Shown here one piece after another: positions 1-45,561 of a DNA stretch of 45,561 nucleotides. A program made the position numbers and the translations under genes. Position 1 is the first letter of the stretch, and each line of letters begins with the position of its first letter. The notes under the pieces are model-generated. The model was given only the letters and a program-made list of their open reading frames with translations. It did not search any database and was not told the origin of the DNA. This DNA is from a virus. Its lineage: Duplodnaviria > Caudoviricetes. The stretch covers positions 1-45,561 of the IMG/VR virus record IMGVR_UViG_3300002101_000015; one strand, 5' to 3'.

Positions 1-61
1 GATAAGAAAGCACTCGAGGCCCACACATATAAGGGGTGTAGTATAAAGGTGGTGAGATTAC

Positions 62-502
62 ATGGAAGATAACACTTTATTAAAAGAGATAGAGGAAGAA
101 AGAAAAACTTTACTGAAGAAGCAAAAGGACAAAAAAGTGAAGAAAGAAATATTAAGATTAAAAAAACTATTTGTAGGTATTGGTCCAGATACCATGGATA
201 TTGCTTTATCTCTCATCAAAAATGCTGCCTTTATGACTGTTACATTGGAGGATTTGCAAGAAACAATAAATATGGAGGGTGCAGTTTCTGAATATAAAAA
301 TGGTGAACACCAATTTGGAACTAAGAAAAGTCCTGAAGTTGAAATATATAATACCATGATAAAAAATCATATGGGGATAATGAAACAGCTAACCGACCTC
401 ATGCCAGAACCTACTATACCAGTAAAGTCTGAAGAGCAAAAAAAGAAAGATGAGTTTAATAGAATACTGAGGCGTGAAGGCAATGAATCAAAGACAGGTT
501 GA
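62..502 (+). CDS. terS: Terminase small subunit
   Basis: Directly upstream of terL; P27-like segment (EGAVSEYKNG..KKSPEVEIYN). Confidence 0.8.
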   Translation: MEDNTLLKEIEEERKTLLKKQKDKKVKKEILRLKKLFVGIGPDTMDIALSLIKNAAFMTVTLEDLQETINMEGAVSEYKNGEHQFGTKKSPEVEIYNTMIKNHMGIMKQLTDLMPEPTIPVKSEEQKKKDEFNRILRREGNESKTG

Positions 503-2219
503 AATACCAGAGTATATAAAAGCCTGGCATGATTATATCGAAGCAGAACCCTTGAAACATGGTAAGGATATTAAACTTTTAAAGAAGATGGTTGAAAAAC
601 TTTTAAAAAGTAAAACTGTATTTTATGATAATACAGATGTTGAAGCCTTCATTGACTTCTGTAAACTCGTTAAACACAGAGAAGGTCGTTGGGCTGGATT
701 GCCTTTAGAATTATCCATAGAACAAAAGTATATAGCAGCATGCGTTTTTGGTTTTAAAATGTATGATACTGAGTTAAATATGGTTGTGAGATATTTTAGA
801 GAATTGGTTCTTTTAGTTGGGAGGAAATGGGGTAAATCTACTTTCATTTCAGCTATAGCCGATTTTCTTTTAATGTGTGATAGAGAACCTGCTGCTCAAA
901 TATGGTGCTTAGCTACTCAAAAGCAACAAGCAGGAATAGTGTATGAGGCTGCTAAGAATTTTGCAATGGGGAGTGAAATATTAAAGTCTCATGTGAAAAC
1001 AAGAAGAGATAAAGATAATTCAGAAATGCTTTTATTCCCTGAAGGCAATAGCTATATGAAAGCAGGAAGTAAAAACAGTGAATCACAGGATGGACTAAAT
1101 CCACATGGTGTTATCATAGACGAACTTGCAGCAATTAAAAATAGAAATACATATGATGTATTTTCTTCTGCCTTTGGTGCAAGAACTCAGCCTCTGATGG
1201 TTATTATATCAACTTTTGGATTTGTAAGAGAAGGAATATTTGATAGTGTACTTGAAAGATGTGAGAATAAATTAAAAGGTAAAAGTATTGAAAGAATTTT
1301 CCCTATAATATTTAGAATTGATGATACTGACAAAGTAGAAGATAGAAAGTGTTGGATAAAAGCTAATCCAGGACTTATAGATGCCAGGCCAACCATGAGT
1401 TATTTAGAGGGTGAATATCAAAAGGCTTTACAAGATCCTGCTCAGATGCCTTCTTTCCTGTGTAAGCATCTTAACAAAGCAAGTTCAATGTCAGTAGTAT
1501 ATTTTGATTTATCTCAAATTGATAAATGTGCAGTTGATATGAATATTGATATGATACAAGATAAATACGCTGCAGGTGGTGCAGATTTAGCAGAGACCAC
1601 AGATTTATGTTGTGGGTCGGCCTTGGTGCCTATAAAAGACAAATTATATTTGTTCCAAAAGTATTTTATAGCAGAATCAAGAATAGAACAAAATAGTAAA
1701 GAAGATAAAATGGCATATGAAAGTTTTTGTAATACTAATGCACTTGATCCTCTTAATAATAAATTGCTTAAAATATGTGATGGCAGTTTAGTTAAGAAAA
1801 GTGACGTTACTGAATGGTTTGTTGAATTATCTGAAACCTATCAAGTTACCTTTTGGAAAATCGGTGCTGATAGATGGCATTGGGACGAATGGAGCGAAGA
1901 TATGGGCATGAATGGATTCCCGCTTGAAGATAAAGAAGGTAGAGGAGTTATGTTTCCTGTTGCCATGGGCGCAAAGAGTCTATCAGAACCTATGAAAGAA
2001 ACAAGAGTATTATTTGATGATGGGATAATCCAATTTAGTAAACATAATGGTTTATTTAGGTGGTGTACTACTAATACAGCAGCAAAAATAACAATGCCGA
2101 ATAATGATATACAACCGGATAAGTCAAAATCAAAGGCACGTATTGATGGATATGTGTCTTTTTTATGTGCGTATATTGCTTATAAAAAATGTAAGGATCT
2201 ATTTGAAGAATATCAATAA
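474..2219 (+). CDS. terL: Terminase large subunit
   Basis: Walker A GRKWGKS, Walker B IIDE, C-terminal nuclease motif RIDG; 581 aa. Confidence 0.95.
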   Translation: MKAMNQRQVEIPEYIKAWHDYIEAEPLKHGKDIKLLKKMVEKLLKSKTVFYDNTDVEAFIDFCKLVKHREGRWAGLPLELSIEQKYIAACVFGFKMYDTELNMVVRYFRELVLLVGRKWGKSTFISAIADFLLMCDREPAAQIWCLATQKQQAGIVYEAAKNFAMGSEILKSHVKTRRDKDNSEMLLFPEGNSYMKAGSKNSESQDGLNPHGVIIDELAAIKNRNTYDVFSSAFGARTQPLMVIISTFGFVREGIFDSVLERCENKLKGKSIERIFPIIFRIDDTDKVEDRKCWIKANPGLIDARPTMSYLEGEYQKALQDPAQMPSFLCKHLNKASSMSVVYFDLSQIDKCAVDMNIDMIQDKYAAGGADLAETTDLCCGSALVPIKDKLYLFQKYFIAESRIEQNSKEDKMAYESFCNTNALDPLNNKLLKICDGSLVKKSDVTEWFVELSETYQVTFWKIGADRWHWDEWSEDMGMNGFPLEDKEGRGVMFPVAMGAKSLSEPMKETRVLFDDGIIQFSKHNGLFRWCTTNTAAKITMPNNDIQPDKSKSKARIDGYVSFLCAYIAYKKCKDLFEEYQ

Positions 2220-2240
2220 ATGCTTTGCCCTTGAGAGGAG

Positions 2241-3446
2241 GTGAGAGAAATAGGACTATTTAGTAGCATAGCGAATTATTTTCAAAAGGATAAATTAACA
2301 GCAACTAAACTCATAAACCTGCTTAACCAAGGGTATTCTATATCGCAAATAAATAGGCAAATATATGATATACCAGAAATTCGAACAGCTATTAATTTTG
2401 TTGCTGAAAAAATAGCGAGTGTACCTTTTTATCATATAAGGGCAGATACTGAGGGCAACATGACCATGGTGAATGATAGTTTTCAGAATGTGTTAACAGT
2501 AAGGACAAATAAATATCAAGGGCCCCAAGTATTTTGGACACAGATGATTACAAATTATCTTGTAGCCAACAATGCTTTTGGTATGCCTGAGTGGAACGAT
2601 AATGGAACTCTCGATTCTATATATGTTCTTCCCTTTACACAATTTGAATTCTTTCAGGATGATGATGGCAGGTTGATAATAACTTTTAATGGAAATTCAG
2701 CTTATTCATTTTATTATGATGATATCATTCATTTGCAGAGGTTTCCTACAAACAAAGGTGGAGCAGCTAAGCAAGCAACAGGGAATTATACCGCCATGGT
2801 TGGGACTATGCAGAATCAAGCTGTTAAAGACAGTGAGACAAGCAATAGAATAGCTGCATTATTGCAGGTTAAATCACAATTAAAGTCTTCCGATATGAAA
2901 AAGAAGCTTGATGAATTCAAAGATACCTTCCAAACTTCTGAAAATACCACAGGTCTTGGAATGATTGGAGCAGAGTATGAACTAATACCTTTTAGTTTAA
3001 AAAATAATCCTCTAAATGTTCAACTTTTAACTGATATAACTAAGCAGTTATACAATTATTTTGGACCCTCTTACGAAATTATAAATGGGACAGCTGGAGA
3101 ACTTGAAAATGAACAATTTGTTGATAATAAATTGAAACCCATTATTTATCAAATTCAAGAAGAGTTAACTTATAAATTATTTTCCAGTAAAGAGATATCT
3201 TTTTATAATAAAATTCAAGCTGAAACAGTGGATTTAGAAATAAGCACATTAGCAGCAAAGACATCATTTTATAAGGAAATGGTTTATGGAACTATAATGA
3301 ACAGAAATGAAATAAGGCGAAGGTTAGGTATGACAAGAGGACCTGCAGAGTTAGATAAGTTCCTTGGTAATAAAAACTTTCAAACCCTTGAACCTGGAGT
3401 GTATGAAGTAGGTTTAAGTGAGAATAACCCAGCAGATGGGAAGTAA
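2241..3446 (+). CDS. Portal protein (HK97 family)
   Basis: Follows terL; 401 aa; IIHL and MNRNEIRRRLG motifs. Confidence 0.9.
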   Translation: MREIGLFSSIANYFQKDKLTATKLINLLNQGYSISQINRQIYDIPEIRTAINFVAEKIASVPFYHIRADTEGNMTMVNDSFQNVLTVRTNKYQGPQVFWTQMITNYLVANNAFGMPEWNDNGTLDSIYVLPFTQFEFFQDDDGRLIITFNGNSAYSFYYDDIIHLQRFPTNKGGAAKQATGNYTAMVGTMQNQAVKDSETSNRIAALLQVKSQLKSSDMKKKLDEFKDTFQTSENTTGLGMIGAEYELIPFSLKNNPLNVQLLTDITKQLYNYFGPSYEIINGTAGELENEQFVDNKLKPIIYQIQEELTYKLFSSKEISFYNKIQAETVDLEISTLAAKTSFYKEMVYGTIMNRNEIRRRLGMTRGPAELDKFLGNKNFQTLEPGVYEVGLSENNPADGK

Positions 3447-3459
3447 GGAGGAAATAATT

Positions 3460-4116
3460 TTGGAAAATGAAGAAAAAAAATCACCATTAAGTGTTCAAAA
3501 TAAAAGAAAAGTTAATTTCGGAAATGAGAAGTCAAATTTTAGAGCAACAACGGAAGAAATTAACGGACAGAAAGTAAGAACATTAAAAGGATACCCAATA
3601 TTATTCGGAGTGTATGGTAAACCATATCTTGGTAGTAAATGGGTAGAAAGAATAGATAAGAGTTCAGTGGCAACAGTAGATTTTTCTAAACTTGTCTTAT
3701 TACTTGATCATAATACAAATTGGGCCTTAGCCAGAGCCGGTAAAAACATGGAGGTTACAGTAGATGAAGTTGGAGTATTTATTAATGTAACCTTAGGTAA
3801 TACTTGGCTTGATGATTATGTGTATGACAGAGTTAACACTGAAATAATTGATGGAATGTCATTTTGGTTTGATAACCAATCCATGATTGCATCAGACTGG
3901 GAGAATAAAATTGATGTAGTAACAAAGATAAATGCAATATACGAAGTAAGTATTGTTGTATTTCCAGCTTATGAAGAAACCGTTGTTATTACAGCAGATG
4001 GAACAGAACCGGATCCAACACCAACACCTGAACCAGATCCAATACCAAATCCAGATGAAAATGGTATTGGTGATTTAAAAAAACAAGCGCTAATCAGTCT
4101 AATAGAATTATTATAG
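3460..4116 (+). CDS. Prohead protease (HK97 type)
   Basis: LLLDHN, GMSF and EVSIVVFPAY motifs; GGAGG RBS supports a TTG start at 3460 rather than 3418; Pro/Asp/Thr-rich tail. Confidence 0.9.
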   Translation: MENEEKKSPLSVQNKRKVNFGNEKSNFRATTEEINGQKVRTLKGYPILFGVYGKPYLGSKWVERIDKSSVATVDFSKLVLLLDHNTNWALARAGKNMEVTVDEVGVFINVTLGNTWLDDYVYDRVNTEIIDGMSFWFDNQSMIASDWENKIDVVTKINAIYEVSIVVFPAYEETVVITADGTEPDPTPTPEPDPIPNPDENGIGDLKKQALISLIELL

Positions 4117-4128
4117 GAGGAATGAAAA

Positions 4129-5376
4129 ATGTTAAGTCAAAAGGAAATAGCAGAATTAAAAAGAGAACAAACAGAACTTGAATTAAAAAGATCAGAACTA
4201 AAAGTAAAGTGCAAGAATCATAGGGACATGTCGGTAGAGGATTTAAACGGTGCAGCTGAAAACCTAAGAACAGTATCAACCAGGTTAGATGCAATTGGCA
4301 TAGAGCTTAAGGACACAGTAGTTGAAAAAAGAGGAGGATTAGGAATGTTAAAAGATATTAAAGGAAATGAAATCACAGAGGAAAATTACAGATCAACAGC
4401 AAGGTACAGAGATGCTTTTTATAGAAGTTTCTTAAATAACAAGGTTTCTGAGGATGATTCAGAGGTAATGGGTTTTGGTAAAAGAGCAGTAACAAGCATG
4501 AACGGTGATGGAGTTACAACAGGATCAGAGTATCTTGTGCCAGAAACCACTCTTAATAATGTCTACACAGTAATTAAACAGTATGGAAAGTTATACTCAG
4601 CAATAACTAAATTTGGGTTCACTGGTGATGTATCTTTACCAATAGGTACAGCTGATGCTCCAACAACTAATGCTGAAGGAATAACAGATCTTACCTTTAC
4701 ATTTACCGAGGTAAAAATAAGTCAAATGGCAGTAGTTGCAACCATTACGGTTAAAAACCTATTGCTTAGAAATAGCATACCTGCTTTTGAAAAATACCTT
4801 TCAATGGAAATTGGAAAATACATCGGTATGCTTTGTGAAAACTATGTATTAAATGGTTCACTTTCAAATTCTACTTTTGAAGGAATTCTTACAGCTTTGA
4901 AAACTGCACCATCAGTAGCTAAAACTTATTCAGTATTGGATTGGGCTAAATTAGCTGATATAATTGGCAGTTTAGAAAGTCCTTATGGAGATCAAGCAAG
5001 TTATGTAATGAAGAGAAGTACCTTCTTCAAAAAATTCTTTGCTCTAACTGATTCTGTAGGCAAGCCACTTGTTACAATATCTCCATTAATTCAGGGATTA
5101 CCTGGACAAGACAATTATGGTACTGCAACTCCATATTTAATCGCTGGACAACCTGTAATTTGGACAAACTCAATGCCCGCAGGTGATGTAGATGGAATAC
5201 TCTATGGCGATCTTTCAACTTACATTGTAAATGAATCAGAATCATTCACTATAGAGTCAAATACCTCTGAAAAGTTTAGTGAAGACAAAACAGTATGGAG
5301 AGGTAAGCTATATTCTGGTGGTAAAGGAACTTTCCCTAAGAATACATTTGTTTATTACTCTTATTCAGCAACATAG
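4129..5376 (+). CDS. Major capsid protein (HK97 fold, N-terminal coiled-coil delta domain)
   Basis: Position; YLVPE, LNGS..FEGIL and YGDLS motifs. Confidence 0.9.
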   Translation: MLSQKEIAELKREQTELELKRSELKVKCKNHRDMSVEDLNGAAENLRTVSTRLDAIGIELKDTVVEKRGGLGMLKDIKGNEITEENYRSTARYRDAFYRSFLNNKVSEDDSEVMGFGKRAVTSMNGDGVTTGSEYLVPETTLNNVYTVIKQYGKLYSAITKFGFTGDVSLPIGTADAPTTNAEGITDLTFTFTEVKISQMAVVATITVKNLLLRNSIPAFEKYLSMEIGKYIGMLCENYVLNGSLSNSTFEGILTALKTAPSVAKTYSVLDWAKLADIIGSLESPYGDQASYVMKRSTFFKKFFALTDSVGKPLVTISPLIQGLPGQDNYGTATPYLIAGQPVIWTNSMPAGDVDGILYGDLSTYIVNESESFTIESNTSEKFSEDKTVWRGKLYSGGKGTFPKNTFVYYSYSAT

Positions 5377-5397
5377 AACAAAGGAAGGGTGATTTAA

Positions 5398-5607
5398 TTG
5401 GCTACTAAAATTAAGAAAATAATAGAAGGTGCAACAGAAATTAACAAAACTGATGCTGTCATCTATTTTAAAGCTAACAGAGGGCTAACTACTGAGGAGC
5501 ATGCAGCACTATCCGAAAAACTAAGATTTGAGGAAAAGAGTACGGGGCTAAAGATTGTTTTAGTCCCTTTTCTTTTAAATGTAGTGGATGGTGAGGTCAT
5601 TGAATGA
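5398..5607 (+). CDS. Small head-associated hypothetical protein
   Basis: ORF with RBS between capsid and connector genes. Confidence 0.55.
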   Translation: MATKIKKIIEGATEINKTDAVIYFKANRGLTTEEHAALSEKLRFEEKSTGLKIVLVPFLLNVVDGEVIE

Positions 5608-5872
5608 TGAGAATTTATTAGTAAAGGTCAAGGAAGGATTAAGTGTTGGTGGGATTTTTAATGATGCTACCCTTAGAATAAAAACTATTGCGGTAAAACA
5701 ATATATGTTAGGTGCAGGAGTAACTCAGGAACAAATTGAAACAGAATTAGGAATTGCAACTTTAACAATAGGTGTTACTGATTTATGGAATCTAAATAGT
5801 GGAGAAGTAAAGTTTTCTTATGCTTTCGATATGTGTTTAATGCCACAGCTTAAAGCGAAGAGCATGCCTTAG
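5588..5872 (+). CDS. Head-tail connector (gp6-like)
   Basis: Size and synteny. Confidence 0.7.
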   Translation: MVRSLNDENLLVKVKEGLSVGGIFNDATLRIKTIAVKQYMLGAGVTQEQIETELGIATLTIGVTDLWNLNSGEVKFSYAFDMCLMPQLKAKSMP

Positions 5873-5882
5873 AGGTGATAAA

Positions 5883-6224
5883 ATGTTTAAACCAAATTCA
5901 CAACAATTTACAACTGCTATAAGAGTACAACACAGAATAGTTAAGGATGTAAATGGAGCTGATGAAATAAGTTATTCTCCTGAAACTTCAATTGATTTTT
6001 GTAATTGGAAAGGTCTTGGAGGATCTGAAAGTGTAGAAGCTGGTTCCTTAGTAGTGATTGATACAGCTACCTTGACAATGTGGTTTAATCCTTCTATATC
6101 TGAAAAAGATAGAGTATTGCTAAATGATGATGAGACCTTAGCTTACGAAATTACAAATGCTGAAAATGTTGAGATGAGAAATATATTTCTAATGGTTAAA
6201 GTTAAAAGAGTGGTGAGTGCTTAA
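5883..6224 (+). CDS. Head closure / head-tail adaptor
   Basis: Synteny; YEITNAENVE beta-rich pattern. Confidence 0.75.
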   Translation: MFKPNSQQFTTAIRVQHRIVKDVNGADEISYSPETSIDFCNWKGLGGSESVEAGSLVVIDTATLTMWFNPSISEKDRVLLNDDETLAYEITNAENVEMRNIFLMVKVKRVVSA

Positions 6225-6667
6225 TGGCTAAATGGAGCTATAAAAGTTATGGTAAAACAGCATTAGGACAGGGGTTTAAAGTTGGTGGTATCGAGGAATA
6301 TCTAAAAAAAATTGAAGTCCTTGGCAAAAATATTAATGATGTTGTCAAAGAAGCTATAGAGGAATCTGTGAAACCTATAGAGGTTGATCTAATACAAGGT
6401 GCTGAAAGGCATGAGGATTCTGGAGATGTAGTTAAAGCGATAGAGGTCCAACCAGTAACCCAAGTAGGTGGTTACATTTCATCCCAAGTAGGTATTAATT
6501 TAGTAAAACATCCAGAGGCAATTCATGCAGTATTTCAAGAGTATGGAGATAGTCATTCGGATAAGTTCCCTGATCCTTTCATACGACCAGCTTTTGATAA
6601 TAATGTGAAATTAGTTAAAAGCATTCAAAGAAAAGTATTAAAAAAGGCAGGTGTTCCAACTGATTAA
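6224..6667 (+). CDS. HK97 gp10-like tail completion protein
   Basis: FQEYG...PFIRPAFD motif. Confidence 0.8.
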   Translation: MAKWSYKSYGKTALGQGFKVGGIEEYLKKIEVLGKNINDVVKEAIEESVKPIEVDLIQGAERHEDSGDVVKAIEVQPVTQVGGYISSQVGINLVKHPEAIHAVFQEYGDSHSDKFPDPFIRPAFDNNVKLVKSIQRKVLKKAGVPTD

Positions 6668-7016
6668 TATATATGAGCTTACCTATAATGCCTTGGCCCC
6701 ACTTGGATATCCTGTAAAAGAACAGGGAACGTATCCTCCGGGGACCATTCTACCAGAAACTTATATAACTTACTTTTTAGTGGATAGCCCAAATGAAACC
6801 CATTATGACAATGTACCTGAGAGCACAACCAATAGAATTCAGCTATGTATATATAGTAAAAAACCATCTATTAAGCAAACCGGAGATAAGACATTAAAAT
6901 CCGTAATGCTTCCAGGTAGTTTTTTACGTGTTGGAGGAAGGGATTTACCCTACAATGCAAGTACAGGGCATTACTGTTATACCTGTGATTATAGGTATTT
7001 TGATCAAGAAGAATAG
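6651..7016 (+). CDS. Tail terminator / completion protein
   Basis: Synteny upstream of major tail gene; PETYITY motif. Confidence 0.7.
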   Translation: MFQLINIYELTYNALAPLGYPVKEQGTYPPGTILPETYITYFLVDSPNETHYDNVPESTTNRIQLCIYSKKPSIKQTGDKTLKSVMLPGSFLRVGGRDLPYNASTGHYCYTCDYRYFDQEE

Positions 7017-7043
7017 ATAATAGGAAAGAGAGGAATAAAGTGT

Positions 7044-7949
7044 ATGGAAAAACAATATGGCGAATTTGTAGGAGTCGATAAGGTTTTTACCTTTGATGTA
7101 CTTGAGGATAGTGAAGGTAATTATACAGCAAGTACTCCGGTATATTTTGCACCAATTGCTGAAATAAGTGGAGAAGCAAAAACAGACAATACAACAACTT
7201 ACTATGATAATAAAGCTGGTAATAATTATGTAAGTGAAGGTGCTACAGAATTAAAAATGACTGTATCTAATGTCCCAGCAAATAAAATGGCAAGTCATTT
7301 AGGTAAAGATTATGATGCTACCAGTGGTAGGGTTTATGATAGTGGAGAACCAAACCCACCTGATAAAGGTATTATGTTCAGGTATAACATGGGAAAAGGA
7401 AATTATCGTTACTATTGCTATTTAAAAGGCACCTTCAGTGGTGGAGCAGAAGAAGCTGCAAGCAAGTCTGATAAAATAGATGTAAAAACATATGAAACAG
7501 TCTTTACTGCAGTTGCTACAACACATGAATGGTTAGTAAATGGTCTTAAGAAATCCTTAAAGAGAGTATTTGGAGATACAGCAGATTTAGCTTTTGATGG
7601 TTCAACTTGGTTTACCCAAGCACAAACTCCAGATGTAGCAGTAGCTCCTTCTGCATTGGCATTATCAAGTAGTGTACCTGCAGATGCAGCAACCGCAGTA
7701 GTAAAAACTGCTCCTATTGTTCTTACTTTTAATAATAAGATAGCTAAAGAAGCTATTACTATTTTAAGCTCACTTGGAGATATTGTAGCAGTAACAAAAG
7801 TATGGGATACAACAGGTAAGATCTTAACTATATCCCCAACTGCTGCGCTTACAGGCACTCTGAAATACATTATATCCATTGCAGGTGTAGTTGATGGATA
7901 TGGACAATCCTTAGCAGCTGTAGCAAGAGACTTTACAACAGTAGCATAA
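7044..7949 (+). CDS. Major tail (tube) protein with C-terminal Ig-like domain
   Basis: phi13-like tube N-terminus; C-terminal ~95 aa with IVLTFN..LTISP..L..Y Ig-like pattern. Confidence 0.88.
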   Translation: MEKQYGEFVGVDKVFTFDVLEDSEGNYTASTPVYFAPIAEISGEAKTDNTTTYYDNKAGNNYVSEGATELKMTVSNVPANKMASHLGKDYDATSGRVYDSGEPNPPDKGIMFRYNMGKGNYRYYCYLKGTFSGGAEEAASKSDKIDVKTYETVFTAVATTHEWLVNGLKKSLKRVFGDTADLAFDGSTWFTQAQTPDVAVAPSALALSSSVPADAATAVVKTAPIVLTFNNKIAKEAITILSSLGDIVAVTKVWDTTGKILTISPTAALTGTLKYIISIAGVVDGYGQSLAAVARDFTTVA

Positions 7950-7963
7950 TAATATTAATAATT

Positions 7964-7991
7964 GGTGGCTTAATTGCCACCTTAATTTTTT
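7964..7991 (+). terminator. Probable intrinsic terminator
   Basis: GGTGGC-ttaatt-GCCACC followed by a T-rich tract. Confidence 0.6.
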
Positions 7992-8002
7992 AGGAGGCTC
8001 TT

Positions 8003-8344
8003 ATGAAAATATTATCTTTAAAAATAAATAACAAAACATATATGACTGGGAAAATAACAGCTTTTATGTCCAAAGAGGCATTGAAAATACAAAAGGAATT
8101 ACTTGTATTAGCTAAAAAAGGACAATCACTAATAGATGCTGGCAAGGATAAAGAAGTGGAGAGAGCAGATGAACTATTAACACTTATGTTTGAACTTAGA
8201 GAACGTAAAACTTGGGTTATTTGCGAGGTTTATCAAAATAAGTTCACTGTAGAGGAATTAGAAAAGAGCCTTGATGATGAAGAAATTGATCAAGAAATAC
8301 AGAGAATCCTATATGGGATTGCTGGAGTGATCTCAAAAAACTAA
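8003..8344 (+). CDS. Tail assembly chaperone (gpG-like)
   Basis: Between tube and tape measure genes; ends in slippery A AAA AAC. Confidence 0.85.
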   Translation: MKILSLKINNKTYMTGKITAFMSKEALKIQKELLVLAKKGQSLIDAGKDKEVERADELLTLMFELRERKTWVICEVYQNKFTVEELEKSLDDEEIDQEIQRILYGIAGVISKN

Positions 8345-8583
8345 CTAAGGATGATGAGGGGCAAACATCATCCGAAGAAGTAGAAGTAAATGCAGAATAT
8401 AGTCTAATGTCTATATATAGACAGTTAGTAAGGAAATTTACTTGGAATTTGAATGATATTGATAATACTAACTTAGAAACCTTAGTAGATTTTTTATTTT
8501 TTAATCCTGAAGAGGATCCAAATGTAAGAGTAATAGATGGGAAAGAATATCACAGGGCACAGAGCGCGCCTTCATGGTTATAA
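8335..8583 (+). CDS. gpT-like -1 frameshift extension of tail assembly chaperone
   Basis: Heptamer A AAA AAC (8335-8341), hairpin GGATGATG/CATCATCC (8349-8373), -1 frame open to TAA at 8581-8583 (KLTKDDEGQ...QSAPSWL). Confidence 0.85.
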   Translation, partial: KKLTKDDEGQTSSEEVEVNAEYSLMSIYRQLVRKFTWNLNDIDNTNLETLVDFLFFNPEEDPNVRVIDGKEYHRAQSAPSWL

Positions 8584-8612
8584 GGCTTTGTTATAAGGCC
8601 TTTTTATTTTTC
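8582..8612 (+). terminator. Possible intrinsic terminator
   Basis: AAGGCTTT/AAGGCCTT stem plus T tract. Confidence 0.45.
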
Positions 8613-8631
8613 CTGAAAGTGAGGTGAGAAC

Positions 8632-11316
8632 ATGGCGGATGATAATGATATTGGTGGTAAGGTCGGCCTTGATGTCACAGATTTTAAGACTGGTGTTGCA
8701 GATTTAAATCGTCAAATCAAGGTAATAGATAGTGGTTTTAAAGCAGCAGCTGCAGGTATGGATGATTGGGGCAAAAGTGAAGAAGGCTTAAATACTAAAA
8801 TTACATCTTTAAACCAAATAACTGATCTACAAAAGAAAAAGATTGAAGGACTCACAGAAATATATAAAAAAGTTGCTGCTGAAAAAGGTGAAACAAGTAA
8901 AGCTGCTCAAGATTTACAGGTAAGAATAAATAATGAGACAGCAGCCTTAAATAAAAATCTTAAGGAAATTGATAACAGTACCAAGGCATTAAATAATTTA
9001 GGTCAGGAAAGTAATCAAGTCTCAAAACAAGTAGATGATCTTGCCACTTCTTCTGAAAAAACTGGTAAAAGCTTAAAGGAAATGGGTAGTGATGTGGCTA
9101 AAAGGGCTGCTCTTGGAATAGCTTCTATTGGCGCCTCAGCAGTTGCAGCAATAGGAGGTATATTTTCATTTTCTACTGATACAACTAAGGCATTAAATGA
9201 TATACAATCCAAAGTTGGATACTCTGATGAAGCAATGCAGGGTATGGAAGATACAATGTTGAGTATTTATAATGATAATTTTGGTGAGGGACTTGCTGAC
9301 ATAGGGGCTTCTATGGCAACTATAGGACAACAGACAGGCGAAACCGGAGACAAACTTAAAGAATTAACAGAAGATGCTTTATTATTAAGAGATACCTTTG
9401 ACTTTGAGGTAACAGAGTCAACAAGATCCGCAAAAATGATGATGGACCAATTTGGTTTAAGTGGTAAAGCTGCATATAACCTTATCGCCCAGGGAGCACA
9501 GTGGGGTCTTGATAAAAATGGTGATTTATTAGATACGATTAATGAGTATTCAGGTACTTTTAAAGCTCAAGGCTTTAGTGCTGAGGAAATGTTCAACATG
9601 ATTCAAAATGGATCTGCTAATGGAACCTTCAGCGTAGATAAATTAGGTGATGCAGTAAAAGAATTTGGGATTAGAAGTAAAGATGGGAGTACTACTACAG
9701 CAGATGCCTTTAAACGATTAGGGTTCAATGTAACTGAAACCGAAAAGAAGTTTGCTAAAGGTGGAGAAACAGGAAAACAAGCATTTCAAGAGGTAAATAA
9801 AAAACTTTTAGAAATGAAAGATCCACTTGCACAAAATCAGATAGGTGTAGAGCTTTGGGGTTCAATGTGGGAGGACTTAGGAGTTAAGGGAATAGCAGCA
9901 CTAACAGATACTAAAGGTGAAATAAGTAACTCAGAAGATGCATTAAAGAAGTTAAATGAAGTTAAGTATAATGATATTGGCAGTGCATTAGGAGGACTTA
10001 AAAGAGAATTAATAACAAGTATAGCAGAACCGATTGGAAAGGAGATTACTCCAAAAGTAAATGATATGATTGGAGCTTTGAAAAAGGTTGATGTTACTCC
10101 TATTGTAAATGGACTTGCATGGGTAATAAATAATGCAAATAATATAGCAGCAGGTGCAGTAGCTATAGGTGTGGGAATGGCAACTTGGAATGCAGTAAGT
10201 ATGATAACTGGTGTAGTAGAAGCGATTAAAAAATTCAAGTTGGCAAATGAAGGTGCAACAGTCGCACAATGGGCCTTAAATGCAGCTCAAGCAGCTAATC
10301 CCATAGGTATAATTATTGCAGTAGTAGTAGCCTTAATAGCAGCAATGATCTACCTGTGGAATACAAATGAAGGCTTTAGAAATGCAGTGATAGGAACTTG
10401 GAATGCAATAAAAGCAGCAGGTGTTGCAGTATGGGGTTGGTTAGTTAATTTCTTCACTGTGGATATACCTAATGCTTTCAAAGCGGTAGCAAATTTCTTT
10501 ACTAATTTCCCAACTCTTGTAGGTCAGCTTATTACTAACATTATGAAATTTTTTAATGAACTTCCAGGTAAATTAGGATTTGCGTTAGGATTTGCAATAG
10601 GTTCTATAATTAAATTTGGTGTTGTTCTGGCGAGTTGGGTAGTAGCTACGATACCACGGGTAGTAGGAAATATAATTACATTTTTCATGCAGTTACCAGG
10701 GAAGATAACTACTGTTTTTACAAATGGGTTCAATAGAATAAGTGAGTGGGGTAGGAATATTGCGAGTTGGGCTTCAACTGCAATTCCAAACATAGTAAGT
10801 ACAATAGTTCGTTTTTTCAGCACTTTACCAAGCAAAATGTTAGATATAGGCAGCAATATTGTAAAGGGCTTATGGGAAGGTATAAAGAATATGATTGGAT
10901 GGTTAACGAGTAAGGTAGCTGATTTTGCAGGTGGGATTGTAAAAGGTATAAAAGCAAGCCTTGGCATTCATTCGCCTTCAAGTGTTATGAGAGATCAGGT
11001 AGGAATGATGATAGGTGCAGGTGTGGCAGTAGGTATAACCGACAGCTCTAAACAAGTGAACTCTGCTATGGCTGGATTAAATAAACAAGTCGTTGCAGAA
11101 GGAAACATAAATGTAAGTAGAAATATAAGCACTTCAAATAGCTCAAATAATAGTAGAAATGCAATAGATACTCCTACTCATACAGCTTCGCCTATAGTTG
11201 TAATAGTACCGGTGCAATTGGATGGAAGAGAAATAGCAAGAGTAATAGTAAGCCCAATGTCTGATGAATTAGAATCTCTCAGGCGCAGATCAGATTCATC
11301 TAAAGGGGGAAGTTAA
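8632..11316 (+). CDS. Tape measure protein
   Basis: 894 aa, Ala/Gly-rich helical, periodic W/F repeats, GIHSPS motif. Confidence 0.95.
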   Translation: MADDNDIGGKVGLDVTDFKTGVADLNRQIKVIDSGFKAAAAGMDDWGKSEEGLNTKITSLNQITDLQKKKIEGLTEIYKKVAAEKGETSKAAQDLQVRINNETAALNKNLKEIDNSTKALNNLGQESNQVSKQVDDLATSSEKTGKSLKEMGSDVAKRAALGIASIGASAVAAIGGIFSFSTDTTKALNDIQSKVGYSDEAMQGMEDTMLSIYNDNFGEGLADIGASMATIGQQTGETGDKLKELTEDALLLRDTFDFEVTESTRSAKMMMDQFGLSGKAAYNLIAQGAQWGLDKNGDLLDTINEYSGTFKAQGFSAEEMFNMIQNGSANGTFSVDKLGDAVKEFGIRSKDGSTTTADAFKRLGFNVTETEKKFAKGGETGKQAFQEVNKKLLEMKDPLAQNQIGVELWGSMWEDLGVKGIAALTDTKGEISNSEDALKKLNEVKYNDIGSALGGLKRELITSIAEPIGKEITPKVNDMIGALKKVDVTPIVNGLAWVINNANNIAAGAVAIGVGMATWNAVSMITGVVEAIKKFKLANEGATVAQWALNAAQAANPIGIIIAVVVALIAAMIYLWNTNEGFRNAVIGTWNAIKAAGVAVWGWLVNFFTVDIPNAFKAVANFFTNFPTLVGQLITNIMKFFNELPGKLGFALGFAIGSIIKFGVVLASWVVATIPRVVGNIITFFMQLPGKITTVFTNGFNRISEWGRNIASWASTAIPNIVSTIVRFFSTLPSKMLDIGSNIVKGLWEGIKNMIGWLTSKVADFAGGIVKGIKASLGIHSPSSVMRDQVGMMIGAGVAVGITDSSKQVNSAMAGLNKQVVAEGNINVSRNISTSNSSNNSRNAIDTPTHTASPIVVIVPVQLDGREIARVIVSPMSDELESLRRRSDSSKGGS

Positions 11317-11318
11317 AA

Positions 11319-12002
11319 ATGTGGCCCTATTTTATATGGAAAAACGAGAATAGTCGTGATAAGTATGTGATGGTGAACAAACTTCCAGAAATTGAAAGAC
11401 CTGAAGCTAATATAGAAAAAGTTGTTGTTCCCGGACGTGATGGATTTCTAACGCAGGATGATGGTACTTATCAAAGTACTGTAAAAGCTTGCGAATGTGA
11501 ACTTACCAGAGGTGGTAATATTGACGAAATATCTGCTTGGTTAGTGGGAACGGATGAAATCACTTTTAGTAATGAACCTGATAAAAAATATAAAGCTACG
11601 ATAATTAATAAGATACCATTTTCAAAGATAGTTACTCAGGTCCATAGCTTTATAGTCATATTTGATTGCCAACCTCGAAAATATAGCATAGATAACTCAA
11701 TTATTACTTTAAATGCGCCAGGAATGATTTATAATCCAGGTAGTACTAACGCCAAGCCAATACTAAAACTTTATGGTACAGGCTCTATTGATTTAGTTGT
11801 AAACTCTAATATAGTACATCTTACTAATGTTAGCAGTTATGTAATGATCGATTCTGAATTAGTAGATTCTTACAAGGATACTGTATTAAAAAATAATGAT
11901 ATGAGTGGAGAATTTCCAGAACTTATACCAGGATCTAATGCTATAAGCTGGACAGGTACAGTAACAAAAATCGAGATAACACCTAATTGGATGTGGATTT
12001 AA
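11319..12002 (+). CDS. Distal tail protein (Dit)
   Basis: VPGRDG and FPELIPGSN motifs; follows tape measure gene. Confidence 0.88.
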   Translation: MWPYFIWKNENSRDKYVMVNKLPEIERPEANIEKVVVPGRDGFLTQDDGTYQSTVKACECELTRGGNIDEISAWLVGTDEITFSNEPDKKYKATIINKIPFSKIVTQVHSFIVIFDCQPRKYSIDNSIITLNAPGMIYNPGSTNAKPILKLYGTGSIDLVVNSNIVHLTNVSSYVMIDSELVDSYKDTVLKNNDMSGEFPELIPGSNAISWTGTVTKIEITPNWMWI

Positions 12003-13855
12003 TGATATGCCTTTATGATAAAAATACAACAAATTTTAATAATAATGGACTTGTAGTTTTGAATGATTGCAAGTTTTTTTATACTACTGAAAAGTTAAAT
12101 GGCTTATTTGAAGTAGACCTTGAATATCCTTTGGATAGTAGAGGCAAATGGCAATATATTGTAAGAGATAATATTGTTAAAAATAGTGATGGCCAACTTT
12201 TTAGAATTTATAATGTAGAACCCTCTCTTGATGGTATAAAAGCAAATGCAAGGCATATTTTTTATGACTTATTAGATAATTTTTTAGAGGATGTAAGACC
12301 AGAAAATACCACAGGAGCTGCAGCTTTAAATTATATTCTAACTCATACTCAATATGCCCATCCTTTTATTTCAGCAAGTGATGTAGGAGGTAGTAGTACA
12401 AAATACTTTGTAGAGAAAAACCCTATTGAAGCAATCATGGGGCAAGATGGAATAATTGCTAATTGGGGAGGTGAACTTGTAAGAGATAACTTTACAATTA
12501 AGCTCCTACAGCAAAGAGGCGTAGACAGAGGCGTTTTAATTTCTTATGGTAAAAACATACAAGGCTTAAGTGGAACCAATAATGAAGATAATGTAATAAC
12601 TCGAATTTATCCTAAAGGTAAAGACGGGTTAACCTTAACTGAAAAATACGTAGATAGTCAATATATAAACAATTACCCACACCCTAAGATAAAAGTAATA
12701 GAATTCTCTGACCTTGAAAATGAAGCGGATTTAAGAACGACCACACAAAATTATTTTTTAACTTCAAAATGTGATATTCCTCTTTCAAATTACACTATAG
12801 GGTTTTTAGAACTATCTAAAACTGAAGAATATAAGAAGTATGCAATTCTTGAAACAGTCTATTTAGGTGATACCGTTACCGTTAAACACTCACGATTAAA
12901 AATAGATTTAAAATGTAAGGTTATATTAATTAAAAAAAATGATCTATCAGGAAGAATTGAGAATGTTGAGTTGGGAAACTTTAAACCTAATCTTGCAAGC
13001 TCTTTTTCAAATTTAACTAACTTAATAAAGAACGTTAGTATAGCGGTGGCGCAAAGCACATCAGACTGGCAAAACGCTGTAGATAATGCCACTAATTTAA
13101 TAACAACAGCACTTGGTGGTAATGTTATTAAAGAGCAGGGGCAAATATTGATTATGGATACCGAAGACAAAAATACTGCTACTAAAGTATGGAGATGGAA
13201 TCTTAATGGCTTAGGGTATTCAGGAACAGGTATAAATGGACCATATGCACTCGCTATGACAATGGATGGGCACATAGTAGCAAGTTTTATAACTGGATTA
13301 GTAATAAGTGGTGAGCAAATTAATGGTGGAACCATTACAGGTGTAGTTATTCAAACAGCTAATTCTGGGAACAGATTAGCACTAAAGGATAATGTATTAA
13401 CTGCCTATAATTCGAGTAATATACGTACGGCTCAAATTGCAGGAGATAAGTTTAACTTCTTTGATAATTCAAGTGGCGCTGCTGCAGGATACATCCAAGG
13501 GATGAATGGAACCTTAAAAATATTGGCAGATACAATGGTCTCCCTTGGCATGATCAATGATATTAACAGTGGTTTTTCTGTAAATGGTGACTATCATATT
13601 GGAAGTGGTGAACTGATGCCTGCGCAAAATACATCTTGGGCGCCGCTTGCAAGCAATAGATTTAGGGGCAACGATAATGCTGAACAATTTAATTTAGGGA
13701 GTGGTAATTGCAGAGTTGATACAAGTGGTGGTGTATTGAGACTTCAAGCAGACGCAAGTAACTATGTTTCAGTTCAGCCCTCAGGTGAAATAGATTTTTA
13801 TACTGGTGGAGTAAGAAGAGGATATGTAAATAGTACTGGTTGGCACAATGGATAG
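12002..13855 (+). CDS. Tail tip / prophage endopeptidase-family (Tal-like) protein
   Basis: ITRIYPKGKDG, LGDTV and WRWNLNGLG motifs; ATG at 12002 overlaps the Dit stop (track start 11987). Confidence 0.85.
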   Translation: MICLYDKNTTNFNNNGLVVLNDCKFFYTTEKLNGLFEVDLEYPLDSRGKWQYIVRDNIVKNSDGQLFRIYNVEPSLDGIKANARHIFYDLLDNFLEDVRPENTTGAAALNYILTHTQYAHPFISASDVGGSSTKYFVEKNPIEAIMGQDGIIANWGGELVRDNFTIKLLQQRGVDRGVLISYGKNIQGLSGTNNEDNVITRIYPKGKDGLTLTEKYVDSQYINNYPHPKIKVIEFSDLENEADLRTTTQNYFLTSKCDIPLSNYTIGFLELSKTEEYKKYAILETVYLGDTVTVKHSRLKIDLKCKVILIKKNDLSGRIENVELGNFKPNLASSFSNLTNLIKNVSIAVAQSTSDWQNAVDNATNLITTALGGNVIKEQGQILIMDTEDKNTATKVWRWNLNGLGYSGTGINGPYALAMTMDGHIVASFITGLVISGEQINGGTITGVVIQTANSGNRLALKDNVLTAYNSSNIRTAQIAGDKFNFFDNSSGAAAGYIQGMNGTLKILADTMVSLGMINDINSGFSVNGDYHIGSGELMPAQNTSWAPLASNRFRGNDNAEQFNLGSGNCRVDTSGGVLRLQADASNYVSVQPSGEIDFYTGGVRRGYVNSTGWHNG

Positions 13856-13864
13856 GAGGTAGCT

Positions 13865-14170
13865 ATGGCTCTTAATAAATCAATAACATTAAACAATGGT
13901 GTTGCAGTAGAGTACTGGAAAATAACACAAATTAATGTAGATTATGAAACTAAAATTGTATATATAGTTTTACAAGGTTATTTAAATCAAGAAATAAGAA
14001 TGCAAGAAAACAGTGAACCAATACAGAAAAAGTTTTATTCTGTAATTGACAAAACTATAATTGAAAAGTATTTTGACGATAGTTTAGCAGATTGTTTACA
14101 CTCAAGAGCTGCGGGATATAAGTATATAAAAGAAAATGATACTGAATTTGTAGATGCTGTGAATTGTTGA
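13865..14170 (+). CDS. Small tail-associated protein
   Basis: GGAGG RBS; synteny. Confidence 0.6.
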   Translation: MALNKSITLNNGVAVEYWKITQINVDYETKIVYIVLQGYLNQEIRMQENSEPIQKKFYSVIDKTIIEKYFDDSLADCLHSRAAGYKYIKENDTEFVDAVNC

Positions 14171-14185
14171 ATATAATTAGGAGGT

Positions 14186-16783
14186 GTGCCCATGGAAAAT
14201 AGATATCCATTTATAATAGATCTAAAAAATAGAACATCAAGTAGCATAAGATATAAACAAGGAGATACAGACAGTTCTATTTTAGAAATTAATTTAGTAG
14301 ATGGCGGATTAGTTAAAGATATTACAGGTGAAACTATAGTCTTTAATTTTGCTAAACCAGATGGAACAACAGTGAATCAAGACATGAGTCTTACTGGTGG
14401 GGTAACTGTTCTTGATGCTTTAAAAGGTAAGTTTCAATGTAAACTTAAAAATCAGACCTTAGCGGCTCCAGGAGTAGTTATTTGTGAAATAGTATTTAGT
14501 AATGCTGGCATAATATCATCTACGTCAAAGTTTAATTTTACGGTGGAGAGTAGCATTGGGGGTGGACCATTAAGCAAAAATTACATTACTCAAATAGAAA
14601 CTACAATAGCAGGATGGCAGAATGAAATAGATATAATTAAAGCAGCGTATGATAGTGCAAGTAAAGCAAATCTGTCTATAGAAGTAACTAATGCAAGGAA
14701 CGGATTTGCAAATTTAGATGCAAGATTAGATAACTCTGATTCGCAATTGGCTAATATTACGACACAAAAGGCAGATAAAGCTTATACGGATAGTCAGGAT
14801 TTACTAAATGCTAATAAAATAGCAATTAATCAATCACGTATTGATAATTTAGTAGCTACAGCTTCTAACTCTTTTTATCAAAAATGTTTAAGTACGGATA
14901 CAGGAGCATTATTAGTAGTTGCAAGTGGGGCAACAACAGGACAAATAAACCTCGCAAGTGTAACACCATTAGCAATAGGATATACAGCTATAAATGGTGA
15001 TTATGTAAGATTAGTCTATGGTGTTTCAAGTGGTACTGTAGAACTAACAGATATGAGAATAGATAACTCGGGAAACCTACATGTTACTGCCAACGATAGA
15101 ATAAGCGGAATTGAACAAGATTTAAACACAGGGTATCATATCACAAAACCTAAATGGGCGATAGGTTATATTGGTGGTGCAGATGGGGTATATGTAGCTT
15201 TAACTTCAAACTCCAATATAGCTACGCCTAATATCTTGAGTGTAAAAAAGGGAACACAAATAAAAAACAATCATACAGGTAGTTTAATTATTTATAAATT
15301 CGATATTACCACAGGTGCTTTTATAAGTTCTCTAATCTCCGTATCTGGGGGTGCGTCCTATACTTTCTTAGCTGATACTAATATAAAAATCAATTTAAGC
15401 TATGGTGTTTCTACTACAGATTTTACTTTAGGAAACTCTCTTGTTGTAATAACAGAAGTTAGTAAATATGCAAAACTTAATCAAGTAGACACAAACTTAA
15501 ATACTTTAAATGTTTTAAATAAAAATGTTCTTGATATACAAGGTGCAATTAGTGAAGTACCAAATTATATTGTTAATGCTATTTGGGAATTCGGATATGT
15601 TGATGGTGGAGATGGTTCACTAAAAACTAATTCGTTCACAGCAAGACTTCTTAATATACTATTTATGCCAATAGGTTCAACTTTAGAAGTCACTAATAGT
15701 AACGTAACAATAGCAGTCTCGAAATATATAAATGGGTTATGGAACTCAACAAATATTTTCATAACATTAGCGAGTGGTAAATATACGTTTCTATCGGATA
15801 TGTATATTAAAATCAACTATGGATACGCAGGAAACCCTGCTATCACAGATTTAACACTGCCAAATAGTTATGTAATTATTAAAAAAGGTACTATTAAGGC
15901 ATATATAGACAAAGTAACATCAAATTTAACAGTTGATAGTTATTGGAAGGGCAAAAAAATTTTATGGGTTGGAACATCAATACCTACAAGTGGCTATCCA
16001 GAAATTGTTGGAACGGAATTAGGCGCAACAGTTTATAATGAAGCAGTAGGCAGTAGTGGTGTTAGAGCAGGACATTATAATTTTGTGACAGGCACAGACA
16101 CCATGGGATATTCTGGATTATATTATGAAAGTTTAATGAGGTCTTTGTCTTTATCCTCTACGGAAAAGCAAGCAATTTTTGACAATTGGAGTACATGGCA
16201 ACCCTTAATACCTACTGCCCCTTTAACGATTTCCGATACAGATAAAGCATTTTATAAGACCTGTTCATGGGACATTAAACTTGCCAAATACCTTACAGGT
16301 GGGAGCATAGGTAAGGTTGACTTATATGTATTTGACCATGGACACAATGATGCAGGCTTAGGATATAATTATGATACATTGAATACCATGCCACCAACAG
16401 ATACTAAAGATAGACGATATTTTATAGGTGCTATGAATTTTCTTATAGATAAAATCTTAACTGACAATCCAAGAGCGAGAATATGCTTTATTGGACACTA
16501 TGAGAATGACAGAAAAACAGGAATTTCAGTTGCACAAAGTGTACTTGCAGAATATTGGGATTACCCCTTAATTAAGTCTTGGGAAAAGTTAGGGTGGACA
16601 CAAAAAACAATTACTACTACAGGCTATTGGCAAGATTCTGCAACATGGATTCCAAGTGGAGGTACAAGTCACCAAATGACAATGACACAAGTATGGCTTG
16701 CAGACGATTTACACCCATTCAATGTAGGGGCAAAACAAATGTTAGCTGATTTATATACTAATTTTATCAATAATGTTAGGTAG
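14186..16783 (+). CDS. Receptor-binding / tail fibre protein: BppU-like N-terminus, C-terminal SGNH esterase
   Basis: N-terminal KQGDTDS..KPDG; C-terminal SGNH blocks WVGTSI, DHGHND, DDLHP. Confidence 0.82.
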   Translation: MPMENRYPFIIDLKNRTSSSIRYKQGDTDSSILEINLVDGGLVKDITGETIVFNFAKPDGTTVNQDMSLTGGVTVLDALKGKFQCKLKNQTLAAPGVVICEIVFSNAGIISSTSKFNFTVESSIGGGPLSKNYITQIETTIAGWQNEIDIIKAAYDSASKANLSIEVTNARNGFANLDARLDNSDSQLANITTQKADKAYTDSQDLLNANKIAINQSRIDNLVATASNSFYQKCLSTDTGALLVVASGATTGQINLASVTPLAIGYTAINGDYVRLVYGVSSGTVELTDMRIDNSGNLHVTANDRISGIEQDLNTGYHITKPKWAIGYIGGADGVYVALTSNSNIATPNILSVKKGTQIKNNHTGSLIIYKFDITTGAFISSLISVSGGASYTFLADTNIKINLSYGVSTTDFTLGNSLVVITEVSKYAKLNQVDTNLNTLNVLNKNVLDIQGAISEVPNYIVNAIWEFGYVDGGDGSLKTNSFTARLLNILFMPIGSTLEVTNSNVTIAVSKYINGLWNSTNIFITLASGKYTFLSDMYIKINYGYAGNPAITDLTLPNSYVIIKKGTIKAYIDKVTSNLTVDSYWKGKKILWVGTSIPTSGYPEIVGTELGATVYNEAVGSSGVRAGHYNFVTGTDTMGYSGLYYESLMRSLSLSSTEKQAIFDNWSTWQPLIPTAPLTISDTDKAFYKTCSWDIKLAKYLTGGSIGKVDLYVFDHGHNDAGLGYNYDTLNTMPPTDTKDRRYFIGAMNFLIDKILTDNPRARICFIGHYENDRKTGISVAQSVLAEYWDYPLIKSWEKLGWTQKTITTTGYWQDSATWIPSGGTSHQMTMTQVWLADDLHPFNVGAKQMLADLYTNFINNVR
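14741..14762. repeat. Quasi-palindromic site A (TCGCAAT-TGGCTAAT-ATTACGA)
   Basis: In-frame within the RBP gene (SQLANIT); same CG-N16-CG geometry as sites B, C and E. Confidence 0.65.
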
Positions 16784-16788
16784 TTATG

Positions 16789-16810
16789 TCGCAATAGGAT
16801 ACTAATACGC
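16789..16810. repeat. Quasi-palindromic site B (TCGCAAT-AGGATACT-AATACGC)
   Basis: 5 bp after the RBP stop codon. Confidence 0.62.
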
Positions 16811-16835
16811 ATTAATATCTATTAGTGTGTATTAA

Positions 16836-16864
16836 TTGACATTAGTAATTCAAAGTGTTAAATT
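16836..16864 (+). promoter_or_regulatory. SigA-type promoter
   Basis: TTGACA-17 bp-TAAATT with TG extension. Confidence 0.65.
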
Positions 16865-16897
16865 AGTTGTATAATCATTTGTAAGAGGTGGTTATAT

Positions 16898-17064
16898 ATG
16901 GCAGTCAGAAGACAAAATATTACGGTTGATCCAGAAGTCTTTGAAGAGTTTTGCAAATATGCGGGTCCCAAAGGTATAAAAATTTCTACCTGGATTCTGC
17001 AAAAATGCGTAAATTTGTGGAAGATGAAAAGATGCTTGAAGAAATAAAGAAAAATAAAAGGTGA
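16898..17064 (+). pseudogene. Ribbon-helix-helix-like small regulator, apparently frameshifted
   Basis: MAVRRQNITVDPEVFEEFCKYAGPKGIKISTWI...; GAGGTG RBS; read frame stops at 17047, and adding one base near 16996 gives ..SAKMRKFVEDEKMLEEIKKNKR to TGA 17064. Confidence 0.6.
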
Positions 17065-17088
17065 GGCACTCGCAAGGGTGTCTTTTTT
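17065..17088 (+). terminator. Intrinsic terminator
   Basis: GGCACTC-gcaa-GGGTGTC-TTTTTT. Confidence 0.8.
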
Positions 17089-17108
17089 AATGCAAAAGAG
17101 GTGAGTAC

Positions 17109-17132
17109 ATGTTCTGGTGGTGGTGGTTTTAG
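17109..17132 (+). CDS. Putative micropeptide MFWWWWF
   Basis: GAGGTG RBS 5 nt before ATG; four consecutive TGG codons. Confidence 0.35.
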   Translation: MFWWWWF

Positions 17133-17167
17133 TACTTCTTTTTAAGTGAAAATAAGTAATATAGGGG

Positions 17168-17572
17168 ATGTGGATATTGGAGGAAAGCGTTGAAGGTGTT
17201 AGATTAGGACACTTGGAGGCTAATGTGGCTAAATTACAGATAAATGATGAGAAAAAGACTGATAGTATCGTAGCTATTGAAAAAAGCAATATTAAAATGG
17301 ATGGGAACATAGAAAAGATACTTGAAAAATTAACAAGTTTAGAAACAACAACAAAATCAACAGAAAAGTTAGCAACAAACTTGAAAGTAGTTACGGATCA
17401 ACAGACTAATGACTTAACCGAAGTTAAAAGTAAGGTAACTACAATAGAAGAATTGCCTGCTAAAAATGCTAAATTGACGGGAGCACTTATTAAGGGTGCA
17501 ATTATAACTAATGGTGTTGTATTTGGATTTTGGCTTATGAAAACTTTATTTTCTTTGTTAACAAATAAATAG
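17168..17572 (+). CDS. Coiled-coil protein with C-terminal TM helix (XhlA/holin-like lysis accessory)
   Basis: Directly upstream of endolysin; hydrophobic C-terminus. Confidence 0.65.
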   Translation: MWILEESVEGVRLGHLEANVAKLQINDEKKTDSIVAIEKSNIKMDGNIEKILEKLTSLETTTKSTEKLATNLKVVTDQQTNDLTEVKSKVTTIEELPAKNAKLTGALIKGAIITNGVVFGFWLMKTLFSLLTNK

Positions 17573-17584
17573 GAGGAATATTAA

Positions 17585-18307
17585 ATGAACTATCCAATAA
17601 CTCAGAAGTATATTAAATATAATCGTTCCTATGCCAAGTTAGCACCTTCGGGCATGGTATTACATGATACTGATACAAAAGGCGCTACAGACCAAAATGA
17701 ACAAGATTATTTCAATAAAGGTATTAGACTTGCAGCTGCACATGCCTTTATAGATTGGGATAGCATAACGGAAACTGTCCCCCTCGACGAGCAAGCTTGG
17801 CATGCGGGAGGTACGGCAAATCATTCAATGTTGGGAGTTGAATTATGCGTTCCAGCTGCACATAATCCTGTGCAATTTCAAGAGGTTTGGAATAGAGCAG
17901 TATGGTATTTTGCACATTGCTTTATTAATACTATAAGAGTTAATACAATAACTAAGGACAATCTTATGAGTCACGCTGAAGTATCTGCAAAATGGCATGA
18001 AACAGATCATCAGGACCCCATAGTTTATTTTGCTGAATATGGTAAAACAGTTAATCAATTTAGATCAGAAGTCCAAAAGGAAATAAATAATTTAGTGGAG
18101 GATTTAGAGATGAAAAAAATAGTAACTTACTTAGGTGATTCGGATTTATTTGCAGCAGTGTTGGTCTCACAAAAAAATTCCTGTCCTTTAATGAAGAAAG
18201 CTGACTTTGATGCAAGTGGTTTAAAAGCTGACCAAGTGATTGCTGTTGGTGGTAAACCTAATAGTACAAGATTTAGCACCTTTAAAGATGCTGCAGCATT
18301 AGTTTAG
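17585..18307 (+). CDS. Endolysin, N-acetylmuramoyl-L-alanine amidase (Amidase_2) with C-terminal wall-binding domain
   Basis: VLHDT, AWHAG, GVELC and SHAE..HQDP motifs. Confidence 0.92.
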   Translation: MNYPITQKYIKYNRSYAKLAPSGMVLHDTDTKGATDQNEQDYFNKGIRLAAAHAFIDWDSITETVPLDEQAWHAGGTANHSMLGVELCVPAAHNPVQFQEVWNRAVWYFAHCFINTIRVNTITKDNLMSHAEVSAKWHETDHQDPIVYFAEYGKTVNQFRSEVQKEINNLVEDLEMKKIVTYLGDSDLFAAVLVSQKNSCPLMKKADFDASGLKADQVIAVGGKPNSTRFSTFKDAAALV

Positions 18308-18311
18308 TTTT

Positions 18312-18348
18312 AAAGATGATGTAAATATTCTGCATCATCTTTTATTTT
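18312..18348 (+). terminator. Hairpin / terminator between endolysin and holin
   Basis: AAAGATGATGTA/TGCATCATCTTT stem plus T tract. Confidence 0.6.
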
Positions 18349-18374
18349 ATCCAAATTTTAAGGAGATGTATTAA

Positions 18375-18800
18375 ATGAAAGACATATTAAATTTTGCAAC
18401 AAATAACAGTGGACTTTTAGCAGCTCTTTTTATAGCTCTAATAGGCTTATTCAGTGCTATTATATCTAAAAACAAGCAACAGGTCTATACAAGGCTTTAT
18501 GCATTAGTAGCTCAAGCGCAGCTCTTTGAAAATGCTACAGGATCCGAGAAGTTTACTTATGTATTCGACAAGGCTTATAATTCTCTTCCGTTATGGTTAA
18601 AATTATTCGTAAGTGAAGATAATATTAAAAGAGGCATTGAATACTCACTTAATAAACTAAAGGCCTTTGCTAAATCAAAAATTGAAGCCTTAAATGTTAT
18701 TCCTTTGAATAGCAATATTCCTATTAATAATACAGTACAAGAAGTTAAATCAGTTGTATTAGAAAAAATCATACCTGCAGAGCAAACAATAGCACAATAA
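18375..18800 (+). CDS. Holin (LL-H-like)
   Basis: N-terminal TM helix, VAQAQ..GSEK motif, adjacent to endolysin. Confidence 0.72.
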   Translation: MKDILNFATNNSGLLAALFIALIGLFSAIISKNKQQVYTRLYALVAQAQLFENATGSEKFTYVFDKAYNSLPLWLKLFVSEDNIKRGIEYSLNKLKAFAKSKIEALNVIPLNSNIPINNTVQEVKSVVLEKIIPAEQTIAQ

Positions 18801-18803
18801 TTT

Positions 18804-18852
18804 AAAGACCTGAGTTGGCTTAATTGCTTTCTCAGGTCTTTTTTTATTTTTT
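18804..18852 (+). terminator. End-of-late-operon terminator
   Basis: AAAGACCTGAG/CTCAGGTCTTT stem plus long T tract. Confidence 0.85.
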
Positions 18853-18854
18853 GC

Positions 18855-18883
18855 TTTACAATAGAACGTATGTTCCGTATAAT
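18855..18883 (+). promoter_or_regulatory. SigA promoter with LexA (SOS) box in its spacer
   Basis: TTTACA-17 bp-TATAAT; GAAC-gtat-GTTC at 18864-18875. Confidence 0.85.
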
Positions 18884-18910
18884 GGAGTTATATTAAAGGG
18901 AGTGAAGTAA

Positions 18911-19129
18911 ATGATTACTATAAAACAAAAAGAAGTACTTAAAGCAATTAGTAACTTTATAGTTATTAATAAATATTCTCCCAGTGTGAGGGACCTTGCA
19001 TTAATTTTAAACTTAAAATCAACCTCTACAGTGCAAGGGCATTTGGATAGATTACAAGCTGCTGGTTATATTACAAAAGGTGAAGCTATGCCGAGGACTT
19101 TGCGAGTATTAAGAAATTCGGAGGAATGA
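18911..19129 (+). CDS. Stand-alone LexA DNA-binding domain protein
   Basis: KQKEVL..YSPSVRDLA..LKSTSTVQGHLDRLQAAGYI..PRTL matches the LexA winged helix; no S24 domain. Confidence 0.85.
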   Translation: MITIKQKEVLKAISNFIVINKYSPSVRDLALILNLKSTSTVQGHLDRLQAAGYITKGEAMPRTLRVLRNSEE

Positions 19130-19133
19130 GATC

Positions 19134-19397
19134 ATGAAGATAATAGCAAAACCAATAGAAATGGTGTCTTGGACTGATATGAAAGGTAATATAAAACCTA
19201 TAAGGTTTAAGATTGCCAATGAGGATGAAAGCAATTCTGTTATAAAAGTTGATAAGATTATGTTTATTGACAGAGAAAAGCTTGCTGGCAATGATATGCT
19301 ATTATTTAAATGTCAGAGCCTGATTGGTAATGTTCAGCGATTATTTGAATTAAAGTACGAGCTTAGAACTTGCAAGTGGATGCTGTTTAAGATGTAG
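19134..19397 (+). CDS. Hypothetical beta-rich protein in the SOS operon
   Basis: GGAGG RBS; co-oriented 4 bp after the mini-LexA gene. Confidence 0.7.
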   Translation: MKIIAKPIEMVSWTDMKGNIKPIRFKIANEDESNSVIKVDKIMFIDREKLAGNDMLLFKCQSLIGNVQRLFELKYELRTCKWMLFKM

Positions 19398-19428
19398 CAA
19401 ACAAGCTAATCAAAAAGTATATACAAAT

Positions 19429-19455
19429 AAAGGAATTTTATACCAAATGTAGAAT
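19429..19455 (+). promoter_or_regulatory. SigH-type promoter
   Basis: AAAGGAATT-11 bp-GTAGAAT matches RNAGGAWWW-N11/12-RNNGAAT. Confidence 0.65.
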
Positions 19456-19480
19456 ATACCACATATGATAAACTAATGAG

Positions 19481-19702
19481 GTGGTTATTATAGGTGTAAA
19501 GAATAGATTAAAAGAAATACGCATGAGGGAATATATGATAAGCCAAAGTGAATTTTGTGAAACAATTCTTAAAATGAGTAGATATACTTATAATCCTATA
19601 GAAAATAATAAAAAGCAGGGTGATATCACTACAATTTTTCATATATCAAAGGCACTAAAAAAGCCAATTGAAGATATCTGGTTTGAAGATGAGGCTAATT
19701 AG
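19481..19702 (+). CDS. XRE-family HTH regulator
   Basis: KNRLKEIR..SQSEF..IENN..ISKALKKPIEDIW. Confidence 0.85.
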   Translation: MVIIGVKNRLKEIRMREYMISQSEFCETILKMSRYTYNPIENNKKQGDITTIFHISKALKKPIEDIWFEDEAN

Positions 19703-19778
19703 GCCTTATTTTTTTTATCTATATTGTGGCTAAATGAATAATAAATTAATTAAATAAAAATATTTGTGCTTAAATGGA

Positions 19779-19805
19779 AACATTTTATATCCAAGTGCAT
19801 ATATT
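19779..19805 (+). promoter_or_regulatory. Possible sporulation sigma (SigK/SigE-like) promoter of parM
   Basis: AC-16 bp-CATATATT. Confidence 0.4.
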
Positions 19806-19840
19806 GATATAAGAAGTAGGAAAATGGAGGACGTTTAAAA

Positions 19841-20698
19841 ATGATTTTGGGAGTAGATTTAGGCAATGATAGTGTAAAAACCTCAAAGGGTATCAGTTTT
19901 CTATCTAAAGTATCAAAAGTGGGTAATATTTTAAATAATAATATAACCTTATCAACTTCAAACGATATCTTTTTCATAGAGGAAGGAAAGTTTGATACTG
20001 AATATAGGAAGATAAAAAAGGAATACATTAGAGAAATGTTTCTTGTTGCTGTGGCTTTAAGTTCAGGCGAAATAAATAATCAAATAGTAGTTGGGCTGCC
20101 ACTTAGCCAATACAAAGCAGATAAAGAAACATTTAAAAATCTATTATTAAAAGATAGGATGCAACGGATCAGTGTAAATGGTAATGATAGGAAGATAATA
20201 ATTGAAGATTTGGAGATTTATCCTGAAGGTATTGGAGCATTAGTTGGTCAAGAGTTTGATGGAATAATCGTAGATATTGGTGGAAGAACAACAGATATAG
20301 CCTTATTGGAAAATGGAAAAGTAAAGAAGCCTTATTCTTTACCCACAGGGACTTTAAATTTGTATTCAGAGTTCATAAAAACAATTAATAGTAAATACTC
20401 TTTAGATCTAAAATCAGAAGATGCAAATAGGATTATAAAAAATGGTTTAAAAATCTATGGTGAGCAGAAAGATATTAATTTTGGGTTAGATATATTTAAA
20501 GCCTACGTAGAGGGCATAGTGAGTGAATTACAAGTAAGTTATAGTATTAAGACATTAGACATCATGCTTATTGGTGGAGGCGCTACATTGCTATATAAAG
20601 CATTTAAAAACAGGATTCCTAATGTTCAATTAATAAATGATGCAATATTTGCAAATGCCAATGGATTTAAAAAGGTGGGTGAGAATTTATGGCTTTAA
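19841..20698 (+). CDS. ParM/StbA-family actin-like ATPase
   Basis: GVDLGN, VGLP, YPEG, VDIGGRTTD, IGGGA and ANANGF actin-fold motifs. Confidence 0.92.
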   Translation: MILGVDLGNDSVKTSKGISFLSKVSKVGNILNNNITLSTSNDIFFIEEGKFDTEYRKIKKEYIREMFLVAVALSSGEINNQIVVGLPLSQYKADKETFKNLLLKDRMQRISVNGNDRKIIIEDLEIYPEGIGALVGQEFDGIIVDIGGRTTDIALLENGKVKKPYSLPTGTLNLYSEFIKTINSKYSLDLKSEDANRIIKNGLKIYGEQKDINFGLDIFKAYVEGIVSELQVSYSIKTLDIMLIGGGATLLYKAFKNRIPNVQLINDAIFANANGFKKVGENLWL

Positions 20699-20865
20699 AA
20701 GTTAGCTTAAGCTTTAAAGAGAGTGAAAAGGAAATGTATGATTTCTTGCAATCTCAATTAAGTGCAAGTATTTATATTAAAGAATTGATAAAGAAGGAAA
20801 TGAAAATTAAAGAGGATAAACCGACAAATAAGAAAAATAATAATGACTTTAATTTAGATTTTTAG
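20689..20865 (+). CDS. ParR-like small RHH adaptor (58 aa, not in ORF track)
   Basis: MALKVSLSFKESEKEMYDFLQSQLSASIYIKELIKKEM...DFNLDF; overlaps the parM stop. Confidence 0.75.
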   Translation: MALKVSLSFKESEKEMYDFLQSQLSASIYIKELIKKEMKIKEDKPTNKKNNNDFNLDF

Positions 20866-20869
20866 CAAT

Positions 20870-20897
20870 AAAAAACCACTTCCTCGGGGGAAATGGT
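20870..20897 (-). terminator. Minus-strand intrinsic terminator
   Basis: On - strand ACCATTTCC-cccga-GGAAGTGGT-TTTTT. Confidence 0.75.
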
Positions 20898-21014
20898 AAA
20901 TTTCTACTGCTCGCTCACTACGTCACGCTATACAGTAGAGTATGATTTCAAGTAACAAAAGATGCTATATTTTATATAAATATTTTAATTTAATATTTCA
21001 TTCATATTTTAAAA

Positions 21015-21077
21015 TTACTGAATTATTTCAGCAAATATATAAAGAGCTGCAATAACTAAACTTAATCCAAACAACAT
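21015..21077 (-). CDS. 20-aa hydrophobic micropeptide MLFGLSLVIAALYIFAEIIQ
   Basis: GAGGTGA RBS; upstream TTGAAT-18 bp-TATAAT (21126-21097) on - strand. Confidence 0.6.
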   Translation of the reverse strand: MLFGLSLVIAALYIFAEIIQ

Positions 21078-21138
21078 ATTTATCACCTCACAATGCATTA
21101 TAACCAACTTTATTTAATTTATTCAAGGAGGAAAAATT

Positions 21139-21552
21139 ATGTTAAATTATTTTTGTAAAACAACAACTATGAGTATTGATGATTTTTTAAAATCAGAAAA
21201 AGAGAAATCTACCTTACCAGAAGTAAGAAAAACTCATGATTTTATAAATGGGATTATGAGCAATGATAGATACAAAAAATTTATAGTAGTATTTTTAGGA
21301 ATTACTCTATATTGTAGTAAAGTCTTAGCGGCAACAAACAAAGGGATTGATCCTTTAGGTAATACATTGTTGAATTTAATAAGACATTGGGCTTACTGGG
21401 TAATATTAGTTATGTGCATTTTGGAAGTTATTAGAGCTGGGATAAGCGGAGACTCTAAAAAAATATTAAGTATAATAATGAAATATGTCGTTGTATTTGC
21501 AAGTATGTATCTTGTCCCAGCAATATTTGATGCGATTAGAGATTCATTTTAA
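21139..21552 (+). CDS. TrbC/VirB2 pilin-like membrane protein
   Basis: Signal-like segment ending VLA, then two hydrophobic helices joined by GDSKK; family call from architecture only. Confidence 0.55.
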   Translation: MLNYFCKTTTMSIDDFLKSEKEKSTLPEVRKTHDFINGIMSNDRYKKFIVVFLGITLYCSKVLAATNKGIDPLGNTLLNLIRHWAYWVILVMCILEVIRAGISGDSKKILSIIMKYVVVFASMYLVPAIFDAIRDSF

Positions 21553-21564
21553 GGAGGTTTTATT

Positions 21565-21846
21565 ATGGCAAATGTTAAAGAGATAATAGATGGCTTAAAA
21601 ACTGCAGGTACAACCGGATGGGATTCTATTAAAACTATAGCAGATTTTTTAAATTATTTAATGCATCCCAGCTTAATCTTAAAAGGACTTTGGTATTATA
21701 CTCAGTTATATTCATTTTGGATATGTTTATTTATTGCTTTAATATCACTAATCCTTTATATTCTTGGATTTAAAAAATTTGCTAAGTATGTTCCCGCAAG
21801 TGTAGCAATATATACACTAATAAAAATGATAGCAAGTGCATTCTAA
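21565..21846 (+). CDS. Small membrane protein (VirB3-like position)
   Basis: Two hydrophobic helices; stop overlaps the ATPase start. Confidence 0.6.
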   Translation: MANVKEIIDGLKTAGTTGWDSIKTIADFLNYLMHPSLILKGLWYYTQLYSFWICLFIALISLILYILGFKKFAKYVPASVAIYTLIKMIASAF

Positions 21847-24191
21847 TGTTTAAAAAAAATGGCTCAATGCCTTTAGATAAATATTTTCAACTAATAAAAC
21901 CACAGTACGTATATCTCCAAATTATACCCCACAAATCAACGAGAAATTATAATAGTGCTAACATTGCCAAGGCTATCCAACATACTTATAAGGCTATAAA
22001 CAGTCGCATAAAGATAGAGCAGAGAAAACTATTCATACAAACCAATTTTAAAATTAGCTATGTGATTGATATTAGAAAATCCAATACAAGTTTTTACTTT
22101 ATAGTTCCTAATATATTTCTTAATATAATAATAGAAAAGATTAGAGAAATTTGGAGTCAAGTAGAATTAAATATTGTAGAAAAAATTGAAGGCTTCAGCA
22201 CTAATACTATGTACTATCAACTGAATTATAAAAAAGAAGATGCACTAAGTCTTCAGGTAGATAAAAAAAGCAATGAACCTTTAAATAGCATTTTAGCGGT
22301 TATGGAAATCATGCAAGAAGATGATCGTGTTACTTTAGTCTATAATTTTATACCTAAAAGCCAATTCTACTGGCAGAAAAGCTATAATGCTACAAGAAAA
22401 AAGATTGAAAAAATGAAGATCATAGACAAGGATAGCACTACTATTGAGTATAAATTAAAAGCAGCTTTAAGCTTCCTGAATTATATATTTAATTCCATGT
22501 TATTAACCCTAAATGATTTTGGAGGAAAGCCTAAGGAAGTTAATAATGTTTTGACAGAGCTACTTGTTACATCAAATATTTTAGAAGTTAATAAAAGACT
22601 ATCCAACTCAACTAATTTAAAAAAAGATAAATCCGTACTGGATGCACAGATATTTATTGCTACAAATAGTGTAGATAAGATAAGGCAAGAGAATAATGCG
22701 CAAGTAATAGCTCAATCCTTTCGTATATTAGATGAGGATAATGAGTTAGTATCTAAAAAGGTTAAATTAAAAGCTAATGAAGTATTAAATATAGAGGACT
22801 ACAAATTTAAAAATGTTGGTGAAAATACATTTTCCGTAGATGAGTGCCAGAACTTCATTCAACAACCAGGAAGACAGTTAATGAGAAGTTTAGGAATAAA
22901 GCACACTGAGGTTAATGAAGTACAGGTACCTAAAGAGCTAAGGGAAGGATATATAAGCTTAGGTCCGGTTAAATGTAAAGGTAATATCCAAGATGCTTAT
23001 ATAGAGGATAAATATGATAAGGGAAGTTTACCACTCATACCAGTAGGATCTCAAGGAGCTGGGAAATCTACATTTATGGCTAATTATTATAGATTTTCGA
23101 ATAAAAGAAAAGAAGGAGGAGTGATAATAGACTTTATAAAGAATTGTGAAATGTCTGAGGAAGTTATAAATTACTTGCCTCCTGAAGATATTATTGTATT
23201 GGATTATACAAAGTCTGGGGACATTCAAGGATTTGCCTTCAATGAATATAAGATAAATGATGAAATGGATACATTTGAAAAACTTAACTTGGCTAATCTA
23301 CAAGCTCAGCAAATATTAACTTTCGTAGATTCAATTAATCAAGAGCAACCACTTCAGGCCCGAATGAGAAAGTACTTATCTGCTGCAGCTAACATAGTAT
23401 TTGCAACGGGAGAAAATGCCCTGAAAGAAGTTGTTAAATGTTTAGAATACAATGAAGTAAGAGTATCATATATTGACAAATTATTGGATGAAGAAAAAGA
23501 GTTCTTAGAGGATGAAATTAGATATTTAGAGGAACTTGATGAATATTCTAAACCTACGAAAGATAGTCCAATACCAATAATTATAGGGACCAGATATGAC
23601 AGGATAGAGGGTATTTTAGATAGAATAAGTCTTTTGAGAGAAGATTTTAAACTTAAGTATATGTTCAACAAAGGATCCAAAGGCAATATAGATTTTGCTG
23701 AAGAACTTGAAAAGGGTAAAACAATTATAATACGTATGCCCCAAGATTCCTTTAAGAAACACGCTAAGAATGTCATAGTAACCTTTTTACTCTCTAAGAT
23801 ATGGATAGCTACAGAGATAAGGGGGAAGTGGAACAAACAGCCTAAGCCTACACATATAAGCATTGATGAAATATATCAAACTAAAACTGCTATGAAAATG
23901 TTGGCAAATGATGAGATATTGCCTCAGACACGTAAGTTTGGTTGTAAGTTTATCTTAAGTTGTCAATATACGGACCAGATAGAGATATTAATGGATACCT
24001 TGGTAGGAGCCGGATCATCCTTTATGTTTATGACAGGAACAAGTGAAAAAGACTTTAAACTATTTGAAAGCAAATTGGAGGGATTTGAGTTTGAAGATTT
24101 AAGGGATATGGAGAAATTTCATAGTCTGAATTTAATATATTATTCAGGAGGTTATGCTTCATTTATTAGCAAATTGCCAAAACCATTATAG
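21846..24191 (+). CDS. VirB4/VirD4/HerA-FtsK superfamily P-loop ATPase
   Basis: Walker A GSQGAGKS, IIDF strand, Walker B ISIDE, RKFG and LSCQ motifs; 781 aa. Confidence 0.82.
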   Translation: MFKKNGSMPLDKYFQLIKPQYVYLQIIPHKSTRNYNSANIAKAIQHTYKAINSRIKIEQRKLFIQTNFKISYVIDIRKSNTSFYFIVPNIFLNIIIEKIREIWSQVELNIVEKIEGFSTNTMYYQLNYKKEDALSLQVDKKSNEPLNSILAVMEIMQEDDRVTLVYNFIPKSQFYWQKSYNATRKKIEKMKIIDKDSTTIEYKLKAALSFLNYIFNSMLLTLNDFGGKPKEVNNVLTELLVTSNILEVNKRLSNSTNLKKDKSVLDAQIFIATNSVDKIRQENNAQVIAQSFRILDEDNELVSKKVKLKANEVLNIEDYKFKNVGENTFSVDECQNFIQQPGRQLMRSLGIKHTEVNEVQVPKELREGYISLGPVKCKGNIQDAYIEDKYDKGSLPLIPVGSQGAGKSTFMANYYRFSNKRKEGGVIIDFIKNCEMSEEVINYLPPEDIIVLDYTKSGDIQGFAFNEYKINDEMDTFEKLNLANLQAQQILTFVDSINQEQPLQARMRKYLSAAANIVFATGENALKEVVKCLEYNEVRVSYIDKLLDEEKEFLEDEIRYLEELDEYSKPTKDSPIPIIIGTRYDRIEGILDRISLLREDFKLKYMFNKGSKGNIDFAEELEKGKTIIIRMPQDSFKKHAKNVIVTFLLSKIWIATEIRGKWNKQPKPTHISIDEIYQTKTAMKMLANDEILPQTRKFGCKFILSCQYTDQIEILMDTLVGAGSSFMFMTGTSEKDFKLFESKLEGFEFEDLRDMEKFHSLNLIYYSGGYASFISKLPKPL

Positions 24192-24210
24192 GAACTTAGG
24201 CTCTTTTTAA

Positions 24211-24250
24211 CATAAAAAATAAGTCCATATTCCAGGGCTTATTTTTTATG
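24211..24250. terminator. Bidirectional terminator
   Basis: CATAAAAAATAAGTCC/GGGCTTATTTTTTATG between convergent genes. Confidence 0.8.
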
Positions 24251-24379
24251 TTTTTCTTTTAAATACTCTATTAAGAGTTTATTAACAATCGCGGATAAAT
24301 TAGTATCTTCATCCACAGCTATCTTCTTAACTGCCTTAACTATATCATCATCTAAATATAAATCTTTCTTACGCTTCAT
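24239..24379 (-). CDS. CopG/RHH-type 46-aa regulator (not in ORF track)
   Basis: MKRKKDLYLDDDIVKAVKKIAVDEDTNLSAIVNKLLIEYL..; GGGGTG RBS. Confidence 0.78.
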   Translation of the reverse strand: MKRKKDLYLDDDIVKAVKKIAVDEDTNLSAIVNKLLIEYLKEKHKK

Positions 24380-24468
24380 TAAATACACCCCAAGTTAATT
24401 GTAAAGGAATGTATTTAATAAATATATGCGATATTACGGAATGTCGCATATAAGTATCTAAAAAAAAG

Positions 24469-24696
24469 TTATTTACAACAGCCCCAATTACATTTGTGAG
24501 GATAATTAAATTTAAGTAAATCATGAGGGCATACTTCCAACGCAATTGCTATTTTTACAATCGTATCAACACTTGGGGATCTTCCTAAGGTTTCGATTTC
24601 GGAAATTTCGGATTGGCTTATCCCACTTTTGGAGGATAATTCTGCTTGCGACATATGATTCTTTGCTCTATATTTTTTTATTTTAATTTTATACAT
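24469..24696 (-). CDS. XRE-family HTH regulator with Cys-rich tail
   Basis: MSQAELSSKSGISQSEISEIE..SPSVDTIVKIAIAL. Confidence 0.85.
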   Translation of the reverse strand: MYKIKIKKYRAKNHMSQAELSSKSGISQSEISEIETLGRSPSVDTIVKIAIALEVCPHDLLKFNYPHKCNWGCCK

Positions 24697-24771
24697 ATTA
24701 CCTCACAATACACTTTTATATATTAATTTATATTATAAATGAACAAAAATCAATACGCAAAATTTGGTAAT

Positions 24772-24789
24772 TGTCGAAATTAGGGCGAA
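24772..24789 (+). promoter_or_regulatory. Putative Spo0A boxes
   Basis: Perfect TGTCGAA then degenerate GGGCGAA in a divergent intergenic region. Confidence 0.45.
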
Positions 24790-24877
24790 AATATTGATAT
24801 AGTGGTAAAGAAATGGTTTACAATGGGATGAGAGTAGTAGTTAAGGTGTGTGTTTCTTTAAAGTTAGTACTATCGCT

Positions 24878-24919
24878 CGAACATGTGTTCTTTACTTTTA
24901 TGAGTTCAGGTGCTATTAT
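24878..24919 (+). promoter_or_regulatory. LexA (SOS) box abutting a SigA promoter
   Basis: CGAACATGTGTTCT, then TTTACT-17 bp-TATTAT with TG extension. Confidence 0.78.
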
Positions 24920-24960
24920 GAAAATATTGGGGCATAATTAAAAAATCGGAAGGAGATAAC

Positions 24961-25158
24961 ATGAAGCAAACAGATGATTATGAAGAGGGGGTTATACTTT
25001 TAAAAAATAAAAGTGAAGCAGCTAAGTTGTGGGAGAATGAATCTAATGCGTATAACGCCATGATGGATTATTTAGAAAGTAAAGGTTTAAATGGGGAAGA
25101 TTTAATTGACTTTATAGAATTGCTTAGAGTTTATATTAGTAAATCATCATACATATAG
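24961..25158 (+). CDS. Small acidic hypothetical protein
   Basis: AAGGAG RBS; downstream of the SOS-box promoter. Confidence 0.65.
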   Translation: MKQTDDYEEGVILLKNKSEAAKLWENESNAYNAMMDYLESKGLNGEDLIDFIELLRVYISKSSYI

Positions 25159-25164
25159 TTCAAT

Positions 25165-25406
25165 AAAACCGCACAGAAAACCGCACAAACTCTTAAAGTA
25201 TAAAATAACAACTTAAAGCATGTGCAAACTTGTTGCTTTTGAGCAACTAATCAACGGAATACAGAGCTTTGTAAATCAGCACTTTAACAAATATATTAAA
25301 AGTTGCATTCTCATGGTTTCCTAAACCGTGGGCCGGAGGTTCGAATCCTCTTGAGCGCACCATTTACCCCACTTTCAAAATTGAAAAACCGCACAAATAA
25401 AGCACA
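25165..25406. other. attP: attP with integrase arm-type repeats
   Basis: AAAACCGCACA at 25165, 25177 and 25385 (degenerate copy 25396) flank a tRNA-derived core next to the integrase 3' end. Confidence 0.85.
25312..25362 (+). tRNA. 3' fragment of tRNA-Arg(CCT), att core (not a full tRNA)
   Basis: Anticodon arm ATGGT-TTCCTAA-ACCGT, T arm GGAGGTTCGAATCCTC, CCA end; no 5' acceptor strand or D arm. Confidence 0.85.
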
Positions 25407-25434
25407 AAAGAAAAAACAGCCATAATTGACTGTT

Positions 25435-26538
25435 TTATTTAAATATATTCTTAACTTGTTGATCCAATTCTTTTGTTTCTTCTAATCCTAAATGCTGATA
25501 TATCTTTTTCAATACCCATATATCATGTCCAAGTCTTCCAGCAGCGTACTGATCAGGTACGTTATTTTTATATAATAAACTTGCATGATAATGCCTCAAG
25601 TCATGGAATCTTATCTTGGGTAAATTATTGCTTTTTAGATTTATTATCTTTCTATATTTTTTACTAAAACTATCCGGATTATAGGAAAATATTTCGGGCT
25701 TTATTTCTGCTTTATTGTTATTTTTAATTTCATCTTTTTTACTTTTCTTTTTAGGTTTTAATTGTCTCATATCCTTTAATAAGGACATTACATAATCAGG
25801 TGCAATAATTGTTCGTATACCATTTGCACTTTTAGGTGACTTTAATTCGAATTGATATCCTTCTTCTTCAAGAGCTACTGCTTCATCTACTCTTATCATA
25901 CAATCTTTTTCATTTATATCGTCCCACTTAAGTGCAAATATTTCACCTCTTCGTAAACCACACCACCCAGCTAACAAAATAATAACTTCATCCTGCAAGC
26001 CAATACTTTTAAAAACCTGATGTATTCTTTCAAATTCCACTTCAGTCGGAATAGTTGGTGTAAATTCACTATTCTGTGGAGCTTTAATTCCCAAACATGG
26101 GGATTTAGTCTTTAATGTATCATAAAACATTTTGGCCAAAGTAAAATAGTGCTTTCTGACAGTAGTTGAAGATAAGCATTTTAGTTTATCAGATAGATAT
26201 TTTTTTATTTGCATATCGGTTATTTGGTTAACTCTAAGGTTTCCAAACGCTGGTGTAAAGTGCAGATCAATATAAGTTTTATATGCCTTGATTGTAGTGT
26301 TTGCAAGAAAGGGTTTATTGATCTCAAACCACTTATCCATATAATCACACATTTTCATTCTGCTTAGGTTATTTAGAGACCTATTTGCAATTTCCTCTTC
26401 AAGATCTCTCACCGCATTTTTACATTCTTTTAATCCATCTCTTGTTACATACTCTCTTAGCATCTTATTATTTGAATCTCTACCTACATATACGACAGCA
26501 CTATAGGTACCATTTGCATTTTTCTTTATACTCGCCAT
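25435..26538 (-). CDS. int: Tyrosine integrase
   Basis: GLRRGE, FHDLRH, RLGH and IY catalytic motifs; N-terminal arm-binding region. Confidence 0.95.
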   Translation of the reverse strand: MASIKKNANGTYSAVVYVGRDSNNKMLREYVTRDGLKECKNAVRDLEEEIANRSLNNLSRMKMCDYMDKWFEINKPFLANTTIKAYKTYIDLHFTPAFGNLRVNQITDMQIKKYLSDKLKCLSSTTVRKHYFTLAKMFYDTLKTKSPCLGIKAPQNSEFTPTIPTEVEFERIHQVFKSIGLQDEVIILLAGWCGLRRGEIFALKWDDINEKDCMIRVDEAVALEEEGYQFELKSPKSANGIRTIIAPDYVMSLLKDMRQLKPKKKSKKDEIKNNNKAEIKPEIFSYNPDSFSKKYRKIINLKSNNLPKIRFHDLRHYHASLLYKNNVPDQYAAGRLGHDIWVLKKIYQHLGLEETKELDQQVKNIFK

Positions 26539-26542
26539 CTCT

Positions 26543-27178
26543 CTATTTCACCTCTGATTTGAAAAACATGGCTCTACCTAAAATCTTTATTTCCTTCATA
26601 TCTTTTTTGGAAAATATCATATCTGAATAATTATTGTTTTCAGGTCTCAATATTATATTCCCATCAACTTTATATACTCTCTTTAGTGTGGCCACTTCAT
26701 CATTTATTTGGACTGCAGCGATTTGTCCGTTTTCAATATCTGGTTGCCTGCGTATATAAACGATATCTCCATCAAATATTCTTGCATTTATCATGCTATC
26801 GCCTTTAACTTTTAAACAGAAGGTTATATCTTCATCAACATCTATGTATTCATAAGCACGAATATCCTCTTGAGCTAATATAGGAATACCAGCTGCAATT
26901 GCACCAAGCACAGGTATTTTTTTATATTCCGTTTCTTCACCATATTTATCATTTGATTTACCCATCATATAATTTATGTCTACCTTAAAAAATTCCGCAA
27001 AACTTTCAACTATATCAAAATGTTTAGGTTTGTTTATGTTTTGCTCATAACGTGAAATTGTAGATTTATTCATTAGTATATTCGGATAAATTAAATTTAT
27101 AGCAATAATGAATTCATCCATTGTCATTCCATGCTCTGTACGCAAGTCTTTCAGCCTATCTCCGAATGTCTGTCTCAT
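26543..27178 (-). CDS. CI-like repressor (HTH + S24 autopeptidase)
   Basis: HTH, IAAG cleavage site, KGDSM, TLKR; GGAGGG RBS supports start at 27178. Confidence 0.92.
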   Translation of the reverse strand: MRQTFGDRLKDLRTEHGMTMDEFIIAINLIYPNILMNKSTISRYEQNINKPKHFDIVESFAEFFKVDINYMMGKSNDKYGEETEYKKIPVLGAIAAGIPILAQEDIRAYEYIDVDEDITFCLKVKGDSMINARIFDGDIVYIRRQPDIENGQIAAVQINDEVATLKRVYKVDGNIILRPENNNYSDMIFSKKDMKEIKILGRAMFFKSEVK

Positions 27179-27226
27179 TTGCAGCCCTCCTTTATAATAT
27201 TCAATAATAATAGTATAACCAATAAA

Positions 27227-27327
27227 GTTACGCATATGCAACAAAAATTAAAATATAACCGAACAAAGTTGTTGACATGTTAATAAAATAAGAATATTAT
27301 AAATTTAATGAGTTGCACAACAGCAAC
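27227..27327. promoter_or_regulatory. Lysis/lysogeny switch: operators and early promoter
   Basis: GTTRC-N6-GCAAC at 27227 and 27312; TTGACA(27272)-17 bp-TATTAT. Confidence 0.75.
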
Positions 27328-27342
27328 AAAAGGAGGTAAAGC

Positions 27343-27600
27343 ATGAACAAGCGAAAAACCGAACTTAAGCATCTACCGCACTTTAAATTTAAAGGCTTTT
27401 TGATTGAAAATCACATTAGTCAAAGAAATGTGTCCAAGCTATTGAATCTTAGCCCAGTGACTGTTAATCAAAAAATAAACGGAAGATTGCACTTTAATTT
27501 CAGTGAAATCGAAGAAATGTGCAATGAGTATGATATTATGCCAGATATTTTTTTAACCAGAAAGTTGCACAAAAGCAACAATAATTCTCAAATTGAGTAA
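27343..27600 (+). CDS. Cro-like HTH protein
   Basis: Divergent from CI; ISQRNVSKLLNLSPVTVNQKING. Confidence 0.85.
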   Translation: MNKRKTELKHLPHFKFKGFLIENHISQRNVSKLLNLSPVTVNQKINGRLHFNFSEIEEMCNEYDIMPDIFLTRKLHKSNNNSQIE

Positions 27601-27645
27601 AAAGTACTCAGCATGAGGAAATAAATAAATAAAGGAGGACGAGCT

Positions 27646-28425
27646 ATGAATAATTTAAACATCATAAATCAAAATGGAGTTTTATTGACAGATAGTAGAG
27701 AAGTTGCAGGGATGGTGGACAAGCAGCACAAAGACTTAATAGAAAGCATAAGAGGGTATGTTCAGTATTTAATCGGCGGAGATTTCCGCGCATCTGATTT
27801 CTTTATTAAAAGCTCATATACGGATACTCAAAATAGAGAGCAACCTTGTTACTTACTAACTAAAAAAGGTTGCGATATGGTAGCAAATAAAATGACAGGT
27901 GAAAAAGGGATTTTATTCACTGCAACCTATGTTACAAAGTTTGAAGAAATGGAGCAAACATTAAAACCTTCAAAACCAACTTGCATTGAAGATGTTTTGA
28001 TTCAATCTCTTCAACAGATGAAGGATATGCGACAACAGTTAAATGAAGCAAATCAAAATGCTTTGCAAGCTAATGCTAAAGCAGAGGAAACTAAACAAGA
28101 GGTACAAGCCATTAGAGATGTTATAACAATAAATCCTAAAGCAGAATGGAGAAAACAAACCAATTACTTCATTACAAGTATATGTATGAAATTATCAGAC
28201 TTTGAAACTCCAAGAATAGAAATCTATAAGGCATTGGAACAGCGTGGAGCCTGCAATATGAAGCAGAGACTTAAGAATCTACAAGGAAGGGCATTGCTGA
28301 ATGGGATGTCTAAGAGCAAAGCTGATAGTCTCAATAATCTTGATGTACTTGAAAATGAACCAAGACTAAAAGAGATCTACATATCAATAGTTAAAGAAAT
28401 GGCCATTAAGCATAAGGTGGCTTAA
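27646..28425 (+). CDS. Rha-family regulator / antirepressor
   Basis: DSREVA..KQHK, YLLTKKGCDMVANKMTGEKG. Confidence 0.88.
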   Translation: MNNLNIINQNGVLLTDSREVAGMVDKQHKDLIESIRGYVQYLIGGDFRASDFFIKSSYTDTQNREQPCYLLTKKGCDMVANKMTGEKGILFTATYVTKFEEMEQTLKPSKPTCIEDVLIQSLQQMKDMRQQLNEANQNALQANAKAEETKQEVQAIRDVITINPKAEWRKQTNYFITSICMKLSDFETPRIEIYKALEQRGACNMKQRLKNLQGRALLNGMSKSKADSLNNLDVLENEPRLKEIYISIVKEMAIKHKVA

Positions 28426-28436
28426 AGGAGGAAGTG

Positions 28437-28532
28437 ATGAAAAAGTTAATTAAAGATGTATCAATAATGGCTATGTCAATTGTAGTCATAGCGGTGTGGT
28501 GGTTCTTTTGTCTACAATCAGTATTACCATAA
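28437..28532 (+). CDS. 31-aa membrane peptide
   Basis: AAGGAGG RBS; MKKLIKDVSIMAMSIVVIAVWWFFCLQSVLP. Confidence 0.6.
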   Translation: MKKLIKDVSIMAMSIVVIAVWWFFCLQSVLP

Positions 28533-28544
28533 AAGGAGGTAAAG

Positions 28545-28898
28545 ATGACAGACATTGAAAGGATCCAAGCTTTAGAAAAACAAGTACAAGAACTAAGGAC
28601 ACAAATAAGTAATAAAAGGCTATGTAATCATTGGTTAGTGTTAGGGGAAAAGGTTACTGTTGGATTATTGGAAGCTTTTAAGACTAAGCAAATGAATCCA
28701 CATATAGCACAATGTAAATCTTCTATAAGCTGTTTAGTTGGAAAGGCTTTTCACAAAAATAATGTAAATTCTTTGAGCATGGAAGAAGCTAAAGAAGCTG
28801 AATTACTTATAGACTATATCTTAACTTTTATGAAAGATACAAGAGAAAAATATGAATACAAAGACATGGTAAGTGGCTATGAAAGGAAAACAGAATAG
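28545..28898 (+). CDS. Hypothetical protein
   Basis: AAGGAGGT RBS. Confidence 0.7.
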   Translation: MTDIERIQALEKQVQELRTQISNKRLCNHWLVLGEKVTVGLLEAFKTKQMNPHIAQCKSSISCLVGKAFHKNNVNSLSMEEAKEAELLIDYILTFMKDTREKYEYKDMVSGYERKTE

Positions 28899-28908
28899 GA
28901 GGTACCAA

Positions 28909-29028
28909 GTGAGAAAAACAAAGCAGATATTCAAGACCTTTGAATATAAGAACTTCGTTAAGCAAAAGCCTATGGAATTCAAGAAGGGAGAGAAGAATGT
29001 CGAAATCAAAAACCAAAATGAGATTTGA
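28909..29028 (+). CDS. 39-aa basic hypothetical protein
   Basis: GGAGGT RBS with GTG start. Confidence 0.5.
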   Translation: MRKTKQIFKTFEYKNFVKQKPMEFKKGEKNVEIKNQNEI

Positions 29029-29125
29029 AACAATTAAAGCAAGAGACGGACAACTTAAAAAATTTGCACCTGGAAGTTACAAGATCGACAAGAAAGATCC
29101 ATTAGTAGTTTATTTAAATCTTTAG
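28997..29125 (+). CDS. 42-aa basic hypothetical protein
   Basis: GGGAG RBS with ATG (MSKSKTK..). Confidence 0.5.
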   Translation: MSKSKTKMRFETIKARDGQLKKFAPGSYKIDKKDPLVVYLNL

Positions 29126-29143
29126 AAAGAGAGGAGAAAGGAA

Positions 29144-30871
29144 ATGCAAATTAAATTAATCCGTATTAAGAACTTTTTAGGCATTGATGAATTGGAAATC
29201 GCACCAGGTAAAATTAATATAATCAGAGGGCCTAAAGGAGTAGGCAAAAGTACAATCCTCGAAGGCATTGAAAAGATATTCACCAATAAGGATAGGAGAA
29301 CAGAAACTATAAAACATGGGGAATCAGAAGCTACTTTGTTCCTTGAAACAGATAATGGCTTAGAAATAGATAGAAGATTGAGGGATGAAAAGGCAGATTA
29401 CTTTAAACTCAGAAAAGGTGATGAAGGAATATCTTCCACTGAAAAGTATCTTAAAGATTTCATCAATGGGAATATCTTCAGGCCAATAGACTGGGTAAAT
29501 ATGAAATCAGAGGAACAAACAAAGTCAATTTTAAATATGCTTCAGATAGATTGGTCAAAGGAAAATATCAAACAATGGTTTGGGGAAATACCTTCCAATG
29601 TTGAATTTAGCCAACATATACTCATGGTTTTGAAGGCTATAGAAGTTAAATATTATAAGGACAGAGAAGAAGTCAACAGGCGAATAAAAGAGCTTAAAAC
29701 CCAAATACAAGTTATTAAAAAGGATATGCCTGCTGATTATGATGGTGAGGTTTGGAGAGAAAAGAAGGTCCAGGAGTATTACAAATTAGTTTCTGATGCT
29801 GAAAAGGTTAATGGATATATCAAGGAGGCTGAAGCTCTTCAAGAAAACATTAAAAGTCAAATTGAGACCATAGAAGCTAATTCAGAAAGTGAAAAATCAA
29901 GAACACAAATGAAGTACAAAGACCAGAGACAGGACATTAAAGATATTGTAGATTTAAGCAATTCTAAGATTGAAAAAGCTGAAACCGAATTAGCAAGCAC
30001 TGATGATAAGCTAAAAAATGCCTTGATTGAATCCGAAAGTGATTACAATAAAGAATTTTATAATTTATCAGGATCCTTTGAAGCAACTAAGAAAAAATTA
30101 GAGGACGAATACAACCAAAAATTAAAAGATGTCTCAGTAAAGTTCATAGCGGATAAAGACAACCTTAATCAAAGAAAGCAAGAAAGCAAAGATTCTTTAA
30201 ATGCTTTAAGTGAATCTTTTAAAGAATCCGAAAAAGACAATATTATTCTTCAAAATAATAAAATATCAGCTAAAAACCAAGAACTTATTTCACTTGATGA
30301 AATAGAAACCCAAGCAATAAAAGCTGTAGAAGTTAAAAAGAATACTGAAATTGAAAAGGTTAAGTTAAGAGCTGGCAAAGCAGCTGAATTTCTAAAAACT
30401 ACCGAACAGATTGAGATTGAACCTCTGCAAAAGGATGCTGATGAAGTAGCTAATATGCAATCTTATTTAAGACAGTGGGACAACATGATTGACATTAGGG
30501 ATAACAAACTATCTGTAAAAGAAAGAGAAGCACAGGAACTTACAGCGAGAATTGATAAGGCAAGAACTCTTCCAAGTGAATTATTAAAGACAGCTCAGAT
30601 GCCGATAGATGGAATTTCAGTTGATGAAAAGGGCTTGATCAGAATTAATAATACTTTGATTGATGGTTTATCTTCAGGAGAAAAATTAGAGCTTGCATTT
30701 AAAATAGCTAAGGCACAGGCAGGAGATTTAAAAGTCATTTGTATTGATAAGTTTGAAAGCTTGAAGTCAGAAGAAAAACAGATCCTTGAAAATGCAATGG
30801 ATGATGATTTCCAATATTTTATCACAGAGCATACAGCAACAGAAGAATTAGAAATAGAAAAAATAGGTTAG
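29144..30871 (+). CDS. SMC/Rad50-like coiled-coil ABC ATPase
   Basis: GPKGVGKS, long coiled coil, LSSGE signature, CIDKFE. Confidence 0.85.
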   Translation: MQIKLIRIKNFLGIDELEIAPGKINIIRGPKGVGKSTILEGIEKIFTNKDRRTETIKHGESEATLFLETDNGLEIDRRLRDEKADYFKLRKGDEGISSTEKYLKDFINGNIFRPIDWVNMKSEEQTKSILNMLQIDWSKENIKQWFGEIPSNVEFSQHILMVLKAIEVKYYKDREEVNRRIKELKTQIQVIKKDMPADYDGEVWREKKVQEYYKLVSDAEKVNGYIKEAEALQENIKSQIETIEANSESEKSRTQMKYKDQRQDIKDIVDLSNSKIEKAETELASTDDKLKNALIESESDYNKEFYNLSGSFEATKKKLEDEYNQKLKDVSVKFIADKDNLNQRKQESKDSLNALSESFKESEKDNIILQNNKISAKNQELISLDEIETQAIKAVEVKKNTEIEKVKLRAGKAAEFLKTTEQIEIEPLQKDADEVANMQSYLRQWDNMIDIRDNKLSVKEREAQELTARIDKARTLPSELLKTAQMPIDGISVDEKGLIRINNTLIDGLSSGEKLELAFKIAKAQAGDLKVICIDKFESLKSEEKQILENAMDDDFQYFITEHTATEELEIEKIG

Positions 30872-30883
30872 GAGGAATAAACA

Positions 30884-31780
30884 ATGGCAGATTTAGCAAT
30901 ACAAAACAAAACAGCAATATCAAATGTTAAAAGTTTACTTGCAAATGTCGGTTATAAAAAAAGGTTTGAGGAAATCTTGGGTAAGAAAGCAGCAGGGTTT
31001 ATGAGCTCAATTGTTAATCTTACAAATTCAGAGACTAAGCTGACAAAATGTGATGCAAATAGTGTTATAGCTTCAGCTGTAGTGGCAGCAACCTTAGATT
31101 TACCTATAGATAAAAATTTAGGATTTGCCTGGATTATACCTTATGGAGATAAAGCACAATTCCAAATGGGATACAAAGGTTTCATTCAATTAGCAATGAG
31201 AACAGGTCAGTATAAAACTATTAATGCAACGGAGGTTTACGAGGGTGATATCAAACACATAAATAGACTCTCAGGTGAAATTGAGTTTGACGAGAACAAT
31301 ACTAAGCAAGATAAAATAGTTGGTTATATAGCTTATTTTAAGCTGCTAAATGGCTTTGAAAAACCTTTATATATGACAGCTGAACAAATGGAAAAGCACG
31401 CTAAGAAGTATAGCCAAACCTATAAAAGCAAATACCAGAATACAGTTGATAGCAGCAAGTGGAGTACAGACTTTGATAGCATGGCGATTAAAACAGTTTT
31501 AAAGCTCCTTTTAAGTAAGTATGGGATCTTAAGTATAGAAATGCAGACAGCTATCCAAGCAGACCAAGGAGTTATCAAAAATGATGTGGCAGAGGGAGCA
31601 GAGATAAATAGCGAAAGTATTGAATATGTAGATAATGCGAATGATGCCGACTTTGAAGAAGTTAGCAAAGAACCAGTATCAACCAAGCTTGATGATAAAT
31701 TCAATAAAAAAGTTGAGGTAAATGGACTATCAGAAGAAGAAAAGGCAGAAATCAAAAGATCAGAAAGTGAGGTTAAATAA
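30884..31780 (+). CDS. recT: RecT-family single-strand annealing protein
   Basis: LGFAWIIPY..AQFQMGYKGFIQLAMRTGQY, MAIKTV. Confidence 0.92.
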   Translation: MADLAIQNKTAISNVKSLLANVGYKKRFEEILGKKAAGFMSSIVNLTNSETKLTKCDANSVIASAVVAATLDLPIDKNLGFAWIIPYGDKAQFQMGYKGFIQLAMRTGQYKTINATEVYEGDIKHINRLSGEIEFDENNTKQDKIVGYIAYFKLLNGFEKPLYMTAEQMEKHAKKYSQTYKSKYQNTVDSSKWSTDFDSMAIKTVLKLLLSKYGILSIEMQTAIQADQGVIKNDVAEGAEINSESIEYVDNANDADFEEVSKEPVSTKLDDKFNKKVEVNGLSEEEKAEIKRSESEVK

Positions 31781-32578
31781 ATGGAGGAACTTTTAAAACT
31801 CACTGATGATAATTATTTCAGCATAGAGAATGAAAATAAGTATATGGGAGTAAGTCAATTCAAATCATTTAGAAAATGTGAAGCTAAGAAAATGGCAGAG
31901 CTTAAAGGACTCTGGAGAGATGAAACAAGTACAGCATTACTCGTGGGAAGTTACTTTCATGCACACTTTGAAGGTGCGTTAGGGAAATTCAAGGGAGAAC
32001 ATCCAGAGATTTTTACTAAACAAGGTACTTTGAAATCTGAATATAAAAAAGCTGATGAAATGATTAATTGTTTAGATACTGATGAAAGTTTCAAACAAAT
32101 TTACAGTGGGGATAGAGAAAAGATATTCACAGGTGAATTGTTTGGTACTCCTTGGAAAATAAAAGTTGATATTCTGAATACTAAGGAAAGTTATTTTATA
32201 GATTTAAAAACTACCAGAGATTTTGAAAAGCAGTGGATTGAAGCTGATGGGAAAAATATAAAAGTTAGCTTTGTTGAAGCTTGGGGCTATTTTATACAAG
32301 TAGCAGTATATAGAGAAATTGTTGCAATGAATATAGGAATAGCATCAAAAGAACTGGAGGCTTTCATTATTGCAGCTACAAAACAAGATCCTCCTGATAA
32401 AACAGTTTTACGATTTGAGGAAGAAGATTATCAAAATGGATTAAGAGAAGTTGAAATATATCTACCTCATATCTTAGAAGTTAAAAACGGTATTGTACCT
32501 CCTGTTAGATGTGGCAAATGTGCTTATTGTAGATCAACAAAGAAGCTTGATAAAGCAATACATTATACGGAGTTATAG
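31781..32578 (+). CDS. PD-(D/E)XK exonuclease (RecE/DUF3799-like)
   Basis: KIKVD..IDLKT, QVAVY, C-terminal CGKCAYC; adjacent to recT. Confidence 0.82.
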   Translation: MEELLKLTDDNYFSIENENKYMGVSQFKSFRKCEAKKMAELKGLWRDETSTALLVGSYFHAHFEGALGKFKGEHPEIFTKQGTLKSEYKKADEMINCLDTDESFKQIYSGDREKIFTGELFGTPWKIKVDILNTKESYFIDLKTTRDFEKQWIEADGKNIKVSFVEAWGYFIQVAVYREIVAMNIGIASKELEAFIIAATKQDPPDKTVLRFEEEDYQNGLREVEIYLPHILEVKNGIVPPVRCGKCAYCRSTKKLDKAIHYTEL

Positions 32579-32580
32579 CC

Positions 32581-32760
32581 ATGGACGATTTAGAACTTCA
32601 AAAACAGGAATTACGATTTCAGCTTGCAGATGAGCTCTTACACGGAGAATATACAAGAGATTATTACAAAAAAGCCTTTGAGGATACCTTAGATAGTTTG
32701 AACAGTCAAACAACATTAATTCCATGGTCCGCACAGGAAATCATAGATCGGGAGGGTTAA
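32581..32760 (+). CDS. 59-aa hypothetical protein
   Basis: Fills the gap after the exonuclease; GGAG RBS. Confidence 0.55.
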   Translation: MDDLELQKQELRFQLADELLHGEYTRDYYKKAFEDTLDSLNSQTTLIPWSAQEIIDREG

Positions 32761-32762
32761 TA

Positions 32763-32927
32763 ATGGGATACGTGACAACCTCAAAAGCAACAGTAAAAGC
32801 CTTAATCCTATCAGATTTCCCAACTTACTATAATAAAAGTGAGGTGCTGCAGAAAGCGATAATCGGTCTATTTTCTACAGATTTAGAAATAATGTTTATG
32901 TTTATGAAAGAAAGTGAGGTGAAATAA
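32763..32927 (+). CDS. Hypothetical protein
   Basis: GGAGGG RBS supports ATG at 32763. Confidence 0.55.
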   Translation: MGYVTTSKATVKALILSDFPTYYNKSEVLQKAIIGLFSTDLEIMFMFMKESEVK

Positions 32928-33188
32928 ATGCAACAGACAAAAATAACTTGTGATTTATGTAAGAAAGAAGTCGTAGCAAATAGTTTATATAACACAGATT
33001 TTAAAAGAGTTACTTTAGAGTTTGGATATTCAAATAAAAGACAATATGATTTATGCCCCGATTGCTTAAAGAAGCATGGGTTGACTACTGAAAAAGGCGA
33101 AGAACCGTCTGTAAGCAACCCAACTACTGCTGATAAACTCTATGAAATTATAGCAGAAATAGTAGCTGAAAATATTCCAGAACAATAA
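32928..33188 (+). CDS. Zn-finger hypothetical protein
   Basis: CDLC...DLCPDC. Confidence 0.7.
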   Translation: MQQTKITCDLCKKEVVANSLYNTDFKRVTLEFGYSNKRQYDLCPDCLKKHGLTTEKGEEPSVSNPTTADKLYEIIAEIVAENIPEQ

Positions 33189-33269
33189 AAAGCATCCTCA
33201 CCAAAGGATGCTATAGGGGATAGGTTAATCTCTTTCCCCTAATATATCACATTAGGAATTTCAATTCAA
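33187..33269 (-). ncRNA. Candidate antisense sRNA unit upstream of the replication gene
   Basis: - strand TTGAAT-17 bp-TATATT, hairpins at 33214-33241 and 33191-33212, U tract. Confidence 0.45.
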
Positions 33270-33290
33270 CTCTAAAGAAGGTGATAAAGA

Positions 33291-34262
33291 TTGTATACCA
33301 AAATCGACGAACTGATTTGGAAAGATGAAAAGTTTCCAAAGCTTTCAGACGATACAAAATTACTGTTTTTCTACATCTTAACTAATCCACACAGAAACAT
33401 ATTAGGATGCTATTTTCTCCCATTACCCTATGCAATTTTTGACATTGGATGGGATTTGAAACGGTTAGACAAAGGGTTACAGGAACTGTTACGAAAGGGT
33501 TTCATTAACCATGATTTAGGGGCAAATATACTACTGATTAAGAACTATTTAAAGTACAACCCCTTAGAGAACCCAAATCAAGTTAAAGCAGCAATAAAAG
33601 CATTAACAGAGATTCCTCCGAATGGCATGGATAGTGACTTACACGAGATAATTAAAGGGTTAGACAAACCCTTACTTAAACCCTTAGTGGAAGGGTTAGC
33701 CAAACGGTTACCTAAACCAGTAACAGTAACAGTAACAGTAGCAGTAACAGAAGATATAACAGTACCGATTGAATCGGAGGATAAAACTGAAGAATCTAAT
33801 GTAATTAATGATGAAGCAAAAGATGAAATCATAGAAGAAGTCGTAGAAGAAAAATCTGTCTATGAAAGAGTAATTACTTATCTAAATGCAAAGCTTGGTA
33901 CAAATTATAGGTTCACAACTAAAAAGACTCAAGAATCTATAAATGCAAGACTTAATGAAAACTTTACTGCAGATGATTTTAAAACTGTAATAGATAAAAA
34001 GACCAAGGAATGGAAAGGTTCGGACATGGAACAGTACTTAAGACCTGAAACTCTCTTCGGGACAAAGTTTGAATCCTATTTAAATCAAAAGATAGTTATT
34101 GGCAAAAAAGATACCTTCAATGCCGGAGCAAATGAACGAGGTCCAGAGTACTATATGCAACTAAATGCTGAACGAGAGATACTTCAAAAGGAGAAAGAGG
34201 ATAAGGAGGGAACAACCACAGGGGATGAAATACTAAAAGCAATTAAAAAGGGGAGAAGATAG
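33291..34262 (+). CDS. Replication initiator (replisome organizer)
   Basis: N-terminal IWKD..KLLFFYILTNPH; C-terminal YLRPETLFGTKFESYLNQ domain. Confidence 0.85.
   Translation: MYTKIDELIWKDEKFPKLSDDTKLLFFYILTNPHRNILGCYFLPLPYAIFDIGWDLKRLDKGLQELLRKGFINHDLGANILLIKNYLKYNPLENPNQVKAAIKALTEIPPNGMDSDLHEIIKGLDKPLLKPLVEGLAKRLPKPVTVTVTVAVTEDITVPIESEDKTEESNVINDEAKDEIIEEVVEEKSVYERVITYLNAKLGTNYRFTTKKTQESINARLNENFTADDFKTVIDKKTKEWKGSDMEQYLRPETLFGTKFESYLNQKIVIGKKDTFNAGANERGPEYYMQLNAEREILQKEKEDKEGTTTGDEILKAIKKGRR
33459..33750. repeat. 12-bp iteron-like repeats (probable origin)
   Basis: RAASSSTTA-type 12-bp period at 33459-33503 and 33654-33725, followed by (CAGTAA)n. Confidence 0.7.
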
Positions 34263-34379
34263 ATGGTCGAAAAGCTAAGAGAAGAGTTACACAAATTAAT
34301 AGATCAATATGGCATTCAGGACAAAAGAGTTTTAAAGAAAAGCCAAGAGCTGGATATGGCAATAAATGAAGGTGGTTAA
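34263..34379 (+). CDS. Spo0E-like aspartyl-phosphate phosphatase (38 aa, not in ORF track)
   Basis: MVEKLREELHKLIDQYGIQDKRVLKKSQELDMAINEGG contains the SQELD signature; GGGGAG RBS. Confidence 0.85.
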   Translation: MVEKLREELHKLIDQYGIQDKRVLKKSQELDMAINEGG

Positions 34380-34574
34380 ATGCGCTGCTTAGTTTGCAAT
34401 AGAACCTTGAAAGATAAGGAAAGTATAGCAAGGAAGATAGGTCCAACCTGTTTCAGTAGATTAATGAAATTTAATAAAGAAGAAAAGTTGAAAAAGAAAC
34501 ATAGACTTGAGCTGAAAAAGTTAGCAAAAGGAGATATTCCAGGACAATTAAATCTATTTGAGAAATTAATTTAG
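34380..34574 (+). CDS. Zn-finger protein (DUF6011-like)
   Basis: CLVCNRTLKDKESIARKIGPTC. Confidence 0.75.
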   Translation: MRCLVCNRTLKDKESIARKIGPTCFSRLMKFNKEEKLKKKHRLELKKLAKGDIPGQLNLFEKLI

Positions 34575-34598
34575 TTCGCAATTGCTAACTATGGCGAA
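34575..34598. repeat. Quasi-palindromic site C (TTCGCAAT-TGCTAACT-ATGGCGAA)
   Basis: Immediately after a stop codon; 7/8 arm symmetry. Confidence 0.68.
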
Positions 34599-34618
34599 AC
34601 AAAATAAGAGGTGGGAAA

Positions 34619-35575
34619 GTGGAAGTTAATGAATTGAAGATGCTCCAAGCCTTGCCTTTAGATGTGAAGATAATGAAGTCACAACAAAGGATTCGTGAAT
34701 GGTATGAGTTCTTTGGTAAAAAAGTTTATGTAAGTTTTTCAGGAGGCAAGGACAGCACAGTTTTATTACATTTAGTCAGACAAATGTATCCAGAGGTTGT
34801 TGCTGTATATTCAGACACTGGGTTAGAATTTCCAGAGATAAGAAGTTTTGTGAAAGAAACTGAAAATGTTATTTGGTTAAAACCTAAAATTGGGTTTAAA
34901 CAAGTAATTGAAAAGTATGGTTATCCGGTAATAAGCAAAGAACAAAGCCAGTATATCCAAGAGGTTAGAAATTGTAAATCCAAGCAAGGTGTTAATTATA
35001 ACAACCGATTAAATGGAAATAAGTGGGGTAGAGGTAAAATAACAGATAACTGGAAGTTCATGTTAGAATCACCTTTTAAAATATCTAATATGTGCTGTGA
35101 AATAAGCAAAAAAAAACCCATGAAAGCCTATGAAAAAGAAACAAATAATAACCCCATATTAGGCACTATGGCAGAGGAAAGCCAAATGAGAACAAAAGTT
35201 TATTTACAACAAGGTTGCAATGCCTTTGAGAATAAAAGACCAATTTCACAACCCTTAAGCTTTTGGAAAGAACAGGACATATGGGATTATATAAAACTCC
35301 ATAACTTACCTTATTCTAAAATTTACGACATGGGATATAAACGCACTGGTTGTATGTTTTGTATGTATGGTGTTCACCTGGAAAAAGGAGAAAATAGATT
35401 TCAAAGAATGCAGATAACTCATCCGAAGCAATGGGATTATTGCATGAGGGATGAAGTAAAAGGTGGTTTAGGTATGGCAAAGGTACTTGACTATATAAAT
35501 GTACCTTACATGAATAATATTGAAAATAAAAAGACACCTGAGGGAATTAAATATCAACAATTTAAAATAGTTTAG
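34619..35575 (+). CDS. PAPS reductase-family (PP-loop) protein
   Basis: SFSGGKDS, DTGLEFPE, CC..KK and RTGCMFC motifs. Confidence 0.88.
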   Translation: MEVNELKMLQALPLDVKIMKSQQRIREWYEFFGKKVYVSFSGGKDSTVLLHLVRQMYPEVVAVYSDTGLEFPEIRSFVKETENVIWLKPKIGFKQVIEKYGYPVISKEQSQYIQEVRNCKSKQGVNYNNRLNGNKWGRGKITDNWKFMLESPFKISNMCCEISKKKPMKAYEKETNNNPILGTMAEESQMRTKVYLQQGCNAFENKRPISQPLSFWKEQDIWDYIKLHNLPYSKIYDMGYKRTGCMFCMYGVHLEKGENRFQRMQITHPKQWDYCMRDEVKGGLGMAKVLDYINVPYMNNIENKKTPEGIKYQQFKIV

Positions 35576-35590
35576 TGAGAGGGTGAGGGA

Positions 35591-36490
35591 TTGATTCAGA
35601 TATTAGAACTATTCGGGGGAATAGGAAGCCCAAGGAAGGCTTTGATAAACTTAGGAGTACCTGTAAAGGCTATAGACTATGTTGAGATAGATGAGAAGGC
35701 TATTAGGAGCTATAATGCAATATTCAGCAAGGAGTTAAAGTATAAAAGTCAAACAGTGGTTGGATATAATCTTAAGCCGGATATATTAATACATGGTAGC
35801 CCTTGCCAAGATTTCAGCATAGCAGGCCACCAGAAAGGCGCAGACGAAGGAACGGAAACAAGGTCAAGCCTTATGTGGGAAACCATTAATATTATCAAGC
35901 AGATGGGTGTATGGAAGCCAAGAGTTGTTATTTGGGAAAATGTAAAGAATGTTCTTAGCAAGTATATGCTCCATAACTTTAATAAATATTTAGAAGAAAT
36001 GCAGAGATTAGGGTATATGAACTCCTTTGAGGTATTAGATGCAAGGGAGTTCGGATTACCACAGGCAAGGCAAAGAGTTTTTACTATAAGTTGCATAGAT
36101 GGGATATATTTTAACTTCCAAACACTTGAAAGAAAGCCAATGAGAAATATAAAAGAGTTTTTAGAAGATAATGTTTCAGAGGAATTTACCGTAACGCAAC
36201 CAAGCATTTTAAATGTAATAGGGAGTAAGGGAATTAAAAGAGCAACAGTAATTAAGGACCATTGCTACACAATTACGGAAAGGCAAGATAGATGTCCAGC
36301 TCAAGTAATTGATATTGGAAATAGTAAATACAGGTTTTTAACAGATAGAGAATGTTGGAGATTACAAGGCTACACAGATGAGGATTTCAACGCAGCAGCC
36401 AAAGTAAACACCCGGAGGACTTTATATAAACAGTCAGGTAATTCAATTCCTGTAACAATATTTGAAAGTATATTTAAACAAATTATTTAA
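35591..36490 (+). CDS. DNA cytosine-5 methyltransferase (orphan)
   Basis: ELFGGIG, GSPCQDFS, ENV, QARQRVF and GNS motifs. Confidence 0.93.
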   Translation: MIQILELFGGIGSPRKALINLGVPVKAIDYVEIDEKAIRSYNAIFSKELKYKSQTVVGYNLKPDILIHGSPCQDFSIAGHQKGADEGTETRSSLMWETINIIKQMGVWKPRVVIWENVKNVLSKYMLHNFNKYLEEMQRLGYMNSFEVLDAREFGLPQARQRVFTISCIDGIYFNFQTLERKPMRNIKEFLEDNVSEEFTVTQPSILNVIGSKGIKRATVIKDHCYTITERQDRCPAQVIDIGNSKYRFLTDRECWRLQGYTDEDFNAAAKVNTRRTLYKQSGNSIPVTIFESIFKQII

Positions 36491-36515
36491 TAGAACCTGA
36501 AAGGAGATAGAAATT

Positions 36516-36815
36516 ATGGGCTGTAAATGTGCAAAAGTAACTGATGAATACCATGGATGGGAATGCAGCATAACTGATGGAGAATGTATTTATATGTATC
36601 CGGATAGTAAAAGATGCGCTAAGGAATACGGAGAAGGACCAGATGCTCCACATGATAATTGTGAGGATTGTGAAAACTTCTATTTAGAAAATCATAAAAG
36701 ATGTTGTACAAAAAATCCGTTAGCTTTAATAGATGGCGATATAGTTCCAAGTAAATATATTGATGATGATACTTTATGTTGCGGAGGGTTTAAAGCAAAA
36801 TATGAAAGGAGATAG
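36516..36815 (+). CDS. Cys-rich hypothetical protein
   Basis: AAGGAG RBS; many Cys residues. Confidence 0.65.
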   Translation: MGCKCAKVTDEYHGWECSITDGECIYMYPDSKRCAKEYGEGPDAPHDNCEDCENFYLENHKRCCTKNPLALIDGDIVPSKYIDDDTLCCGGFKAKYERR

Positions 36816-36817
36816 AA

Positions 36818-37360
36818 ATGAGAGAAATTAAATTTAGAGTATGGGAAGGGAAATATGAAATAGGCTCGGATGGAACAGTTTGGAGCTTAGACTATAACCA
36901 TACAAGTAAAAGAAAACAACTGAGAACATATTTGGATAAGGCTGGATACCCTTATGTATTTTTAAATAATTATGGTAAAAGAACAAAGGCAATGGTTCAT
37001 AGAATGGTTGCAGAAAATTTTCTTGAAAAGCCAATTAATAAAAATCAAGTAAACCATAAAAATGGCGTAAGAAACGATAATCAATTAGAAAATTTAGAGT
37101 GGGTAACGCCACAAGAAAATGCTATTCATGGGTGGAGGTGCAACGGTAGAAAGGTTTCGGATAAGCAACGATTAACTATGTCAAAAAATTCAAAAGGCGA
37201 GTTAAATCCTAAAGCTAAAATGACTTATAAAAAGGCGATAGAGTTAAGAGGATTACGTGAAAATGGGGCAAGTCTTAAAGAGTTGTCGAAAATATTTGAT
37301 ATTAGCGTTTCTCAGGTTTGCGCAATAGCACAAGGGAGGTTTTGGAATGAAAAAGTTTAG
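36818..37360 (+). CDS. HNH homing endonuclease
   Basis: VHRMVAENF..VNHKNGVRNDNQLENLEWVTPQEN; C-terminal HTH. Confidence 0.9.
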   Translation: MREIKFRVWEGKYEIGSDGTVWSLDYNHTSKRKQLRTYLDKAGYPYVFLNNYGKRTKAMVHRMVAENFLEKPINKNQVNHKNGVRNDNQLENLEWVTPQENAIHGWRCNGRKVSDKQRLTMSKNSKGELNPKAKMTYKKAIELRGLRENGASLKELSKIFDISVSQVCAIAQGRFWNEKV

Positions 37361-37727
37361 GGTGTGGTGTAAGAATAATAAGCAATGGGAAAAAGACGAA
37401 TGTTTTTTATCACAGGATGGGAAATTATATCAACTCAATAAATATCTACAGACTTGTAGCCTCGAAAATCATATTGTAACTTTCGAAACTGGTTTAAAAG
37501 ATAAGAATGGTGTGGAAATTTATGAGGGAGACATTGTTATAAGTAATAATGGTGCAGTGCAAGGAGTCGTAGTATATCAAGCTCCAACCTTTGTAATTAA
37601 AAAGAATGTTAAAAGTAAGTCCTGGACTGAATTTATATTATCAGCAAAAGAAAATCAGTATCAAAAGGTAATAGGAAATATCTATGAAAATCCAGAACTC
37701 TTGAAAGGAGATAAATTTGAAAGCTGA
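37347..37727 (+). CDS. YopX-family protein
   Basis: KFRVW, TGLKDKNGVEIYEGDIV, VIGNIYENPELL. Confidence 0.9.
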   Translation: MKKFRVWCKNNKQWEKDECFLSQDGKLYQLNKYLQTCSLENHIVTFETGLKDKNGVEIYEGDIVISNNGAVQGVVVYQAPTFVIKKNVKSKSWTEFILSAKENQYQKVIGNIYENPELLKGDKFES

Positions 37728-37998
37728 AAATAGCAAATTTGATTTTGGTAATTTTGGTGATGAAGGTTACCATCATTATGCAGTAAATGCAGGTAAGCAT
37801 ACTAAAGAAGAAGCTATTAAAATCTACGAAAAAGAAAGATACAACGAAGCGCCTTATATAGTTGAACAATCTCATGTTAAGTGGAGAGCAGGAGTAAATG
37901 AAGATGGTAAACCATGTGTAGGATGGTGGTTTGATTATTATCCAACAGAAAAACGAAGCGTTTTGGTATGGGCTTTTAGATATAAATCTAATAAATAG
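37717..37998 (+). CDS. Hypothetical protein
   Basis: AAGGAG RBS with TTG start. Confidence 0.65.
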   Translation: MKAENSKFDFGNFGDEGYHHYAVNAGKHTKEEAIKIYEKERYNEAPYIVEQSHVKWRAGVNEDGKPCVGWWFDYYPTEKRSVLVWAFRYKSNK

Positions 37999-38003
37999 TT
38001 AAT

Positions 38004-38025
38004 GCGGAATCTGATTAAAAGGTGA
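38004..38025. repeat. Degenerate site D (GCGGAAT-CTGATTAA-AAGGTGA)
   Basis: 5 bp after a stop codon; same geometry with TG replacing the right CG. Confidence 0.4.
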
Positions 38026-38050
38026 CTTAAAATTGAAAGGGTGAAGTAAA

Positions 38051-38410
38051 ATGTCATTAAAATTAAAAAAGGGTATTAATCCACAAAAGTTAATGAATTA
38101 TGGGTTTAAAACAGGAAAGGAATGGGCTAAACAAGGTGAAAGGTGTTTAGAGGGCGAAGGCTATAGCTATCAACATGAATGGTATCATAAATTTTTAATG
38201 GATGAAGAAAATCCTAACAAAATCCTATATGCAGATGAAGAATATGACCAACCCCTCGTTCATATTTCAATGAGAACTGGTGGGAATTTTCCTAATGACT
38301 TATATATAGATTGTACTCCTTCTGGAACTTACCATATTGGAGGTTCGGAATTAGACGTTATAACAGAAACAATATTTGACTTAGTAAATGATGGTCTTTT
38401 AGAAAAATAG
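38051..38410 (+). CDS. Hypothetical protein (between sites D and E)
   Basis: AAGGGTG RBS. Confidence 0.7.
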   Translation: MSLKLKKGINPQKLMNYGFKTGKEWAKQGERCLEGEGYSYQHEWYHKFLMDEENPNKILYADEEYDQPLVHISMRTGGNFPNDLYIDCTPSGTYHIGGSELDVITETIFDLVNDGLLEK

Positions 38411-38417
38411 ATTAGTT

Positions 38418-38439
38418 ACGCATTTCAAATATATGGCGC
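38418..38439. repeat. Quasi-palindromic site E (ACGCATT-TCAAATAT-ATGGCGC)
   Basis: Just after a stop codon and ~120 bp upstream of the second recombinase. Confidence 0.62.
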
Positions 38440-38452
38440 AATAAAAACTAAT

Positions 38453-38555
38453 AAAAAGAGAGCTTGCAGTCTGGACAACTCTTAAGCTCTCTTAATCTCA
38501 CAGAGGAGATTAAATAAAGTATAACATAAATCTCCTTTAATTAAAAATTAGGAGG
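38453..38555. promoter_or_regulatory. Structured leader / antisense RNA unit of the second recombinase
   Basis: Hairpins at 38456-38493 and 38492-38513; anti-SD AATCTCCT at 38529-38536; - strand TGnTATACT. Confidence 0.5.
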
Positions 38556-38560
38556 AAATT

Positions 38561-39556
38561 ATGAATACAGATAATGCAAAAGATGAAGTGATAATTAAAC
38601 TGGTTGGAAAGTTAACATTAGAGTTTCCAGATATAGATCAGTTAAAAGTCAGAAGAATTGCCGAGGAAGTAATGTACAAATATACAATAAATTCAACAGA
38701 GACATCCCTCGTTGTTACAGACATAGATCAAAGGATAGAGATATATCTTGCTTGTAAAAGACTTGATGGATTAAGCTCTAAGACACTAAAGGGATATGAA
38801 CAAAATTTATTTATATTTGCAAGTTATATTAAAAAACCCATAGCAACGGTAAATACAATGGATCTGAGAATGTTTCTGGCAGTAAGGTGCAAAAATCTTA
38901 AACCAAGCAGTACAAATACTCAAATGTCAATTCTAAAATCATTCTTTGGGTGGCTTTATGAAGAGGAATATATACCGACTAATCCAAGTAAAAAATTAAA
39001 ACAAACTAAAGAACCAAAGAGATTGCGATATGCACTAACTGATGAAGAAATAGAAAATTTAAGGCAAGTTTGCAGTACAGATAAAGAAAAATCATTATTA
39101 GAGTTTTTAGTAAGTACCGGATGCAGGCTAAGTGAAGCAACTCAAATAGATATAGATTCAATAAATTGGTTTGAATTAAGCCTAAATGTAATTGGAAAAG
39201 GCAACAAAGAAAGAAAAGTATTCTTTACTATCAAAGCTAAGATCTTATTAAAAAAGTATTTGAAAAATAGAAAAGGGAAGAGCAAAGCTTTATTTATAAG
39301 TGAAAAGGCACCCTACGCAAGACTTGGAAACAGAGGAATTGAATATATAATCCATAGAATAGCGTTAAGAGCTAATTTTGATAAGTCAGTATTCCCTCAT
39401 CTGTTTAGACATAGTTTTGCAACACATAATCTTAATGCTGGGATGCCTTTACCAATATTACAAAAGCTCATGGGACATACAAGTGCTGATACAACGATGA
39501 TTTATGCTGAAATGAGTGAGGAAAATGTTAGGCATGAGTACAAACGAATATCTTAA
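38561..39556 (+). CDS. Second tyrosine recombinase (XerC/D-like)
   Basis: TGCRLSE, GKGNKER, HLFRHS and LMGH..TTMIY motifs; SAM-like N-terminal domain. Confidence 0.93.
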   Translation: MNTDNAKDEVIIKLVGKLTLEFPDIDQLKVRRIAEEVMYKYTINSTETSLVVTDIDQRIEIYLACKRLDGLSSKTLKGYEQNLFIFASYIKKPIATVNTMDLRMFLAVRCKNLKPSSTNTQMSILKSFFGWLYEEEYIPTNPSKKLKQTKEPKRLRYALTDEEIENLRQVCSTDKEKSLLEFLVSTGCRLSEATQIDIDSINWFELSLNVIGKGNKERKVFFTIKAKILLKKYLKNRKGKSKALFISEKAPYARLGNRGIEYIIHRIALRANFDKSVFPHLFRHSFATHNLNAGMPLPILQKLMGHTSADTTMIYAEMSEENVRHEYKRIS

Positions 39557-39572
39557 AAATAAGGAGGCAAGG

Positions 39573-39809
39573 ATGTTTAACGAAGAAAGAGTTGGATTTA
39601 GTCAAGAAATTAGAGAATTAAAGATCGAGAATGAAAACCTTAAAAAAGAAGTTGTATATTTCATGAAGTTAGCTTTCATGGTAAAGCCAATGCAGACAAG
39701 CTCTATTAACAAAGAATTCTGGGCTGATGAAGTAGAAAGACGTTATTGGGAGGGCAAGGCAGCTAATAAGGCGATTGAAGAAGTCATAATTGAGATGGAG
39801 GGAGCATGA
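39573..39809 (+). CDS. Hypothetical protein
   Basis: AAGGAGG RBS supports ATG at 39573. Confidence 0.65.
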   Translation: MFNEERVGFSQEIRELKIENENLKKEVVYFMKLAFMVKPMQTSSINKEFWADEVERRYWEGKAANKAIEEVIIEMEGA

Positions 39810-40213
39810 ACAAAGGTTTAAGAGAATTGATAAAAGAAAAAGCCGAGAACTGCTGCGTAATATGCAAACGTCATTGTAGAGGAACAGGAACTCCTCACCA
39901 TGTCATCAAACTAAGTGAGGAGCCCTTATTAAGAAATTGTGAAACCAATGTATGGTGGACCTGCGAAGTCTGCCATACAAGGACAGAGAATGAGCCAGGA
40001 TATAATCACCAATTGCAATTGCAATTAAGAGATCATTACCAAACCTTATTCTCTACAACTAAAAATTATAACATAAAAGAGATAGCAGCAATAGTGAATA
40101 TGCCTATTAAAGACATAGAAAAAGCAAGTTATAAAAGAATGATAAAAACAATAGATGACAAAGCAGATGGTGAGGAAGTAATCAGATTTTTAACGAGGGG
40201 AGTTCAAGAATGA
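39806..40213 (+). CDS. HNH-like Zn-binding nuclease
   Basis: CVIC..HH..N..CEVCH. Confidence 0.65.
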   Translation: MNKGLRELIKEKAENCCVICKRHCRGTGTPHHVIKLSEEPLLRNCETNVWWTCEVCHTRTENEPGYNHQLQLQLRDHYQTLFSTTKNYNIKEIAAIVNMPIKDIEKASYKRMIKTIDDKADGEEVIRFLTRGVQE

Positions 40214-40632
40214 GCAAATATAATTCTAAAAAAATAACACTTGATGGTATTTGCTTTGATAGCAAAGATGAGGCTGAATATTATAAATATCTACTGCAGA
40301 GAAAAGCAAAAGAAGAAATATTAAACTTTGAACTACAACCAACTTATGAACTCATACCCAAGTTTAAAAAAGATGGTAAATCATACAGAGCAATGACATA
40401 CACACCTGATTATTTAATATATCACTTGGATGATTCCCTGGAGCTTATAGATGTCAAAGGTTTCAGTACACAACAAGGAGATATTAGAAAAAAGTTATTC
40501 AATTATAAATATCCTGACTTAAAACTGACTTGGATAGCAAGGTCCTTAAAGTTTGGGGAAGATGGTTGGATAGAATATGAAGATCTTAAAAAAAAGAGAA
40601 GGGAGAATAAGAAAAATGGGACGAATTCTTAA
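40210..40632 (+). CDS. DUF1064-family PD-(D/E)XK nuclease
   Basis: SKYNSKK..DGICFDSKDEA..LQP..YTPDY..DVKG. Confidence 0.85.
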   Translation: MSKYNSKKITLDGICFDSKDEAEYYKYLLQRKAKEEILNFELQPTYELIPKFKKDGKSYRAMTYTPDYLIYHLDDSLELIDVKGFSTQQGDIRKKLFNYKYPDLKLTWIARSLKFGEDGWIEYEDLKKKRRENKKNGTNS

Positions 40633-41263
40633 AATAATTGATTTAAGCACTGGAGAACAGCTTGAAAATATTGAATTTAGTGGTGGTTATAATATCCAAT
40701 ATGCAAATGGTGAGGATAGCGGAAGGATCCAAAAGATAACTAAGCTTGATAATGCCAAATTTGATGATAAACACTGGATTAAAAATCTAATATATAGACC
40801 ATTGTGTCATAAGTTGATTGAAAAGTTTGAAGAGCTGAGTCACATAAGAATCGAACGTATTTTATTCCTTGAAGATACTAACTGGATCAAACCGGATAAT
40901 AATAAAAAGCAATGGATTGCAAGAGTACAAGCTACCAATAAGCAGTTTCAGTCAATTACGGGCTATGCTAATATTTTAGAAACCAGAAGCTTTTACATTG
41001 ACAATATGAGTGTAGAGCAGGTAGCAGCACTTATGTATCACGAACTTAGACATATTGATATTGATGGTAGTTTAATACCTCATGATGTAGAGGACTGGTC
41101 CAATATGGTTGCAACCTTAGGAACTGATTGGGGCAGTACAAAATCTAACATAATCGATATTCTGGACGATAATTTTGGGGAATGGGATGAACTTAGGTCC
41201 AATGGTAAGCAATTGAGTTTTTATAACAATGTTACAAGGTTCAAACCTGCAAACGAAGCATAG
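40616..41263 (+). CDS. Putative phage metallopeptidase
   Basis: YHELRH...PHDVED zincin motif. Confidence 0.75.
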   Translation: MGRILKIIDLSTGEQLENIEFSGGYNIQYANGEDSGRIQKITKLDNAKFDDKHWIKNLIYRPLCHKLIEKFEELSHIRIERILFLEDTNWIKPDNNKKQWIARVQATNKQFQSITGYANILETRSFYIDNMSVEQVAALMYHELRHIDIDGSLIPHDVEDWSNMVATLGTDWGSTKSNIIDILDDNFGEWDELRSNGKQLSFYNNVTRFKPANEA

Positions 41264-41274
41264 GGGTTGAATAA

Positions 41275-41874
41275 ATGAAGAGGATTTGGCAACCGATAGA
41301 AATTCAAAAGATAGTTGAAAGTGGCAATAAAACAATTCTCCAGGTTGCCACTTCTCTTTCCAAAGAAGAAATATTAAAATATTCAACTACATCGGGACTT
41401 TCAGGAGAAATCAAGTTTGATGATAAAAGGCTAATTTCAAGTCTGCAGCGTAAAAAGATTTTTGCAACTCTAAGGGATATAGCAATGTATACAGGCTATG
41501 AGGTAGAAGAGTTAAGGCAAATAATGCAATACAACTTCTGCATAGAAGCTGAATCAGAATATTTCAGCTTAAGCAGTTGTAGCTTAGAAATAGCCAGAGA
41601 GTTCACAAATCATCTAATTGAGTTTGTAGTTATGAATGATATACCACTTGCTGAATTAGCGATTGAGAGAACAGATGAGATCGGTAAATATTTATTCTAC
41701 TGTCTTAAGCACTCTAAATGTTGTATTTGCAACAAAGAAGGAATTACCTACACCATCAACAACAAAAGAGAAAAAATGTGTCTATGCGATTCACATTATG
41801 ATACCGCCAAGGCTAAAGGCTTAGAACAATTTAATAAGATTTATAAAGTTTATGGAATTAAATATATCGGATAG
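41275..41874 (+). CDS. Putative HNHc-like nuclease-family protein
   Basis: QRKKIFATLRDI..FSLS..CCIC..CLCDSH. Confidence 0.6.
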   Translation: MKRIWQPIEIQKIVESGNKTILQVATSLSKEEILKYSTTSGLSGEIKFDDKRLISSLQRKKIFATLRDIAMYTGYEVEELRQIMQYNFCIEAESEYFSLSSCSLEIAREFTNHLIEFVVMNDIPLAELAIERTDEIGKYLFYCLKHSKCCICNKEGITYTINNKREKMCLCDSHYDTAKAKGLEQFNKIYKVYGIKYIG

Positions 41875-41888
41875 GGAGGAACAGAGAA

Positions 41889-42113
41889 TTGAAAGAATAC
41901 ATCACGTATTTAGTTAAAATAACGCAAGATAGAGGAATAAAAACAATAATCGTAAAGGTTGACCAGACTGACAAAGTCAATAGACCTAATAATATTGATG
42001 ATGATGAATGGATCACGCAGTTAGTTGGAGATGGTTACGGAGATTTCAATGAGATAGAAACAACTAATTTAAGTGAACTGGATTATGAATATTTAGATTT
42101 CGAGGAGGAATAG
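41889..42113 (+). CDS. Hypothetical protein
   Basis: GGAGG RBS. Confidence 0.6.
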   Translation: MKEYITYLVKITQDRGIKTIIVKVDQTDKVNRPNNIDDDEWITQLVGDGYGDFNEIETTNLSELDYEYLDFEEE

Positions 42114-42117
42114 GAAA

Positions 42118-42495
42118 TTGAAGATATACTCCAAGGAAGAAGTAATGAGTTGGGTAAATTTATATCTTACAGGGATAAATGTTAAAGAAGTAGCTAAATA
42201 TTTTAAGATAGGTACAATCACACTGCAAAAGGCATTTGAGGCATTAAAAGAATCAGATGTACAAACATATCAAAAGATATTAAAAATAAAATCTGAGGCA
42301 AAATATAGGGGTAAGCGTGGCAATTTAAAGCAAGGTCATAAAAAAGTAATATTAGATTTTAGCGCGTTACCTGAATCAATAACAGAAAGAAAATTAAAAG
42401 ATTGGGCTGCTAAAGTAGATATAAATATGAGCGGAATAGATCTAATTAAAAAAGCTATGAAGTACGGTATAAACGTAATTGGAGATAAAAAATGA
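42118..42495 (+). CDS. Hypothetical protein with N-terminal HTH-like segment
   Basis: INVKEVAKYFKIGTITL. Confidence 0.6.
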   Translation: MKIYSKEEVMSWVNLYLTGINVKEVAKYFKIGTITLQKAFEALKESDVQTYQKILKIKSEAKYRGKRGNLKQGHKKVILDFSALPESITERKLKDWAAKVDINMSGIDLIKKAMKYGINVIGDKK

Positions 42496-42692
42496 TTATA
42501 TTAGAGGAATTAGATTTCACCTGGAAAGAAGAGACTATTGCAAAGGTCCAAGCAATGTGGGCTGAGGGCATAGGGCTTAAAGAAATAAGTGAAAAGATAA
42601 AACGGAGAGCAGATGAGATTTTCTTACTTCTTATGCACTTAGCTTTGAAAGGTAAAATAAAAAAGCGTAAAGGCTATATATGGGGGATATGA
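42492..42692 (+). CDS. Small HTH-like protein
   Basis: MWAEGIGLKEISEKIKR. Confidence 0.6.
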   Translation: MIILEELDFTWKEETIAKVQAMWAEGIGLKEISEKIKRRADEIFLLLMHLALKGKIKKRKGYIWGI

Positions 42693-42693
42693 G

Positions 42694-43002
42694 ATGAAAG
42701 AATTAAAAGAAGCAGTAAGTAAATTAGTTGGTGAAGAGTTAGAAAGAAGCATGATAAAGTTTCCTTTGTTCAATAGTCCACATGAGGGTTATGGGGTGCT
42801 GAAAGAGGAAATTGAGGAAACTGCAGATGAACTTGCTTATGTTAACAAGCACTTAAATATAGCCTGGGACAAGATTAAAGAAAATAAAGATGCTAAAAAT
42901 ACAATATTTTATTTGAAACAATATGCAATAAACTTAGCAGCAGAAAGTATCCAAGTTGCAGCAATGTGCCAAAAATATCTAAATAGTTTTAAGGAGGATT
43001 AA
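42694..43002 (+). CDS. MazG-like all-helical NTP pyrophosphatase
   Basis: HEGYGVLKEEIEE...ESIQVAAM. Confidence 0.6.
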   Translation: MKELKEAVSKLVGEELERSMIKFPLFNSPHEGYGVLKEEIEETADELAYVNKHLNIAWDKIKENKDAKNTIFYLKQYAINLAAESIQVAAMCQKYLNSFKED

Positions 43003-43005
43003 ATA

Positions 43006-43215
43006 ATGATAATAACAGCATTGAAAATAATTTGCATCATAGTTGTTATCGCATTTGGAATTGGATTGACGCTTGGACTTGCTAAAGCAGGGACTAAAGG
43101 TTCAAGAGCTGAAGAAAGAATGGCTAAAGAAAAAAGGGAAGAAAAGAATTATAAATATTGTAATGATGATTGCTATAGGTGTACTGATGCAAAATGTACT
43201 AAGAGGGTAAAATAA
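43006..43215 (+). CDS. Small membrane-anchored protein with Cys-rich tail
   Basis: N-terminal TM helix; CNDDCYRC..C. Confidence 0.6.
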   Translation: MIITALKIICIIVVIAFGIGLTLGLAKAGTKGSRAEERMAKEKREEKNYKYCNDDCYRCTDAKCTKRVK

Positions 43216-43505
43216 TGAATGAAACTGTTCAACAATATGATATGTTTGGTAATTTAGTAAAAGTAGAACAGATAGTTAAAGCTTCTTCAAATAAATTTAA
43301 AACCATGCAAGAGCAATACGGAAGTTTAGAGGGCCATATATGCAAAGAATGTTATCATCACTTAACCTATAGCTACCATAATAGAAATTATCATAAATGT
43401 AATCTATGGAAGATAAGCCATAGTTCAGCAACAGATATTAGATGTAAAGATACTGCTTGCAAGAAGTTTACACCTGGAGAAAGAGAAATAATCAGGGGAA
43501 ATTAA
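43215..43505 (+). CDS. Cys/His-rich hypothetical protein
   Basis: CKEC..KC..AC. Confidence 0.65.
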   Translation: MNETVQQYDMFGNLVKVEQIVKASSNKFKTMQEQYGSLEGHICKECYHHLTYSYHNRNYHKCNLWKISHSSATDIRCKDTACKKFTPGEREIIRGN

Positions 43506-43523
43506 ATATAACGGAGGTTAAGG

Positions 43524-44036
43524 ATGGAGAAACAACAGATAGAGAAGATGCTTAGAGAATATAAAGTTAAGAAATCACGTGTAGATGCTGCCAATGCAAG
43601 CATAGAAGCTTATGAAAAAGTAATAGAAAATCCTGAAATAGTAGACTCCTGGAGTTATAATATTGATAATAGAGAGCCAGGAATGCCATCTGCTCATAGA
43701 ATGTCTTCTGTAGTAGAAGTAGAAGTATGCGCACAAGAATTAACTATAGATACCATAAAGGAATGGATAGAGGATACCAAAGCACGCATCTTTAAAACTG
43801 CTTTAGAGGTAAAAAGAATCGAAATAGCTCTACAAGGCTTAACATATCAAGAAAAGTTTCTCATAGAATTGAAATATTTTGAAAAGCTTAATTGGAAGAA
43901 TATTGAGATAAACTTTAATCAGAAATTTAGACAACAGAATTGTATCACAGATAGTGGATTACAAAAGATTAATACAATAGCATTGGACAAACTAAGTATA
44001 GTTTTAGATCCTTTTAATGATTATATAAGCAGATAG
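43524..44036 (+). CDS. Late transcriptional activator (RinA/ArpU-like)
   Basis: Last gene of the early operon; LTYQEKFLIELKYF..W sigma-region-4-like motif. Confidence 0.75.
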   Translation: MEKQQIEKMLREYKVKKSRVDAANASIEAYEKVIENPEIVDSWSYNIDNREPGMPSAHRMSSVVEVEVCAQELTIDTIKEWIEDTKARIFKTALEVKRIEIALQGLTYQEKFLIELKYFEKLNWKNIEINFNQKFRQQNCITDSGLQKINTIALDKLSIVLDPFNDYISR

Positions 44037-44196
44037 ACGAAAAGTAACTATAAATGGTAGGTAAAGGGGCGATTTTGGGGCAGTTTTTCGCAATTAAGAG
44101 GTATATGATTAGATTATTACAATATGTCGTAAATTAAATGCTAACAGGTAAAGAACGGTTTACAGTGGGGACTACAAAGCAGTTCAGATGCCTGGT

Positions 44197-44229
44197 AAAG
44201 CACTCTATAATAAAAATAGGGTGCTTTTT
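44197..44229 (+). terminator. Intrinsic terminator
   Basis: AAAGCACTCTAT/ATAGGGTGCTTT plus T tract. Confidence 0.8.
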
Positions 44230-44287
44230 ATTTTAGAAAGAATGTGGAAAATAGTGTTATAATAAAAATAAAAAGGGGTTATAACAC

Positions 44288-44785
44288 ATGGGGCTATTTG
44301 GAAGTAAAAACAAAGATGGTAGTATTGGAACTAACTTATCCTTTGTAGATGGAATTAGTACATTTTTTAAAGGTGAATCTGTTGAGCTATCTCTTTATGA
44401 GGATGATAATGAAATTAGGATAAGAAGTAGAATAAATAAAAGTAAATCCGTGGTACATCTGAAATTAGATAAAATAATCAGAGCACAATTTATGAGTGAA
44501 AAAGATATAAAAGAAAAATCTAAGAGTGTAGGTGGTAGAGCAATAGCAGGTGGATTAATACTTGGACCTCTTGGTGCAATAATTGGTGGTATGAGTGGTA
44601 TCGGGAGCAAGAAGGAATCTATTACTAAATATTATATAATCATAAATTACAAAAGCAATGATAAAGATAAAGCTTTAAGCTTTGAGGTTGTAGGCGCTTC
44701 TTTAGGATGGGACAAAGTATTAAAAGAAATTAACAAACATCTTATAGGCGAAGAGAATACATTACAGGCAGATATAGAATTATAA
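44288..44785 (+). CDS. Moron-like hypothetical protein with glycine-zipper hydrophobic segment
   Basis: Own TGnTATAAT (44255-44263) and terminator; GRAIAGGLILGPLGAIIGGMSG. Confidence 0.75.
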   Translation: MGLFGSKNKDGSIGTNLSFVDGISTFFKGESVELSLYEDDNEIRIRSRINKSKSVVHLKLDKIIRAQFMSEKDIKEKSKSVGGRAIAGGLILGPLGAIIGGMSGIGSKKESITKYYIIINYKSNDKDKALSFEVVGASLGWDKVLKEINKHLIGEENTLQADIEL

Positions 44786-44791
44786 GATAGT

Positions 44792-44816
44792 AAGCATCCT
44801 AAGTAGGGTGCTTTTT
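44792..44816 (+). terminator. Intrinsic terminator
   Basis: AAGCATCCT-aagt-AGGGTGCTT-TTT. Confidence 0.8.
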
Positions 44817-44848
44817 CTATTCCTAAAAATAAGTAAGGATGTGAGAAT

Positions 44849-45067
44849 ATGCTAAGTATATATACAAGTTATAAGTGCAGGACATGTCATAAAGAGTTTG
44901 TATTACTGAGTGAGGATGTTGAGGCAATGGATAAAGATAGATATTTAACATGTCCTTATTGTAATAGTCAGAGACTTGATAAAGAAAAGGCTGCAGATAG
45001 CGTAAGAGAATGTATGGGGCATGATAGTTATATAAGAACCAATAGAGTTATTAAGCAGAGGAGATGA
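44849..45067 (+). CDS. Zn-ribbon protein
   Basis: YKCRTC..CPYCNS. Confidence 0.7.
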   Translation: MLSIYTSYKCRTCHKEFVLLSEDVEAMDKDRYLTCPYCNSQRLDKEKAADSVRECMGHDSYIRTNRVIKQRR

Positions 45068-45074
45068 ACAAGTA

Positions 45075-45257
45075 GTGAATGAGGACTTAATTAAGATGAG
45101 GGATATCTTTAAAGAGTGTGCTGATATAATAGATGAGATATTAGCCTTAGGGGTAAGAGAAGCAGCAGGTGAAGATGTTAAGAAGGAATCAGAGAGTGTG
45201 TTGGGTAGGTTTGCATATAAGATGATAGAGATGGAAAGTATGCAGTCAGAGAAGTAA
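45075..45257 (+). CDS. Hypothetical protein
   Basis: ORF coupled to the HNH start. Confidence 0.6.
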   Translation: MNEDLIKMRDIFKECADIIDEILALGVREAAGEDVKKESESVLGRFAYKMIEMESMQSEK

Positions 45258-45535
45258 TGGCAAGATACCCAGAGGTATATAAGGATAAGAGATGGAAGCC
45301 GTCGAGAAAGACTGTGATCACGAGGAGTAATGGACTATGTGAACGATGTAATAAAAAAGGAAAGAGAAAGGTTGGCAAGATAGTTCATCATACCATATGG
45401 CTTACTGATGAGAATAAAACTGATTGGAACATTGCATATAACCCTGAGAACCTTGAATATGTTTGTAATGATTGTCACGAGGAAGAACATGACCGGAGTA
45501 TAGGACTTCAAAAGTTTCTAATCCCCCCGGTGTAA
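45257..45535 (+). CDS. Packaging-associated HNH endonuclease (HK97 gp74-like)
   Basis: CERC..VHH..NLEYVCNDCHEEEH; lies upstream of terS on the circular map. Confidence 0.88.
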   Translation: MARYPEVYKDKRWKPSRKTVITRSNGLCERCNKKGKRKVGKIVHHTIWLTDENKTDWNIAYNPENLEYVCNDCHEEEHDRSIGLQKFLIPPV

Positions 45536-45561
45536 CTTTAATTTCAAGGTTTTAAGAGAAC

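Follow-up and report, generated by a model that had tools for sequence, protein, structure and literature searches.

How do temperate phages exchange the receptor-binding tips of their tail fibres? Swaps of receptor-binding domains between unrelated tail genes are usually ascribed to illegitimate or homologous recombination. The locus described here poses the question in a form testable with one gene and two short sites, its tip junction being a defined 20-nt site tied to a common, unexplained 'second integrase'. The locus resides in a virus record of 45,561 nucleotides that was analysed as a whole (the window). This 45.6-kb record displays the layout of a temperate siphophage, running from terminase to tail, lysis, integrase and early genes, and its closest named proteins are from Clostridium. 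An original prediction, drawn from the DNA alone, held that about 2 kb of the receptor-binding protein (RBP) gene is exchanged at flanking sites through the action of a distant recombinase. The features concerned are as follows, with sites scored by the weight matrix described below.

14186/14192-16783, + strand: RBP open reading frame; its TAG stop ends at 16783
14186..14740, + strand: constant 5' part of the RBP gene, encoding a BppU_N anchor (PF10651, aa 17-142, E 5e-19) and a likely helical stalk
14741..14762, + strand: site A, TCGCAAT-TGGCTAAT-ATTACGA, core CGCAAT-TGGCTAAT-ATTACG; in frame; score 19.2
14763..16783, + strand: candidate exchangeable tip, comprising a short continuation, a ~90-aa module, central domains and a C-terminal SGNH-like domain
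16789..16810, + strand: site B, TCGCAAT-AGGATACT-AATACGC, core CGCAAT-AGGATACT-AATACG; non-coding; score 19.7
16836..17084, + strand: small gene (ATG 16898) with promoter-like site and terminator; the same set follows site B in several phages
34576..34597, + strand: site C, left border of the early accessory block; score 19.0
38004..38025, + strand: site D, CGGAAT-CTGATTAA-AAGGTG, directly past a stop codon; score 18.6
38418..38439, + strand: site E, CGCATT-TCAAATAT-ATGGCG, 142 nt ahead of the recombinase gene; score 26.1

Five co-oriented sites in the window

Sites A and B were found where predicted, A encoding SQLANIT in frame (RBP aa 184-190, counted from ATG 14192) and B starting 5 nt past the RBP stop. 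Their proposed match to two distant sites was likewise borne out, with C at 34576 and E at 38418, and a fifth site, D, was added at 38004. Together, A to E form a 20-nt family with the spacing CG-4-8-4-CG, all co-oriented. This spacing is the geometry of loxP and dif cores.

A literal pattern with 3 mismatches gave 7 matches in the window versus 3.7 expected, a number reached in 12 of 100 shuffles and not significant. Over 200 shuffles, a pattern fitted to the sites gave 4 matches versus 0.015 per shuffle and a symmetric CG..WT-8-AW..CG pattern gave 5 versus 0.29, both being post hoc. Because the literal pattern was not significant and the fitted ones were post hoc, a weight matrix was trained on other phages, using the 6 kb upstream of recombinase relatives at 91 low-GC loci; window DNA was excluded, and the seed pattern was shaped on the window's own sites. 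The matrix ranked E, B, A, C and D top in the window (26.1 to 18.6; next best 10.6), all on the + strand, with 0.5 matches above score 13 in locally shuffled windows. All five were again top with a matrix from 49 loci outside the botulinum/sporogenes group, which at 42 held-out loci gave 0.254 matches per kb upstream versus 0.008 downstream of the recombinase. The reverse split, trained on the botulinum/sporogenes group, was weaker (0.049 versus 0.018 per kb), with D, A and B top and C and E scoring 7.6 and 7.1. Control models were not clean negatives: one trained on downstream DNA had 2 family-like seeds and placed E and D, but neither A nor B, at the top of its ranking, while a reverse-strand model drifted to 337 sites. 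A repeat finder run on the window did not list A to E among its top families. One record, L250, is a 100% match to the window and was excluded from all counts. That A to E are a real site family is confirmed.

Consistent with the original prediction, no invertase adjoins the RBP locus. The recombinase gene lies 22 kb away, and the matrix scan of the window revealed neither an inverted site nor a separate site on the reverse strand.

The constant part of the RBP is common to 9 homologues with unrelated C-termini. Conversely, the ~90-aa module of the tip is present behind many unrelated anchors, and a SQLA-like motif lies just upstream of it in 25 of 44 homologues. The SGNH-like domain constitutes the last third of the protein (aa about 575-863, by Atlas features and structure; Pfam alone gives only E 0.47). 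Site A had been proposed to lie about where the anchor with its coiled coil gives way to the variable/SGNH part. Two corrections apply: BppU_N covers only aa 17-142, and SGNH only the last third, so the cassette contains more than the SGNH domain. An AlphaFold model of the RBP was unusable (pLDDT 34.6), and the coiled-coil boundary is tentative.

Three further observations concern the window. The small gene at 16898-17065 is 1 base short relative to its homologues in four records (L048, L234, L230 and L182); its frame therefore breaks, signifying a pseudogene or an assembly error. From the lysis genes to the integrase (19841-24191) lie a ParM/actin-like gene, two small ORFs and one of 781 aa that bears a Walker-A-like motif; the matching region of phage phiCp-D holds ParM and a coupling-protein-like gene. 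Finally, a 23-nt repeat with one mismatch, possibly due to chance, occurs at 14276-14298, in anchor coding sequence of the RBP gene, and at 34553-34575, just left of site C.

Junctions, breakpoints and spacers in other phages

The in-frame junction is found in many other phages. An exact 20-nt pattern matched 28 loci among all viral contigs, and 28 of 28 read as a SQLADIT-type junction; of the 26 that had sufficient sequence, 19 possess another strong site downstream. The structural regions of 43 recombinase-bearing phage records (954,503 bases), scanned with the matrix trained on early arrays, contained 56 same-strand versus 4 opposite-strand matches, none of the latter forming a tip array. 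All 30 same-strand matches within ORFs were in one frame; 28, in 28 records, were SQLADIT-type fibre junctions and 2 lay elsewhere. Junction anchors belong to unrelated families, most of them tail-fibre or virion proteins by PHROG; three tested anchors without a PHROG match were classed by position. One strong in-frame site (score 18.5) lies inside a 1962-aa tape-measure-like ORF, not a fibre gene (L203). In five records (L192, L205, L222, L224 and L247), more site-bounded units occupy the stretch from the tip cassette to the holin and other lysis genes, making up a second cassette array downstream of the fibre gene.

The anchor family of the window comprised 12 distinct relatives after removal of three duplicates and one window copy. 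Ten have the junction and 2 do not. The first codon of these junctions ends in CG in 9 of 10, scores exceed 11 in only 4, and only 3 of the 12 relatives have a strong site no more than 15 nt from the stop codon.

Synonymous constraint on the site, which the original prediction had put forward as a check, was evident. Selection by protein motif only yielded 31 matches, representing 24 fibre junctions and 7 incidental occurrences. The Leu codon was TTG in 24 of 24 junctions versus 0 of 7 incidental matches (background 10.5%), and again in 10 of 10 junctions of the window's anchor family, while the Thr codon was ACG in 15 of 16 fibre junctions (background 5.1%). The SQLA codons are thus not freely varying.

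Nucleotide identity had also been expected to drop at the SQLA codons, and breakpoints indeed cluster at the site. Among 190 pairs of 20 junctions, which are not independent events, 12 of 12 pairs with different anchors and the same tip switch identity at -6 to +5 of the 20-nt core, and 18 of 22 pairs with the same anchor and different tips switch at +9 to +29 of the core, the other 4 switching before the site, at -11 or -23. Unrelated pairs (139) were 0.82 alike in the core versus about 0.31 in distant flanks; the rest of the set consisted of 16 ambiguous pairs and 1 alike on both sides. Within the window's anchor family, three pairs with 90-100% identical anchors diverge in the site or at its end. 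One whole tip is common to different anchors, from A-1 to B+13, and alignments of relatives have their starts at B+7 and their ends at B+13, on the two sides of site B's spacer. Homology resumes after B as anticipated: window DNA is 69-77% like L048, L234 and L230 from 16777-16792 onward, with unrelated tips upstream. Single-protein searches of viral contigs returned no close DNA relative of anchor or tip, nor did an anchor-alignment search of species genomes return one, and no close relative of the window phage bearing another tip was found. Of alignment ends in the tail region, 45 of 307 fell at assigned A or B sites, which occupy 3.3% of the region, and 262 fell away from them, many at extra sites or in the lysis/moron region and some inside tips. 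The sites therefore do not account for all mosaicism.

Spacers distinguish the two ends of the tip. Comparison of the 8-nt spacers of 33 A and 26 B sites gave an average agreement across phages of 7.5/8 for A with A, a value partly due to protein constraint, 6.4/8 for B with B and 3.0/8 for A with B. Within one genome, A and B spacers were alike at only 2-4 of 8 bases in 26 of 26 cases. The window's own A and B agree at 5 of 8, more than in relatives, and no spacer pair among its five sites is alike at more than 5 bases; its A spacer is 6.8/8 like the A class. Being unlike each other, yet each conserved across phages, A and B spacers favour exchange between genomes over excision or inversion. 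Tyrosine recombinases require matching central regions, according to the accessible part of PMC11705084, and the likely route would accordingly be A of one phage with A of another, resolved at B. Comparative evidence of breakpoints at A and of homology resuming at B makes exchange of the ~2 kb tip cassette among related phages, as originally predicted, a well-supported reading.

The recombinase and early accessory arrays

The early region holds the remaining sites and a recombinase distinct from the integrase.

25435-26538: integrase, separate from the arm-less recombinase
30884..31780, + strand: RecT single-strand annealing protein (PF03837, E 1e-49)
34619..37998, + strand: 3.4-kb C-D unit, with PAPS-reductase-like gene, C5 methylase, 99-aa ORF, HNH, YopX and 93-aa ORF
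38051..38410, + strand: single gene for 119 aa, alone in the 414-nt unit between D and E, without Pfam or PHROG match
38561..39556, + strand: arm-less XerC/D-like tyrosine recombinase, with R189, K213/K216, H280, R283, H306 and Y315 all present

The recombinase consists of a core-binding and a catalytic domain and has no arm-binding domain. Its nearest solved structures are XerD and XerA, and it scores 218.6 against NF040815, just below the cut-off of 220, and far below the XerC/XerD cut-offs. Relatives number 951 proteins at E <= 1e-60. DNA resembling the recombinase leaders of relatives starts at or just past site E. Site calling in 84 distinct upstream regions gave 237, and for 174 of these a stop codon is no more than 15 nt away (random expectation 6.8%). 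Alignment ends in the early region coincided with sites in 263 of 1021 cases (random 4.1%), piled at +11 to +15, and 758 lay away from called sites. The 151 units between sites represent 126 families, and several recurring units have differing neighbours. Site density was 0.6-0.8 per kb in the 5 kb before the recombinase versus at most 0.06 per kb after it, in a comparison whose training covered the upstream 6 kb.

The recombinase family occurs in two layouts, one next to early cassette arrays and the other immediately after the fibre gene. By our reading of the PHROG table, the largest ORF upstream of the recombinase is a tail or virion protein at 26 of 85 loci; an in-frame site was present at 11 of these 26 versus 1 of the 59 others. 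In both of the best cultured-phage matches, TPELB_ph1 and phiCp-D, the recombinase gene immediately follows the last tail gene, past whose stop a site lies; the patterns used found no in-frame site in phiCp-D to accompany its post-stop site. A quick tree without bootstrap placed the window recombinase in a 40-row clade (SH-aLRT 98) that is mostly of the early-array type and includes the tail-adjacent L033. In ten prophages (L033, L048, L049, L052, L053, L055, L056, L073, L078 and L098), the recombinase lies a few kb behind a gene with an in-frame site. Their hosts are Clostridium magnum, C. grantii, Paenibacillus, Bacillus, Moorellaceae and Syntrophomonadaceae; the last four indicate that the system reaches past Clostridium.

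Within one anchor family, counting sites scoring at least 9, an in-frame site was present in 22 of 24 recombinase-positive versus 7 of 21 complete recombinase-negative records, a comparison confounded by host lineage and shared descent. Three of the seven complete records with a site and no recombinase (L264, L333 and L334) have record names that open with the same prefix as that of a recombinase-positive record, suggesting that a co-resident prophage supplies the enzyme. A recombinase search of the records of L001, L003 and L004, which are fragments 29-48% complete, and of phage FA67 gave no match, a result that is uninformative for the fragments.

Mechanism, alternatives and known systems

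The link between tip sites and the distant recombinase that the original prediction had drawn is supported by the two layouts and the shared sites, while catalysis in trans stands as likely. Judging from sequence comparison, the tip is probably a cassette between two co-oriented core sites, whose exchange the arm-less recombinase likely catalyses between the genomes of co-infecting phages. The enzyme would bind the two arms of a site and exchange strands inside the 8-nt spacer. Pairing would be restricted to A with the A of another phage and B with another's B. Two crossovers, together or successively, would then substitute another tip, in frame, along with its chaperone genes, and the mismatch between A and B spacers would prevent a phage from deleting its own tip. 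Accessory genes of the early array would be shuffled by the same recombinase, and phages without it may borrow the enzyme from a co-resident prophage. Contigs of four runs, two of them possibly the source of the window DNA, contained no tip-swap or excision joint at A to E; the sole joint listed there, one side of which measured 21 nt, was discounted. As rare variants are lost from contigs, missing joints are no evidence of absence.

The main rival holds that the sites are conserved boundaries used by RecT-type homologous or micro-homologous recombination, the tyrosine recombinase being a passenger or having another job. The shared sequence spans only about 20 nt between flanks unrelated on both sides, which is difficult to reconcile with this proposal even though the window phage encodes RecT and modules of T4-type phages are shuffled at elements they share in PeSL cassettes (according to the abstract of PMC2839356). 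Many breakpoints do lie off-site, and sites are kept without recombinase in the 7 of 21 complete records; against this, each site consists of dyad arms around an asymmetric spacer, sites cluster in the 5 kb ahead of the recombinase gene, and the enzyme accompanies the site at two different genome positions. We consider RecT-type recombination unlikely to be the explanation, and two other readings are weaker.

It is improbable that the recombinase serves as a Cre/Xer-like multimer resolvase of circular phage DNA that uses identical sites in dimers, with tip and cassette exchange a by-product of crossovers between unlike phages. One site would be enough for that role, yet the window has five, whose spacers differ and one of which is kept in frame, with fixed rare codons, inside an essential-type gene, and early sites lie at gene ends, where they border 126 unit families among 151 units. 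The arm-less Xer-like architecture and the ParM-like gene at 19841 would fit a resolvase, whose chemistry would be the same as in the cassette-exchange explanation and differ only in its selected purpose. Marginally less probable still is that host XerC/D reads the sites, or that they are transcription-factor operators, with the phage recombinase uninvolved: the 5-6-5 spacing between CG pairs is dif-like and host XerC/D moves Acinetobacter pdif modules (per the accessible part of PMC11705084), but dif/XerCD sites were rejected on an XerD-type arm (one mismatch allowed) in just 4 of 191 sites, Spo0A and LexA operators on boxes in 8 and 0 of 191, operators leave spacer crossovers and the fixed reading frame unexplained, and C. 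difficile-type phages with the same anchor (L282-L288) are without the site.

Returning to cassette exchange by the phage recombinase, we lean towards a broader reading, in which temperate phages of Clostridia and Bacilli share a hitherto undescribed phage-encoded system that amounts to recombinase-mediated cassette exchange in nature. A single recombinase family and spacer-coded sites would let many unrelated anchors take any pooled tip in frame, and the system would also build integron-like arrays of early accessory genes. If so, prophages would reassort host range and accessory content through programmed recombination with one another, not through chance homology. The recombinase family would gain a function, the SQLADI-type motif that recurs in these phages' fibre proteins would be explained, and a new recombinase with naturally orthogonal sites would be at hand. 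A full-text literature search that covered few subscription papers found no description of the site family, and the accessible portions of PMC3442830 and PMC12823448 hold nothing on it.

Compared with known systems, this one works most like the pdif modules of Acinetobacter, has the RBP anatomy of the Rin shufflon and the array layout of integrons, and departs from each in a defining trait. As far as the accessible part of PMC11705084 describes them, pdif (xrs) modules of Acinetobacter plasmids have flanking sites with divergent central regions, so that excision does not occur; compatible sites on two replicons form cointegrates, and resolution at a second pair, with gene swap, is proposed. 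Here too, Xer-type core sites flank exchangeable genes, and flanking central regions are divergent yet compatible across replicons. The phage system differs in being a phage element with a likely phage-encoded enzyme rather than host XerC/D, in having no XerD arm, in the co-orientation of all sites, and in placing one site in coding frame, where it makes protein fusions.

With the Rin shufflon of Bifidobacterium prophages, as outlined in the available text of PMC6109161, the window shares an arm-less XerD-like tyrosine recombinase, an RBP whose constant N-terminus is parted from a variable C-terminus by an in-frame site, and another site just past the gene's 3' end in direct orientation. Rin has adjacent silent tips and inverts DNA within one genome at inverted identical 11-bp sites (same source), whereas the window lacks spare tips and inverted sites, has differing spacers at A and B, a tip of 680 aa and its enzyme 22 kb away (adjacent in some relatives), and repeats the same site around early accessory genes. 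A Rin/Min/Gin-type shufflon was rejected, as inverted sites with silent tips beside the gene were lacking.

Integrons, including phage-borne ones (from the accessible parts of PMC9892861 and PMC8138268), likewise have a tyrosine recombinase gene beside co-oriented units, each closed by a post-stop site, and the early arrays reproduce this trait in their site-closed gene units with varying neighbours. The sites here are 20-32 nt double-strand dyads, not attC hairpins, and the recombinase gene is co-oriented at the array end. An integron integrase was rejected (TIGR02249, 93.9 bits versus a cut-off of 265); the PF00589 match aligns 162 residues to 168 positions, leaving no room for the IntI insertion. 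attC sites were rejected as well, the attC core motif occurring in 1 of 191 sites in a comparison by motif. PeSL cassettes resemble the system as a repeated short element where related phages shuffle accessory modules; they are promoter and stem-loop units for which the abstract of PMC2839356 names no dedicated recombinase, whereas the present sites have core-site geometry, in-frame copies and a recombinase family alongside.

What the first reader, a model, noticed from the sequence alone, without database searches (positions are those of the whole stretch)
34575..39556. Candidate recombinase-driven gene-cassette system: CGCAAT-N8-ATNNCG sites next to a second tyrosine recombinase
Seen: a quasi-palindromic site with fixed CG-N16-CG geometry (6-7 bp inverted arms, 8 bp variable spacer) sits right after stop codons. 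Copies are at 34575 (TTCGCAAT-TGCTAACT-ATGGCGAA), 38418 (ACGCATT-TCAAATAT-ATGGCGC) and, degenerately, 38004. Each is preceded by TAGTT. They bracket accessory blocks (PAPS-reductase-like, MTase, HNH, YopX; then one single gene), and the last lies just upstream of a XerC/D-like recombinase. The phage already has a separate integrase with its own attP. Established: tyrosine recombinase core sites are inverted arms around a 6-8 bp spacer, as in loxP and dif. Inference: this may be an integron/shufflon-like phage system that gains, loses or swaps cassettes. The differing spacers would block self-deletion and favour like-for-like exchange between phages.
Basis: partly seen in the sequence, partly recalled or inferred. 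Interest (0 to 1): 0.88.

Follow-up and report, generated by a model that had tools for sequence, protein, structure and literature searches.

The report
Address-coded cassette swapping in Clostridium phages
This phage carries five copies of a short palindromic DNA site, and in related phages the same kind of site marks, to within six bases, where accessory genes and the far end of a tail protein differ; the phage's second recombinase likely cuts and rejoins DNA there, which would give these viruses a plug-in system for changing cargo and perhaps host range.

Summary
Observation confirmed and extended. In relatives, sequence identity switches at the edges of a 6-bp core (not 8 bp), both at gene ends and inside tail genes. 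Cores differ by position and keep their order; single-cassette indels and flank-preserving swaps exist. The sites are therefore very likely crossover points of a tyrosine recombinase. Which enzyme acts is open. The phage enzyme has all catalytic residues and sits just downstream of a site in 31 of 38 records. But 25 site-bearing phage records lack it, similar sites occur in host chromosomes, and the host's single Xer-like gene has an adjacent palindrome of the same geometry with different inner bases. Not an integron; closest are the Rin shufflon, the pneumococcal tvr locus and pdif modules. No paper describing it was found in 10 searches. This scan noted similar systems before on other DNA (unchecked AI notes). 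No reads or bench data.

The parts
14737..14766 (+). Site T1, in frame inside the tail gene; core GGCTAA at 14749-14754; reads D-S-Q-L-A-N-I-T
   Evidence: Score 18.7, second in the window; same site type in long ORFs of 25 of 40 records, with N- and C-terminal parts recombined at it
14186..16783 (+). Tail/baseplate gene: BppU_N domain before T1; about 675-aa C-terminal part between T1 and T2 with SGNH/GDSL-hydrolase-like look-alikes; likely the receptor-binding or cell-wall-acting part
   Evidence: PF10651 residues 15-139; C-terminal matches to SGNH proteins of unrelated phages and Atlas clusters at 0.92; binding role is inferred
16785..16814 (+). Site T2, just after the tail gene's stop; core GGATAC at 16797-16802
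   Evidence: Score 14.6; DNA likeness to five other loci (four records) starts at 16787-16820; GGA-type cores follow the tail gene in divergent phages
34572..34601 (+). Site A; starts in the stop codon of the DUF6011 gene; core GCTAAC at 34584-34589
   Evidence: Score 17.3; GCTAA-type cores open the array in L056, L070, L106, L536
34619..37998 (+). Cassette block A-B: PAPS-reductase-like, C5 DNA methylase, 99-aa ORF, HNH, YopX, 93-aa ORF
   Evidence: Pfam. The methylase's homologues are bracketed by sites in L530/L613, L536, L569, L401, L414, but not in most other homologue loci
38000..38029 (+).
   Evidence: Score 13.8; same core in L388, L393, L530; same core and right arm in L569
38051..38410 (+). 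Single-gene cassette B-C, 119-aa protein of no family
   Evidence: No hit in Pfam, NCBIfam or PHROGs or in the loci held
38414..38443 (+). Site C; core CAAATA at 38426-38431; last site before the recombinase
   Evidence: Top score, 20.2; CAA-type cores close 36 of 39 arrays
38457..38560 (+). Conserved leader of the recombinase gene: a hairpin and a helix predicted to cover the ribosome-binding site; likely keeps expression low
   Evidence: 10 loci aligned: 11 of 16 predicted pairs show a change on both sides; no Rfam match; function inferred
38561..39556 (+). 331-aa Xer-like tyrosine recombinase with an extra N-terminal pair of helices, no arm-binding domain; R189, K213/K216, H280, R283, H306, Y315 present
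   Evidence: NF040815 218.6 bits, cut-off 220; residues invariant in 44 homologues; model pLDDT 78.5, best fold matches XerA, Tn1549 Int, XerD
25166..26538 (-). Separate prophage integrase with candidate attP; not part of the cassette system
   Evidence: PF00589 + PF14659; tRNA-3'-like stretch near 25316-25362 and three 10-bp repeats; no cassette site here

Best explanation
The five copies belong to a family of about 30-bp sites (12-bp arms, 6-bp core) at whose core edges related phages switch sequence, and they are likely targets of the phage's own 331-aa tyrosine recombinase, which would insert, delete or swap the genes between them. Shown: site family, geometry, position after stops or in frame in the tail gene, breakpoints at the core in relatives, ordered cores, indels and swaps. 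From established tyrosine-recombinase chemistry: staggered cuts at the core edges, a Holliday junction, and a need for matching cores. Inferred: each core acts as an address (tail-in GGC, tail-out GGA, array GCT then TGA then CAA). One crossover between like cores would excise or insert a circle; two crossovers with a co-resident or co-infecting phage would replace a block while keeping order; a crossover at T1 would fuse a new C-terminal domain in frame. The enzyme would also serve, in trans, phages and chromosomal spots that have sites but no gene.
For: Breakpoints: at 31 informative gene ends with a site 98% of partners stop matching, against 30% at 214 without. Pairs sharing only the left flank match through position 12 and drop at 13; pairs sharing only the right flank start at 7 (43 and 11 pairs; 16 and 13 flank families). 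Same inside tail genes, 8 and 10 pairs. Genes between sites are rare ones: 1 of 61 in four or more records, against 90 of 147 upstream. 4 clean indels and 10 swaps. For this enzyme: catalytic residues intact; site within 3 kb upstream in 31 of 38 records against 13% for other genes; 24 of 24 marker-chosen loci with the gene have an after-stop site against 23 of 79 without; in some phages the gene sits behind the tail cassette instead, again just after a site; a distant clade of the enzyme goes with a different site (9 of 13 rows, none outside); phage arms differ from the host's putative dif at the two inner positions.
Against: No binding, cleavage or circle was observed; no reads were examined. 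25 site-bearing phage records have no gene of this family. Perfect-arm sites occur in 34 of 201 Clostridiaceae genomes, often among housekeeping genes and in genomes where the family was not found. The nearest relative (74%) has only weak array candidates, scores 8-10. Only 9 of 18 dereplicated homologues at 55% or more have a site within 3 kb, some being cut short. No close relative of the window was found, so its own breakpoints are not mapped. The profile was trained upstream of the recombinase, which inflates; pairs are not independent. Position 11 of the core often mismatches in exchanged pairs.
Confidence: 0.6

Rival explanations
1. The sites are real crossover points but are worked by the host's single Xer-like recombinase (alone or with the phage protein as partner or activator), as with pdif modules and IMEX; the phage gene is a helper or a passenger.
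For: A single-copy 330-aa Xer-like gene is in 180 of 194 Clostridiaceae genomes; 30 of 30 fetched copies have an upstream palindrome with the same CG-N16-CG, 12-6-12 geometry, the xerS/difSL arrangement (PMC1914069, passages). It explains sites in phages and chromosomes without the phage gene. In another clostridial family the host palindrome reads AACAAAA (19 of 30 loci), and the distant phage clade's site also loses the CG and keeps AAA.
Against: Host arms end AAA before the core in 22 of 22 distinct sites; phage arms have T at position 5 in 92% (left) and 75% (right) of 162 array sites and all 26 tail sites. Window sites score -21 to +4 on the host profile, host sites 24 or more. It does not explain why the phage gene follows the sites at two unrelated places.
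Confidence: 0.25
2. The sites are operator boxes of a recombinase-fold regulator (as MrpR binds SPBRE in SPbeta) or conserved linkers, and mosaic joints arise by RecT-type or illegitimate recombination at them.
For: The phage has RecT; MrpR and SroF structures appear among the fold matches; MrpR has the fold but no recombinase activity (PMC10516654, abstract). Conserved chromosomal copies, such as between tgt and yajC in three genomes, could be binding sites.
Against: Left arm travels with the upstream gene and right arm with the downstream gene, overlapping in only 6 bp; homologous recombination needs longer identity (established knowledge). The catalytic residues are invariant. One site lies in mid-gene where protein halves are swapped.
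Confidence: 0.1
3. Another mobile-element recombinase, not identified here, made and uses the sites.
For: Inverted site pairs bound 230-290-bp palindromic non-coding elements in chromosomes; several genomes with sites hold other tyrosine recombinases.
Against: No such gene was found beside 15 chromosomal site regions; the phage family is the one that co-locates with arrays.
Confidence: 0.05

Closest known systems
Rin shufflon of Bifidobacterium prophages (Mavrich et al. 2018, PMC6109161; 12 passages read)
   Same: Second, armless Xer-like tyrosine recombinase besides the integrase; one site inside the receptor-binding gene and one right after its 3' end; constant N-terminus, variable C-terminus.
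   Different: Rin inverts spare C-termini stored beside the gene through 11-bp asymmetric repeats. Here there are no spare ends, all window sites are direct, cores differ, variation is between phages, and the same site family also frames an accessory array 20 kb away.
Pneumococcal tvr locus (Kwun et al. 2018, PMC6265443; abstract and 12 passages read)
   Same: Tyrosine recombinase, two types of direct repeat that keep gene parts in order, excision-reintegration through circles, hairpin attenuator in front of the recombinase gene.
   Different: Chromosomal, shuffles a fixed set of hsdS parts within one locus; here phage-borne, open pool of unrelated genes, palindromic 12-6-12 sites.
pdif modules and IMEX (host Xer exploited by mobile elements; IMEX from PMC5357621 passages, pdif recalled)
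   Same: dif-like geometry with 6-bp cores, several sites framing accessory modules, resistance-type cargo in one relative.
   Different: pdif and IMEX sites have XerC and XerD arms and use host enzymes; these sites have two like arms that differ from the host's putative dif, and a recombinase gene travels with them.
Integrons (IntI, attI, attC; PMC8138268 passage for the IntI insertion, the rest recalled)
   Same: Array of mostly promoterless, co-oriented, rare genes, each ending in a site, beside a tyrosine recombinase.
   Different: No IntI insertion, no attC hairpin; crossover spans a 6-bp core; recombinase lies downstream and co-oriented; order is set by core sequence.
Engineered recombinase-mediated cassette exchange with heterospecific lox/FRT sites (own knowledge)
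   Same: Unlike cores on either side allow replacement without deletion.
   Different: Natural, degenerate arms, at least five core classes.

Membership tests
Tyrosine recombinase (active) | R-K-H-R-H/W-Y catalytic residues and CB+CAT fold | tested here: met
   R189, K213/K216, H280, R283, H306, Y315 invariant in 44 homologues; fold matches
Tyrosine recombinase target | Inverted arms around a 6-8-bp core with exchange at the core edges | tested here: met
   12-6-12 profile; identity switches at positions 7 and 12/13 in relatives
Tyrosine recombinase target | Binding and cleavage by the named enzyme | not testable with these tools
   Needs bench work
Integron | IntI with its insertion in the catalytic domain | tested here: not met
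   TIGR02249 93.9 bits against cut-off 265; aligns to XerD without a long insertion; IntI4 matches only residues 254-320
Integron | attC: folded single-strand hairpin with RYYYAAC/GTTRRRY ends | tested here: not met
   10 strands folded, z between +1.1 and -2.6; no site has both ends
Shufflon (Rin, Min, R64) | Inverted crossover sites and spare C-terminal segments in cis | tested here: not met
   All five sites score best on the + strand; cores do not match in inverted sense (3-6 mismatches); no spare tail segments. Inverted copies occur in a few distant loci (L007, L122, L127)
Shufflon (Rin, Min, R64) | Site inside the adhesin gene plus site after its stop | tested here: met
   T1 and T2
pdif / IMEX | Arms matching the host dif | tested here: inconclusive
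   Same geometry and outer bases as the putative clostridial dif, different inner bases; the host site itself is a prediction; the window's host is unknown; no TTATG XerD arm of the E. coli or B. subtilis dif printed in PMC3025954 (compared by eye)
pdif / IMEX | Dependence on host Xer | not testable with these tools
   Needs a host mutant
tvr-type excision-reintegration | Circular intermediates | not tested
   No reads were examined; clean indels between like cores fit but do not show circles
MrpR-type recombinase-fold repressor | Loss of catalytic function | tested here: not met
   Catalytic residues kept; activity itself untested
NF040815 (XerA/'integron integrase' label) | Score at or above 220 bits | tested here: not met
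   218.6 bits; many homologues carry this name

The most novel reading that the evidence does not exclude
A widespread family of phage recombinases runs an address-coded exchange network: each 6-bp core names a slot (tail tip, first, middle, last accessory slot), the enzyme is a public good shared among prophages, and the same sites link phages to cassette spots in clostridial chromosomes, so that part of phage mosaicism and receptor-binding-domain swapping is programmed site-specific recombination rather than chance.
Probability: 0.4. Interest if true: 0.92.

Novelty: new variant of a known kind. Interest (0 to 1): 0.8.

Why it matters
Phage genomes are mosaics that break at gene and domain borders, usually put down to illegitimate or relaxed homologous recombination plus selection (own knowledge). 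Here the joints map to a 6-bp core, inside genes too, which makes a programmed route directly testable with one protein and five 30-bp sites. It would explain how clostridial phages change tail-tip domains without storing spares, gives a function to a common 'second integrase', offers a natural set of mutually exclusive sites for genome engineering, and shows a path by which resistance-type genes enter prophages. The side finding of a dif-like palindrome beside a single Xer-like gene in Clostridiaceae bears on how these bacteria resolve chromosome dimers.

Tried and rejected
Single-protein locus searches gave one close relative only; the alignment search was needed. The window has no relative at 88% or more over 100 bp in the loci held, so its own joints could not be mapped. 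Rfam: nothing in the window, nothing at the chromosomal elements. Promoter and terminator scans: below shuffles, so the sites are neither. A canonical-dif pattern in five genomes gave background only. A tail-core pattern hit 6 of 201 genomes, one of them with the recombinase: too sparse for a host-level test. The reversed-pattern control for chromosomal sites hit about 45 of 201 genomes by my count, more than the real pattern (34); it is not CG-depleted, so enrichment in chromosomes is not shown by count. Bacilli as a test of host independence: 22 of 351 genomes matched, mostly a shorter 280-aa family without sites; one 330-aa member has a weak in-frame candidate, score 10: inconclusive. The rare-codon test at the tail site (ACG/GCG in 16 of 17 against 6-8% use) is partly circular, since the profile was seeded with those letters; given little weight. 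The tree is the quick one; the careful search did not finish. Read-level evidence was not obtained. An 8-bp spacer, attC hairpins and an inversion model were rejected.
Full report
Setting. The window is a whole 45,561-base virus record, 33% GC, a temperate siphophage-type genome whose recombinase has named homologues mostly in Clostridium at 61-68% identity; the host is not known. Besides the integrase at 25435-26538 (minus) it encodes a 331-aa Xer-like protein at 38561-39556 with all catalytic residues invariant in 44 homologues. The model (pLDDT 78.5, pTM 0.45) matches XerA, Tn1549 Int and XerD and has two extra N-terminal helices.

The observation. I took 77 loci (homologue at 43% or more, GC under 40%), trained a profile on 39 and tested on 38: 43 sites upstream on the gene strand, 6 on the other, 2 downstream, 1.2 in shuffles (loci not dereplicated). 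In the window, which was not in training, the five best positions are 38419, 14742, 34577, 16790 and 38005, then a gap. Of 107 sites, 79 lie within -12 to +40 of a stop codon against 9% of random positions; 15 fall in my crude ORF calls (7 opposite-strand calls, 5 the in-frame tail site), 13 elsewhere. The profile is about 30 bp: TANKT-CRYAAT-W, a 6-bp core, then the imperfect mirror.

The sites are breakpoints. In all-against-all comparison, matches start and end at the sites; at 31 informative gene ends with a site (of 80) 98% of partners stop matching, at 214 without (of 705) 30% (pairs not independent). Anchored on the site, 43 pairs that share only the upstream flank agree at 95% in position 12 and 42% in position 13; 11 pairs that share only the downstream flank agree at 64% in position 6 and 100% in position 7. 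With more data, weighted by flank family (16 and 13 families), the figures are 91 to 55 and 62 to 100, background 62 and 43; position 11 is less strict. So the left arm goes with the upstream gene, the right arm with the downstream gene, and both share positions 7-12. This is the footprint expected of a tyrosine recombinase with a 6-bp overlap (established knowledge). Four distinct clean indels were found (two between identical cores, one between cores one base apart, one between unlike cores) and ten swaps that keep both flanks. Genes between sites are rare: 41 of 61 singletons and 1 of 61 in four or more of the records, against 30 and 90 of 147 upstream; 8 of 56 families have a Pfam match, among them a methylase, YopX and a chloramphenicol acetyltransferase.

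The tail cassette. Site T1 lies in frame after the BppU_N domain and T2 follows the stop. In whole or near-whole records a tail-type profile gave 28 hits in 26 of 40 records (window included); two hits were not in such genes, leaving 25 records. N- and C-terminal parts recombine at the site: 8 pairs share only the left side, 10 only the right. Tail identity was checked by Pfam only for the window's gene. In the named phages TPELB_ph1 and phiCp-D the 44% homologue directly follows the last tail gene and a site, as in several unnamed loci.

Cores as addresses. Among 39 arrays with TGA- or CAA-type cores, TGA came first in all and CAA last in 36; 14 hold two identical cores. GCTAA-type cores precede them; tail-in cores are mostly GGC, tail-out GGA. 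The window has one of each class, 2-6 mismatches apart. The word 'address' is taken from earlier notes of this scan; the order was tested here.

Which enzyme. For the phage gene: a site within 3 kb upstream in 31 of 38 records against 13% for other genes; in 103 dereplicated loci chosen by other marker genes (of 109; six dropped for length or GC), 24 of 24 with the gene and 23 of 79 without have an after-stop site; both counts are inflated by how the profile was trained. A clade at 29-33% identity has another site, ACTAAA-N6-TTT, in 9 of 13 rows and nowhere else, while the clostridial site is in 22 of 52 rows at 40% or more and 2 of 26 below (quick tree). Against: 0 of 49 records tested, 25 of them site-bearing, had the gene (the same query found 44 of 45); the 74% relative has a tail site but only weak array candidates. 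Perfect-arm copies occur in 34 of 201 Clostridiaceae genomes (control pattern about as frequent and not comparable), 27 of 30 examined outside my ORF calls, beside housekeeping and accessory genes, in one genome as TGA/CAA arrays. Following this led to a single-copy Xer-like gene in 180 of 194 genomes, below the XerC, XerD and XerS cut-offs and 30% identical to the phage protein. All 30 copies fetched (the best hits) have an upstream palindrome of the same geometry. Its arms end in AAA; phage arms have T at position 5, and window sites score far below host sites on the host profile. I put the phage enzyme at 0.6 and the host enzyme at 0.25; that the sites are crossover points at about 0.9.

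Regulation. The leader folds with compensatory changes in 11 of 16 pairs over 10 loci, one helix covering the ribosome-binding site. The tvr recombinase is held down by a hairpin (PMC6265443, passages); the same role here is a guess.

What is known. Ten full-text searches found no description of this system; the library lacks most subscription papers and no supplements were read. Read: PMC6109161, PMC8138268, PMC1914069, PMC3025954, PMC5357621 (passages), PMC6265443 (abstract and passages), PMC10516654 (abstract). It works like Rin in the tail layout, like tvr in direct repeats of several types, like pdif in geometry and like an integron in array content, and fails a defining test for integron and shufflon; pdif membership is undecided. 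Earlier AI notes report similar ordered-core systems on other DNA; none matched this sequence, and they are not evidence.

Verdict. A real, previously unplaced cassette system: new variant of a known kind, interest 0.8. The comparative evidence for site-specific exchange is strong; the catalyst and any effect on host range are inferred.

Noticed in passing
L702-L731 (30 Clostridiaceae genomes), 35-80 bases upstream of the gene: A near-universal single-copy 330-aa Xer-like gene (180 of 194 genomes) has an adjacent 12-6-12 palindrome, e.g. arms AACTTCGCTAAA around TGTATA; likely the chromosomal dif of a one-enzyme Xer system. Not found described in the passages read; PMC3025954 reports failed dif prediction in two clostridia.
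   Followed up: partly
L732-L761 (family of G001): The orthologous gene has an upstream palindrome with arms ending AACAAAA around TAAAAA in 19 of 30 loci.
   Followed up: partly
L665:8680-8960, L666:8110-8400, L670:7720-8070: Inverted pairs of the phage-type site bound 230-290-bp self-complementary non-coding elements in clostridial chromosomes; possibly small non-autonomous mobile or invertible elements; no Rfam match.
   Followed up: partly
L628, L634, L635: A perfect site with core TAAAAA lies between tgt and yajC in three genomes.
   Followed up: no
L663:5900-11000, L664:8400-8900 (G602): Chromosomal accessory regions with alternating TGA- and CAA-core sites, as in the phage arrays.
   Followed up: partly
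L212:1671-2294 (record G412): A chloramphenicol acetyltransferase-family gene sits between a TGAAAT and a CAAAGA site in a related prophage; another lies next to a chromosomal site in L643.
   Followed up: no
L530/L613: A phage record with at least eight sites in 6 kb and no recombinase of this family (88% complete).
   Followed up: partly
L007, L122, L127: In distant clades of the recombinase, inverted copies of their site lie near tail genes, suggesting true shufflons in the same family.
   Followed up: no
L374:12426: A recombinase-less phage joins the right edge of a core directly to the inside of a gene that lies downstream of the recombinase in relatives: a deletion with one end at the core edge.
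   Followed up: partly
window 16899-17070: A small ribbon-helix-helix-like ORF after site T2 seems to change frame near its middle; label from recall, not tested.
   Followed up: no
window 19841-20698: A ParM-like partition gene (phrog_691) in a phage that also has an integrase.
   Followed up: no
L676:1492-2478: A 34% homologue above the NF040815 cut-off lies in what looks like a type I restriction specificity locus (context judged by eye).
   Followed up: partly
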